From: Escherichia coli
GTDB lineage: Bacteria > Pseudomonadota > Gammaproteobacteria > Enterobacterales > Enterobacteriaceae
Direction: 5' to 3' (one strand)
NCBI RefSeq assembly: GCF_030013595.1
Contig: NZ_CP122768.1
Length of the DNA: 64,000 nucleotides
Below are positions 1 through 64,000 of this stretch, piece by piece. Within the stretch, counting starts at the first letter, position 1. Each line of letters opens with the position of its first letter. The notes under the pieces are model-generated. The model saw nothing but the letters and a program-made list of their open reading frames with translations, made no database searches and was not told the origin of the DNA. The position numbers and the translations under genes are program-made.

Positions 1-758
1 AACAGCGAGCCGTAACACGGCTTTGTATCCAGTGTGGATTATTTCTTTTGCAACATGGTGCGGAAAGCGCGTTGGTTGATGAGCTTTCCTCACGACTGGG
101 TCGGGCGCTGGGAATGGACAGCGTCGAAAGTTCTATCTCTTCGAACGCCATAGTGCTGACAACTATTAAAGATGGGCAATGCCTGACATCGACACGAAAA
201 AATCAAGATCGCGGCATTAATATGCATGTGGTGACTGAAGTCCAGCACATTGTGATTCTGGCGGAGCATCATCTGCTGGATTACAAAGGTGTAGAGAAAC
301 GATTTAGCCAAATTCAGCCATTACGTTACCCGAGATGGCTGGTAGCCTTAATGGTCGGCCTTTCTTGCGCCTGTTTCTGTAAACTCAATAAAGGTGGCTG
401 GGATGGTGCCGTCATCACCTTCTTTGCCAGTACGGTCGCGATGTATATCCGCCAGCTACTGGCACAGCGTCATCTTCATCCACAGATCAACTTTTGCCTC
501 ACCGCTTTCGCCGCCACCACCATTTCCGGATTGCTTTTGCAACTTCCCACTTTCAGCAATACCCCCACCATCGCGATGGCCGCCAGCGTTCTGCTGCTGG
601 TGCCGGGCTTTCCGTTGATTAATGCCGTCGCCGATATGTTTAAAGGCCACATCAATACCGGACTGGCACGCTGGGCGATCGCCAGTCTGCTGACACTGGC
701 TACCTGCGTCGGCGTGGTGATGGCACTGACGATTTGGGGGCTACGCGGATGGGTGTGA
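1..758 (+). CDS. yjjP: YjjP-like inner-membrane protein, 5' end probably beyond the window edge
   Basis: ORF to 758 in the track (TTG at 48); reading frame stays open back to position 3; hydrophobic product; synteny with yjjB-dnaT-dnaC. Confidence 0.7.
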
Positions 759-1222
759 TCGAATTTCTGTTAGCGTTGGCGCAGGATATGATCCTCGCCG
801 CCATTCCTGCGGTCGGCTTTGCGATGGTGTTCAACGTTCCCGTGCGGGCGTTACGCTGGTGTGCGCTGCTTGGCTCGATAGGTCATGGTTCCCGAATGAT
901 CTTAATGACCAGCGGGCTGAATATTGAGTGGTCAACTTTTATGGCTTCTATGCTGGTCGGCACCATTGGTATTCAATGGTCGCGCTGGTATCTGGCGCAT
1001 CCGAAAGTGTTTACCGTGGCGGCTGTTATTCCTATGTTCCCTGGCATATCGGCTTATACCGCAATGATTTCGGCGGTAAAAATCAGCCAGCTAGGTTACA
1101 GCGAACCGTTGATGATTACCCTGTTAACCAACTTTCTTACAGCTTCATCAATTGTTGGTGCGTTATCCATCGGTCTTTCCATTCCTGGATTATGGTTGTA
1201 CCGCAAGCGCCCTCGCGTATAA
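749..1222 (+). CDS. yjjB: YjjB-like inner-membrane protein
   Basis: ORF 734..1222; internal ATG at 749 gives 157 aa; overlaps the end of yjjP as in the known operon. Confidence 0.75.
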
Positions 1223-1328
1223 AATTGCCTCGCTTAAGCACACGGATGAGAGACAGCCTCCTCTCCTCCGTGTGTTACTATAAAAGTTATCTCCCTTCTC
1301 GTTCATCGTTCCATATTTGAGAAACAGT

Positions 1329-1868
1329 ATGTCTTCCAGAGTTTTGACCCCGGACGTCGTTGGTATTGACGCCCTGGTACACGATCACCAAACCGTTCTG
1401 GCAAAAGCTGAAGGCGGTGTGGTTGCCGTATTTGCTAACAATGCCCCGGCGTTTTATGCCGTCACGCCTGCACGCCTGGCTGAACTGCTGGCGCTGGAAG
1501 AAAAGCTGGCGCGTCCGGGAAGCGATGTCGCTCTGGACGATCAACTCTATCAGGAACCGCAAGCTGCTCCCGTTGCTGTACCCATGGGGAAATTCGCCAT
1601 GTATCCGGACTGGCAACCCGATGCCGACTTTATCCGCCTGGCGGCGCTATGGGGCGTGGCACTAAGAGAGCCGGTGACCACCGAAGAACTGGCCTCATTC
1701 ATTGCCTACTGGCAGGCGGAAGGTAAAGTCTTTCACCATGTTCAGTGGCAACAAAAACTGGCGCGCAGCCTGCAAATCGGTCGTGCCAGCAACGGCGGAC
1801 TGCCGAAACGAGATGTGAATACGGTCAGTGAACCTGACAGCCAAATTCCACCAGGATTCAGAGGGTAA
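1329..1868 (+). CDS. dnaT: primosomal protein DnaT
   Basis: ORF 1317..1868; product from ATG 1329 ([18 protein letters not shown]...) is 179 aa and matches DnaT from memory; 2-nt gap to dnaC. Confidence 0.9.
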
Positions 1869-1870
1869 CG

Positions 1871-2608
1871 ATGAAAAACGTTGGCGACCTGATGCAACGC
1901 CTGCAAAAAATGATGCCTGCCCATATCAAACCTGCTTTCAAAACGGGTGAAGAACTACTGGCCTGGCAGAAAGAACAAGGGGCGATCCGCTCCGCCGCTC
2001 TCGAACGTGAAAATCGGGCGATGAAAATGCAGCGCACCTTTAACCGCTCCGGTATTCGTCCACTGCATCAGAACTGCTCCTTTGAGAACTATCGCGTTGA
2101 GTGTGAAGGGCAAATGAATGCGTTAAGCAAAGCGCGCCAGTATGTCGAAGAGTTTGACGGCAACATCGCCAGCTTCATCTTTTCTGGTAAGCCAGGAACC
2201 GGCAAAAACCATCTGGCGGCGGCAATCTGCAACGAGCTGCTGCTACGCGGTAAATCCGTATTGATCATCACCGTGGCCGATATTATGTCGGCGATGAAAG
2301 ATACCTTCAGGAATAGCGGTACCAGCGAAGAACAACTGCTTAACGATCTGAGCAATGTTGATCTGCTGGTGATCGATGAGATCGGCGTGCAAACCGAATC
2401 GAAATACGAAAAAGTGATCATCAACCAGATCGTCGATCGCCGCTCTTCTTCCAAACGCCCAACCGGGATGCTGACCAACAGTAATATGGAAGAGATGACC
2501 AAGTTGCTGGGCGAACGCGTGATGGACCGTATGCGCCTGGGTAACAGTTTGTGGGTGATCTTCAACTGGGATAGCTACCGTAGCCGGGTAACGGGTAAAG
2601 AGTATTAA
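1871..2608 (+). CDS. dnaC: DNA replication helicase loader DnaC
   Basis: 245-aa ORF with Walker A (GKPGTGKNHLAAA) and Walker B (LLVIDEIG); immediately downstream of dnaT. Confidence 0.95.
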   Translation: MKNVGDLMQRLQKMMPAHIKPAFKTGEELLAWQKEQGAIRSAALERENRAMKMQRTFNRSGIRPLHQNCSFENYRVECEGQMNALSKARQYVEEFDGNIASFIFSGKPGTGKNHLAAAICNELLLRGKSVLIITVADIMSAMKDTFRNSGTSEEQLLNDLSNVDLLVIDEIGVQTESKYEKVIINQIVDRRSSSKRPTGMLTNSNMEEMTKLLGERVMDRMRLGNSLWVIFNWDSYRSRVTGKEY

Positions 2609-2656
2609 TCCTCGTTTCTGGCGGTATACTGCGACACAATTCCACCTTGAGTAATG

Positions 2657-3151
2657 ATGATGAAAACTGTTAAACATCTTCTGTGCTGTGCCATTGCCGC
2701 CAGCGCATTAATTTCCACCGGGGTGCATGCTGCGTCCTGGAAAGATGCGCTCTCCAGCGCCGCCAGCGAACTTGGCAACCAAAACAGCACGACACAGGAA
2801 GGCGGTTGGTCGCTCGCGTCATTAACTAACTTGCTTAGCAGCGGAAACCAGGCCTTAAGCGCAGATAACATGAACAATGCCGCAGGCATTCTGCAATACT
2901 GCGCGAAGCAAAAGCTGGCTTCGGTAACCGATGCCGAAAACATCAAGAATCAGGTACTGGAAAAACTGGGCCTGAACAGTGAAGAGCAAAAAGAAGACAC
3001 CAATTATCTGGATGGCATTCAGGGTTTGCTGAAAACTAAAGATGGTCAGCAACTCAATCTGGATAATATCGGAACGACTCCGCTGGCAGAAAAGGTGAAA
3101 ACCAAAGCCTGCGATCTGGTGTTAAAGCAGGGGCTGAACTTCATTTCCTGA
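2657..3151 (+). CDS. yjjA: YjjA-like secreted protein of unknown function
   Basis: ORF 2654..3151 with signal-peptide-like N-terminus (MKTVKHLLCCAIAASALISTGVHA); position after dnaC. Confidence 0.75.
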   Translation: MMKTVKHLLCCAIAASALISTGVHAASWKDALSSAASELGNQNSTTQEGGWSLASLTNLLSSGNQALSADNMNNAAGILQYCAKQKLASVTDAENIKNQVLEKLGLNSEEQKEDTNYLDGIQGLLKTKDGQQLNLDNIGTTPLAEKVKTKACDLVLKQGLNFIS

Positions 3152-3403
3152 ACCGCGAAACGCCGCGTTTTAGCTGTTACCGGCTGACGCGGCTCTCTCC
3201 TGCCCTTTTCCCTGCTCCTGGACGGTTTTACCCCTGTTACACGGGAAGCGACCGCGATCAAAAAAGTCTGTTTATAAACTAATTCCTAACAACATCGCAT
3301 TTTTTTGACACTAGAATTGCAGCAATATGGCGACGCCATTACATTGTGCTTCTCAAAAAGCTTAAACGTTGGCTAAACGGCCCGGTTTAGTGAGGATCGC
3401 CCG

Positions 3404-5695
3404 TTGTCAGAACTACTCTCTTTCGCCCTTTTTCTCGCCTCTGTGCTGATTTACGCATGGAAAGCGGGACGTAACACCTGGTGGTTTGCAGCCACGTTAA
3501 CGGTGCTGGGGCTATTTGTCGTTTTAAATATCACCCTGTTTGCCAGCGACTATTTTACTGGCGATGGTATTAACGACGCGGTTCTCTATACCTTAACCAA
3601 CAGCCTGACCGGTGCTGGCGTCAGCAAATACATCCTGCCGGGTATCGGCATTGTGCTGGGGCTGACGGCGGTGTTCGGTGCGCTGGGCTGGATCCTGCGC
3701 CGTCGTCGTCATCATCCGCACCATTTTGGTTACAGCCTGCTGGCACTCTTACTGGCGCTGGGTTCAGTGGATGCCAGCCCGGCATTTCGTCAGATAACGG
3801 AACTGGTGAAATCCCAGTCACGCGACGGCGACCCGGACTTTGCGGCTTATTATAAAGAGCCGTCGAAAACTATCCCTGACCCGAAACTCAACCTGGTTTA
3901 TATCTACGGCGAAAGTCTCGAGCGGACCTATTTTGATAACGAAGCTTTCCCGGATCTCACGCCTGAACTGGGCGCGTTGAAAAATGAAGGCCTGGATTTC
4001 AGCCACACGCAGCAGCTGCCGGGAACGGATTACACGATTGCAGGCATGGTGGCTTCTCAGTGTGGCATACCGCTGTTTGCCCCCTTTGAAGGCAACGCCT
4101 CCGCCTCTGTCTCCAGCTTCTTCCCGCAGAACATCTGTCTGGGCGATATCCTGAAAAACTCGGGTTATCAGAACTATTTCGTGCAGGGCGCGAATCTGCG
4201 TTTTGCCGGTAAAGATGTGTTCCTGAAATCGCACGGCTTCGACCACTTATACGGCTCAGAAGAGCTGAAAAGCGTGGTGGCCGACCCGCACTATCGCAAC
4301 GACTGGGGATTCTACGACGATACCGTTCTCGATGAAGCGTGGAAAAAGTTTGAAGAGCTTTCCCGCTCAGGTCAGCGATTCTCACTGTTTACCCTGACAG
4401 TCGATACCCATCACCCGGATGGTTTTATCTCGCGTACCTGTAACCGCAAAAAATATGATTTTGACGGTAAGCCGAATCAGTCATTCAGCGCGGTAAGTTG
4501 CAGCCAGGAGAATATCGCGACGTTTATCAACAAAATCAAAGCGTCACCGTGGTTTAAAGATACCGTCATCGTCGTCTCTTCTGACCATTTAGCGATGAAC
4601 AACACGGCGTGGAAATACCTTAATAAACAGGATCGCAATAACCTGTTTTTTGTCATTCGTGGCGACAAGCCGCAGCAAGAGACGCTGGCAGTGAAGCGTA
4701 ACACGATGGATAACGGCGCGACGGTGCTGGACATTCTCGGTGGCGATAACTATCTCGGACTTGGTCGTAGCAGTTTATCCGGGCAGTCGATGTCGGAAAT
4801 CTTCCTCAATATCAAAGAGAAAACATTGGCGTGGAAGCCGGATATCATCCGCCTGTGGAAATTCCCTAAAGAGATGAAAGAGTTCACCATCGACCAGCAG
4901 AAAAACATGATTGCCTTCTCGGGTAGCCATTTCCGTTTGCCATTGCTGTTGCGGGTTTCAGACAAACGCGTGGAACCGCTGCCGGAAAGTGAATACTCAG
5001 CACCGCTGCGTTTCCAGCTGGCCGATTTCGCTCCACGCGACAATTTCGTCTGGGTTGACCGTTGCTACAAGATGGCACAACTCTGGGCTCCGGAACTGGC
5101 ACTTTCCACCGACTGGTGTGTCTCGCAAGGGCAGCTTGGCGGTCAGCAAATTGTCCAGCATGTTGACAAAACAACATGGAAGGGCAAAACGGTATTTAAA
5201 GATACGGTCATCGACATGGCGCGTTACAAAGGCAATGTCGATACGCTGAAGATTGTTGATAACGATATTCGCTACAAAGCCGACAGTTTCATCTTTAACG
5301 TCGCCGGTGCGCCAGAAGAGGTGAAACAGTTTAGCGGAATTTCCCGTCCGGAGTCGTGGGGCCGCTGGTCCAACGCTCAGCTGGGCGATGAAGTAAAAAT
5401 CGAGTACAAGCATCCGCTGCCGAAGAAATTTGACCTGGTGATTACCGCCAAAGCATACGGCAATAACGCCAGCCGTCCTATTCCGGTACGCGTAGGCAAT
5501 GAAGAACAAACCCTTGTGCTGGGCAATGAAGTGACCACCACCACACTGCATTTCGATAACCCAACCGATGCAGACACACTGGTAATTGTGCCGCCGGAAC
5601 CTGTCTCAACCAACGAAGGGAATATCCTCGGACACTCGCCGCGTAAGCTCGGGATCGGCATGGTGGAAATTAAAGTGGTAGAACGTGAAGGGTAA
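3404..5695 (+). CDS. opgB: phosphoglycerol transferase I (sulfatase-family membrane enzyme)
   Basis: 763-aa ORF with TTG start; N-terminal TM helices followed by a sulfatase-like domain; matches OpgB/MdoB from memory. Confidence 0.9.
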
Positions 5696-5709
5696 TTCCT
5701 GACTGATGT

Positions 5710-5738
5710 GTAGGTCGCATAAGGTGCGACCTACACAC
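5710..5738. terminator. stem-loop between convergent opgB and lgoD
   Basis: inverted repeat gtgtaggtcgca / tgcgacctacac with loop taagg, seen directly. Confidence 0.5.
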
Positions 5739-5833
5739 CTTCTCCGGCCTACAAAACATCATTGAGAAACAGAAAAAAACAGCGCCCAACACTTCCCCGG
5801 ACGCTGCATGGCAACTTTAATAATCTCGCCTTA

Positions 5834-6856
5834 TCAGAAAGTAATTACACCCTTAATCAACTCACGATTGTTAATCACATCGCGCTCGTAGGTTTCTGCC
5901 AGCGTGGCGAACGGATAGCGATGGGTTAACATCATGTCGGCAGTGATTTTCCCTTCCGCCATCAGTCGACCGACTTTAGCGAAATCTTCCGGCGTGGCGT
6001 TGCGGCTGCCCATCATCGTCGTTTCTTTTTTATGGAATTCCGGATCGGAGAACTGCAACTCACCTTTAAACAGGCCGACAAATACCACCGTGCCGCCGTG
6101 ACGAATCAGATTCACGGTGTTATTCATCGCATGTTGATTACCTGTCGCGTCGATCACTTTCTGCGCCAGAGAACCACCAAACTGCGCCCGCAGCTGCGCG
6201 TCAAAATCTTCGGCTGACGGGTCCAGTACAGGTAATTCCAGACGTGTTGCCACATGTTCACGGCGCGCCGGACTGGTATCCGCCACCACCACCTGTGCGC
6301 CATCGGCTTTAGCGATTGCCGCCGCGCCCAGACCGATTGGCCCCGCCCCGACCACCAGCACCTGCTCGCCGGGAGCAATGGCTGCGCGACGCACCGCATG
6401 AGCGCTAATAGCGAAAGGTTCAATCAATGCTGCCGCCTGCGGGTCAATACCATCTGCGGGCAAAATGTTCGCCACCGGCACGCTCAAATACTCACTAAAA
6501 CCGCCATCCTGATGCACGCCAATGACTGAAATTTTTTCACAGCAATTGGTACGCCCGCTTTTACACGCCGGGCATTGCTGACAGGCAACATAAGGGATCA
6601 CAGCAACTTGCTGACCATTTTTAAGATCAGCAATATTTTTACCCAGCCCAACAATCTCCCCACATATTTCATGGCCTAAAACCCGTGGATAACTAAAAAA
6701 TGGTTGATTTCCACCCCAGGCATGAATATCGGTACCGCAAATCCCGACAGACTTAATTTTTATTAATGCTTCATTGTCACCCGGAATAGGTATCTCGCGT
6801 TGTTTCCAGACTAATTCTTTCGGCTGCTGGCAAATTAAAACATTCATCGTAGACAT
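5834..6856 (-). CDS. lgoD: L-galactonate 5-dehydrogenase (Zn-dependent MDR family)
   Basis: ORF 5834..6871 minus; start MSTMNV at 6856 gives 340 aa; Zn-ADH motifs (GHEICGE, CxxCxxC) and Rossmann VVGAGPIG. Confidence 0.85.
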   Translation of the reverse strand: MSTMNVLICQQPKELVWKQREIPIPGDNEALIKIKSVGICGTDIHAWGGNQPFFSYPRVLGHEICGEIVGLGKNIADLKNGQQVAVIPYVACQQCPACKSGRTNCCEKISVIGVHQDGGFSEYLSVPVANILPADGIDPQAAALIEPFAISAHAVRRAAIAPGEQVLVVGAGPIGLGAAAIAKADGAQVVVADTSPARREHVATRLELPVLDPSAEDFDAQLRAQFGGSLAQKVIDATGNQHAMNNTVNLIRHGGTVVFVGLFKGELQFSDPEFHKKETTMMGSRNATPEDFAKVGRLMAEGKITADMMLTHRYPFATLAETYERDVINNRELIKGVITF

Positions 6857-6994
6857 GATTCGGCTCTCCATTTTTTGTTGCCTTAGATATCAATGAAAAT
6901 GAAAAATGGCAGCGGAACGGAAAATCTGTTTTGTGAAAACACACGCATAAAAATGTTTTAAATCGGGTTTTAATGGACTCACAAGGAGGAAAAT

Positions 6995-7909
6995 ATGAGT
7001 CGTTCACAAAATTTACGCCACAATGTGATTAACCAGGTCATTGATGATATGGCGCGGGGTCATATCCCTTCCCCACTTCCATCGCAAAGTGCGCTGGCGG
7101 AAATGTACAACATCAGCCGCACTACAGTGCGTCATATTCTCAGCCACTTACGCGAATGCGGCGTCTTAACGCAGGTTGGAAACGACTATGTTATTGCGCG
7201 TAAACCTGACCATGATGACGGTTTCGCCTGTACTACCGCTTCAATGAGTGAACAAAACAAAGTGTTTGAGCAGGCTTTTTTCACGATGATAAACCAGCGC
7301 CAGTTACGCCCTGGGGAAACTTTTTCTGAACTGCAACTGGCTCGGGCCGCGGGTGTCAGCCCGGTTGTAGTAAGAGAATATCTTTTAAAATTCGGCCGTT
7401 ATAATCTTATTCAAAGCGAAAAGCGCGGCCAGTGGAGCATGAAGCAATTCGATCAATCCTACGCCGAGCAGCTGTTTGAACTACGCGAAATGCTCGAAAC
7501 ACATTCACTTCAGCACTTTCTCAACCTGCCTGATCATGATCCCCGCTGGCTGCAGGCGAAAACCATGCTCGAACGTCATCGGCTACTGCGTGACAACATC
7601 GGCAATAGCTTTCGCATGTTCTCGCAACTTGACAGAGATTTTCACTCCTTACTGCTTTCAGCTGCCGACAATATCTTTTTTGATCAATCTCTTGAGATCA
7701 TCTCAGTCATCTTTCATTTTCACTATCAATGGGACGAAAGCGATCTTAAACAGCGCAATATCATTGCCGTCGATGAGCATATGACCATTCTCAGCGCTCT
7801 GATTTGCCGCAGTGACCTTGATGCCACCCTTGCGCTCCGTAACCATTTGAATTCAGCTAAACAATCAATGATTCGATCCATTAATGAGAACACGCGTTAT
7901 GCTCATTAA
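6995..7909 (+). CDS. lgoR: GntR/FadR-family transcriptional regulator of L-galactonate catabolism
   Basis: 304-aa ORF with N-terminal wHTH; divergent from lgoD. Confidence 0.85.
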   Translation: MSRSQNLRHNVINQVIDDMARGHIPSPLPSQSALAEMYNISRTTVRHILSHLRECGVLTQVGNDYVIARKPDHDDGFACTTASMSEQNKVFEQAFFTMINQRQLRPGETFSELQLARAAGVSPVVVREYLLKFGRYNLIQSEKRGQWSMKQFDQSYAEQLFELREMLETHSLQHFLNLPDHDPRWLQAKTMLERHRLLRDNIGNSFRMFSQLDRDFHSLLLSAADNIFFDQSLEIISVIFHFHYQWDESDLKQRNIIAVDEHMTILSALICRSDLDATLALRNHLNSAKQSMIRSINENTRYAH

Positions 7910-8123
7910 GTACGGATTAAAAACAGCAAACTATTAGCGGGTGCACGGTTTTATCAAAAGATAAATACCGGGAAATTCCCGCTTACCTATGCTCACAATC
8001 AGTCGACTAAAAATGTTTTTGTGAGCGGTAGTAAAGTCCTAAAACTTTAACCTGCCGTTAATGTCAACCTTGCGTAATGCACAATTACGTAAACAATTAA
8101 AATTATAAATACAGGAGTCCGGC

Positions 8124-9485
8124 GTGGAAAAAGAAAATATCACCTTCGATCCGCGTTCTTCATTTACTCCATCTTCATCGGCAGATATTCCCGTGCCACC
8201 AGATGGATTAGTTCAACGCAGTACCCGAATTAAACGCATTCAAACCACCGCCATGTTGTTATTATTTTTTGCGGCGGTAATCAATTATCTCGACCGCAGT
8301 TCGCTGTCGGTAGCAAATTTAACGATTCGTGAAGAATTGGGATTAAGTGCCACCGAAATCGGCGCTTTGCTCTCCGTGTTTTCACTCGCTTACGGGATTG
8401 CGCAACTTCCTTGCGGCCCACTATTGGATCGTAAAGGCCCACGCCTGATGCTGGGACTGGGGATGTTCTTCTGGTCACTGTTCCAGGCCATGTCTGGCAT
8501 GGTGCACAGCTTTACGCAGTTCGTGTTGGTGCGTATTGGTATGGGGATTGGTGAAGCGCCGATGAACCCATGCGGTGTAAAAGTCATTAACGACTGGTTC
8601 AACATCAAAGAGCGCGGACGCCCGATGGGCTTCTTCAACGCAGCTTCTACCATTGGCGTTGCCGTAAGCCCACCGATTCTTGCGGCGATGATGCTGGTGA
8701 TGGGCTGGCGCGGGATGTTTATTACCATTGGTGTACTGGGGATTTTTCTCGCCATCGGCTGGTATATGCTCTATCGCAACCGCGAGCACGTAGAACTGAC
8801 TGCCGTTGAACAAGCTTATCTCAATGCAGGTAGCGTCAATGCCCGCCGAGATCCGCTCAGTTTTGCCGAATGGCGCAGCCTGTTCCGTAACCGCACAATG
8901 TGGGGAATGATGCTCGGATTCAGTGGCATCAACTACACTGCGTGGCTGTATCTGGCCTGGCTTCCTGGTTACCTGCAAACAGCCTATAACCTGGATTTAA
9001 AAAGCACAGGATTGATGGCGGCTATCCCTTTCCTGTTTGGGGCTGCCGGGATGCTGGTCAACGGTTACGTTACCGACTGGCTGGTCAAAGGGGGAATGGC
9101 TCCGATTAAAAGCCGTAAGATCTGCATTATTGCCGGGATGTTCTGTTCTGCCGCCTTTACGCTGGTCGTACCGCAAGCGACAACATCCATGACGGCGGTT
9201 CTGCTGATTGGCATGGCACTGTTCTGTATTCACTTTGCCGGAACATCCTGCTGGGGCTTGATCCACGTCGCAGTTGCTTCTCGCATGACTGCATCGGTGG
9301 GCAGTATCCAGAACTTTGCCAGCTTCATCTGCGCCTCTTTCGCGCCGATCATTACTGGTTTTATTGTTGATACCACCCACTCATTCCGTCTGGCACTAAT
9401 CATCTGCGGTTGCGTCACCGCAGCGGGGGCACTGGCGTACATCTTCCTGGTTCGTCAGCCGATCAACGACCCGCGTAAAGATTAA
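8124..9485 (+). CDS. lgoT: MFS transporter, L-galactonate:H+ symporter
   Basis: 453-aa ORF (GTG start), 12-TM MFS-like hydrophobicity; synteny with lgoR. Confidence 0.85.
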   Translation: MEKENITFDPRSSFTPSSSADIPVPPDGLVQRSTRIKRIQTTAMLLLFFAAVINYLDRSSLSVANLTIREELGLSATEIGALLSVFSLAYGIAQLPCGPLLDRKGPRLMLGLGMFFWSLFQAMSGMVHSFTQFVLVRIGMGIGEAPMNPCGVKVINDWFNIKERGRPMGFFNAASTIGVAVSPPILAAMMLVMGWRGMFITIGVLGIFLAIGWYMLYRNREHVELTAVEQAYLNAGSVNARRDPLSFAEWRSLFRNRTMWGMMLGFSGINYTAWLYLAWLPGYLQTAYNLDLKSTGLMAAIPFLFGAAGMLVNGYVTDWLVKGGMAPIKSRKICIIAGMFCSAAFTLVVPQATTSMTAVLLIGMALFCIHFAGTSCWGLIHVAVASRMTASVGSIQNFASFICASFAPIITGFIVDTTHSFRLALIICGCVTAAGALAYIFLVRQPINDPRKD

Positions 9486-9493
9486 ACTCCCTA

Positions 9494-9528
9494 TGCCCGA
9501 TAACATTTTGCTTATCGGGCATTTTTAT
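9494..9528 (+). terminator. rho-independent terminator after lgoT
   Basis: hairpin atgcccgataa / ttatcgggcat followed by ttttta. Confidence 0.6.
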
Positions 9529-9533
9529 GGCGA

Positions 9534-11198
9534 TTAAAACGTTTCCCAGTTCTCCCCGCTATCTGCCACGGCCATTTTACGCGGCGTAGCTGGCGTCACG
9601 GTTTTTACTACAGCCGATGTTTCACGCTGCTGTTGCTGCTGTTGCTGAATCCGGAACACTGCCACAGCTTCGGTCAGGCGACTGGCCTGCTCTTCCAGCG
9701 CGGCAGCGGCGGCGGCAGATTCTTCCACCAGCGCGGCGTTCTGTTGAGTTACCCGGTCCATCTCAGCAACCGCTAATCCAACCTGATCGATACCACGGCT
9801 CTGCTCATCAGAAGCAGAAGCAATTTCGCCCATAATGTCCGTCACGCGGGTCACGGCACTGACAATCTCCGCCATTGTTTCCCCTGCGCTTTCGACCAGC
9901 GTAGAGCCAACATCTACTTTCCCCACCGAGTCTTCAATCAGGCTTTTAATTTCACGAGCCGCCTGAGCGCTGCGCTGGGCCAGATTACGCACTTCACCCG
10001 CGACCACCGCAAAACCGCGCCCTTGCTCACCCGCGCGCGCTGCTTCAACCGCCGCGTTCAAAGCCAGAATATTGGTCTGGAAGGCAATGCCGTCAATTAC
10101 GCTGATAATATCGGCGATTTTCTGCGAACTGGTGGAGATATCGCGCATAGTCTGCACCACGTTATCTACCACTTTGCCGCCGCGTTGCGCCGTTTCGGAA
10201 GCACTTAACGCCAGGTGGCTGGCCTGACGCGCATTTTCGGCGTTCTGCTTCACCGTTGCGGTCAGTTGCTCCATGCTGGCTGCCGTCTCTTCCAGCGAAG
10301 CGGCCTGTTGCTCGGTGCGCGAAGAGAGATCGTTATTGCCGGTGGCGATTTCGCTGGCACCGCTATAGATGGCATTGGCCCCGTTGCGCACATCACCGAC
10401 GGTACGCATCAGCTCTCCCTGCATATGGCGCAAACTCTCTGCCAGTTGCCCCATCTCATTAGAGCCATCCACCTCAATCGGTTTCACCAGATCGCCGCCT
10501 GCAATATGACGAATGCTGTCAATCAGGCGATTCATTGGCGCTACCAACGAGGCTTTAATACCGAACCAGACGGCGAAGATGACCGCCAGTACGACGATCA
10601 TCACGCCCACCAGAATCCACATCGCCTGGCTGTAGGAGGCATTATTATCGCTGACGGCGATATCATAGAGCCGATCGTTTTGCTCCATGTAAGCCACATA
10701 CTGCTTCTCGAAACCGTCCTGATATCCCTGGGTTGGCTGATCAAAGAACTCGTTGATTTTGCCTGCACCTAACAGTTGGATCAGCTCCGCCAGCGCATTG
10801 TGATAAATATCGTAATTACGTTTGATCTCTGCCGCTGCGGCGGTGCTCTGACGCGGGTCACGCGGCAACGCTTCGTAATCCGCCCAGTTTTTTTCCGCCT
10901 GTTTCAGCGAAATACTGGCACTCTGCATTAGCTCAGCAACGGTTGAACCGCTACCAATATTATTCTGATCCATCATGTAGCGGATACCCGCGCGGTTGAG
11001 GGTGTTACGCGTCTGCAACAACGCAACCCAGCTGCCATTCAGCGTGGATTGCTGCTGGCGAATGGTTTGTAAAACAGTGAAATTTTCTTTGTCATTCTTT
11101 AAGGCATTAAAGAACAGACCGCCTGATGTCAGTTGTAAAAGGCCAAAAACGGCCAAAACCAGCAGTAAGCTGGTCACAATTTTGATACGTTTTAACAT
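9534..11198 (-). CDS. tsr: methyl-accepting chemotaxis protein I (serine chemoreceptor)
   Basis: 554-aa ORF with HAMP, methylation helices and C-terminal NWETF pentapeptide; poly-Q tract near the C-terminus. Confidence 0.95.
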
Positions 11199-11228
11199 GG
11201 TTTCTCTTTCCTGTGGACCGATGCAAGA

Positions 11229-11255
11229 TTTTCGGCCTGGAAAGGAAAAACTTTA
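11229..11255 (-). promoter_or_regulatory. sigma-28 (FliA)-type promoter upstream of tsr
   Basis: minus-strand TAAAGTTT, 11-nt spacer, GCCGAAAA, read directly; matches the class III flagellar promoter consensus TAAAGTTT-N11-GCCGATAA. Confidence 0.5.
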
Positions 11256-11341
11256 TGAATATCCCGCGGAGATTACGCCGAGTAATTTTATTCACACTCT
11301 GAATTTAAAAAACCATTATTTACATAAATTATTCACAATAT

Positions 11342-11367
11342 AAATATGTGATATGAATCACATATTT
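11342..11367. promoter_or_regulatory. CRP-binding site in the btsT upstream region
   Basis: perfect palindrome aaatatGTGATatgaaTCACAtattt (TGTGA-N6-TCACA core at 11347..11362). Confidence 0.55.
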
Positions 11368-11390
11368 ATCGTCACTTAAACGACGCCTTT

Positions 11391-11418
11391 GCCGCTCAAC
11401 CGCAAAACTGACCGCTTA
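11391..11418 (+). promoter_or_regulatory. putative BtsR (YehT, LytTR-type) direct-repeat operator
   Basis: direct repeats GCCGCTCA and ACCGCTTA 12 nt apart, resembling the ACC(G/A)CT(C/T)A repeats reported for the yjiY promoter. Confidence 0.4.
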
Positions 11419-11574
11419 CATCCCTAAAATAACCACTCAGTTATTTACCTTACTTTACGCGCGCGTAACTCTGGCAACATCACTGCAGGATAGCGGTCAA
11501 TTTACCTCCTCAAACGCAACGCAAACCTAGAACGGCTTCGGCCAACTATTAATCAATACATGCCAGGTTTTACT

Positions 11575-13725
11575 ATGGATACTAAAAAGATATTCAAGCA
11601 CATACCCTGGGTGATTCTCGGAATCATCGGTGCATTCTGCCTCGCGGTAGTTGCATTACGTCGGGGGGAGCACGTCAGCGCCCTGTGGATCGTGGTCGCC
11701 TCTGTGTCGGTGTATCTGGTGGCTTATCGCTACTACAGTCTGTACATCGCCCAGAAGGTAATGAAACTCGACCCCACGCGCGCGACGCCTGCGGTTATTA
11801 ACAACGACGGTCTGAACTATGTTCCGACCAACCGTTACGTGTTGTTTGGTCACCACTTCGCCGCTATCGCCGGTGCTGGTCCGCTGGTTGGTCCGGTGCT
11901 CGCCGCGCAGATGGGCTACCTGCCTGGCACGCTGTGGCTGCTGGCGGGGGTAGTACTGGCCGGTGCGGTTCAGGACTTTATGGTGCTGTTTATCTCCTCT
12001 CGCCGTAACGGCGCATCTCTCGGTGAGATGATCAAAGAAGAGATGGGACCAGTACCGGGGACTATCGCGCTGTTTGGCTGTTTCTTAATCATGATCATCA
12101 TCCTCGCCGTTCTGGCGCTGATTGTGGTTAAAGCCCTGGCCGAAAGTCCGTGGGGTGTCTTCACCGTTTGCTCAACCGTACCAATTGCGCTGTTTATGGG
12201 TATCTACATGCGCTTTATCCGTCCGGGGCGTGTGGGTGAAGTCTCTGTCATTGGTATCGTGCTGCTGGTTGCCTCTATCTACTTCGGTGGCGTGATTGCT
12301 CACGATCCGTACTGGGGTCCGGCACTGACCTTTAAAGACACCACCATTACCTTCGCGCTGATTGGCTATGCGTTTGTTTCCGCACTGCTGCCGGTGTGGC
12401 TGATCCTCGCACCGCGCGACTATCTGGCAACCTTCCTGAAAATCGGTGTTATCGTCGGCCTGGCGCTGGGTATCGTGGTGCTGAACCCGGAACTGAAAAT
12501 GCCTGCGATGACCCAGTACATTGACGGTACTGGCCCGCTGTGGAAAGGCGCTCTGTTCCCGTTCCTGTTCATCACCATCGCCTGTGGTGCGGTATCTGGC
12601 TTCCACGCACTGATCTCTTCCGGTACGACGCCGAAACTGCTGGCTAATGAAACCGACGCGCGTTTCATTGGCTACGGCGCAATGCTGATGGAGTCCTTCG
12701 TGGCGATTATGGCGCTGGTTGCAGCGTCCATCATCGAACCGGGTCTTTACTTCGCGATGAACACCCCGCCTGCGGGCCTTGGCATCACCATGCCTAACCT
12801 GCATGAAATGGGTGGCGAGAACGCGCCGATCATCATGGCGCAGTTGAAAGACGTTACCGCACACGCGGCGGCGACCGTCAGCTCCTGGGGCTTCGTGATT
12901 TCGCCAGAGCAGATCCTGCAAACCGCGAAAGACATTGGTGAGCCTTCTGTCCTGAACCGTGCAGGTGGTGCGCCGACACTGGCGGTAGGTATCGCTCACG
13001 TGTTCCACAAAGTGCTGCCGATGGCTGACATGGGCTTCTGGTATCACTTCGGTATTCTGTTCGAAGCCCTGTTCATCCTGACCGCGCTGGATGCCGGTAC
13101 CCGTTCTGGCCGCTTTATGCTGCAAGACCTGCTGGGTAACTTCATCCCGTTCCTGAAAAAAACCGACTCTCTGGTTGCTGGTATCATCGGTACTGCGGGC
13201 TGTGTGGGTCTGTGGGGCTACCTGCTGTATCAGGGCGTGGTCGATCCGCTGGGCGGCGTTAAGAGCCTGTGGCCGCTGTTCGGTATCTCCAACCAGATGC
13301 TGGCCGCCGTGGCGCTGGTACTGGGTACCGTTGTGCTGATTAAGATGAAGCGCACCCAATACATCTGGGTAACTGTTGTTCCGGCTGTATGGCTGCTTAT
13401 CTGCACCACCTGGGCGCTGGGCCTGAAACTGTTCAGTACCAACCCGCAGATGGAAGGCTTCTTCTACATGGCAAGCCAGTACAAAGAGAAGATTGCTAAC
13501 GGTACTGACCTGACGGCGCAGCAGATTGCCAACATGAACCACATCGTTGTGAATAACTACACCAACGCAGGTCTGAGTATTCTGTTCCTGATCGTGGTGT
13601 ACAGCATCATCTTCTATGGTTTCAAAACCTGGCTTGCGGTGCGTAACAGCGACAAACGTACTGACAAAGAAACACCGTACGTTCCAATCCCGGAAGGCGG
13701 CGTGAAGATCTCTTCGCACCACTAA
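11575..13725 (+). CDS. btsT: pyruvate/H+ symporter, CstA family
   Basis: ORF 11560..13725; start MDTKKIF at 11575 gives 716 aa; polytopic membrane protein. Confidence 0.9.
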   Translation: MDTKKIFKHIPWVILGIIGAFCLAVVALRRGEHVSALWIVVASVSVYLVAYRYYSLYIAQKVMKLDPTRATPAVINNDGLNYVPTNRYVLFGHHFAAIAGAGPLVGPVLAAQMGYLPGTLWLLAGVVLAGAVQDFMVLFISSRRNGASLGEMIKEEMGPVPGTIALFGCFLIMIIILAVLALIVVKALAESPWGVFTVCSTVPIALFMGIYMRFIRPGRVGEVSVIGIVLLVASIYFGGVIAHDPYWGPALTFKDTTITFALIGYAFVSALLPVWLILAPRDYLATFLKIGVIVGLALGIVVLNPELKMPAMTQYIDGTGPLWKGALFPFLFITIACGAVSGFHALISSGTTPKLLANETDARFIGYGAMLMESFVAIMALVAASIIEPGLYFAMNTPPAGLGITMPNLHEMGGENAPIIMAQLKDVTAHAAATVSSWGFVISPEQILQTAKDIGEPSVLNRAGGAPTLAVGIAHVFHKVLPMADMGFWYHFGILFEALFILTALDAGTRSGRFMLQDLLGNFIPFLKKTDSLVAGIIGTAGCVGLWGYLLYQGVVDPLGGVKSLWPLFGISNQMLAAVALVLGTVVLIKMKRTQYIWVTVVPAVWLLICTTWALGLKLFSTNPQMEGFFYMASQYKEKIANGTDLTAQQIANMNHIVVNNYTNAGLSILFLIVVYSIIFYGFKTWLAVRNSDKRTDKETPYVPIPEGGVKISSHH

Positions 13726-13733
13726 CCGTGTTT

Positions 13734-13761
13734 AGCCCCGCTTCGGCGGGGCTTTGTTCTT
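13734..13761 (+). terminator. rho-independent terminator after btsT
   Basis: hairpin agccccgc-ttcg-gcggggct followed by a T-rich tract. Confidence 0.6.
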
Positions 13762-13774
13762 ATCAGAGTGAACT

Positions 13775-13978
13775 ATGTTTGGTAACTTAGGACAGGCAAA
13801 AAAATATCTCGGCCAGGCGGCGAAGATGTTGATTGGCATTCCAGACTACGACAACTACGTCGAGCATATGAAGACCAACCATCCCGACAAGCCGTACATG
13901 AGCTATGAAGAATTCTTCCGCGAACGCCAGAACGCGCGCTACGGCGGCGATGGTAAAGGCGGTATGCGCTGTTGTTAA
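13775..13978 (+). CDS. yjiX: small CstA-associated protein (YbdD/YjiX family)
   Basis: 67-aa ORF directly downstream of btsT, conserved pairing with CstA-family transporters. Confidence 0.8.
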
Positions 13979-13988
13979 TGGAGAGAGC

Positions 13989-14945
13989 ATGAACCCGATT
14001 GCAGTGACCCTACTCACCGGTTTTTTAGGCGCGGGCAAAACTACCCTGCTGCGCCATATTCTTAACGAACAACACGGCTACAAGATTGCCGTGATTGAAA
14101 ACGAATTCGGCGAAGTCTCCGTTGATGATCAACTGATTGGCGACCGCGCCACGCAGATCAAAACGCTGACCAACGGCTGCATCTGCTGTTCGCGCTCCAA
14201 CGAGCTGGAGGACGCGCTACTCGACCTGCTGGACAATCTCGACAAGGGCAATATTCAGTTCGACCGTCTGGTCATTGAATGCACCGGCATGGCCGATCCT
14301 GGCCCGATTATTCAGACCTTTTTCTCCCATGAGATTTTATGCCAGCGCTACCTGCTGGACGGCGTGATTGCGCTGGTGGATGCGGTACATGCCGATGAGC
14401 AGATGAACCAGTTCACCATCGCCCAGTCCCAGGTTGGCTACGCCGACCGTATTCTGCTGACTAAAACCGACGTCGCAGGCGAAGCAGAGAAACTGCGTGA
14501 ACGTCTGGCACGCATCAACGCCCGCGCGCCGGTCTACACCGTCACCCACGGCGACATCGACCTGGGCCTGTTGTTCAACACCAACGGTTTTATGCTGGAA
14601 GAAAACGTCGTCAGCACCAAACCGCGTTTCCACTTTATCGCGGATAAACAAAACGATATTTCGTCGATTGTGGTGGAACTGGATTACCCGGTAGATATCA
14701 GCGAAGTTTCCCGCGTGATGGAAAACCTGCTGCTGGAATCGGCAGATAAACTGCTGCGTTACAAAGGGATGCTGTGGATTGACGGCGAACCTAACCGCCT
14801 GCTGTTCCAGGGCGTCCAGCGCCTCTACAGCGCCGACTGGGACAGGCCGTGGGGTGATGAAACACCGCATAGCACAATGGTGTTTATCGGGATTCAGCTG
14901 CCGGAGGATGAGATTCGGGCGGCGTTTGCGGGGTTGAGGAAGTAA
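13989..14945 (+). CDS. yjiA: COG0523 metal-chaperone GTPase
   Basis: 318 aa from MNPIAV at 13989; Walker A GFLGAGKTT and CxCC motif (GCICCS). Confidence 0.85.
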   Translation: MNPIAVTLLTGFLGAGKTTLLRHILNEQHGYKIAVIENEFGEVSVDDQLIGDRATQIKTLTNGCICCSRSNELEDALLDLLDNLDKGNIQFDRLVIECTGMADPGPIIQTFFSHEILCQRYLLDGVIALVDAVHADEQMNQFTIAQSQVGYADRILLTKTDVAGEAEKLRERLARINARAPVYTVTHGDIDLGLLFNTNGFMLEENVVSTKPRFHFIADKQNDISSIVVELDYPVDISEVSRVMENLLLESADKLLRYKGMLWIDGEPNRLLFQGVQRLYSADWDRPWGDETPHSTMVFIGIQLPEDEIRAAFAGLRK

Positions 14946-14949
14946 GGGG

Positions 14950-14990
14950 TTATGGGCCGGATAAGGCGCAGCCGCATCCGGCCTGATATT
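14950..14990. repeat. REP element between yjiA and mrr
   Basis: gccggataaggcgcagccgcatccggcc palindromic unit. Confidence 0.5.
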
Positions 14991-15905
14991 TCACTCAAAA
15001 TAGTCCATATCCAGTTTCGGCACCTTCAACAAACGTGAAGAAACCCCTACTTCGTTTTCGATCATTAAGTGCACCAGGCGTTCCCCATCAACCAACACCA
15101 TACCCTCAACGGATTGGGCAAAGTCACGCGCCTGAGAAGTAAATCCAGAAGTGGTAATAAACACCCCACGTTTCGCTTTTTGCCCAGCCAGTGCGCCGTA
15201 AAATGCCTGTAATTCTGGCCTGCCTACAGTATTCTGCCAACGTTTTGCCTGAACATAAACTTTCTCCAGGCCAAGTTTATCAAGCGATATCACACCATCG
15301 ATGCCACCATCTCCAGTACCGCCAACACGCTGCAAATCATCACGGTGGCCGCCATACCCCAGGCGATGCAAAACATCCAGAACAATGACTTCAAAGCGCG
15401 AAGGAGAAACCTGCAATAAGTTTTCCAGAACCTCATCAGCCACCGCATCACGAAGCTCTTTTAGCGCCTGATCTAACCGATCGTCCGGGCTGCTCTTTGC
15501 AAGTTCTTCATGATCGGGAGAGTCGGCTTTCGGATCTAAATCGACGGCATCCGGCCGTGACTTAAGTTTGACATTCACAAAATCGAAGGCCAGATGGTTC
15601 GTCTCCTGCTCCGTCATTGGCTGGGGATGAGACGCAACCCAGTCAAAACCCGCAGGAGTCAGGCACCATTTGCCACGCGACAAACTTTGCGACAACCCGG
15701 CACGTTTTAAACGGTCATGCGCCCAGCCTGCACGATTTTTATAAACAAGTTGTCCGCTGGTAATGACTTTCGCTCGCTGGCTGTCATCCAGTCCTAATGC
15801 ATCCGCGGCAGCCTCATGAACATCACGCGCGGCTGCACCTTCCGGTTTTGTCGCCAGATAACGCAGAACAGGTTCAATAAATTTGTCATAGGTTGGAACC
15901 GTCAT
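14991..15905 (-). CDS. mrr: Mrr type IV methylation-dependent restriction endonuclease
   Basis: 304-aa ORF; matches Mrr from memory; adjacent to hsdR. Confidence 0.9.
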   Translation of the reverse strand: MTVPTYDKFIEPVLRYLATKPEGAAARDVHEAAADALGLDDSQRAKVITSGQLVYKNRAGWAHDRLKRAGLSQSLSRGKWCLTPAGFDWVASHPQPMTEQETNHLAFDFVNVKLKSRPDAVDLDPKADSPDHEELAKSSPDDRLDQALKELRDAVADEVLENLLQVSPSRFEVIVLDVLHRLGYGGHRDDLQRVGGTGDGGIDGVISLDKLGLEKVYVQAKRWQNTVGRPELQAFYGALAGQKAKRGVFITTSGFTSQARDFAQSVEGMVLVDGERLVHLMIENEVGVSSRLLKVPKLDMDYFE

Positions 15906-16092
15906 AGTACATCCTTGCAGAATCAGGTAGATGTTTTTCGGCTACTATAACACTACCAAAATAGGCGAACACGTTAGAAATGAGTCAGTTGCTGTGACCG
16001 TGGTCATTGCCCGGAAAGGTACAGAAAGCTAAGATGCGATGTTATGGGCCTTAAATATTTGGACAGGCCCACACAGCAATGGATTAATAACA

Positions 16093-19000
16093 ATGATGAA
16101 TAAATCCAATTTTGAATTCCTGAAGGGCGTCAACGACTTCACTTATGCCATCGCCTGTGCGGCGGAAAATAACTACCCCGATGATCCCAACACGACGCTG
16201 ATTAAAATGCGTATGTTTGGCGAAGCCACAGCGAAACATCTTGGTCTGTTACTCAACATCCCCTCTTGTGAGAATCAACACGATCTCCTGCGCGAACTTG
16301 GCAAAATCGCCTTCGTTGATGACAACATTCTCTCTGTATTCCACAAATTACGCCGCATTGGTAACCAGGCGGTGCACGAATATCATAACGATCTCGACGA
16401 TGCCCAGATGTGCCTGCGGCTAGGCTTCCGTCTGGCTGTCTGGTACTACCGTCTGGTCACCAAAGATTATGACTTCCCGGTGCCGGTATTTGTGTTGCCA
16501 GAACGTGGCGAGAACCTCTATCACCAGGAAGTGCTGACGCTAAAACAACAGCTTGAACAGCAGGTGCGAGAAAAAGCGCAAACTCAGGCAGAAGTCGAAG
16601 CGCAACAGCAGAAGCTGGTTGCTCTGAACGGCTATATCGCCATTCTGGAAGGCAAACAGCAGGAAACAGAAGCGCAAACCCAGGCTCGCCTTGCGGCGCT
16701 GGAAGCACAGCTTGCCGAGAAGAACGCGGAACTGGCAAAACAGACCGAACAGGAACGTAAGGCTTACCACAAAGAAATTACCGATCAGGCCATCAAGCGC
16801 ACACTCAACCTTAGCGAAGAAGAGAGTCGCTTCCTGATTGACGCGCAACTGCGTAAAGCAGGCTGGCAGGCCGATAGCAAAACCCTGCGCTTCTCCAAAG
16901 GCGCACGCCCGGAACCCGGCGTCAATAAAGCCATTGCCGAATGGCCGACCGGGAAAGATGAAACGGGTAATCAGGGTTTTGCGGATTATGTGCTGTTTGT
17001 CGGCCTCAAGCCCATCGCGGTGGTAGAGGCGAAACGTAAAAATATCGACGTTCCCGGCAAGCTCAATGAGTCGTATCGCTACAGCAAATGCTTCGATAAT
17101 GGCTTCCTGCGGGAAACCTTGCTTGAGCATTACTCGCCGGATGAAGTGCATGAAGCGGTGCCGGAGTATGAAACCAGCTGGCAGGACACCAGCGGCCAAC
17201 AACGGTTTAAAATCCCCTTCTGCTACTCGACCAACGGGCGCGAATACCGCGCAGCAATGAAAACTAAAAGCGGCATCTGGTATCGCGACGTGCGTGATAC
17301 CCGTAATATGTCGAAAGCCTTACCCGAGTGGCATCGCCCGGAAGAGCTGCTGGAAATGCTCGGCAGTGAACCGCAAAAACAGAATCAGTGGTTTGCCGAT
17401 AACCCTGGCATGAGCGAGCTGGGCCTGCGTTATTATCAGGAAGATGCCGTCCGCGCGGTTGAAAAGGCAATCGTCAAGGGTCAACAAGAGATCCTGCTGG
17501 CGATGGCGACCGGTACCGGTAAAACCCGTACCGCAATCGCCATGATGTTCCGCCTGATCCAGTCCCAGCGTTTTAAACGCATTCTCTTCCTTGTGGATCG
17601 CCGTTCTCTTGGCGAGCAGGCGCTGGGGGCGTTTGAAGATACGCGTATTAACGGCGACACTTTCAACAGCATTTTCGACATTAAAGGGCTGACGGATAAA
17701 TTCCCGGAAGACAGCACCAAAATTCACGTTGCCACCGTACAGTCGCTGGTGAAACGCACCCTGCAATCGGATGAACCGATGCCGGTGGCCCGTTACGACT
17801 GTATCGTCGTCGATGAAGCGCATCGCGGCTATATTCTCGATAAAGAGCAGACCGAAGGCGAGCTGCAGTTCCGCAGCCAGCTGGATTATGTCTCTGCCTA
17901 CCGTCGCATTCTCGATCATTTCGATGCGGTAAAAATCGCCCTCACCGCCACCCCGGCGCTGCATACGGTGCAGATTTTCGGTGAGCCGGTTTACCGTTAT
18001 ACCTACCGGACCGCAGTTATCGACGGTTTTCTGATCGACCAGGATCCGCCGATCCAAATCACCACCCGCAACGCCCAGGAGGGAGTTTATCTCTCCAAAG
18101 GCGAGCAGATAGAGCGCATCAGCCCGCAGGGGGAAGTGATCAACGACACCCTGGAAGACGATCAGGATTTTGAGGTCGCCGACTTTAACCGTGGCCTGGT
18201 GATCCCGGCGTTTAACCGCGCCGTCTGTAACGAACTCACCAACTACCTTGATCCGACCGGGTCGCAAAAAACGCTGGTCTTCTGTGTCACTAATGCTCAT
18301 GCCGATATGGTGGTGGAAGAGCTGCGTACCGCATTCAAGAAAAAGTATCCGCAACTGGAGCACGACGCGATCATCAAGATCACCGGTGATGCCGATAAAG
18401 ACGCGCGCAAAGTGCAGACCATGATCACCCGTTTCAATAAAGAGCGGCTGCCCAATATCGTGGTAACCGTCGACCTGCTGACGACCGGCGTCGATATTCC
18501 GTCGATCTGTAATATCGTGTTCCTGCGTAAAGTACGCAGCCGTATTCTGTACGAGCAGATGAAAGGCCGCGCCACGCGCTTGTGCCCGGACGTGAATAAA
18601 ACCAGCTTTAAGATTTTCGACTGTGTCGATATCTACAGCACACTGGAGAGCGTCGACACCATGCGTCCGGTGGTGGTGCGTCCGAAGGTGGAATTACAAA
18701 CGCTGGTCAACGAAATTACCGATTCAGAAACCTATAAAATTACCGAAGCGGATGGCCGTAGCTTTGCCGAGCACAGCCATGAACAATTGGTGGCGAAGCT
18801 CCAGCGCATCATCGGCCTGGCCACGTTTAACCGTGACCGCAGCGAAACGATAGATAAACAGGTGCGTCGTCTGGATGAGCTATGCCAGGACGCGGCGGGA
18901 GTGAACTTTAACGGCTTCGCCTCGCGCCTGCGGGAAAAAGGGCCGCACTGGAGCGCCGAAGTCTTTAACAAACTGCCTGGCTTTATCGCCCGTCTGGAAA

Positions 19001-19605
19001 AGCTGAAAACCGACATCAACAACCTGAACGATGCGCCGATCTTCCTCGATATCGACGATGAAGTGGTGAGCGTAAAATCGCTGTACGGTGATTACGACAC
19101 GCCGCAGGATTTCCTCGAAGCCTTTGACTCGCTGGTGCAACGTTCCCCGAACGCACAGCCGGCATTGCAGGCGGTGATTAATCGCCCGCGCGATCTCACC
19201 CGTAAAGGGCTGGTCGAGCTACAGGAGTGGTTTGACCGCCAGCACTTTGAGGAATCTTCCCTGCGCAAAGCATGGAAAGAGACGCGCAATGAAGATATCG
19301 CCGCCCGGCTGATTGGTCATATTCGCCGTGCAGCGGTAGGCGATGCGCTGAAACCGTTTGAGGAACGTGTCGATCACGCGCTGACGCGCATTAAGGGCGA
19401 AAACGACTGGAGCAGCGAGCAATTAAGCTGGCTCGATCGTTTAGCGCAGGCGCTGAAAGAGAAAGTGGTGCTCGACGACGATGTCTTCAAAACCGGCAAC
19501 TTCCACCGTCGCGGCGGGAAGGCGATGCTGCAAAGAACCTTTGACGATAATCTCGACAACCTGCTCGATAAATTCAGCGATTATATCTGGGACGAGCTGG
19601 CCTGA
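16093..19605 (+). CDS. hsdR: type I restriction enzyme R subunit
   Basis: ORF 16039..19605; start MMNKS at 16093 gives 1170 aa; helicase motifs (MATGTGKT, VVDEAHR) and coiled-coil QQ-rich segment. Confidence 0.95.
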   Translation: MMNKSNFEFLKGVNDFTYAIACAAENNYPDDPNTTLIKMRMFGEATAKHLGLLLNIPSCENQHDLLRELGKIAFVDDNILSVFHKLRRIGNQAVHEYHNDLDDAQMCLRLGFRLAVWYYRLVTKDYDFPVPVFVLPERGENLYHQEVLTLKQQLEQQVREKAQTQAEVEAQQQKLVALNGYIAILEGKQQETEAQTQARLAALEAQLAEKNAELAKQTEQERKAYHKEITDQAIKRTLNLSEEESRFLIDAQLRKAGWQADSKTLRFSKGARPEPGVNKAIAEWPTGKDETGNQGFADYVLFVGLKPIAVVEAKRKNIDVPGKLNESYRYSKCFDNGFLRETLLEHYSPDEVHEAVPEYETSWQDTSGQQRFKIPFCYSTNGREYRAAMKTKSGIWYRDVRDTRNMSKALPEWHRPEELLEMLGSEPQKQNQWFADNPGMSELGLRYYQEDAVRAVEKAIVKGQQEILLAMATGTGKTRTAIAMMFRLIQSQRFKRILFLVDRRSLGEQALGAFEDTRINGDTFNSIFDIKGLTDKFPEDSTKIHVATVQSLVKRTLQSDEPMPVARYDCIVVDEAHRGYILDKEQTEGELQFRSQLDYVSAYRRILDHFDAVKIALTATPALHTVQIFGEPVYRYTYRTAVIDGFLIDQDPPIQITTRNAQEGVYLSKGEQIERISPQGEVINDTLEDDQDFEVADFNRGLVIPAFNRAVCNELTNYLDPTGSQKTLVFCVTNAHADMVVEELRTAFKKKYPQLEHDAIIKITGDADKDARKVQTMITRFNKERLPNIVVTVDLLTTGVDIPSICNIVFLRKVRSRILYEQMKGRATRLCPDVNKTSFKIFDCVDIYSTLESVDTMRPVVVRPKVELQTLVNEITDSETYKITEADGRSFAEHSHEQLVAKLQRIIGLATFNRDRSETIDKQVRRLDELCQDAAGVNFNGFASRLREKGPHWSAEVFNKLPGFIARLEKLKTDINNLNDAPIFLDIDDEVVSVKSLYGDYDTPQDFLEAFDSLVQRSPNAQPALQAVINRPRDLTRKGLVELQEWFDRQHFEESSLRKAWKETRNEDIAARLIGHIRRAAVGDALKPFEERVDHALTRIKGENDWSSEQLSWLDRLAQALKEKVVLDDDVFKTGNFHRRGGKAMLQRTFDDNLDNLLDKFSDYIWDELA

Positions 19606-19805
19606 CACGTATACACTTCATCCTTCAGGCTGCCTCTGCGTTGGCTGCGCTCGTTCACCCCGGTCACGTACTTCTGTACGCTCCCGGGGATTCACTCACT
19701 TGCCGCCTTGATGCAACCTGAATGATTTTGTGTATATTACCCTCGGCAATTTCTTCTTCTGCGGCCCGATGAATTTGGGCCGCTGCTTAATTTACGGAAC
19801 TCACA

Positions 19806-21395
19806 ATGAACAATAACGATCTGGTCGCGAAGCTGTGGAAGCTGTGTGACAATCTGCGCGATGGCGGCGTTTCCTATCAAAACTACGTCAATGAACTCGC
19901 CTCGCTGCTGTTTTTGAAAATGTGTAAAGAGACCGGACAGGAAGCGGAGTACCTGCCGGTAGGCTACCGCTGGGATGACCTGAAATCCCGTATCGGTCAG
20001 GAGCAGTTGCAGTTCTACCGTAATCTGCTGGTACATCTGGGCGCCGACAATCAAAAGCTGGTGCAGGCGGTGTTCCAGAACGTCAACACCACCATTACCC
20101 AGCCGAAACAGTTGACCGAACTGGTCGGCAATATGGATTCACTGGACTGGTACAACGGCGCACACGGTAAGTCGCGCGATGACTTCGGCGATATGTACGA
20201 AGGGCTGTTGCAGAAAAACGCCAACGAAACCAAGTCTGGCGCGGGCCAGTACTTCACCCCGCGTCCGCTGATTAAAACCATTATTCATCTGCTGAAACCG
20301 CAGCCGCGTGAAGTGGTGCAGGACCCGGCAGCCGGTACGGCGGGCTTTTTGATTGAAGCCGACCGCTACGTTAAGTCGCAGACCAATGATCTGGACGACC
20401 TTGATGGCGACACGCAGGATTTCCAGATCCACCGCGCGTTTATCGGCCTCGAACTGGTGCCCGGCACCCGTCGTCTGGCGCTGATGAACTGCCTGCTGCA
20501 CGATATTGAAGGCAACCTCGACCACGGCGGCGCAATCCGTCTGGGCAACACCCTGGGCAGCGACGGTGAAAACCTGCCGAAGGCGCATATTGTCGCCACT
20601 AACCCGCCGTTTGGCAGCGCCGCGGGCACCAACATTACCCGCACCTTTGTTCACCCGACCAGCAACAAACAGCTGTGCTTTATGCAGCATATTATCGAAA
20701 CGCTGCATCCCGGCGGTCGTGCGGCGGTAGTGGTGCCAGATAACGTGCTGTTTGAAGGCGGCAAAGGCACCGACATCCGTCGTGACCTGATGGATAAGTG
20801 TCATCTGCATACCATCCTGCGTCTGCCGACCGGTATTTTTTACGCTCAGGGCGTGAAAACTAACGTGCTGTTCTTTACCAAAGGGACGGTGGCGAACCCG
20901 CATCAGGATAAGAACTGCACCGATGATGTGTGGGTGTACGACCTGCGTACCAATATGCCGAGCTTCGGCAAGCGCACGCCGTTTACCGACGAGCATTTGC
21001 AGCCGTTTGAGCGCGTGTATGGCGAAGATCCCCACGGTTTAAGCCCGCGCACTGAAGGTGAATGGAGTTTTAACGCCGAAGAGACGGAAGTTGCCGACAG
21101 CGAAGAGAACAAAAACACCGATCAGCATCTGGCTACCAGCCGCTGGCGCAAGTTCAGCCGCGAGTGGATCCGCACCGCGAAATCCGATTCGCTGGATATC
21201 TCCTGGCTGAAAGATAAAGACAGTATTGATGCCGACAACCTGCCGGAGCCGGATGTATTAGCGGCAGAAGCGATGGGTGAACTGGTGCAGGCGCTGGGCG
21301 AACTGGATGCGCTGATGCGTGAACTGGGGGCGAGCGATGAGGCCGATTTGCAGCGTCAGTTGCTGGAAGAAGCATTTGGTGGGGTGAAGGAATGA
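19806..21395 (+). CDS. hsdM: type I restriction-modification N6-adenine methyltransferase M subunit
   Basis: 529-aa ORF with the NPPF catalytic motif (VATNPPFGS); 4-nt overlap with hsdS. Confidence 0.95.
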   Translation: MNNNDLVAKLWKLCDNLRDGGVSYQNYVNELASLLFLKMCKETGQEAEYLPVGYRWDDLKSRIGQEQLQFYRNLLVHLGADNQKLVQAVFQNVNTTITQPKQLTELVGNMDSLDWYNGAHGKSRDDFGDMYEGLLQKNANETKSGAGQYFTPRPLIKTIIHLLKPQPREVVQDPAAGTAGFLIEADRYVKSQTNDLDDLDGDTQDFQIHRAFIGLELVPGTRRLALMNCLLHDIEGNLDHGGAIRLGNTLGSDGENLPKAHIVATNPPFGSAAGTNITRTFVHPTSNKQLCFMQHIIETLHPGGRAAVVVPDNVLFEGGKGTDIRRDLMDKCHLHTILRLPTGIFYAQGVKTNVLFFTKGTVANPHQDKNCTDDVWVYDLRTNMPSFGKRTPFTDEHLQPFERVYGEDPHGLSPRTEGEWSFNAEETEVADSEENKNTDQHLATSRWRKFSREWIRTAKSDSLDISWLKDKDSIDADNLPEPDVLAAEAMGELVQALGELDALMRELGASDEADLQRQLLEEAFGGVKE

Positions 21396-22760
21396 GTGCG
21401 GAGAAATTGCCGGAGGGGTGGGTTGAGTGTGAATTATCCGAACTCGGTAACATTGTTACAGGGAAAACTCCCAGTACCAAGGAGCCTTCCAATTTTGGAG
21501 GCAGCATTCCTTTCATTAAACCAGGCGATCTTGATCTCGGTGGCTATATCATGAATACCGCCGATACTCTGACGGAGAAAGGGTTATCTCTTGTCCCCAC
21601 TCTTCCTGCCAATTCAGTCGTTGTGACGTGTATTGGAAATTTAGGAAAAGTTGGAATTACCGCTAAAAAATCAGCATCTAATCAACAAATAAATGCATTG
21701 ATCCCGTCAGAAAAGCTAAATGTAAAATTTGTTTATTACCAAATTTTAACATTAAAACCATGGTTAGAGTCTCAATCAGCAGCTACTACAATTGCGATTG
21801 TGAACAAGAGCAAATTTTCTCAGGCACCATTTAAATTCCCGTCGCTTGCCGAACAAAAAATCATCACTGAAAAACTCGATACGCTGCTGGCGCAGGTAGA
21901 CAGCACCAAAGCACGTCTTGAGCAAATCCCACAAATCCTGAATCGTTTTCGTCAGGCTATTCTAGCTAATGCTGTGGAAGGAAAATTGACCGACGAATGG
22001 CGAGCCGGAAAATGTTATATTACAGAAATCAAAAAATATCTGATATTATTCAGAATGCTCAAGTCGGATTAGTTCGTTCAGCTTCAGATCAAAGCGAAAT
22101 ATGCACTCAAAAAATGAGAACGCCTTACATAAAAATGAATAACATTCACAATGTTCTCGGAACAAATTTAGAAAAACTCGCTTATGTCAACTGTGATAGC
22201 TATGAACTGGAAAAATATAGATTAAAAAATGGAGATTGGCTCTTTAATACACGAAATAGTTATGAGTTAGTTGGTAAATCCTGTGTCTGGAATGGATGTA
22301 GCAATGCTGTATATAATAATAATATATTAAGAGTTAGACTAAAAGAAAACTACAATTCTGTTTTTTTAGATTATTGGTTTCACTCGTTCTATGGAGTGAG
22401 CATGCTTAATAGTATTAAATCCGCAACAACAAATGTTGCTGCGATATATCAGAAAGAACTCTTAAGTAAAAGTGTTCCATTCCCCCCCTTCCCGAACAAG
22501 CCGAGATTGTTCGCCGCGTCGAACAACTCTTCGCCTACGCCGACACCATAGAAAAACAGGTCAACAACGCCTTAGCCCGCGTTAACAACCTGACGCAATC
22601 CATCCTGGCAAAAGCGTTCCGTGGTGAACTCACCGCCCAGTGGCGGGCCGAAAACCCGGATTTAATCAGCGGAGAAAACAGCGCCGCCGCGTTGCTGGAA
22701 AAAATCAAAGCTGAACGCGCAGCCAGCGGGGGTAAAAAAGCCTCGCGTAAAAAATCCTGA
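21392..22760 (+). pseudogene. hsdS: type I specificity subunit HsdS, disrupted by two 1-bp homopolymer frameshifts; target-recognition domains differ from EcoKI
   Basis: three consecutive reading-frame pieces (21392..22072, 21997..22551, and a third frame to the TGA at 22758..22760); conserved central (LAEQKIITEKLDTLLAQVDSTKARLEQIPQIL) and C-terminal ([25 protein letters not shown]...) regions are recognisable. Confidence 0.8.
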
Positions 22761-22772
22761 TCATTATTTTCT

Positions 22773-22800
22773 GGCGCACCTTTCCGGTGCGCTTTTTATT
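22773..22800 (+). terminator. rho-independent terminator after hsdS
   Basis: hairpin ggcgcacc-tttcc-ggtgcgc followed by tttttatt. Confidence 0.6.
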
Positions 22801-22893
22801 ATTTTACGCCAATCATAACTCACGCAAATATATTTAAATCATTCCAGAAATTGCCTATTTTATTCTATTTTTAGCTGGACTTTCCCTGTATTT

Positions 22894-22911
22894 ACTGATG
22901 ATATATCCAGG
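22894..22911. promoter_or_regulatory. putative LexA box upstream of symE
   Basis: aCTGatgatatatcCAGg fits CTG-N10-CAG; symE is SOS-regulated. Confidence 0.35.
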
Positions 22912-22914
22912 TAT

Positions 22915-22995
22915 TTAGCGCGGTGCGGATGTGCGCCAACACACCCGCACCGCTCATCACAATCACTATTCCAGGAGAATAGCAGTTATGACTGA
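22915..22995 (-). ncRNA. symR: SymR antisense RNA (type I antitoxin) overlapping the symE 5' UTR and start codon; ends approximate
   Basis: established arrangement for symE; minus-strand TAAAAT -10-like hexamer at 23001..23006 and a hairpin (gcggtgcgg / ccgcaccgc) in the overlapped region. Confidence 0.4.
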
Positions 22996-23329
22996 CACGA
23001 ATTTTATTGCACAACCGTTCGAAGCAGAAGTCTCCCCGGCAAATAACCGTCAATTAACCGTGAGTTATGCGAGCCGCTACCCGGATTACAGCCGTATTCC
23101 CGCCATCACCCTGAAAGGTCAGTGGCTGGAAGCCGCCGGTTTTGCCACCGGCACGGCGGTAGATGTCAAAGTGATGGAAGGCTGTATTGTCCTCACCGCC
23201 CAACCCCCCGCCGCTGAAGAGAGCGAACTGATGCAGTCGCTGCGCCAGGTGTGCAAACTGTCGGCGCGTAAACAAAAGCAGGTGCAGGCGTTTATTGGAG
23301 TGATTGCCGGTAAACAGAAAGTCGCGTAA
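22988..23329 (+). CDS. symE: SOS-induced toxin SymE (AbrB-fold)
   Basis: 113 aa from [15 protein letters not shown] at 22988; position between hsdS and mcrB. Confidence 0.85.
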
Positions 23330-23490
23330 CAGCGTTTACTCCCGGTTAACCACCGGGAGCCTTCCACTGACTCAATAGAAACTTTCCCCCTCAGTAAATA
23401 TTTACCTGCCTGATTGTGCAGTAAAAATCTATTGTTTCAGTACGTTGCGAAAGCGATAATAGAGGCTTAGCAATGAGGAAGGCACATCTT

Positions 23491-24870
23491 ATGGAATCAA
23501 TTCAAGCCTGGATTGAAAAATTTATTGAGCAAGCACAGCAACAAAGTTCACAATCCACTAAAGATTATCCAACGTCTTACCGTAACCTGCGAGTAAAAGT
23601 GAGTTTCGGTTATGGCAATTTTACATCTATTCCCTGGTTTGCATTTCTTGGAGAAGGTCAGGAAGTTTCTAACGGTATATATCCCGTTATTCTCTATTAT
23701 AAAGATTTTGATGAGTTGGTTTTGGCTTATGGTATAAGTGACACGAATAAACCACATGCACAATGGCACTTTTCTTCTGACATACCTAAAACAATCGCAG
23801 AGTATTTCCAGACAACTTCGGGTGTATATCCTAAAAAATACGGACAGTCCTATTACGCCTGTGCCCAAAAAGTCTCACAGGGTATTGATTACACCCGGTT
23901 TGCCTCTATGCTGGACAACATAATCAACGACTATAAATTAATATTTAATTCCGGCGAGAGTGTTATTCCACCTATGTCAAAAACTGAATCATACTGTCTG
24001 GAAGATGCGTTAAATGATTTGTTTATCCCTGAAACCACAATAGAGACGATACTCAAACGATTAACCATCAAAAAAAATATTATCCTCCAGGGGCCGCCCG
24101 GCGTTGGAAAAACCTTTGTTGCACGCCGTCTGGCTTACCTGCTGACAGGAGAGAAGGCTCCGCAACGCGTCAATATGGTTCAGTTCCATCAATCTTATAG
24201 CTATGAGGATTTTATACAGGGCTATCGTCCGAATGGTGTCGGCTTCCGACGTAAAGACGGTATATTTTACAATTTTTGTCAGCAAGCTAAAGAGCAGTCA
24301 GAGAAAAAGTATGTTTTTATTATAGATGAAATCAATCGAGCCAATCTCAGTAAAGTATTTGGCGAAGTGATGATGTTAATGGAACATGATAAACGAGGCG
24401 AAAACTGGTCTGTTCCCTTAACCTACTCCAAAAACGATGAAGAACGATTCTATGTTCCGGAGAATGTTTATATTATCGGTTTAATGAATACTGCCGATCG
24501 CTCTCTGGCCGTTGTTGATTATGCCCTGCGCAGACGATTTTCTTTCATAGATATTGAGCCAGGTTTTGATACGCCACAGTTCCGGAATTTTTTACTGAAT
24601 AAAAAAGCAGAACCTTCATTTGTTGAATCTTTATGCCAAACAATGAACGAGTTAAACCAGGAAATCAGCAAAGAGGCCACTATCCTTGGGAAAGGATTCC
24701 GCATTGGGCATAGTTACTTCTGCTCCGGGTTAGAAGATGGCACCTCTCCGGATACGCAATGGCTTAAGGAAATTGTGATGACGGATATCGCGCCTTTACT
24801 CGAAGAATATTTCTTTGATGACCCCTATAAACAACAGATATGGACCGACAGATTATTAGGTGACTCATAG
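23491..24870 (+). CDS. mcrB: McrB GTPase subunit of the 5-methylcytosine-specific restriction system
   Basis: 459 aa from MESIQAW at 23491; AAA+ GTPase motifs (LQGPPGVGKT). Confidence 0.9.
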   Translation: MESIQAWIEKFIEQAQQQSSQSTKDYPTSYRNLRVKVSFGYGNFTSIPWFAFLGEGQEVSNGIYPVILYYKDFDELVLAYGISDTNKPHAQWHFSSDIPKTIAEYFQTTSGVYPKKYGQSYYACAQKVSQGIDYTRFASMLDNIINDYKLIFNSGESVIPPMSKTESYCLEDALNDLFIPETTIETILKRLTIKKNIILQGPPGVGKTFVARRLAYLLTGEKAPQRVNMVQFHQSYSYEDFIQGYRPNGVGFRRKDGIFYNFCQQAKEQSEKKYVFIIDEINRANLSKVFGEVMMLMEHDKRGENWSVPLTYSKNDEERFYVPENVYIIGLMNTADRSLAVVDYALRRRFSFIDIEPGFDTPQFRNFLLNKKAEPSFVESLCQTMNELNQEISKEATILGKGFRIGHSYFCSGLEDGTSPDTQWLKEIVMTDIAPLLEEYFFDDPYKQQIWTDRLLGDS

Positions 24871-25916
24871 TGGAACAGCCCGTGATACCTGTCCGTAATA
24901 TCTATTACATGCTTACCTATGCATGGGGTTATTTACAGGAAATTAAGCAGGCAAACCTTGAAGCCATACCCGGTAACAATCTTCTTGATATCCTGGGGTA
25001 TGTATTAAATAAAGGGGTTTTACAGCTTTCACTCCGAGGGCTTGAGCTTGATTACAATCCTCATACCGGGATCATTCCTGGCATCAAAGGGCGAATAGAG
25101 TTTGCTAAAACAATACGCGGCTTCCATCTTAATCATGGGAAAACCGTCAGTACTTTTGATATGCTTAATGAAGACACGCTGGCTAACCGAATTATAAAAA
25201 GCACATTAGCCATGTTAATTAAGCATGAAAAATTAAATTCAACCATCAGAGATGAAGCTCGTTCACTTTATAGAAAATTACCGGGCATTAGCACTCTTCA
25301 TTTAACTCCGCAGCATTTCAGCTATCTGAACGGCGGAAAAAATACGCGTTATTATAAATTCGTTATCAGTGTCTGCAAATTCATCGTCAATAATTCTATT
25401 CCAGGTCAAAACAAAGGACATTATCGTTTCTATGATTTTGAAAGAAACGAAAAAGAGATGTCATTACTTTATCAAAAGTTTCTTTTTGAATTTTGCCGCC
25501 GTGAATTAACGTCTGCAAACACAACCCGCTCTTATTTAAAATGGAATGCATCAAGCATATCGGATCAGTCACTTAATTTGTTACCTCGAATGGAAACGGA
25601 CATCACCATTCGCTCATCAGAGAAAATACTTATCGTAGACGCAAAATACTATAAAAGCATTTTTTCACGACGAATGGGCTCAGAAAAATTTCATTCTCAA
25701 AATCTTTATCAACTGATGAATTACTTATGGTCGTTAAAGCCTGAAAATGGCGAAAACATAGGGGGGTTATTAATATACCCCCACGTAGACACCGCAGTGA
25801 AACATCGTTATAAAATTAATGGCTTCGATATTGGCTTGTGTACCATCAATTTAGGTCAGGAATGGCCGTGTATACATCAAGAATTACTCGACATTTTCGA
25901 TGAATATCTCAAATAA
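24870..25916 (+). CDS. mcrC: McrC nuclease subunit
   Basis: 348-aa ORF, GTG start overlapping the mcrB stop by 1 nt. Confidence 0.9.
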   Translation: MEQPVIPVRNIYYMLTYAWGYLQEIKQANLEAIPGNNLLDILGYVLNKGVLQLSLRGLELDYNPHTGIIPGIKGRIEFAKTIRGFHLNHGKTVSTFDMLNEDTLANRIIKSTLAMLIKHEKLNSTIRDEARSLYRKLPGISTLHLTPQHFSYLNGGKNTRYYKFVISVCKFIVNNSIPGQNKGHYRFYDFERNEKEMSLLYQKFLFEFCRRELTSANTTRSYLKWNASSISDQSLNLLPRMETDITIRSSEKILIVDAKYYKSIFSRRMGSEKFHSQNLYQLMNYLWSLKPENGENIGGLLIYPHVDTAVKHRYKINGFDIGLCTINLGQEWPCIHQELLDIFDEYLK

Positions 25917-25938
25917 GCGGTAAGTTTTATAGAAAATA

Positions 25939-25965
25939 CCGCTCCCGACACGACGTCGGGAGCGG
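25939..25965. terminator. bidirectional stem-loop between convergent mcrC and the large helicase gene
   Basis: perfect 11-bp inverted repeat ccgctcccgac / gtcgggagcgg. Confidence 0.55.
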
Positions 25966-25972
25966 CACATCA

Positions 25973-28900
25973 TCAGGAGGCGAGCACCTCCACCAGCACA
26001 TCCGTTGCCCAGCTCTCTTCACTGTTGACCACATTCCCTTCCTGACAAGCTTGATCCATTTTGACTAACTGGAAAGAAACGTCATCGCGGAAGTCAAAGT
26101 AATGCCATTGCGATGCAAAGTTGATACGCCAGTAGCCCATCCCCTGATCGAAGCGGATCTTCAATACCTGACCATCCTCAAAAGTCACCGTCAGTTTACG
26201 ATGGTGAGGGATATCGCGCGGCGAGTCGAACACCGCCAGTTCTACCGGCCTGCCCAGCGCAGCTGCAAACCACTGATCAGCGAAATCCTGAAAATCCGCT
26301 ATGCTCATCCAGTCATGAAAAGGCCGGTTACCGGGGCGATCTTTATCTTTAAACAGCGTATCCAGCGTCACTTCAGCGCCATCGGTCAGCTTTGTTTTTA
26401 GCGGTCTCAGAATTGATCCCAACAACGCCAGCGCAACCGGGTTTTGCAGATAGCGATCGGTATAGTGAACGCCGGTAATTCGCGTATTTTTCATCAGTGA
26501 CTGCGCTTCTTCATGGTCGTTAAACAGCACGTCCCAGAAGCGTTGCCCAAACTGCGACAACGGTCCATTCAACTGTTTGTGGATCTGGATGTCTTTGACC
26601 CGCTCGACAGCGTTGGCGGCTTTAGCTGGCAGAATAAACTCGCTCAGTTCTACCGTTTTATAACCGAGGCTACGCACTACCAGTTCGTCATTCAGGTGCC
26701 ACTCCGGCCCCGGAATCGTTGCCTGCTGACTGCGAGAGGCCAGCGTCATCACGCGATCGGCAAAGGTAACCTGGGCAACAATCGGTAATTGCAGATCCTG
26801 TTCAACATGGCACAGTCGCACACCCAGCGCAGTAAATTGCGATAGTTCATGCAACAGGTCCGGATCATCCACTCCCGCAGGAATAACAAGATCGACCTCG
26901 ACGTTGTCTTTTAGCCGATAGCTCTGAATAGCCGCGCGGAACTGACGGGCGTATAAATCCCACTCATTGGGCGCGCCAGTCATCCACAGGGTGAGCTTTT
27001 CAGCGCCTTCGTTAATCGCCCGGCGAATCGTATCGCCAATAGCGCCAGGGCAGTAGCGGGCATCCGGCAGCGAGAATGTCTCTTCATCCGGTAAACCGAT
27101 GTAATACGTGAAGTCATCGCCAAGCCAGGCCAGCGCCGCTTTGCGATCCAGCAAATCATGATCGTGGCGAGTCTGGGAATCAAGCAGGCATTCACTGCAT
27201 GCAGTATCACAATGGCGGCAGCCTAACTGTTTCACCATTCCCTGCAAAATAGCTTCAATGTGTACCGGTGCGCTGGAGGCAAAACCTGCACCACCGCTGA
27301 TCACATCATAAAGCTGTACGGCTAATACCGATTGCCCATCCTCCAGTCTGACCGGACGTACAGAATAGCCGAGTTCTGCGGTGGAGATACCCAGAACGCC
27401 CGCCAGCGCCTGACGCAGAGCAACCGCCAGAGTCATGGCGACAATCCGCCCCTCTTCTGTGTTATCTGGCAGATACTCGCCATTTTGTGGTTTGCGCAGA
27501 ACCATTTCAAAGACATCGGTGCGCGCCAGTGCGCCCAGGGTGACTTTCTTCACGAGTGCCGTCGAACCTGGGCAAATCAGACGATGATTCTGGCTGTCGC
27601 GGTCCGCTTTACCCGGACGCGGTGGATAGTGAGCTTCCATACTTTTCGGCGCATCATTTTCATTCAGCATCGACTCCGCACGGCCACAGCTCAGACACAA
27701 TGCATAACCGTGTCCACCTTCCCCCAGACTTTGCTGGAAAACATGCCCATCAGCCCCAGAAGCCATATAACCCATTAGCGGGTTAGGCAACGGTACGGGC
27801 TCTGCTTTAACAAAGACCCACGCGGGGACAACCGGGACGAATTTCATGGTTTCAATATTGTTCGTTACCGGAGCATGTGCATCGGTAACAAACCCGGCAG
27901 GCTGCAGCACCTGACGGCGATTATCCAGGATGATTTTTTCGCCGCAGGCGCTGTTGGAGCAAAAGAGCATCCCGGAACTGCTCATCCCCTCTTCATAGCC
28001 AATGGTCCCGCATTTATGACAGCGCCAGGCGCAATCCAGACGCTGGGCTTCATTGGTATCAGCATTAATGTTGTGCCAGTGCAGTGAGACACCGGCAGAG
28101 CGGAAGACACGGCCATCAAGAATGATCTCTGCTCCCGGTGCATATTCACGAATGGCAACACCGAGGTTACGGGAAGGTAATCCTTTATAACGGGAGACGT
28201 TATCTTCACGGTCCTTTTTATCACGACTTTTCTGCGATTTTTCGCGGATATAATCTTCCATCGTGAAGTTATCAAACGTCACTACATCTGTCGGGAAACC
28301 GTATCCCGGCAGGAAGGTTCTGGCAGCCAGATCGCGCAGCAGATACTCGCCACAGTGCCGTTTCTTCTCCAGCTCTATGCGCTTACGATAAGGCGTTTGC
28401 GGCTGCGACTCACGCTCCTGGGTCACGAGATCGCGATAAACGGAGAGCCACCGCTGTTGCAGGAAGGTGATCGCGTTGATTGTTTTGTCCCGCAGATGTT
28501 CGGCTCTTGCGCCATGCAATGCCGTACCTTTCACCAGCCGTTCCAGCGCCGTGTCGATATCAAGAACAGAGCGTTCCAGCCAGACTTTGAAGCGTTCGCA
28601 TTTTGACTCCCCGTCATCTTCACCGAAAAACCAGAGGCTATCGAGGCTGGTTTTCTCTTTATCGGTTTCGCCAATAACGTTACATAAAAAGTCGGACAGT
28701 AATAATGCATTGACGTGACGTTGCACCAGTCGGGCGGAGTTCATCGCGACCATGGGTGCCGGGATCATGGTTTCAAACGGCCAGAGTGGGTTGGCAAAAA
28801 CCTGTTGGTCGTGTGGGTTACCCTTACATAGGGTGTAAGAGATCGCGCGCGATTCTTTACTACGCCCGGCTCGCCCGGCGCGCTGTAAATAGTTGGCCGG

Positions 28901-31900
28901 ATGTGGCGGTACGTTGTTCATTACCACCGCAGTAATGCCCCCGATATCAACCCCCATTTCCATGGTGGTGGAACAGTTGAGAACATTTAGTTGCCCATTC
29001 TTGAACATCTTTTCATAGCTTTGCAGACGTTCTGACGACTGCTGGGCAGAGTGCTCGGCAGTGCGATAGTAGAAACCGCCTTCCACGACACGATCGTTGA
29101 TGTCTGTCCAGACGTTTTCCGACCGCAATTGTGCGATCAGCGGATCATTGCTGACCCAGTCGCGTGCTTTTGCCAGACCCTCTGCGTAGTCTTCCTGTGA
29201 ACGATCCAGCTTCCAGATTTCCGGCATGGTGACTTTCTGCGCGACAAAAGTGTCATATTGCGCCTGGGTAAGATGCTCGAACGAAATATGGGTAGGCAGA
29301 TAAGGGGTTAAGCCTTTAAAAGCCGTATCCAGGATTTTATTGGTTACCGGGCAAATCCAGGCATCCGTGATTAAAGAAAAAGTCATATGCTCTTTCGGTA
29401 AATAAAAACGGTTGCCATCGGGTTTCAGTACTGCAAGCGGTCCGGTAAGTTGGGCCCATGCTTCTTTCAGCCATGTATTGATAATATCAATAGTCGCCGT
29501 ATTGACGGTTTTGAATCCAGCCCCCAGCATCAGTAACTTCGCTAAACGATGGGATACGTTGCCATTACGAATTTGAGGCCAGCGTCTGTTCTGATTATCT
29601 TCAGGATCTTTTGATTCCGGGTTACGGACGAATTTTGATGAAAAACGGCTACCAATCCAGTTTTTCAGCTCATCATCCAGCTGTGTGAAGTTGCTTTCGC
29701 GAACATAAAGATCCAACGTAACCTTGAGAAAATCGCGCCAGTCATCCAGCGTTAATCCTTTTTCCTGCCAGTGCAAGGGGCTCTTATGTATTTTCTCCAG
29801 CCCCTGGTAACCAACCTGAACCAGCCCCTGTGTTTCCAGGCTGTTAGTCCGTTTAGGGCGACGCATGAATTCCCGGAACAACAACATTTCCGAAAGCTTT
29901 AGTGGCCCGCCGTTTTTATTAAACACTTCAGGCTGCAAATAGTGGTTATATTTCAGTACCGGGCCACGGATATCGGCTTTATCTTTAAGCTCGTTAACCA
30001 TTTCTGTCCAGGTGCGGGATACCAGGGTAGTTGCTGCTTTTCCACCGGTTGCAGCCTGATAAGCCTGTTCAAGCTGTTCAGCCTGCGCTTGTGACAATTT
30101 CGCCTGGTCTGGCATTCCCCAGCTTCGATATTCTTCTGCCTGCTCACGGGCTTGCTTCGCCCTGGCCGCTAATTTTTCCAGATCGGCATTGGCATTCGGC
30201 GCCGTGGACGTTTGCGTCCGTTGATGCCAGCTCAGAATTTCGACTACGCTTCCGCGTAAGAGACTGCGTTCTGCTTCTTGCTGCATACGCACCGCCATTC
30301 GAGCTGTACCTTGTCGACTGTCCGTAAAGGTAATGAGTCGACGTCCTCGCCCTGGCAACGAATCTGGTCCGACGCCCTCTTTGCCTTCATCACTGGTAAA
30401 GTCCTGACAATACTCAAGAACGGTAGGCACGATGTTAGTAACGTAAAATGGCCCACCTAATAATGCACGCCGGAAGGGTTGTTTCCCACTCATGCCTCGG
30501 TAGCCACAGCCGCTGGCGCTACAAACCTTTTTATCATTAATAATCAGCGGAATGCTGTCATTATTAATAACGCCAATACGGCGCGTCTGACGGTCGAGGC
30601 GTTGTAGGGTATAGCCTGTCTCGCTGGTCTCTCCTGCGGCAATAATCAACGGAGGCAGGAAACCGTTCTCTTTTTCGACTTTTTCCTCTGTAGTGTCATG
30701 TTCAACAGGTACTTCATCCTGCAAGGAGAACTCATCGCCACCTTTATTTTCCCATTGGACAAGTTTGCCCTTTTTGTCCTGCGCCAGAAGATGAGGCTCA
30801 TTACAATCATTACAGAACGCCACTTCGTAGACAGGGCTTCCACAGTCGCAATTTTGTCGCTGGTTCACATACACATAGCCAAAGGGCCAGCCTTTTTCGA
30901 GCGGTGTACCGTGCTTTAATCTGCAATCTTTATCAACACAAGCCCATATTCCTTGGGTATTACGCTGGAAGATATGCGCCCTGACTTTAAGAAATGCGGG
31001 ATCCTTTGCATTAGGTTGAGTCCCTGAACAGACATCGATCCAACGCAGTACTTCCTGCTGGCTGTAATGCTGTTTTGTCAGCGCATTTAACCGCTGCGTC
31101 ATCTCATCCAGTTTCATTGGATTAGGTTGGCTAACCAACATTTCACGTATGTAACGCGCTTCGGGGGAGTGCGTAAGCGCATAAAAGCGCTCAGGACTTA
31201 TCCCTTTAATTTTATTATCATTTTTATCTTTTAGATCCAGATCAGGTATTTGCTCTATTTCGTCTAACGGAACAGAAACGTTTTTGGATGGTTCCAGTTC
31301 AGGAATCACCCGACTTCCGTCCAGAACATCGATGCGCTCCTGCGGGATACCGGATAATTCAGAGAGAAATTTTTTCAGCTGTTTTTCGGCGTCGCTGCCG
31401 GCAATGGTCGCAGAGGTCGCTACAAAGCGCACATCATCTGGCGTCACGCCAAACGCTGTCATCACACGACGCAGCTGGAGTGCCAGTTCAGCGGCCTGCG
31501 ACCCGACATAGGTATGCGCTTCATCCAGTACAATCCAGCGTAGTGATTTTTGTGCTTTGGATTGCTGGATAATCGGGGCGTCGACCTGGCGAACCATCAT
31601 ATATTCCAGCATCGTGCCGTTGGTCACCAGAATCGGGGCAGGCTCCAGACGCATCTTTTCACGGGATAAGACTTCATTTGGTCTATTATCCTGCACTGTT
31701 TTCATTTTTGCGTGGAGCTCTTCTGTATTTCCGTTATACAAGCAGTAGCGGATCCCAGTACCAAAACCACGCGTCCAGGCATCCAGACGCTCGCGCTGTG
31801 AATTAATCAAGGCGTTCAATGGATAGAGAAAAAGGGCTCGGACACCAACCAACGGATTGTTGCCATTTTCATGCAGTTCCCGGTAAAGATCTTCCAGCAC

Positions 31901-32314
31901 CGGAACCATAAAACATTCCGTTTTACCTGAACCCGTACCACTGGTTACCACCACTGAATGTTTCTTTTCCAGCAAAGCTTTCCAACTGGCTAACTGGTGT
32001 GTAAAAGGCTTCCAGTCAGCACCAAATCGGTACCGGCCATTACTCTGATTATCCAGTGAATCAACCACTGCTTTGCTCAACAATGCGTTGCCTTCCGTCA
32101 GACTGCGCATCGTGTGGTTTGACTCCTTCCAGCCAAACATTTGCTGGAATACCGGAGAAGCAAGGAATGAGCCCGGTTTCCCACAATCAGCCCCCATTTG
32201 TTGCGCGAGATGTTCACGCAGCTGCGGGTTGGTTACGCCCATGATACTGAGCGTTGCTTCAGTTGAACGAGACAACGATTGTTCAATAAGTGACGAAAAA
32301 TAGCGTGTAGTCAT
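25973..32314 (-). CDS. 2113-aa DEAD/DEAH-box helicase with Cys-rich zinc-ribbon-like modules (DruE-like defence helicase; inferred)
   Basis: Walker A SGTGSGKT (31919..31945), DEAH (31514..31525), SAT motif, helicase motif V MEMGVDIG and [10 protein letters not shown] (28862..28885), Cys clusters [45 protein letters not shown] before the ATG. Confidence 0.85.
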
Positions 32315-32326
32315 CCTTATTCCTTT

Positions 32327-35300
32327 TTATTTTTTAGCAACATAACGCAACAGGCTGCACTGAAAGATGGTCTTAAACCAGCGGGAATCGAAGTCCCTGA
32401 CTTGCCTCAGGAAAAATACGGCACCGGGTTTACGGTCAAATACAGCTTCAAAAGAAGTATTTCCGCTTGCCACAGCTGCAGCGAAGACGGGTAACCAGGC
32501 CACGGAATAGCGGTGATTTGCGTCAGGATTAATACCAATCACTGGATTTTTTTGTGACATCATCCATTTATACAGACGCTTGCAGCCATATTCAGGCCAG
32601 CGAGCTTCACTGTGCTCACGTAAAAGCTCCTGATACCACCCGTGGACACAAGATTCAGGAATAGACGGAGGGAGATATCCGTTACTTAACCATTTCTCAA
32701 TTTCATCGGCATATGTCGGGAACACGAGCCCCAGCCGTTGAAACATATTAGTAACCAGTAATTTCTGGGTTTCCTCCGGTGCACCTTTTTGGCTCAGGAA
32801 CAATTTGAAACGCTCAGATGCAGCTTTGATCTCAAAGATGGGGAAAAACTCCCATAGAATAGGGAACTCATTCTCAATACGACTCAGGTACTCTGCTGAC
32901 ATTTCAAATTTGAAGAGCGACATCGCCAATGCCTGCGGATGCTGCACTAGTGCACGCCATACTTCAAAGGTTGCCAGCGGTAAATAACCAAATTGATCGT
33001 ACAGGCTACGCATAAATTGCCAGCCGGAATGGGCAGGATCGTTAGCCATCTGTCCGAGAACCAGTGTGATGGTATTAACTTCTGCCTGTGGATTAAAAAG
33101 CTGGGTCGCTTTCTGCAATGAGCGGATGTTGCTTTCTTCTACCGGTAACGAAGATTCGCCACGAATGAAGCAGGGGCGAAAAGCCATCTCCTCACCCGGT
33201 TTAGGAACAACCAACCATGGCCCATTTTTGTTAACGATTGAGCTCAACTCATATTCACCGACAGGCACTCCCTCGCTCATTCTTGATGCTAAGGGGATGG
33301 ATTTCCTCTCGGGTTCACTTAACAGCATGATAACGGGGGAAGGAATCTGCCCAGCACGATGGTTCACTGACTGGCTGAGTAATAGTTCTTTTTCATAATC
33401 ATAGCGCAGGCTGTATTTATAGCGACGAATTTGCCAGGCCATGACCACACCTGCCCCCGTAATACGCATCTCAACAACCTGATCAATACCTGCCTCAAGT
33501 GAAATCAGGTTCTCAATATGTTCGCGCAGACTATAGAGATTCAATTCAACAGGACGATCGCTCTACGCCGTATAACACCATTCATGCCATGCCTGTAATC
33601 CACTAACGGAGCGCAAATACAACTGCAATGTATATTTTGTCGGCTCACCATTTCTGGAGAACAGAAACGCTCTGGAACCCAGCAGATCATGCAGCGTAAT
33701 GTTTTTATCCAGAGGACGTCCGTTTACATCAAGAGCGAGACAGCCTTTAGCGGGAAAAGGTAACTCAATGTCGATGGGGTCAGCCGCCAAATTAGGCAGA
33801 ACTTGTAATGTAATAAATGCCGGAGGTACCCCTTCCGCTTTAAGTTGTATCTCTGTTCGCCCCTCAGTACGCTTACGTGTAGCCTCCAATGTTTTATCTT
33901 TAAGTTTTGCTACACAAGGATGCTGTGTGGTGATTAAGATAGTGCCTTCATTTGCGTGCATTCCACCTTTTATCTCAATACTGAAATCAGCAGGCAAGAT
34001 ACCGATTTTGCGACGCAAGAGCGTTTCATTGTTACTATTACGGATAGAAAGATATTGAGCCCCCAGCATCTCTTGTATATGACATTGCTCAATTGAAATT
34101 CCGCTCAGGTAACGCGTTACATCAATGCTTTGAATATCCGGTAGTGTAGAAATGACTTTTGGTACACCAATAAATGTTTCATCTGGATGACAAACCCAGC
34201 TTGCACGCTTTCCATTTAGAGCAAACCTTCCGATGCTGATTTGTTCTCTTCCGGTGCGAATCCGATAAGTTTCATTTGCTGTAACTGTAACGTCCTGACA
34301 TCCCTTCACAGGTAGTGCTTTTAGTCCTAATACGTTTACTGCGCTCGATTGGCCATCAAAACCAGCAACATTGCTATTATCCCGAGGGAGTACAATCAGA
34401 ACATCGCTGCTTCGCACACTGCAAGAAGCCTGTCCCTGTAACAGCCATTGATCTGCATCAACGATGAAGGTTAACGGCACCTCACCAATGGCAATTTCAC
34501 TGTCATCAAGTTTAATGCTCCCAACAATCATCCCTCCAGCACGAGCCACTAATGACAAACCAGCCGATGGATTTTGCCTGACAAATCTCACTTCGCTTTT
34601 ACGTAATCGAACTGTTGCCTGTCTGTTTTCCAGGGAAGCATAGGCTGGCCCAAGGCCAGAGACTTCCTCACCATCTTCACAAATGGCAAGTTCAAAGCGC
34701 GTAGTTGACGGCTCGCTTGTTACAGGAAAGGAAACTTCGTCCGGAAGAGATACTATCACCCTAAGCTCATCTGGATGCTTTTCTGACCAATAGAATTGGC
34801 AACGCGTACTCTTATTTTTTTGTAGTCGAGGCTTAGCCTCTACAGAGGCTGCGCATAGCAGTCCATTCAAAAAATGCGTTCCTGTTTCATCATCTAACGG
34901 TATTGGAAACTCGCTTCGCCAGGTAGGGTGAACCTTCTCAAGCTGTTGTACTGGTTCTTTGTGATTTATTAGGTTGTGAGTAAGTACTAAGGAATTGAGG
35001 TTATCAGCCATATGACTGATAAGTTCTACAGAGGTATCTTCGCTAAAAACAGTTGGCAGCGCTGATTTTTCTATGACAGCTCTTGCCAGCGAAAGGGCAG
35101 AAAAACCTGACTGCTTTGCTTGCTCATATTGTCCAAGGATCCTGGAGAAAACAGCCAGAAAGCGACTGTCTGATTCTTTGAGTAGCCGGAAAGGTAAACC
35201 ACCTTCACTGAATAATGTTCCGAGAAAATTGCGTCGTTCAGATTCATAAAATCGAATTGGGCGCAGCCAGTAATCTTCCATCCCTTTCGGTACGATAGTA

Positions 35301-35617
35301 CCAAGCTCTGTGGCGGTGAATGAAATCCCTATTTTTTTATATATAGGGTCCCACGTCCATCCGCATTGCCGTTCATAATCCCTGCGGTACCACTCAGAGC
35401 AAAAAAGAACAAAACAGGCAGCAAAGTCCCTATTACATATATTAGATTGTGATTGACCGACCGCACGGAGTAGCTGCGTTAATTGGGTATATTCATCATT
35501 GGTTGCATGATATTCATAAAGAGGACGGCCATCCGGTTGTCTCAACCCTCTAAGATTCACAAAGTTACTTAGCCAGGAAGTACATTTTACCCATGAAATG
35601 TATTCTGATTGACCCAA
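32327..35617 (-). pseudogene. ~1096-aa protein of unknown function (DruH-like by position) interrupted by one in-frame TAG at 33563..33565
   Basis: ORFs 33563..35617 (684 aa) and 32327..33544 (405 aa) are in the same frame, separated only by TAG plus six sense codons; no Shine-Dalgarno precedes the downstream TTG; 12-nt gap with RBS to the helicase gene. Confidence 0.75.
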
Positions 35618-36115
35618 AGCAAGCTCCTTAGAGATAAAAGATACAAAAACAAAACCCTACAATACTTCTAATTTGAAAGAAAACTTTTCAAAATATCGTA
35701 TAATTAATCAGGCGGCAACAACTAATTTTTCAGGTCGGTACTATAAATTAATTTTAGATAAAAATGATATCAACTATCTATTAATCACAACTCATTTATC
35801 ACCTGGTTTTATAATTTCAAATGAAAATAAATCTCAAACAATCAAAAAGTATGCAGTAGCTAACATTTAACTTTCCAGGATATAAAACAATTAGAGAAAC
35901 TGCACAATAGCGAATAATGAGAGTTGTAAAGTCAGTCAAAAAACACAAGTAATCAGTGTGCGTTTTTTGACCGTTATCGACATGAGTTTAAAGAGTTTAG
36001 TGAAGAAGATATTCCTGTACACTCCATACCTATTGATGAATTGTCTCGGGAAAATTTTTATAACTTAATTTAAAAACATAAAAACGTTTTATTATATATA
36101 AATCTATAACCCCCA

Positions 36116-36280
36116 TCACTCCACATCCTCCCTGCGTAACCCGATATCCTTCAACCGCTCATCACTCATCTGCTGTAACACCCGCCGGGCCTGCATTTGC
36201 CGCCGCCAACGCCTCACTGCCTGCCAGAGTTGCACAAGTCCAATAAACGGTGCTTTAGCTTTGTTTTCGTGAAATTCCAT
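36116..36280 (-). CDS. yjiS: DUF1127 small protein
   Basis: 54-aa ORF below the track cutoff (MEFHENKAKAPFIGLVQLWQAVRRWRRQMQARRVLQQMSDERLKDIGLRREDVE), GAGGAGG Shine-Dalgarno, divergent from yjiR. Confidence 0.7.
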   Translation of the reverse strand: MEFHENKAKAPFIGLVQLWQAVRRWRRQMQARRVLQQMSDERLKDIGLRREDVE

Positions 36281-36456
36281 CTGCTGCCTCCTCATCTTTC
36301 AGAGGCTTCATCATCCGCCTTCTGGCAGTTCACAATACAGATGCAAATATTAGTTTTATTTAACATACAGACAGGTTAAAACAGCATCTGCATCCGGTTT
36401 TTTAGCCTCATCTGTACCGGTTTTTCTCTCTGTATGGTCCAAATAAGGAATACAGC

Positions 36457-37869
36457 ATGACGCGTTATCAACATCTGGCAACTCTGCTTGCCGAGCGGAT
36501 TGAGCAAGGGCTGTATCGTCACGGGGAGAAATTGCCGTCGGTGCGCAGCTTAAGTCAGGAGCACGGCGTCAGCATCAGCACCGTGCAGCAGGCGTATCAG
36601 ACGCTGGAGACGATGAAGCTCATCACTCCGCAGCCGCGTTCGGGGTATTTTGTCGCACAACGTAAAGCCCAGCCGCCAGTGCCGCCGATGACGCGTCCGG
36701 TGCAGCGCCCGGTGGAAATTACCCAGTGGGATCAGGTGCTGGATATGCTGGAGGCGCATAGCGACAGTTCCATTGTTCCGTTAAGCAAAAGCACGCCGGA
36801 TGTCGAAACGCCCAGCCTGAAACCGCTCTGGCGGGAGCTAAGCCGGGTAGTGCAGCATAATCTGCAAACCGTTCTCGGTTATGACTTGTTAGCCGGTCAG
36901 CGGGTATTGCGCGAGCAGATTGCCCGCCTGATGCTCGACAGCGGCTCGGTAGTCACCGCCGATGACATCATCATTACCAGCGGCTGCCATAACTCGATGT
37001 CGCTGGCGTTAATGGCGGTGTGTAAACCGGGCGATATTGTCGCGGTCGAATCACCCTGTTATTACGGTTCGATGCAGATGCTGCGCGGCATGGGCGTGAA
37101 AGTGATTGAAATCCCAACCGATCCAGAAACTGGCATCAGCGTTGAAGCGCTGGAACTGGCGCTGGAACAGTGGCCGATTAAAGGCATCATTCTGGTGCCA
37201 AACTGTAATAATCCGCTGGGATTTATTATGCCGGACGCGCGCAAACGGGCCGTTCTCTCTCTCGCTCAGCGTCATGATATTGTGATTTTTGAAGATGATG
37301 TCTATGGCGAACTGGCAACGGAGTATCCGCGCCCGCGGACCATTCATTCCTGGGATATCGACGGGCGAGTGCTGTTGTGCAGCTCGTTCAGTAAAAGTAT
37401 TGCACCTGGCCTGCGTGTGGGCTGGGTCGCGCCGGGACGTTATCACGATAAACTGATGCATATGAAATACGCCATCAGCAGCTTTAATGTACCGTCCACG
37501 CAAATGGCGGCGGCAACGTTTGTGCTGGAAGGTCACTATCATCGCCATATCCGGCGGATGCGGCAGACTTATCAGCGCAATTTGGCGCTTTATACCTGCT
37601 GGATACGGGAATATTTTCCCTGCGAAATCTGTATTACGCGCCCGAAAGGCGGATTTTTACTGTGGATAGAATTGCCTGAACAGGTCGATATGGTCTGCGT
37701 CGCGCGGCAGCTGTGCCGCATGAAAATCCAGGTGGCGGCAGGCTCGATTTTCTCAGCTTCCGGCAAATACCGTAATTGTCTGCGCATCAACTGCGCTTTG
37801 CCGCTCAGCGAAACCTATCGCGAAGCACTGAAGCAAATTGGCGAGGCAGTGTATCGGGCAATGGAATGA
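36457..37869 (+). CDS. yjiR: MocR-family regulator (GntR wHTH fused to aminotransferase-like domain)
   Basis: 470-aa ORF with N-terminal HTH and PLP-fold C-terminal domain. Confidence 0.85.
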   Translation: MTRYQHLATLLAERIEQGLYRHGEKLPSVRSLSQEHGVSISTVQQAYQTLETMKLITPQPRSGYFVAQRKAQPPVPPMTRPVQRPVEITQWDQVLDMLEAHSDSSIVPLSKSTPDVETPSLKPLWRELSRVVQHNLQTVLGYDLLAGQRVLREQIARLMLDSGSVVTADDIIITSGCHNSMSLALMAVCKPGDIVAVESPCYYGSMQMLRGMGVKVIEIPTDPETGISVEALELALEQWPIKGIILVPNCNNPLGFIMPDARKRAVLSLAQRHDIVIFEDDVYGELATEYPRPRTIHSWDIDGRVLLCSSFSKSIAPGLRVGWVAPGRYHDKLMHMKYAISSFNVPSTQMAAATFVLEGHYHRHIRRMRQTYQRNLALYTCWIREYFPCEICITRPKGGFLLWIELPEQVDMVCVARQLCRMKIQVAAGSIFSASGKYRNCLRINCALPLSETYREALKQIGEAVYRAME

Positions 37870-37929
37870 ATTCGAAATAGTGGCGAAGCGCCTGATTTAC
37901 TCTCACGAATCGCCTGTAACTCGTTTTAT

Positions 37930-38010
37930 CTTTATAGCGACATCGCCACGTTCTGGCATGGCTCAGGCAAAGTGTGCTTCGTTCATGCCGGATGCGGCGT
38001 CAACGCCTTA
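37930..38010. repeat. REP-like palindromic units downstream of yjiR
   Basis: catgccggatgcggcgtcaacgccttaccaggtctac. Confidence 0.4.
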
Positions 38011-38111
38011 CCAGGTCTACAAAATCTTTAAAGTTCAATATATTGAATGGGTTATGTAGACTTGATAAGCGTAGCGCACCAGGCAGCTTTGCGTTTGTCA
38101 TAAGTCTCTGA

Positions 38112-39032
38112 TTAGTACTCGAGCCATGAATCGTGCTCACGGTCAGGCAGGGGCTGCACTAATGCCTGTATTTGCTCTGCCGAAAGTCCGGTAATCTTTT
38201 GTATCCATTCAGGATCTACCCCATTCTGCAAAAACAATCGAAGAATGCGCTGTTCCCCTTTTATACATCCATCATTATGAATTCGCTCTGCAATTGTCAT
38301 TATTCGCTCCCTGTGGTGTGGCATTCGCCTGGTAAGTTCGCTGATAAACTTCTTAAAACGCGCTTCATCGCCAGTCAGTAAAATGTAATTTAACAGCGCG
38401 GTTATCTGGCTGTCATTAGCGCACCCTGTAACCAATAATACTGCCAGTTGATCAATAAGCCCCATTAGATCGCGCTGGCGAATATGCTTTTGGATCAACT
38501 CCAACAGGGCGACTCTGCGGTGCTGCACAATCTCGTCGTCTGGCACGACAGTGACATCCACCAGCGGGAACGCTGCAGTATAAAGCTTCCGTGCAGTAGT
38601 CGGGTCGGCAAATTCGTCCAGCCAGCACAAAGACCAGGGATAAGGACTACGGCTACCGTGATAAAACAGCATCGGGATGACCAGCGGTAGCGGCCGGCGT
38701 TTATCATGCTCGATATGGCGCTGCATCACCGCCATGGAATATCGCATCAGGCGAAAGGCCATATGGATATCCTCGCGGCTCTGATGTTCAATCACTACGT
38801 AAATATAACCATCACCTTCACGGGTCTTTACCGACCACAGAATATCGGAGTGTAGCGCCCGCAATTTTTCATCGACGAAGCTGGCGGATTCCAGTTTTAA
38901 GCTGTCGAGATCGCACAGTTCACGTAAATCTTTGGGTAAGTGGATCTCCATAAAATCCCGCGCGGTGTCAGGGTGCGTGAGAAAGGACTTAAATAATGCG
39001 TCATGCGGCGTGCTGGTCGTGAAGTTTGTCAT
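38112..39032 (-). CDS. rpnD: Rpn-family recombination-promoting nuclease (PD-(D/E)xK, transposase_31-like), apparently intact
   Basis: 306-aa uninterrupted ORF ([17 protein letters not shown]...); the K-12 counterpart yjiP/yjiQ is split, from memory. Confidence 0.7.
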
Positions 39033-39498
39033 GGCGATCCGTCACCTGTTGATAAGATGGCCCGACTTTAGCGACTAACAAAACCATTCTCACCCGGCAA
39101 TTTCTCGTTCCCCGAGGCACTTTCCAGGCTATTTTTATTCTTCTGCAAACGATACATTTTTCCGGAAACAGGCTCGCATTTTACATTTCCTGTACCCGGC
39201 AGATATTTCCCTTTCCACCGCACTCTTTTGATTAACCGCAAATTTTAATTACACTTAAGGTGTATATTTTCTATGCAACCCATCAATTCAAGAGGTGTAA
39301 TGTGCTGATGACTATTTGTAATCGTTATACATTCTGACCTGGAGTCAGAAGGTATTTCTCTGTCTGTGTGTTCACAGGCAGTGTGGTTGATTACATGAAA
39401 TTCAGTACATTTGTCCTTCTCGCCTGCCTTTAGTCATTACCGACGGTATTGAATTTCGTTTTCTCCATTGGGGTTCTCCGGACAAGGAGTTGTTTGTT

Positions 39499-40731
39499 AT
39501 GCCACGTTTTTTTGCTCGCCATGCCGCCACGCTGTTTTTCCCGATGGCGTTGATTTTGTATGACTTTGCCGCGTACCTGTCGACGGATCGGATCCAGCCA
39601 GGGATCATTAATGTGGTCCGTGATTTTAATGCCGATGTCAGTCTGGCCCCTGCTGCCGTCAGTCTCTATCTTGCTGGCGGTATGGCGTTACAGTGGCTGC
39701 TGGGGCCGCTTTCCGACAGAATTGGCCGCAGGCCGGTGCTGATTACCGGGGCGTTAATTTTTACCCTTGCCTGCGCCGCGACAATGTTCACCACGTCAAT
39801 GACACAATTTCTTATCGCGCGTGCAATTCAGGGCACCAGTATCTGTTTTATTGCCACCGTTGGTTATGTCACGGTGCAGGAGGCGTTCGGACAGACAAAA
39901 GGGATCAAGTTGATGGCGATTATCACCTCCATCGTACTGATTGCGCCGATTATCGGCCCGCTTTCCGGCGCAGCTCTGATGCACTTTGTGCACTGGAAAG
40001 TCCTTTTTGCCATCATTGCGGTTATGGGTTTTATCTCATTTGTTGGCTTACTGCTGGCGATGCCAGAGACGGTGAAGCACGGCGCGGTTCCATTTAGCGC
40101 CAAAAGCGTCTTGCGCGATTTTCGTAATGTCTTTTGCAATCGGCTGTTCCTCTTTGGCGCAGCAACCATCTCTTTAAGCTATATCCCAATGATGAGCTGG
40201 GTGGCTGTCTCGCCGGTGATCCTGATTGACGCAGGCGGCTTAACGACCTCGCAGTTCGCCTGGACACAGGTTCCGGTGTTCGGCGCGGTGATTGTCGCGA
40301 ATGCCATCGTGGCGCGTTTCGTTAAAGATCCGACCGAACCGCGGTTTATGTGGCGTGCCGTACCCCTTCAACTGGTCGGCCTCGCGCTGTTGATTATCGG
40401 CAATCTGCTGTCGCCGCACGTCTGGCTGTGGTCGGTGCTGGGCACCAGTCTGTATGCTTTCGGGATTGGTTTGATTTTCCCGACCTTATTCCGCTTTACG
40501 CTGTTTTCCAATAACTTACCGAAAGGGACCGTCTCCGCATCGCTGAATATGGTGATCCTGATGGTGATGTCTGTCTCGGTCGAAATCGGCCGCTGGCTGT
40601 GGTTTAACGGCGGTCGCTTGCAGTTTCATCTGTTAGCCGTTGTGGCAGGCGTTATCGTCGTTTTCACCCTGGCCGGATTGCTTAATCGCGTGCGCCAACA
40701 TCAGGCTGCCGAGCTGGCGGAGGAGCGGTGA
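39499..40731 (+). CDS. mdtM: MFS multidrug efflux transporter
   Basis: 410 aa from MPRFF at 39499; 12-TM MFS profile. Confidence 0.85.
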
Positions 40732-40771
40732 TTTTTGCGCGATCCTGCCGCCAGGCTCTATTCTTAACGTT

Positions 40772-42052
40772 ATGAATAAACTCATTGAACTCAGACGCGC
40801 CAAAATGTTGGCGCTCTCTTTACTGCTTATCGCCGCTGCTACCTTTGTCGTTACGCTGTTTTTGCCGCCCAATTTTTGGGTGAGCGGCGTGAAGGCGATT
40901 GCTGAAGCGGCGATGGTCGGCGCGCTGGCGGACTGGTTTGCGGTGGTGGCGCTGTTTCGCCGCGTGCCGATTCCGATCATTTCTCGTCATACGGCGATTA
41001 TCCCGCGTAATAAAGACCGGATTGGCGAAAATCTCGGTCAGTTCGTGCAGGAAAAATTTCTCGATACCCAATCGCTGGTGGCATTGATTCGACGTCACGA
41101 ACCGGCGTTGTTGATTGGCAACTGGTTTAGTCAGCCAGAAAACGCCCGCCGCGTTGGTCAGCATCTGTTGCAGATCATGAGCGGTTTTCTTGAACTGACC
41201 GATGATGCGCGTATTCAGCGCCTGCTTAAGCGCGCGGTCCACCGGGCGATTGATAAGGTTGATCTTTCTGGCACCAGTGCGTTGATGCTGGAGAGTATGA
41301 CCAAAAACGATCGTCATCTGGTGCTGCTGGATACGCTGATCGCACAGTTGATCGCCCTTCTCCAGCGCGATAAATCGCGCAAGTTTATCGCCCAGCAAAT
41401 TGTTCGCTGGCTGGAGAGCGAGCATCCACTGAAAGCCAAAATTTTGCCCACTGAATGGCTGGGCGAACATAGCGCGGAGTTGGTTTCTGACGCGGTGAAT
41501 TCTTTGCTTGATGATATCAGCAGCGATCGTGCGCATCAGATCCGCCATGCGTTTGATCGCGCCACCTTTGCCCTGATCGACAAGTTGAAAAACGATCCTG
41601 AAATGGCAGCGCGAGCCGATGCCGTAAAAAGCTATCTGAAAGAAGACGAAGCTTTTAACCGCTATCTCAGTGAATTGTGGGGAGATTTACGGGAATGGCT
41701 GAAAGCGGATATCAACAGTGAAGATTCTCGAGTGAAAGAACGTATCGCGCGGGCGGGTCAATGGTTTGGCGAAACGTTAATTGCCGATGATGCCTTGCGG
41801 GCGTCGTTAAATGGTCATCTGGAACAAGCCGCGCACCGCGTCGCGCCTGAGTTTTCCGCATTCCTGACGCGACATATCAGCGATACGGTAAAAAGCTGGG
41901 ATGCGCAGGATATGTCGCGGCAAATCGAGTTAAATATCGGCAAAGATCTGCAGTTTATCCGTGTCAACGGTACGCTGGTTGGCGGTTGTATTGGGCTAAT
42001 TTTGTATTTGCTTTCGCAGCTCCCGGCCTTGTTCCCCCTCGGCAATTTTTAG
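40772..42052 (+). CDS. yjiN: DUF445 inner-membrane protein
   Basis: 426 aa from [11 protein letters not shown] at 40772 (track ORF begins earlier, overlapping mdtM). Confidence 0.8.
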
Positions 42053-42167
42053 AAATCCATGAAAAACTAAGTGGCTAACCGCGAGAGAGATCAAATAAAC
42101 CACACTAAAAGAATGGTAATAATGTGGCCTCTTTTCATTATCTCCCGTGGTACGGGGAAGGAAAATC

Positions 42168-43319
42168 ATGTCACTTGTCACCGATCTACCCGCCATTTTC
42201 GATCAGTTCTCTGAAGCTCGCCAGAAAGGCTTTCTCACCGTCATGGATCTCAAGGAGCGCGGCATTCCGCTGGTTGGCACCTACTGCACCTTTATGCCGC
42301 AAGAGATTCCGATGGCAGCCGGTGCAGTTGTGGTTTCGCTCTGTTCCACCTCTGATGAAACCATTGAAGAAGCCGAGAAAGATCTGCCGCGCAACCTCTG
42401 CCCGCTGATTAAAAGCAGCTACGGCTTCGGCAAAACCGATAAATGCCCCTACTTCTACTTTTCTGATCTGGTGGTCGGTGAAACCACCTGCGACGGCAAA
42501 AAGAAAATGTATGAATACATGGCGGAGTTTAAGCCTGTTCATGTGATGCAGTTACCGAACAGCGTTAAGGACGATGCCTCGCGTGCATTGTGGAAAGCCG
42601 AGATGCTGCGCTTGCAAAAAACGGTAGAAGAACGTTTTGGGCACGAAATTAGCGAAGATGCTCTGCGCGATGCCATTGCGCTGAAAAACCGCGAACGTCG
42701 CGCACTGGCTAATTTTTATCATCTTGGGCAGTTAAATCCTCCGGCGCTTAGCGGCAGCGACATTCTGAAAGTGGTTTACGGCGCAACCTTCCGGTTCGAT
42801 AAAGAGGCGTTGATCAATGAACTGGATGCAATGACCGCCCGCGTTCGTCAGCAGTGGGAAGAAGGCCAGCGACTGGACCCGCGTCCGCGCATTTTAATCA
42901 CCGGCTGCCCGATTGGCGGCGCAGCAGAAAAAGTGGTGCGCGCGATTGAAGAGAATGGCGGCTGGGTTGTCGGTTATGAAAACTGCACCGGGGCGAAAGC
43001 GACCGAGCAATGCGTGGCAGAAACGGGCGATGTCTACGACGCGCTGGCGGATAAATATCTGGCGATTGGCTGCTCCTGTGTTTCGCCGAACGATCAGCGC
43101 CTGCAAATGCTCAGCCAGATGGTTGAAGAATATCAGGTCGATGGCGTAGTTGATGTGATTTTGCAGGCGTGCCATACCTACGCGGTGGAATCGCTGGCGA
43201 TTAAACGTCATGTGCGTCATCAGCACAACATTCCTTATATCGCTATTGAAACAGACTACTCCACCTCAGATATCGGGCAGCTCAGCACCCGTGTCGCGGC
43301 CTTTATTGAGATGCTGTAA
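42168..43319 (+). CDS. yjiM: 2-hydroxyacyl-CoA dehydratase-like protein (HgdB-like)
   Basis: 383 aa from MSLVTDLP; paired with the downstream activator-ATPase-like gene. Confidence 0.8.
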   Translation: MSLVTDLPAIFDQFSEARQKGFLTVMDLKERGIPLVGTYCTFMPQEIPMAAGAVVVSLCSTSDETIEEAEKDLPRNLCPLIKSSYGFGKTDKCPYFYFSDLVVGETTCDGKKKMYEYMAEFKPVHVMQLPNSVKDDASRALWKAEMLRLQKTVEERFGHEISEDALRDAIALKNRERRALANFYHLGQLNPPALSGSDILKVVYGATFRFDKEALINELDAMTARVRQQWEEGQRLDPRPRILITGCPIGGAAEKVVRAIEENGGWVVGYENCTGAKATEQCVAETGDVYDALADKYLAIGCSCVSPNDQRLQMLSQMVEEYQVDGVVDVILQACHTYAVESLAIKRHVRHQHNIPYIAIETDYSTSDIGQLSTRVAAFIEML

Positions 43320-43328
43320 GGAGTGGCA

Positions 43329-44092
<764 letters not shown>

Positions 44093-44096
<4 letters not shown>

Positions 44097-44359
44097 AAGA
44101 GTTTTTATTTTTATTTCACTCCACGGTCGGCGTCATACAAACCCGTAAGGCGTTGCAGGCAGCGGGCATGACTTTTCGCGTCAGCGATATTCCCCGTGAT
44201 TTACGCGGCGGCTGCGGGTTATGCATTTGGCTGACCTGTCTGCCCGGCGAGGAAATACAATGGGTGATCCCTGGGCAGACCGAAGCGATATATTGCCAGC
44301 AGGGCAGCGACTGGCAGTGTGTGGTGCATTACGATTCAGAAGCGTCAACCAGGCAATAG
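44093..44359 (+). CDS. small Cys-containing protein (DUF3343-like), translationally coupled to yjiL
   Basis: 88-aa ORF overlapping the yjiL stop by 4 nt (ATGA); contains a GGCGLC motif. Confidence 0.5.
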
Positions 44360-44668
44360 GACCTTTAAATATAAAGCCCGGATATTTGGCTGCACATAAT
44401 CCTGCATGAAGGAAGTTGTATTAAATATCTCGCCTGATGTGAAATATTTCCCATCCACAAAATGAGCGATTTTTGATAGCACCTTACTATTGCGCGTCTA
44501 AAATACAATATACATTGTATTATACTTAAACCATAATTATACATAAAGAAATAAAATGATTACCGGGTGTGGTTATGATAAAGATAAGTTTCAGCGTGAA
44601 GCTTATCTTTCCCCACCCCCTGATTATTTTAGATTTAGAAGAACATTTCACAATTCAAGGATAAAAAT

Positions 44669-64000: not shown

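Follow-up and report, generated by a model that had tools for sequence, protein, structure and literature searches.

In Escherichia coli K-12, rpnD is a pseudogene. The stretch of DNA analysed here (the window: 64,000 nt of E. coli contig NZ_CP122768.1) contains an ORF that had been proposed to be the same gene in intact form, which raises the question of whether it is rpnD, how it relates to the K-12 copy, and what an intact rpnD would make. In the ORF listing of the window, this locus has a single frame of 306 aa that is uninterrupted, as the original prediction had stated; it reads on the minus strand, begins with ATG and has no internal stop. Its product matches Pfam PF04754 (Transposase_31, YhgA-like) over residues 8–210 with E = 1.1e-86 and 290 bits against a cut-off of 21, covering positions 1–202 of a profile of 203, and the NCBIfam model TIGR01784 ('Rpn family recombination-promoting nuclease/putative transposase') gives it 159.9 bits, where the cut-off is 52.1. 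Together with the invariant catalytic residues described below, these matches bear out the predicted membership of the Rpn (transposase_31, PD-(D/E)xK) family. The coordinates of all features are collected in Table 1.

The protein is the same, residue for residue, as RefSeq WP_024230320.1 of the O169:H41 strain Res13-Lact-PER13-34, isolated from a pig, and the DNA of the two alleles differs by one synonymous base. It shares 94.4% of its residues with K-12 RpnD when the amber codon is read as Gln (93.3% at the nucleotide level), versus 58, 62, 48 and 56% with K-12 RpnA, RpnB, RpnC and RpnE, respectively. An 11-kb slice of the window is collinear with 7.9 kb of K-12 MG1655 at 96.5% identity in the order yjiN-mdtM-rpnD-yjiR-yjiS-yjiT, with yjiR on one side of the ORF and mdtM/yjiN (39499..42052, plus strand) on the other. 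Because the ORF shares the K-12 synteny and is far closer to K-12 RpnD than to RpnA, RpnB, RpnC or RpnE, it was assigned to rpnD, as predicted. The NCBIfam model that is highest by name is the RpnA equivalog (395 bits), a match that could be taken to mean that the ORF is one of the other paralogues, rpnA, rpnB, rpnC or rpnE. That score lies under the model's cut-off of 583, and with paralogue identities of 48–62% and the synteny of K-12 rpnD this reading is vanishingly improbable and was rejected. Alignment and gene order identify the ORF as an intact, chromosomal copy of rpnD (formerly yjiP) from an E. coli other than K-12.

The names Transposase_31 in Pfam and ISNCY in NCBIfam suggest an IS transposase that moves itself, and the model NF007418 ('ISNCY family transposase') does match the protein with 392.8 bits, a score that falls short of the model cut-off of 583. 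The distribution of the gene also argues against mobility: rpnD was found in 4242 of 5426 complete E. coli genomes at 4247 places, 4245 of them chromosomal, with a median of one place and a maximum of two per genome, and it adjoins mdtM or yjiN at the loci examined. No second copy was found in a search within the window, nor were terminal inverted repeats found flanking the gene. Autonomous transposition of Rpn proteins is without evidence, and their fold is that of a PD-(D/E)xK nuclease (Zhong et al., 2023; PMC10400941). An IS/ISNCY transposase was rejected as very improbable on the sub-cut-off score, the single chromosomal copy and the lack of flanking inverted repeats, and the proper label for the ORF is rpnD, Rpn family recombination-promoting nuclease, not transposase.

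Table 1. Features of the rpnD locus (window positions).
Feature	Position	Strand	Basis
rpnD long form (RpnD_L), intact 306-aa CDS + stop codon, nuclease with C-terminal tail	38112..39032	-	ORF list, Pfam, NCBIfam, alignments
RpnD_S, in-frame internal ORF from Met245, 62 aa, predicted antitoxin/oligomerisation domain; short allele without extra 4-aa repeats	38112..38300	-	
Internal start ATG, Met245	38298-38300	-	homologous to RpnA M244 iTIS
Internal Shine-Dalgarno AGGGAG, codons R241-E242, 6 nt 5' of internal ATG	38307..38312	-	
Candidate sigma-70-like promoter, ATGACA, 18-nt spacer, TG-TAAATT, ~87 nt upstream of internal start	38387..38416	-	consensus match only, weak
PDDE motif, residues 164-167	38532..38543	-	paralogue alignment; RpnA mutagenesis
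Codon 104, CAG (Gln); TAG in K-12	38721..38723	-	translation + alignment
PD-(D/E)xK catalytic core: D63 38844-38846, E82 38787-38789, Q84 38781-38783	38781..38846	-	invariant in five paralogues
Catalytic residues beyond core span: D11, R94	D11 39000-39002; R94 38751-38753	-	invariant in five paralogues
yjiR, GntR/aminotransferase fusion, syntenic neighbour fixing orthology	36457..37869	+	comparison with K-12
mdtM, MFS efflux pump, opposite-side syntenic neighbour	39499..40731	+	comparison with K-12

The original prediction had described the K-12 locus as two fragments, yjiP and yjiQ. That it is broken was confirmed by alignment, but the break is one nonsense change within a single RefSeq feature and not a split. 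K-12 MG1655 (NC_000913.3) carries one 921-bp pseudogene, rpnD b4584, at 4568998-4569918, and in another MG1655 record the same span is called by PGAP as an Rpn family pseudogene with 'internal stop'. The names yjiP and yjiQ both occur in the literature. Like its K-12 counterpart, the window gene is 921 bp long, and the two align gap-free with 62 substitutions and with shared start and stop positions; the sole disabling change is C310T, which converts codon 104 from CAG (Gln104) to a TAG amber codon, and no frameshift is present. The two genes also have in common their locus, their catalytic residues and their internal RBS and ATG, and their products differ at 18 residues besides the amber codon. 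An exact match to the K-12 61-mer spanning the TAG was found in 338 of the 5426 complete genomes, and the matches listed consist of laboratory derivatives of K-12 and of NEB 'B' strains with a K-12 segment at the locus.

The intact gene is the normal state in E. coli. Kingston et al. (2015; PMC4498929) reported a complete YjiP in most E. coli and the premature stop in K-12, and synthesised and tested a repaired K-12 gene (yjiPc); the feature is already known and has been in print since 2015. Among the natural non-K-12 alleles whose annotation was inspected, eight of 10 are intact (the window, O169:H41, Nissle 1917, G1/2, UTI89, WR14-2, C51 and 2017C-4173W12) and those of O157 and TB06052 are frameshifted. 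Alleles at least 99% identical to K-12 rpnD are present in 563 genomes. The rpnD of bovine strain C51 differs from that of K-12 by one base, the C at nt 310, and its product, WP_000181202.1 (C51 and 2017C-4173W12), equals K-12 RpnD with Gln104 and no other amino acid change; by this comparison, WP_000181202.1 is the true natural intact counterpart of the K-12 pseudogene. It is an intact 306-aa RpnD from the same locus as that of the window; the two differ at 18 residues, of which the 62-aa RpnS tail accounts for 10, and the window gene is therefore a different allele and not the ancestor of the K-12 gene. The window allele is also uncommon, since alleles at least 99% identical to it at the DNA level occur in only five of the 5426 complete genomes. 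The suggestion that it would be a useful reference for an ancestral RpnD was consequently not upheld: the intact state is common and published, and C51-type alleles match K-12 except at nt 310. As a discovery the intact ORF has little value, because the lesion is published, characterisation of the repaired protein has been done, and RefSeq already includes intact proteins that are identical or closer.

The N-terminal portion of RpnD has the residues expected of an active nuclease of this family. When the window protein was aligned with RpnA, RpnB, RpnC and RpnE, residues D11, D63, E82, Q84 and R94 and the PDDE motif occupied invariant columns. Mutations at D11, D63, E82, Q84, R94 and the PDDE residues change RpnA activity, for which the catalytic residues are needed, and the RpnA D165A substitution, within the PDDE motif, is hyperactive (Kingston et al., 2017; PMC5350276). 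An AlphaFold2 model built from a 9-sequence alignment is of low confidence (mean pLDDT 55, pTM 0.39) and contains helix 34–39, strands 40–47, 63–70 and 76–84, helix 91–109 and strand 117–124; the order of these elements agrees with the PD-(D/E)xK alpha-beta-beta-beta-alpha-beta arrangement, at a mean pLDDT of 55 only. A phmmer search of the PDB with full-length RpnD returned no match at E ≤ 0.01.

The C-terminal portion contains a predicted second, in-frame gene. The rpn genes have been described as genes-within-genes, in which an internal start gives RpnS, the C-terminal tail of the protein, which binds and inhibits the toxic RpnL (Zhong et al., 2023; PMC10400941). Each of the five K-12 rpn genes has an iTIS by Ribo-RET and Onc112 profiling as well as an internal TSS, and SPA tagging revealed all five K-12 RpnS proteins, including RpnD_S (Zhong et al., 2023; PMC10400941). 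In the same study no RpnD_L was seen from the K-12 chromosome, as expected from the amber codon. The window rpnD has the internal RBS, the Met and the small C-terminal ORF that characterise Rpn L/S gene-within-gene systems. The internal ATG is kept in all eight alleles compared; the Shine-Dalgarno sequence is AGGGAG in seven of them and AGAGAG in O157. Met245 is invariant across all five paralogues within a conserved MTIA(E/D)R motif. A promoter scan yielded five sites, a number no better than the chance expectation of 3.0, so that the internal promoter in Table 1 is a candidate only.

The register of Met245 was fixed by independent published positions in the paralogues. The RpnA iTIS was mutated as M244L and its RBS codons as K240/E241 (Zhong et al., 2023; PMC10400941); the internal Shine-Dalgarno of the window matches these RBS codons, RpnA being one residue shorter upstream of the start. 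Counted from the aligned Met, the stop codons introduced at E25 of RpnA_S and D29 of RpnB_S fall on the right residues, and chain A of PDB 7TH0 (RpnA_S, 49 aa) starts at the Met homologous to Met245. Since the M244L position, the E25 and D29 counts and the first residue of 7TH0_A agree, the register is regarded as settled. RpnD_S is homologous to the crystallised helical dimerisation domain of RpnA_S: a phmmer search of the PDB with RpnD_S matched 7TH0_A gap-free over residues 1–47 of both (E = 0.001), and RpnD_S runs 13 residues past the C-terminal end of RpnA_S. The rpnD_S ORF is unannotated in every RefSeq record inspected, standard pipelines calling the long ORF alone.

We consider it very probable that rpnD is a gene-within-a-gene toxin-antitoxin module, by analogy with the characterised members of the family. 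RpnD_L would be a DNA endonuclease of the PD-(D/E)xK type; its action would damage DNA and trigger the SOS response, and its overproduction would be toxic. RpnD_S would be made from the internal RBS and the Met245 ATG, probably from its own internal transcript, would share the C-terminal helical oligomerisation domain with RpnD_L, and would bind RpnD_L and keep the nuclease inactive. Were this inhibition lifted, for example upon phage infection, the nuclease would act in an abortive-infection type of defence. RpnD has the domain architecture, the catalytic residues, the iTIS at the homologous Met and the RpnS domain of RpnA (YhgA) L/S, RpnB, RpnC and plasmid RpnP2. We infer nuclease activity from that of RpnA in vitro, and toxicity and SOS induction from the repaired K-12 RpnD (named so by Kingston et al., 2017; PMC5350276), which is toxic and among the fastest inducers of an SOS reporter. 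Translation of RpnD_S is presumed from the five K-12 rpn genes, rpnD included, and its antitoxin action from RpnA, RpnB and RpnC. The phage-defence step is drawn from plasmid RpnP2, the one Rpn protein for which defence has been demonstrated and which is not chromosomal (Zhong et al., 2023; PMC10400941). RpnD gave no match in PADLOC v2; this says nothing against a role in defence, because the 2023 library contains no fitting model.

The surroundings of rpnD bear both on this proposal and on an alternative to it. On the yjiR side lie yjiS and then a type III Druantia pair, yjiT (DruH) and a 2113-aa helicase (DruE), both identified by PADLOC (E = 0), and beyond them mcrC, mcrB, symE, hsdS, hsdM and hsdR; rpnD thus borders the defence island known as the 'immigration control region' (ICR). 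Enrichment of rpn genes near defence genes has been reported (Zhong et al., 2023; PMC10400941), and the position at the island border fits both this enrichment and the reason given by Kingston et al. (2017; PMC5350276) for studying rpnD. A physiological role in RecA-independent recombination and horizontal gene acquisition alongside the ICR, and not in toxin-antitoxin phage defence, could account for the location beside a variable island and for the finding that overexpression of repaired RpnD raised RecA-independent recombination ~4.7-fold with shorter replacement tracts (PMC5350276, PMC4498929). However, the recombination effect needed overexpression, and deletion of rpnA-D left the basal recombination frequency unchanged (PMC5350276), although that deletion was no test of intact RpnD_L because rpnD on the K-12 chromosome is itself interrupted by the amber codon. 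Conflict with phages better suits the hypervariability of the RpnS tail and the reported enrichment of rpn genes in defence islands (Zhong et al., 2023; PMC10400941), and we regard a primary role in recombination as unlikely, though worth keeping in view.

Substitution patterns differ between the two parts of the gene. When the window gene was compared with three other 921-bp alleles, dN/dS was 0.04–0.06 over codons 1–210 (nuclease domain), versus 0.71–0.80, from only 8–16 substitutions, over codons 245–306 (RpnS). The nuclease domain is under purifying selection and evolution of the tail is relaxed or diversifying. Alleles occur in lengths of 306, 314 and 318 aa, the longer forms carrying insertions of 8 and 12 G/E/K/R-rich codons that start 11 residues after Met245; the window rpnD is the shortest length form. 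Variable four-residue repeats have been described 8–20 residues beyond the Met of RpnS (Zhong et al., 2023; PMC10400941), and the length variation of rpnD falls inside this zone, as in other L/S systems. The 93.3% identity of rpnD to K-12 is lower than that of mdtM (96.7%), yjiR (98.2%) and yjiT (99.5%).

Selection on the nuclease domain also bears on the possibility that the long ORF, while intact, is effectively silent and RpnD_S is the main product, loss of RpnD_L being tolerated in K-12, O157 and others. Transcripts and proteins of the K-12 RpnS forms outnumber those of the long forms, RpnA_L and RpnD_L being undetected (Zhong et al., 2023; PMC10400941), and the RpnS ORF survives in each of the three alleles in which the long form is knocked out (K-12, O157 and TB06052). 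Against this, nuclease-domain dN/dS between intact alleles is ~0.05, which shows strong purifying selection on the long form, and the majority of sampled alleles are intact; a silent long ORF is accordingly quite improbable, and a module in which both products function continues to be preferred.

The two frameshifted alleles were disrupted by different lesions. The rpnD pseudogene of O157 strain FDAARGOS_293 (positions 1335-1384 of locus L005) contains a 25-nt tandem duplication, gacgattgcagagcgaattcataat x2, which frameshifts RpnD_L. Because the duplication copies the internal ATG, a 66-aa RpnS ORF beginning MTIAER is restored in the terminal frame, without the AGGGAG Shine-Dalgarno sequence. 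A 76-nt junction query for O157-type duplications was confounded by alleles lacking the duplication that match in two joined pieces, and the resulting count was discarded. In TB06052 (locus L009), 7 nt are deleted near codon 129, and the RpnS ORF is kept. Together with the K-12 amber codon, three of three independent L-form knockouts retain the RpnS ORF. These three alleles raise the possibility, which we regard as doubtful, that rpnD may be repeatedly turned into an 'orphan antitoxin' gene across E. coli; retention in all three is easily expected under a null model because RpnS is preceded by ~80% of the gene's length. If selection and not target size were responsible, RpnD_S would serve a separate function, such as immunity to incoming Rpn toxins, and if the orphan-antitoxin reading were true, the rare intact window allele would represent one specificity type in a polymorphism of L/S pairing.

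The flanks of rpnD vary among strains. In UTI89 and WR14-2 (loci L008 and L010) rpnD directly adjoins yjiN, mdtM being absent; yjiR is absent in UTI89, and in WR14-2 a fragment of it comprising the GntR domain overlaps the 3' end of rpnD. In these strains rpnD has thus been kept while both flanks vary. The 242-bp spacer between rpnD and yjiR in the window (37870..38111) contains REP/BIME-like sequence visible by eye, e.g., GCCGGATGCGGCGTCAACGCCTTACCAGG, although a repeat search of this intergenic region found nothing. The spacer gave no blastn match to the 243-bp spacer of K-12, so its repeat content has apparently been replaced.

Several other genes of the window differ from their homologues. 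yjiT (DruH; 32327..35617, minus strand) carries an amber at codon 685 (TTG to TAG, stop at 33563-33565) and but for this codon matches an intact 1096-aa DruH at 99.76% identity; the amber is private to the window genome, and the adjoining gene for the 2113-aa DruE (25973..32314, minus strand) is intact. This genome's Druantia system has probably been inactivated. hypT (yjiE, encoding the hypochlorite-response LysR regulator; 57780..58691, plus strand) carries an amber at codon 129 (TGG to TAG, stop at 58164-58166) and is apart from it 98.6% identical to an intact homologue. The 61-mer spanning the hypT amber has an exact match in no complete E. coli genome, the best match having one mismatch, and the mutation is therefore private to the window genome. 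Among 20 genes fully compared with the closest genome, hypT and yjiT are the only ones with premature stops, both TAG and both unique to the window genome; the pair could reflect coincidence, sequencing error or a suppressor background.

Within the restriction genes of the island, the central ~540 bp of hsdS (21955-22494, within 21392..22760, plus strand) are unrelated to hsdS of the closest genome, a divergence that suggests a different target-recognition domain. The hsdS region is covered by overlapping ORFs at 21392..22072 and 21997..22551, and the specificity subunit may be frameshifted. mcrB (23473..24870, plus strand) is an intact 465-aa ORF, whereas in the otherwise closest genome, O169:H41, this gene has lost ~600 bp and is frameshifted. 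The mdtM-rpnD intergenic region is 93.7% identical to that of K-12, with 8 gaps, and within it the 11-codon small ORF ytiE (b4823 in K-12; 39302..39337, plus strand) is base-for-base the same as in K-12.

What the first reader, a model, noticed from the sequence alone, without database searches (positions are those of the whole stretch)
44093..44359. Small Cys-motif ORF coupled to the yjiM-yjiL dehydratase-like pair
An 88-aa ORF overlaps the yjiL stop by ATGA and contains a GGCGLC motif. Its tight coupling to a 2-hydroxyacyl-CoA-dehydratase-like component and its ASKHA-type activator ATPase suggests a third subunit or a redox or sulfur-carrier partner of this uncharacterised radical-enzyme-like system.
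Basis: inference. Interest (0 to 1): 0.3.

Follow-up and report, generated by a model that had tools for sequence, protein, structure and literature searches.

The report
ytiA: small cysteine protein beside YjiM-YjiL
The small ORF is the real, already annotated E. coli gene ytiA, an untested single-cysteine "Se/S carrier" (DUF3343) protein kept next to an ATP-driven iron-sulfur reductase, a pairing that also occurs in other bacteria among sulfur and selenium-handling genes.

Summary
Window 44093..44359 (+) is an 88-aa ORF whose ATG overlaps the yjiL stop as ATGA, and it carries GGCGLC at residues 39-44.

It is an allele of E. coli ytiA, which RefSeq annotates as a DUF3343 or "putative Se/S carrier" protein. 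It matches Pfam PF11823 at E = 6e-13 and occurs in 5385 of 5426 complete E. coli genomes.

yjiM is better described as a double-cubane [8Fe-9S] reductase (DCCP) than as a dehydratase, and yjiL is its ATPase partner.

The order yjiM-yjiL-ytiA is kept in all 60 gammaproteobacterial loci examined. The stop/start overlap is retained and dN/dS is about 0.23. The closest Firmicute yjiML loci lack a separate DUF3343 gene.

Across the family only Cys41 is invariant. Cys44 is not conserved, so this is not a CxxC protein. The predicted fold is ferredoxin-like, not TusA-like.

Elsewhere DUF3343 genes abut YedE, TusA/YedF, cysteine desulfurase/selenocysteine lyase and SelD genes. In 67 de-replicated metagenomic DCCP loci, 14 carry DUF3343, usually touching the DCCP or ATPase gene.

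Best reading: YtiA is an accessory Cys-based sulfur or selenium carrier for YjiML, not an obligate third subunit. The gene is already known, and no DUF3343 protein has been tested experimentally in the papers searched.

The parts
42168..43319 (+). yjiM: double-cubane [8Fe-9S] cluster reductase (DCCP, the short 'class II' type)
   Evidence: NCBIfam NF040772 scores 530.9 bits against a cutoff of 350, and Pfam HGD-D matches at 6e-122. phmmer to PDB 6ENO gives E = 7.8e-75 with Cys40, 59, 78, 93, 108, 273, 302, 304 and 335 aligned. RefSeq annotates a CDS at the same coordinates.
43323..44096 (+). yjiL: ASKHA-type activator/electron-transfer ATPase. The longest ORF starts at GTG 43323; the RefSeq start corresponds to 43329.
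   Evidence: TIGR00241 matches at 4.9e-108 and Pfam BcrAD_BadFG at 1.9e-75. RefSeq CDS.
44093..44359 (+). ytiA (the finding): 88-aa DUF3343 / PF11823 'putative Se/S carrier' protein
   Evidence: Conserved downstream of yjiL in all 60 gammaproteobacterial loci. dN/dS is about 0.23. The AF2 model has pLDDT 91.
44093..44096 (+). ATGA overlap of the ytiA start with the yjiL stop, a signature of translational coupling
   Evidence: Sequence. The -4 nt overlap is kept in 45 of 57 orthologous loci and a -1 nt overlap in 7.
44207..44224 (+). GGCGLC motif. Cys41 (44213-44215) is the family-invariant cysteine; Cys44 (44222-44224) is specific to Enterobacteriaceae.
   Evidence: Alignments A2 and A3 give invariant F8, P34 and C41, and near-invariant L21, G42 and Y67. 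Cys44 is replaced in Aeromonas, Hafnia and Morganella. In the model Cys41 lies in the loop of residues 33-42 between strands 2 and 3.
44304..44359 (+). Variable 3' end of ytiA. The window-type allele differs here from the K-12 type.
   Evidence: K-12-type genomes match only nt 1-211 of the ORF. The protein alignment diverges after residue 70. blastn similarity to K-12 ends at window 44303. Residues 85-88 have pLDDT below 50.

Best explanation
The ORF is ytiA, a real, constrained gene for a small single-domain DUF3343 protein. It is translated in step with yjiL as the last gene of a yjiM-yjiL-ytiA operon.

By homology to the solved DCCP system, YjiL uses ATP to push a low-potential electron into the double-cubane [8Fe-9S] cluster of YjiM.

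Inferred: YtiA is an accessory carrier, not a structural subunit. Its one invariant cysteine, Cys41, sits on the exposed loop between strands 2 and 3 of a ferredoxin-like fold. There it would hold a sulfane sulfur or selenium atom as a persulfide or selenylsulfide, received from a cysteine desulfurase/selenocysteine lyase or a TusA-like protein.

Most speculative step: YtiA presents that atom to, or accepts it from, the ATP-energised cluster of YjiM. One example would be reductive release of selenide or sulfide for SelD.

My confidence by step:
- Identity as ytiA/DUF3343: about 0.95.
- Functional partner of YjiML: about 0.8.
- Cys41-based S/Se carrier: about 0.5.
- Selenium specifically: about 0.3.
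For: Identity:
- Pfam PF11823 matches.
- RefSeq names the gene 'ytiA: DUF3343 domain-containing protein / putative Se/S carrier protein'.

Partnership with YjiML:
- The triad is present in all 60 gammaproteobacterial loci, with the overlap conserved.
- YtiA-like proteins of only 35-37% identity (P0134, P0139) again sit in HGD-D / BcrAD_BadFG / DUF3343 triads.
- yjiM (5381 of 5426) and ytiA (5385 of 5426) are both near-universal in complete E. coli genomes.
- In a DCCP-centred metagenome survey, DUF3343 occurs in 14 of 67 de-replicated loci and in 11 of 34 loci of at least 8 kb. Most copies lie 0-19 nt from a DCCP or ATPase gene, and Pfam confirmed every copy I checked.
- Control: none of 60 gammaproteobacterial flanks contains a TusA, Aminotran_5, SelD or YedE gene.

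Carrier role:
- There is a single invariant Cys.
- DUF3343 genes overlap or abut Aminotran_5 genes, TusA/YedF and YedE, and sit beside SelD, SelA and SelB.
- Some clusters read DCCP - ATPase - SelD - TusA+DsrE - DUF3343 - Aminotran_5.

Literature:
- DUF3343 has been proposed as a Se/S chaperone with a conserved Cys (PMC5322559).
- duf3343 is among the five genes that most often overlap selD (bioRxiv 10.1101/2022.04.13.486033).
- 955 of 970 double-cubane proteins scoring above 400 bits to NF040772 are in SelD-containing assemblies (bioRxiv 10.1101/2022.07.06.499078).
Against: - I found no experiment on any DUF3343 protein in the papers searched. The 'carrier' label is itself an inference from gene context.
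- The closest Firmicute YjiML pairs lack an adjacent DUF3343 gene.
- Only about a fifth to a third of diverse DCCP loci carry one.
- The DCCP review describes a two-component system and reports acetylene reduction by DCCP with DCCP-R, Mg-ATP and dithionite (PMC7317905).
- The E. coli locus itself has no SelD, YedEF or desulfurase neighbour.
- The fold is generic ferredoxin-like, closest to PII, CutA, UreE and DUF2179, and is not TusA-like. A regulatory or metal-binding role for a single Cys is therefore not excluded.
Confidence: 0.5

Rival explanations
1. YtiA is a maturation factor. It would deliver the ninth, bridging chalcogen (sulfide, or selenide as Haft raised as a formal possibility) or otherwise help to assemble or repair the double-cubane cluster of YjiM, rather than carrying a substrate.
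For: The S/Se-trafficking contexts are the same as for the main reading. DCCPs co-occur with SelD, and the possibility that selenium is part of the cofactor has been raised (bioRxiv 10.1101/2022.07.06.499078). A DUF3343 domain is fused to a HydE-like radical-SAM cofactor maturase next to HydF in L063.
Against: A dedicated maturase should accompany most DCCPs, yet DUF3343 is adjacent in only 14 of 67 loci and is absent from the Firmicute yjiML loci. A copy elsewhere in those genomes could not be checked.
Confidence: 0.15
2. YtiA is a small regulatory or structural subunit with a PII-like ferredoxin fold. It would bind YjiL or YjiM and modulate ATPase or electron transfer, with Cys41 acting as a redox or ligand sensor rather than a carrier.
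For: The best Foldseek matches are PII/GlnK proteins (E about 0.016, TM about 0.5), whose functional T-loop lies between strands 2 and 3, where Cys41 sits. The gene is translationally coupled to yjiL.
Confidence: 0.15
3. YtiA is a general sulfur/selenium trafficking protein that merely shares an operon with yjiML in Gammaproteobacteria and has no direct mechanistic link to the reductase.
For: Most DUF3343 family members sampled outside the YtiA clade sit in clusters without any DCCP.
Against: The stop/start overlap with yjiL is kept over deep divergence, down to 35% identity. At least two different DUF3343 sequence groups recur next to DCCP or ATPase genes in unrelated metagenomic lineages.
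Confidence: 0.12
4. The ORF is a chance or non-functional reading frame in the yjiL 3' flank.
For: Many spurious ORFs of similar length occur in the window. The promoter and terminator scans are no better than shuffled sequence.
Against: The Pfam match, conservation in all 60 loci, dN/dS of about 0.23, a confident fold prediction and the RefSeq CDS all argue against it.
Confidence: 0.01

Closest known systems
DUF3343 / Pfam PF11823 'Se_S_carrier' proteins of YedE-YedF-DUF3343 and selD-linked clusters
   Same: The HMM matches above threshold, the size is similar (78-90 aa), and the same invariant Cys lies in a P-x6-C-G loop. YtiA is a member of this family.
   Different: YtiA and its clade sit after a DCCP/ATPase pair, not after YedE, TusA or a desulfurase (against 36-38, 57, 58). 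Enterobacteriaceae add a second Cys (C44) and further Cys residues at positions 49, 68 and 76.
TusA / YedF / SirA-like sulfurtransferases (PF01206)
   Same: These are also small single-Cys proteins that relay persulfide sulfur. They are frequent immediate neighbours of DUF3343 genes. YtiA may work like one.
SufE / CsdE sulfur acceptors of cysteine desulfurases (comparison from my own knowledge)
   Same: The proposed logic is the same: a small partner whose single Cys on a loop accepts the persulfide from a class-V PLP enzyme. DUF3343 genes overlap Aminotran_5 genes in L096 and L098.
   Different: No sequence or fold relationship was detected, and the E. coli ytiA locus has no desulfurase.
DCCP / DCCP-R two-component ATP-driven reductase of Carboxydothermus hydrogenoformans (PDB 6ENO, 7YYL)
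   Same: YjiM shows 39% identity to the 6ENO fragment in alignment A4, and phmmer against 6ENO gives E = 7.8e-75 over 358 residues with all nine shared Cys aligned. YjiL is the homologous ATPase.
   Different: The described system has two components only (PMC7317905). The E. coli type adds the coupled DUF3343 gene and lacks the N-terminal channel-closing helices, according to the same review.
PII / CutA / UreE-C ferredoxin-like small proteins
   Same: They share a beta-alpha-beta-beta-alpha-beta core. The loop between strands 2 and 3 carries the key residue, as the T-loop does in PII.

Membership tests
DUF3343 / PF11823 Se_S_carrier | Match to the family HMM above Pfam's gathering score | tested here: met
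   48.4 bits against a cutoff of 25, E = 6.4e-13, residues 4-59
DUF3343 / PF11823 Se_S_carrier | Highly conserved cysteine (described in PMC5322559) | tested here: met
   Cys41 is invariant in 33 diverse sequences and in the orthologue sequences
DUF3343 / PF11823 Se_S_carrier | Small stand-alone protein of about 80-100 aa | tested here: met
   88 aa, a single predicted domain with pLDDT 91
DUF3343 / PF11823 Se_S_carrier | Gene neighbourhood of Se/S trafficking genes (YedE, YedF, selenocysteine lyase, SelD) | tested here: not met
   The E. coli locus has none. Its neighbours are yjiM and yjiL, a pair that in other lineages does sit among such genes.
DUF3343 / PF11823 Se_S_carrier | Actual binding or transfer of S or Se | not testable with these tools
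   I found no experimental report for any family member in the papers searched
TusA/YedF sulfurtransferase (PF01206) | PF01206 HMM match and a CPxP active-site motif | tested here: not met
   No match at E up to 1. The motif is GGCGLC.
TusA/YedF sulfurtransferase (PF01206) | TusA-type alpha/beta sandwich fold | tested here: not met
CxxC thiol-disulfide redox proteins | Both cysteines of the CxxC conserved | tested here: not met
   Cys44 is Ala, Ser or Gly in Aeromonas, Hafnia and Morganella and varies across the family
Obligate subunit of the DCCP / 2-hydroxyacyl-CoA-dehydratase-type enzyme | Encoded with the catalytic and ATPase genes wherever these occur | tested here: not met
   A stand-alone DUF3343 gene is absent from all 21 Firmicute yjiML loci (one has only a HydE-fused domain) and from 53 of 67 metagenomic DCCP locus groups
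Obligate subunit of the DCCP / 2-hydroxyacyl-CoA-dehydratase-type enzyme | Co-purifies with, or is required for activity of, the enzyme | not testable with these tools
   The review describes a two-component system (PMC7317905). YjiML itself has not been tested.
Double-cubane cluster protein (for the neighbour YjiM) | NF040772 equivalog score and the conserved cluster cysteines | tested here: met
   530.9 bits against 350. All nine Cys shared with 6ENO align. The review's literal spacing pattern does not match YjiM.

The most novel reading that the evidence does not exclude
YjiM-YjiL-YtiA, and the DCCP - ATPase - DUF3343 - YedF - SelD - selenocysteine-lyase clusters of anaerobes, form an ATP-driven, very-low-potential selenium (or sulfane-sulfur) mobilising system. 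In it the DUF3343 protein presents a Cys-bound chalcogen to the double-cubane cluster for reduction to selenide or sulfide. Alternatively it supplies the bridging atom of the cluster. Either would give double-cubane proteins a physiological role and would explain their near-perfect co-occurrence with SelD.
Probability: 0.25. Interest if true: 0.75.

Novelty: already known. Interest (0 to 1): 0.4.

Why it matters
The physiological substrate of double-cubane cluster proteins is unknown, and so is the reason they track SelD. How selenium is handed over inside cells is also only sketched.

ytiA places the one DUF3343 protein found at this locus directly behind a DCCP/ATPase pair in a genetically tractable organism. 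The same pairing recurs in anaerobes, there embedded among SelD, YedF and desulfurase genes.

Both questions therefore become testable with simple E. coli knock-outs and with mass spectrometry of an 88-aa protein.

As a genome feature, however, the ORF is ordinary. It is a named, annotated core gene of a known but uncharacterised family.

Tried and rejected
Searches that gave nothing useful:
I used a DCCP-centred scan instead.
- A sequence search of the PDB with YtiA found nothing meaningful.
- Rfam and PADLOC found nothing in or around the ORF.
- Promoter and terminator scans were no better than shuffled sequence, so I make no claim about operon boundaries from them.

Ideas rejected:
- The CxxC redox idea, because Cys44 is not conserved.
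- TusA homology.
- Selenocysteine read-through after the C-terminal Cys of some DCCP-linked DUF3343 proteins, because their stop codons are mostly TAA.

Misleading hits:
- The long 'hits' P0158 and P0193 are false positives. P0125, P0143 and P0221 each join a partial YjiL-type (BcrAD_BadFG) segment to the YtiA-like stretch that made them hits; I read them as gene calls that run across the yjiL-ytiA junction, not true fusions.
- YjiN (DUF445) is a frequent neighbour (40 of 62 loci) but not a constant one, so I do not count it as part of the unit.
- The review's literal 7-Cys spacing pattern does not match YjiM. The alignment to 6ENO shows the cysteines are nevertheless all present.

Not attempted:
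- A YjiM-YtiA linker-fusion structure prediction, because the tool returns no interface metrics.

Full report
**Observation**

The ORF listing gives an 88-aa ATG ORF at 44093..44359 (+). The sequence reads ...cgccgATGAaag. The yjiL stop TGA (44094-44096) and the ORF's ATG (44093-44095) therefore overlap as ATGA. Residues 39-44 are GGCGLC.

**Identity**

The protein matches Pfam PF11823 (Se_S_carrier, formerly DUF3343) at E = 6.4e-13, 48.4 bits against a gathering score of 25. No NCBIfam model matches it.

RefSeq annotates exactly this CDS as 'DUF3343 domain-containing protein' or 'putative Se/S carrier protein', and in K-12-type genomes names it ytiA.

The DNA is found in 5385 of 5426 complete E. 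coli genomes, and yjiM in 5381.

The window carries a minority allele. 639 genomes match the ORF over at least 80% of its length, while K-12-type genomes match only nt 1-211. The two proteins, 88 and 85 aa, diverge after residue 70.

The minority allele comes with a low-GC insert between ytiA and yjiK that carries a pentapeptide-repeat gene.

**Neighbours**

YjiM is better described as a double-cubane cluster protein (DCCP) than as a dehydratase:
- NF040772 scores 530.9 bits against a cutoff of 350.
- phmmer against the solved DCCP 6ENO gives E = 7.8e-75; identity to the 6ENO fragment in alignment A4 is 39%.
- Cys40, 59, 78, 93, 108, 273, 302, 304 and 335 all align.

YjiL is the activase-type ATPase (TIGR00241, 4.9e-108). 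The DCCP review treats YjiM as a 'class II' DCCP with an open channel. It speaks of a two-component system and does not mention a third gene (PMC7317905).

**Conservation of the arrangement**

A genome scan with YjiM returned 80 loci. Adding the two annotated E. coli loci, all 60 gammaproteobacterial loci carry yjiM-yjiL-DUF3343 in that order. They cover Escherichia, Citrobacter, Klebsiella, Raoultella, Kosakonia, Kluyvera, Atlantibacter, Trabulsiella, Phytobacter, Cedecea, Hafnia, Morganella and Aeromonas.

Further signs that the gene is real and linked to yjiL:
- The stop/start overlap is -4 nt in 45 and -1 nt in 7 of 57 loci. Purine-rich Shine-Dalgarno-like strings lie upstream in many of them.
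- Nei-Gojobori dN/dS over 964 orthologue pairs is 0.22-0.24.
- Two distant YtiA-like proteins (35-37% identity) are again the third gene after HGD-D and BcrAD_BadFG genes.
- One metagenomic contig keeps an intact DUF3343 gene behind a deletion remnant of yjiL.

In contrast, 21 Firmicute loci have no stand-alone DUF3343 gene within 6 kb, even with a family-wide HMM. These are Enterococcus, Vagococcus, Asaccharospora, Acetoanaerobium and Oscillospiraceae, with YjiM at 61-66% identity. The only hit is a DUF3343 domain fused to a HydE-like radical-SAM protein.

No other neighbour is constant. YjiN occurs in 40 of 62 loci.

**Anatomy of the protein**

A profile search of 1.8 billion representative proteins, followed by alignment of 33 diverse members, shows three invariant positions: F8, P34 and C41. 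L21, G42 and Y67 are nearly invariant.

Cys44 is about 90% conserved in Enterobacteriaceae. It is Ala, Ser or Gly in Aeromonas, Hafnia and Morganella and varies elsewhere. CxxC is therefore not a family feature.

AlphaFold2 with this alignment gives pLDDT 91.2 and pTM 0.81:
- The topology is b1-a1-b2-loop(33-42)-b3-a2-b4-b5.
- Cys41 lies at the end of that loop.
- The last four residues are disordered.

**What the family keeps company with**

Contexts of diverse members:

| Context |
|---|
| YedE - TusA - DUF3343, with a divergent Aminotran_5 and LysR gene |
| The same cluster flanked by SelD, SelA and SelB |
| TusA+DsrE - DUF3343 |
| Aminotran_5 overlapping DUF3343 |
| TusA - DUF3343 - Aminotran_5 |
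| YedE - DUF3343 |

This agrees with three papers:
- Lin et al. proposed a Se/S chaperone with a conserved Cys. Their STRING table for Slackia already lists an 'activase' and 'HGD-D subunits' among DUF3343 partners (PMC5322559).
- Kayrouz et al. found duf3343 among the five genes that most often overlap selD.
- Haft found 955 of 970 double-cubane proteins scoring above 400 bits to NF040772 in SelD-containing assemblies.

**DCCP-centred survey**

I built a DCCP alignment headed by the 6ENO sequence and scanned metagenome contigs with it. This gave 80 loci at 48-74% identity to 6ENO, which collapse to 67 groups at 90% nucleotide identity.

| Gene near the DCCP | All 67 groups | 34 groups with a locus of at least 8 kb |
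|---|---|---|
| DUF3343 | 14 | 11 |
| TusA-like | 15 | 12 |
| Aminotran_5 | 7 | 4 |
| SelD | 5 | 4 |
| YedE | 5 | 4 |
| Any of these | 22 | 16 |

Among the 80 loci, 15 of 22 DUF3343 copies lie 0-19 nt from a DCCP or ATPase gene. The orders seen are DCCP-ATPase-DUF3343, DCCP-DUF3343-ATPase and DCCP-DUF3343. Human-gut contigs carry DCCP-DCCP-ATPase-SelD-(TusA+DsrE)-DUF3343-Aminotran_5.

Pfam confirmed every assignment I checked. As a control, the same searches found no TusA, Aminotran_5, SelD or YedE gene in the 60 gammaproteobacterial flanks.

DUF3343 is thus a recurrent but not universal neighbour of DCCP systems across lineages. Those systems often sit inside sulfur/selenium-trafficking clusters.

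**Mechanism**

- By homology: YjiL plus ATP energises an electron into the YjiM double-cubane cluster.
- Inferred from context: YtiA Cys41 carries a sulfane sulfur or selenium atom received from a desulfurase/selenocysteine lyase or a TusA-like protein.
- Speculative: the loaded loop enters the open channel of the class II DCCP. There the chalcogen is reduced and released, or is exchanged with the cluster. From my own knowledge, reduction of bound Se(0) to selenide is a low-potential step that would suit an ATP-driven reductase. I did not check the potential here.

Rival readings are cluster maturation, a PII-like regulatory subunit, and mere operon sharing. I keep them at 0.15, 0.15 and 0.12.

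**Comparison and novelty**

YtiA is a member of PF11823, and the features that could be tested are met. It may work like TusA, SufE or CsdE, but it is not a member of those families. It is not a CxxC redox protein and not an obligate DCCP subunit.

The gene and its family assignment are already in RefSeq, so the feature itself is already known. I found the following nowhere spelled out in the papers searched:
- the constancy of the yjiM-yjiL-ytiA unit;
- the recurrent DCCP-DUF3343 adjacency;
- that together these connect the published SelD-DCCP and SelD-DUF3343 correlations.

That connection is a hypothesis worth testing. It is not a demonstrated function.

Noticed in passing
window 44360-46858 (ORF 44669..46639, + strand): A low-GC insert (0.33-0.35, against about 0.53 for its neighbours) carries a 656-aa pentapeptide-repeat protein between ytiA and yjiK. 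About 635 of 5426 complete E. coli genomes have it. Some RefSeq records call it a 'type III effector', and it gives only sub-threshold NCBIfam matches to PipB2 and PipB. The number of C-terminal NDSxEKQA repeats differs from the 704-aa homologue in L001.
   Followed up: partly
window 44304-44359: The ytiA 3' end is dimorphic in E. coli. K-12-type alleles (85 aa) and window-type alleles (88 aa) lose nucleotide similarity after nt 211. The boundary coincides with presence or absence of the pentapeptide-repeat insert.
   Followed up: partly
L063:7995-10488 (- strand), Acetoanaerobium pronyense: A DUF3343 domain is fused to the N-terminus of a HydE-like radical-SAM protein (Radical_SAM plus BATS). 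It lies next to a HydF GTPase gene, and the pair is convergent with the yjiML homologues about 70 nt away.
   Followed up: partly
L083:912-1297: A metagenomic contig has an intact YtiA-like gene preceded by a 48-aa ORF. That ORF joins the YjiL N-terminal motif (GIGIDSGST) to the YjiL C-terminus. It looks like an internal-deletion remnant of the operon that left the small gene intact.
   Followed up: partly
L081:8027-13150, Enterococcus moraviensis: The yjiML homologues are followed by a xanthine-dehydrogenase-family molybdoenzyme, then by Aminotran_5 and SelD genes. This arrangement recalls the selenium-dependent molybdenum hydroxylase trait.
   Followed up: no
L120, L126, L134-L139, L145, L156 (DUF3343 genes next to DCCP genes): A subgroup of DCCP-adjacent DUF3343 proteins has a C-terminal tail ending in a terminal cysteine (...RDKYC...FRGC...FKGC...YRSC). 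In 8 of 9 cases a TAA stop follows, so this is not selenocysteine read-through. YtiA lacks this tail, although the Citrobacter koseri allele ends ...TIDAC.
   Followed up: partly
L107, L110, L120, L122, L126, L134-L139, L145, L156, L157, L165-L174, L181: Many metagenomic DCCP loci carry two or three DCCP paralogues, tandem or nearby, with at most one ATPase gene detected.
   Followed up: no
window 42168-43319 (YjiM): The 7-Cys spacing pattern quoted in the DCCP review and in Haft's preprint does not literally match YjiM: the spacers are X18, X18, X29, X164, X28 and X32. Even so, every Cys shared with 6ENO aligns.
   Followed up: yes
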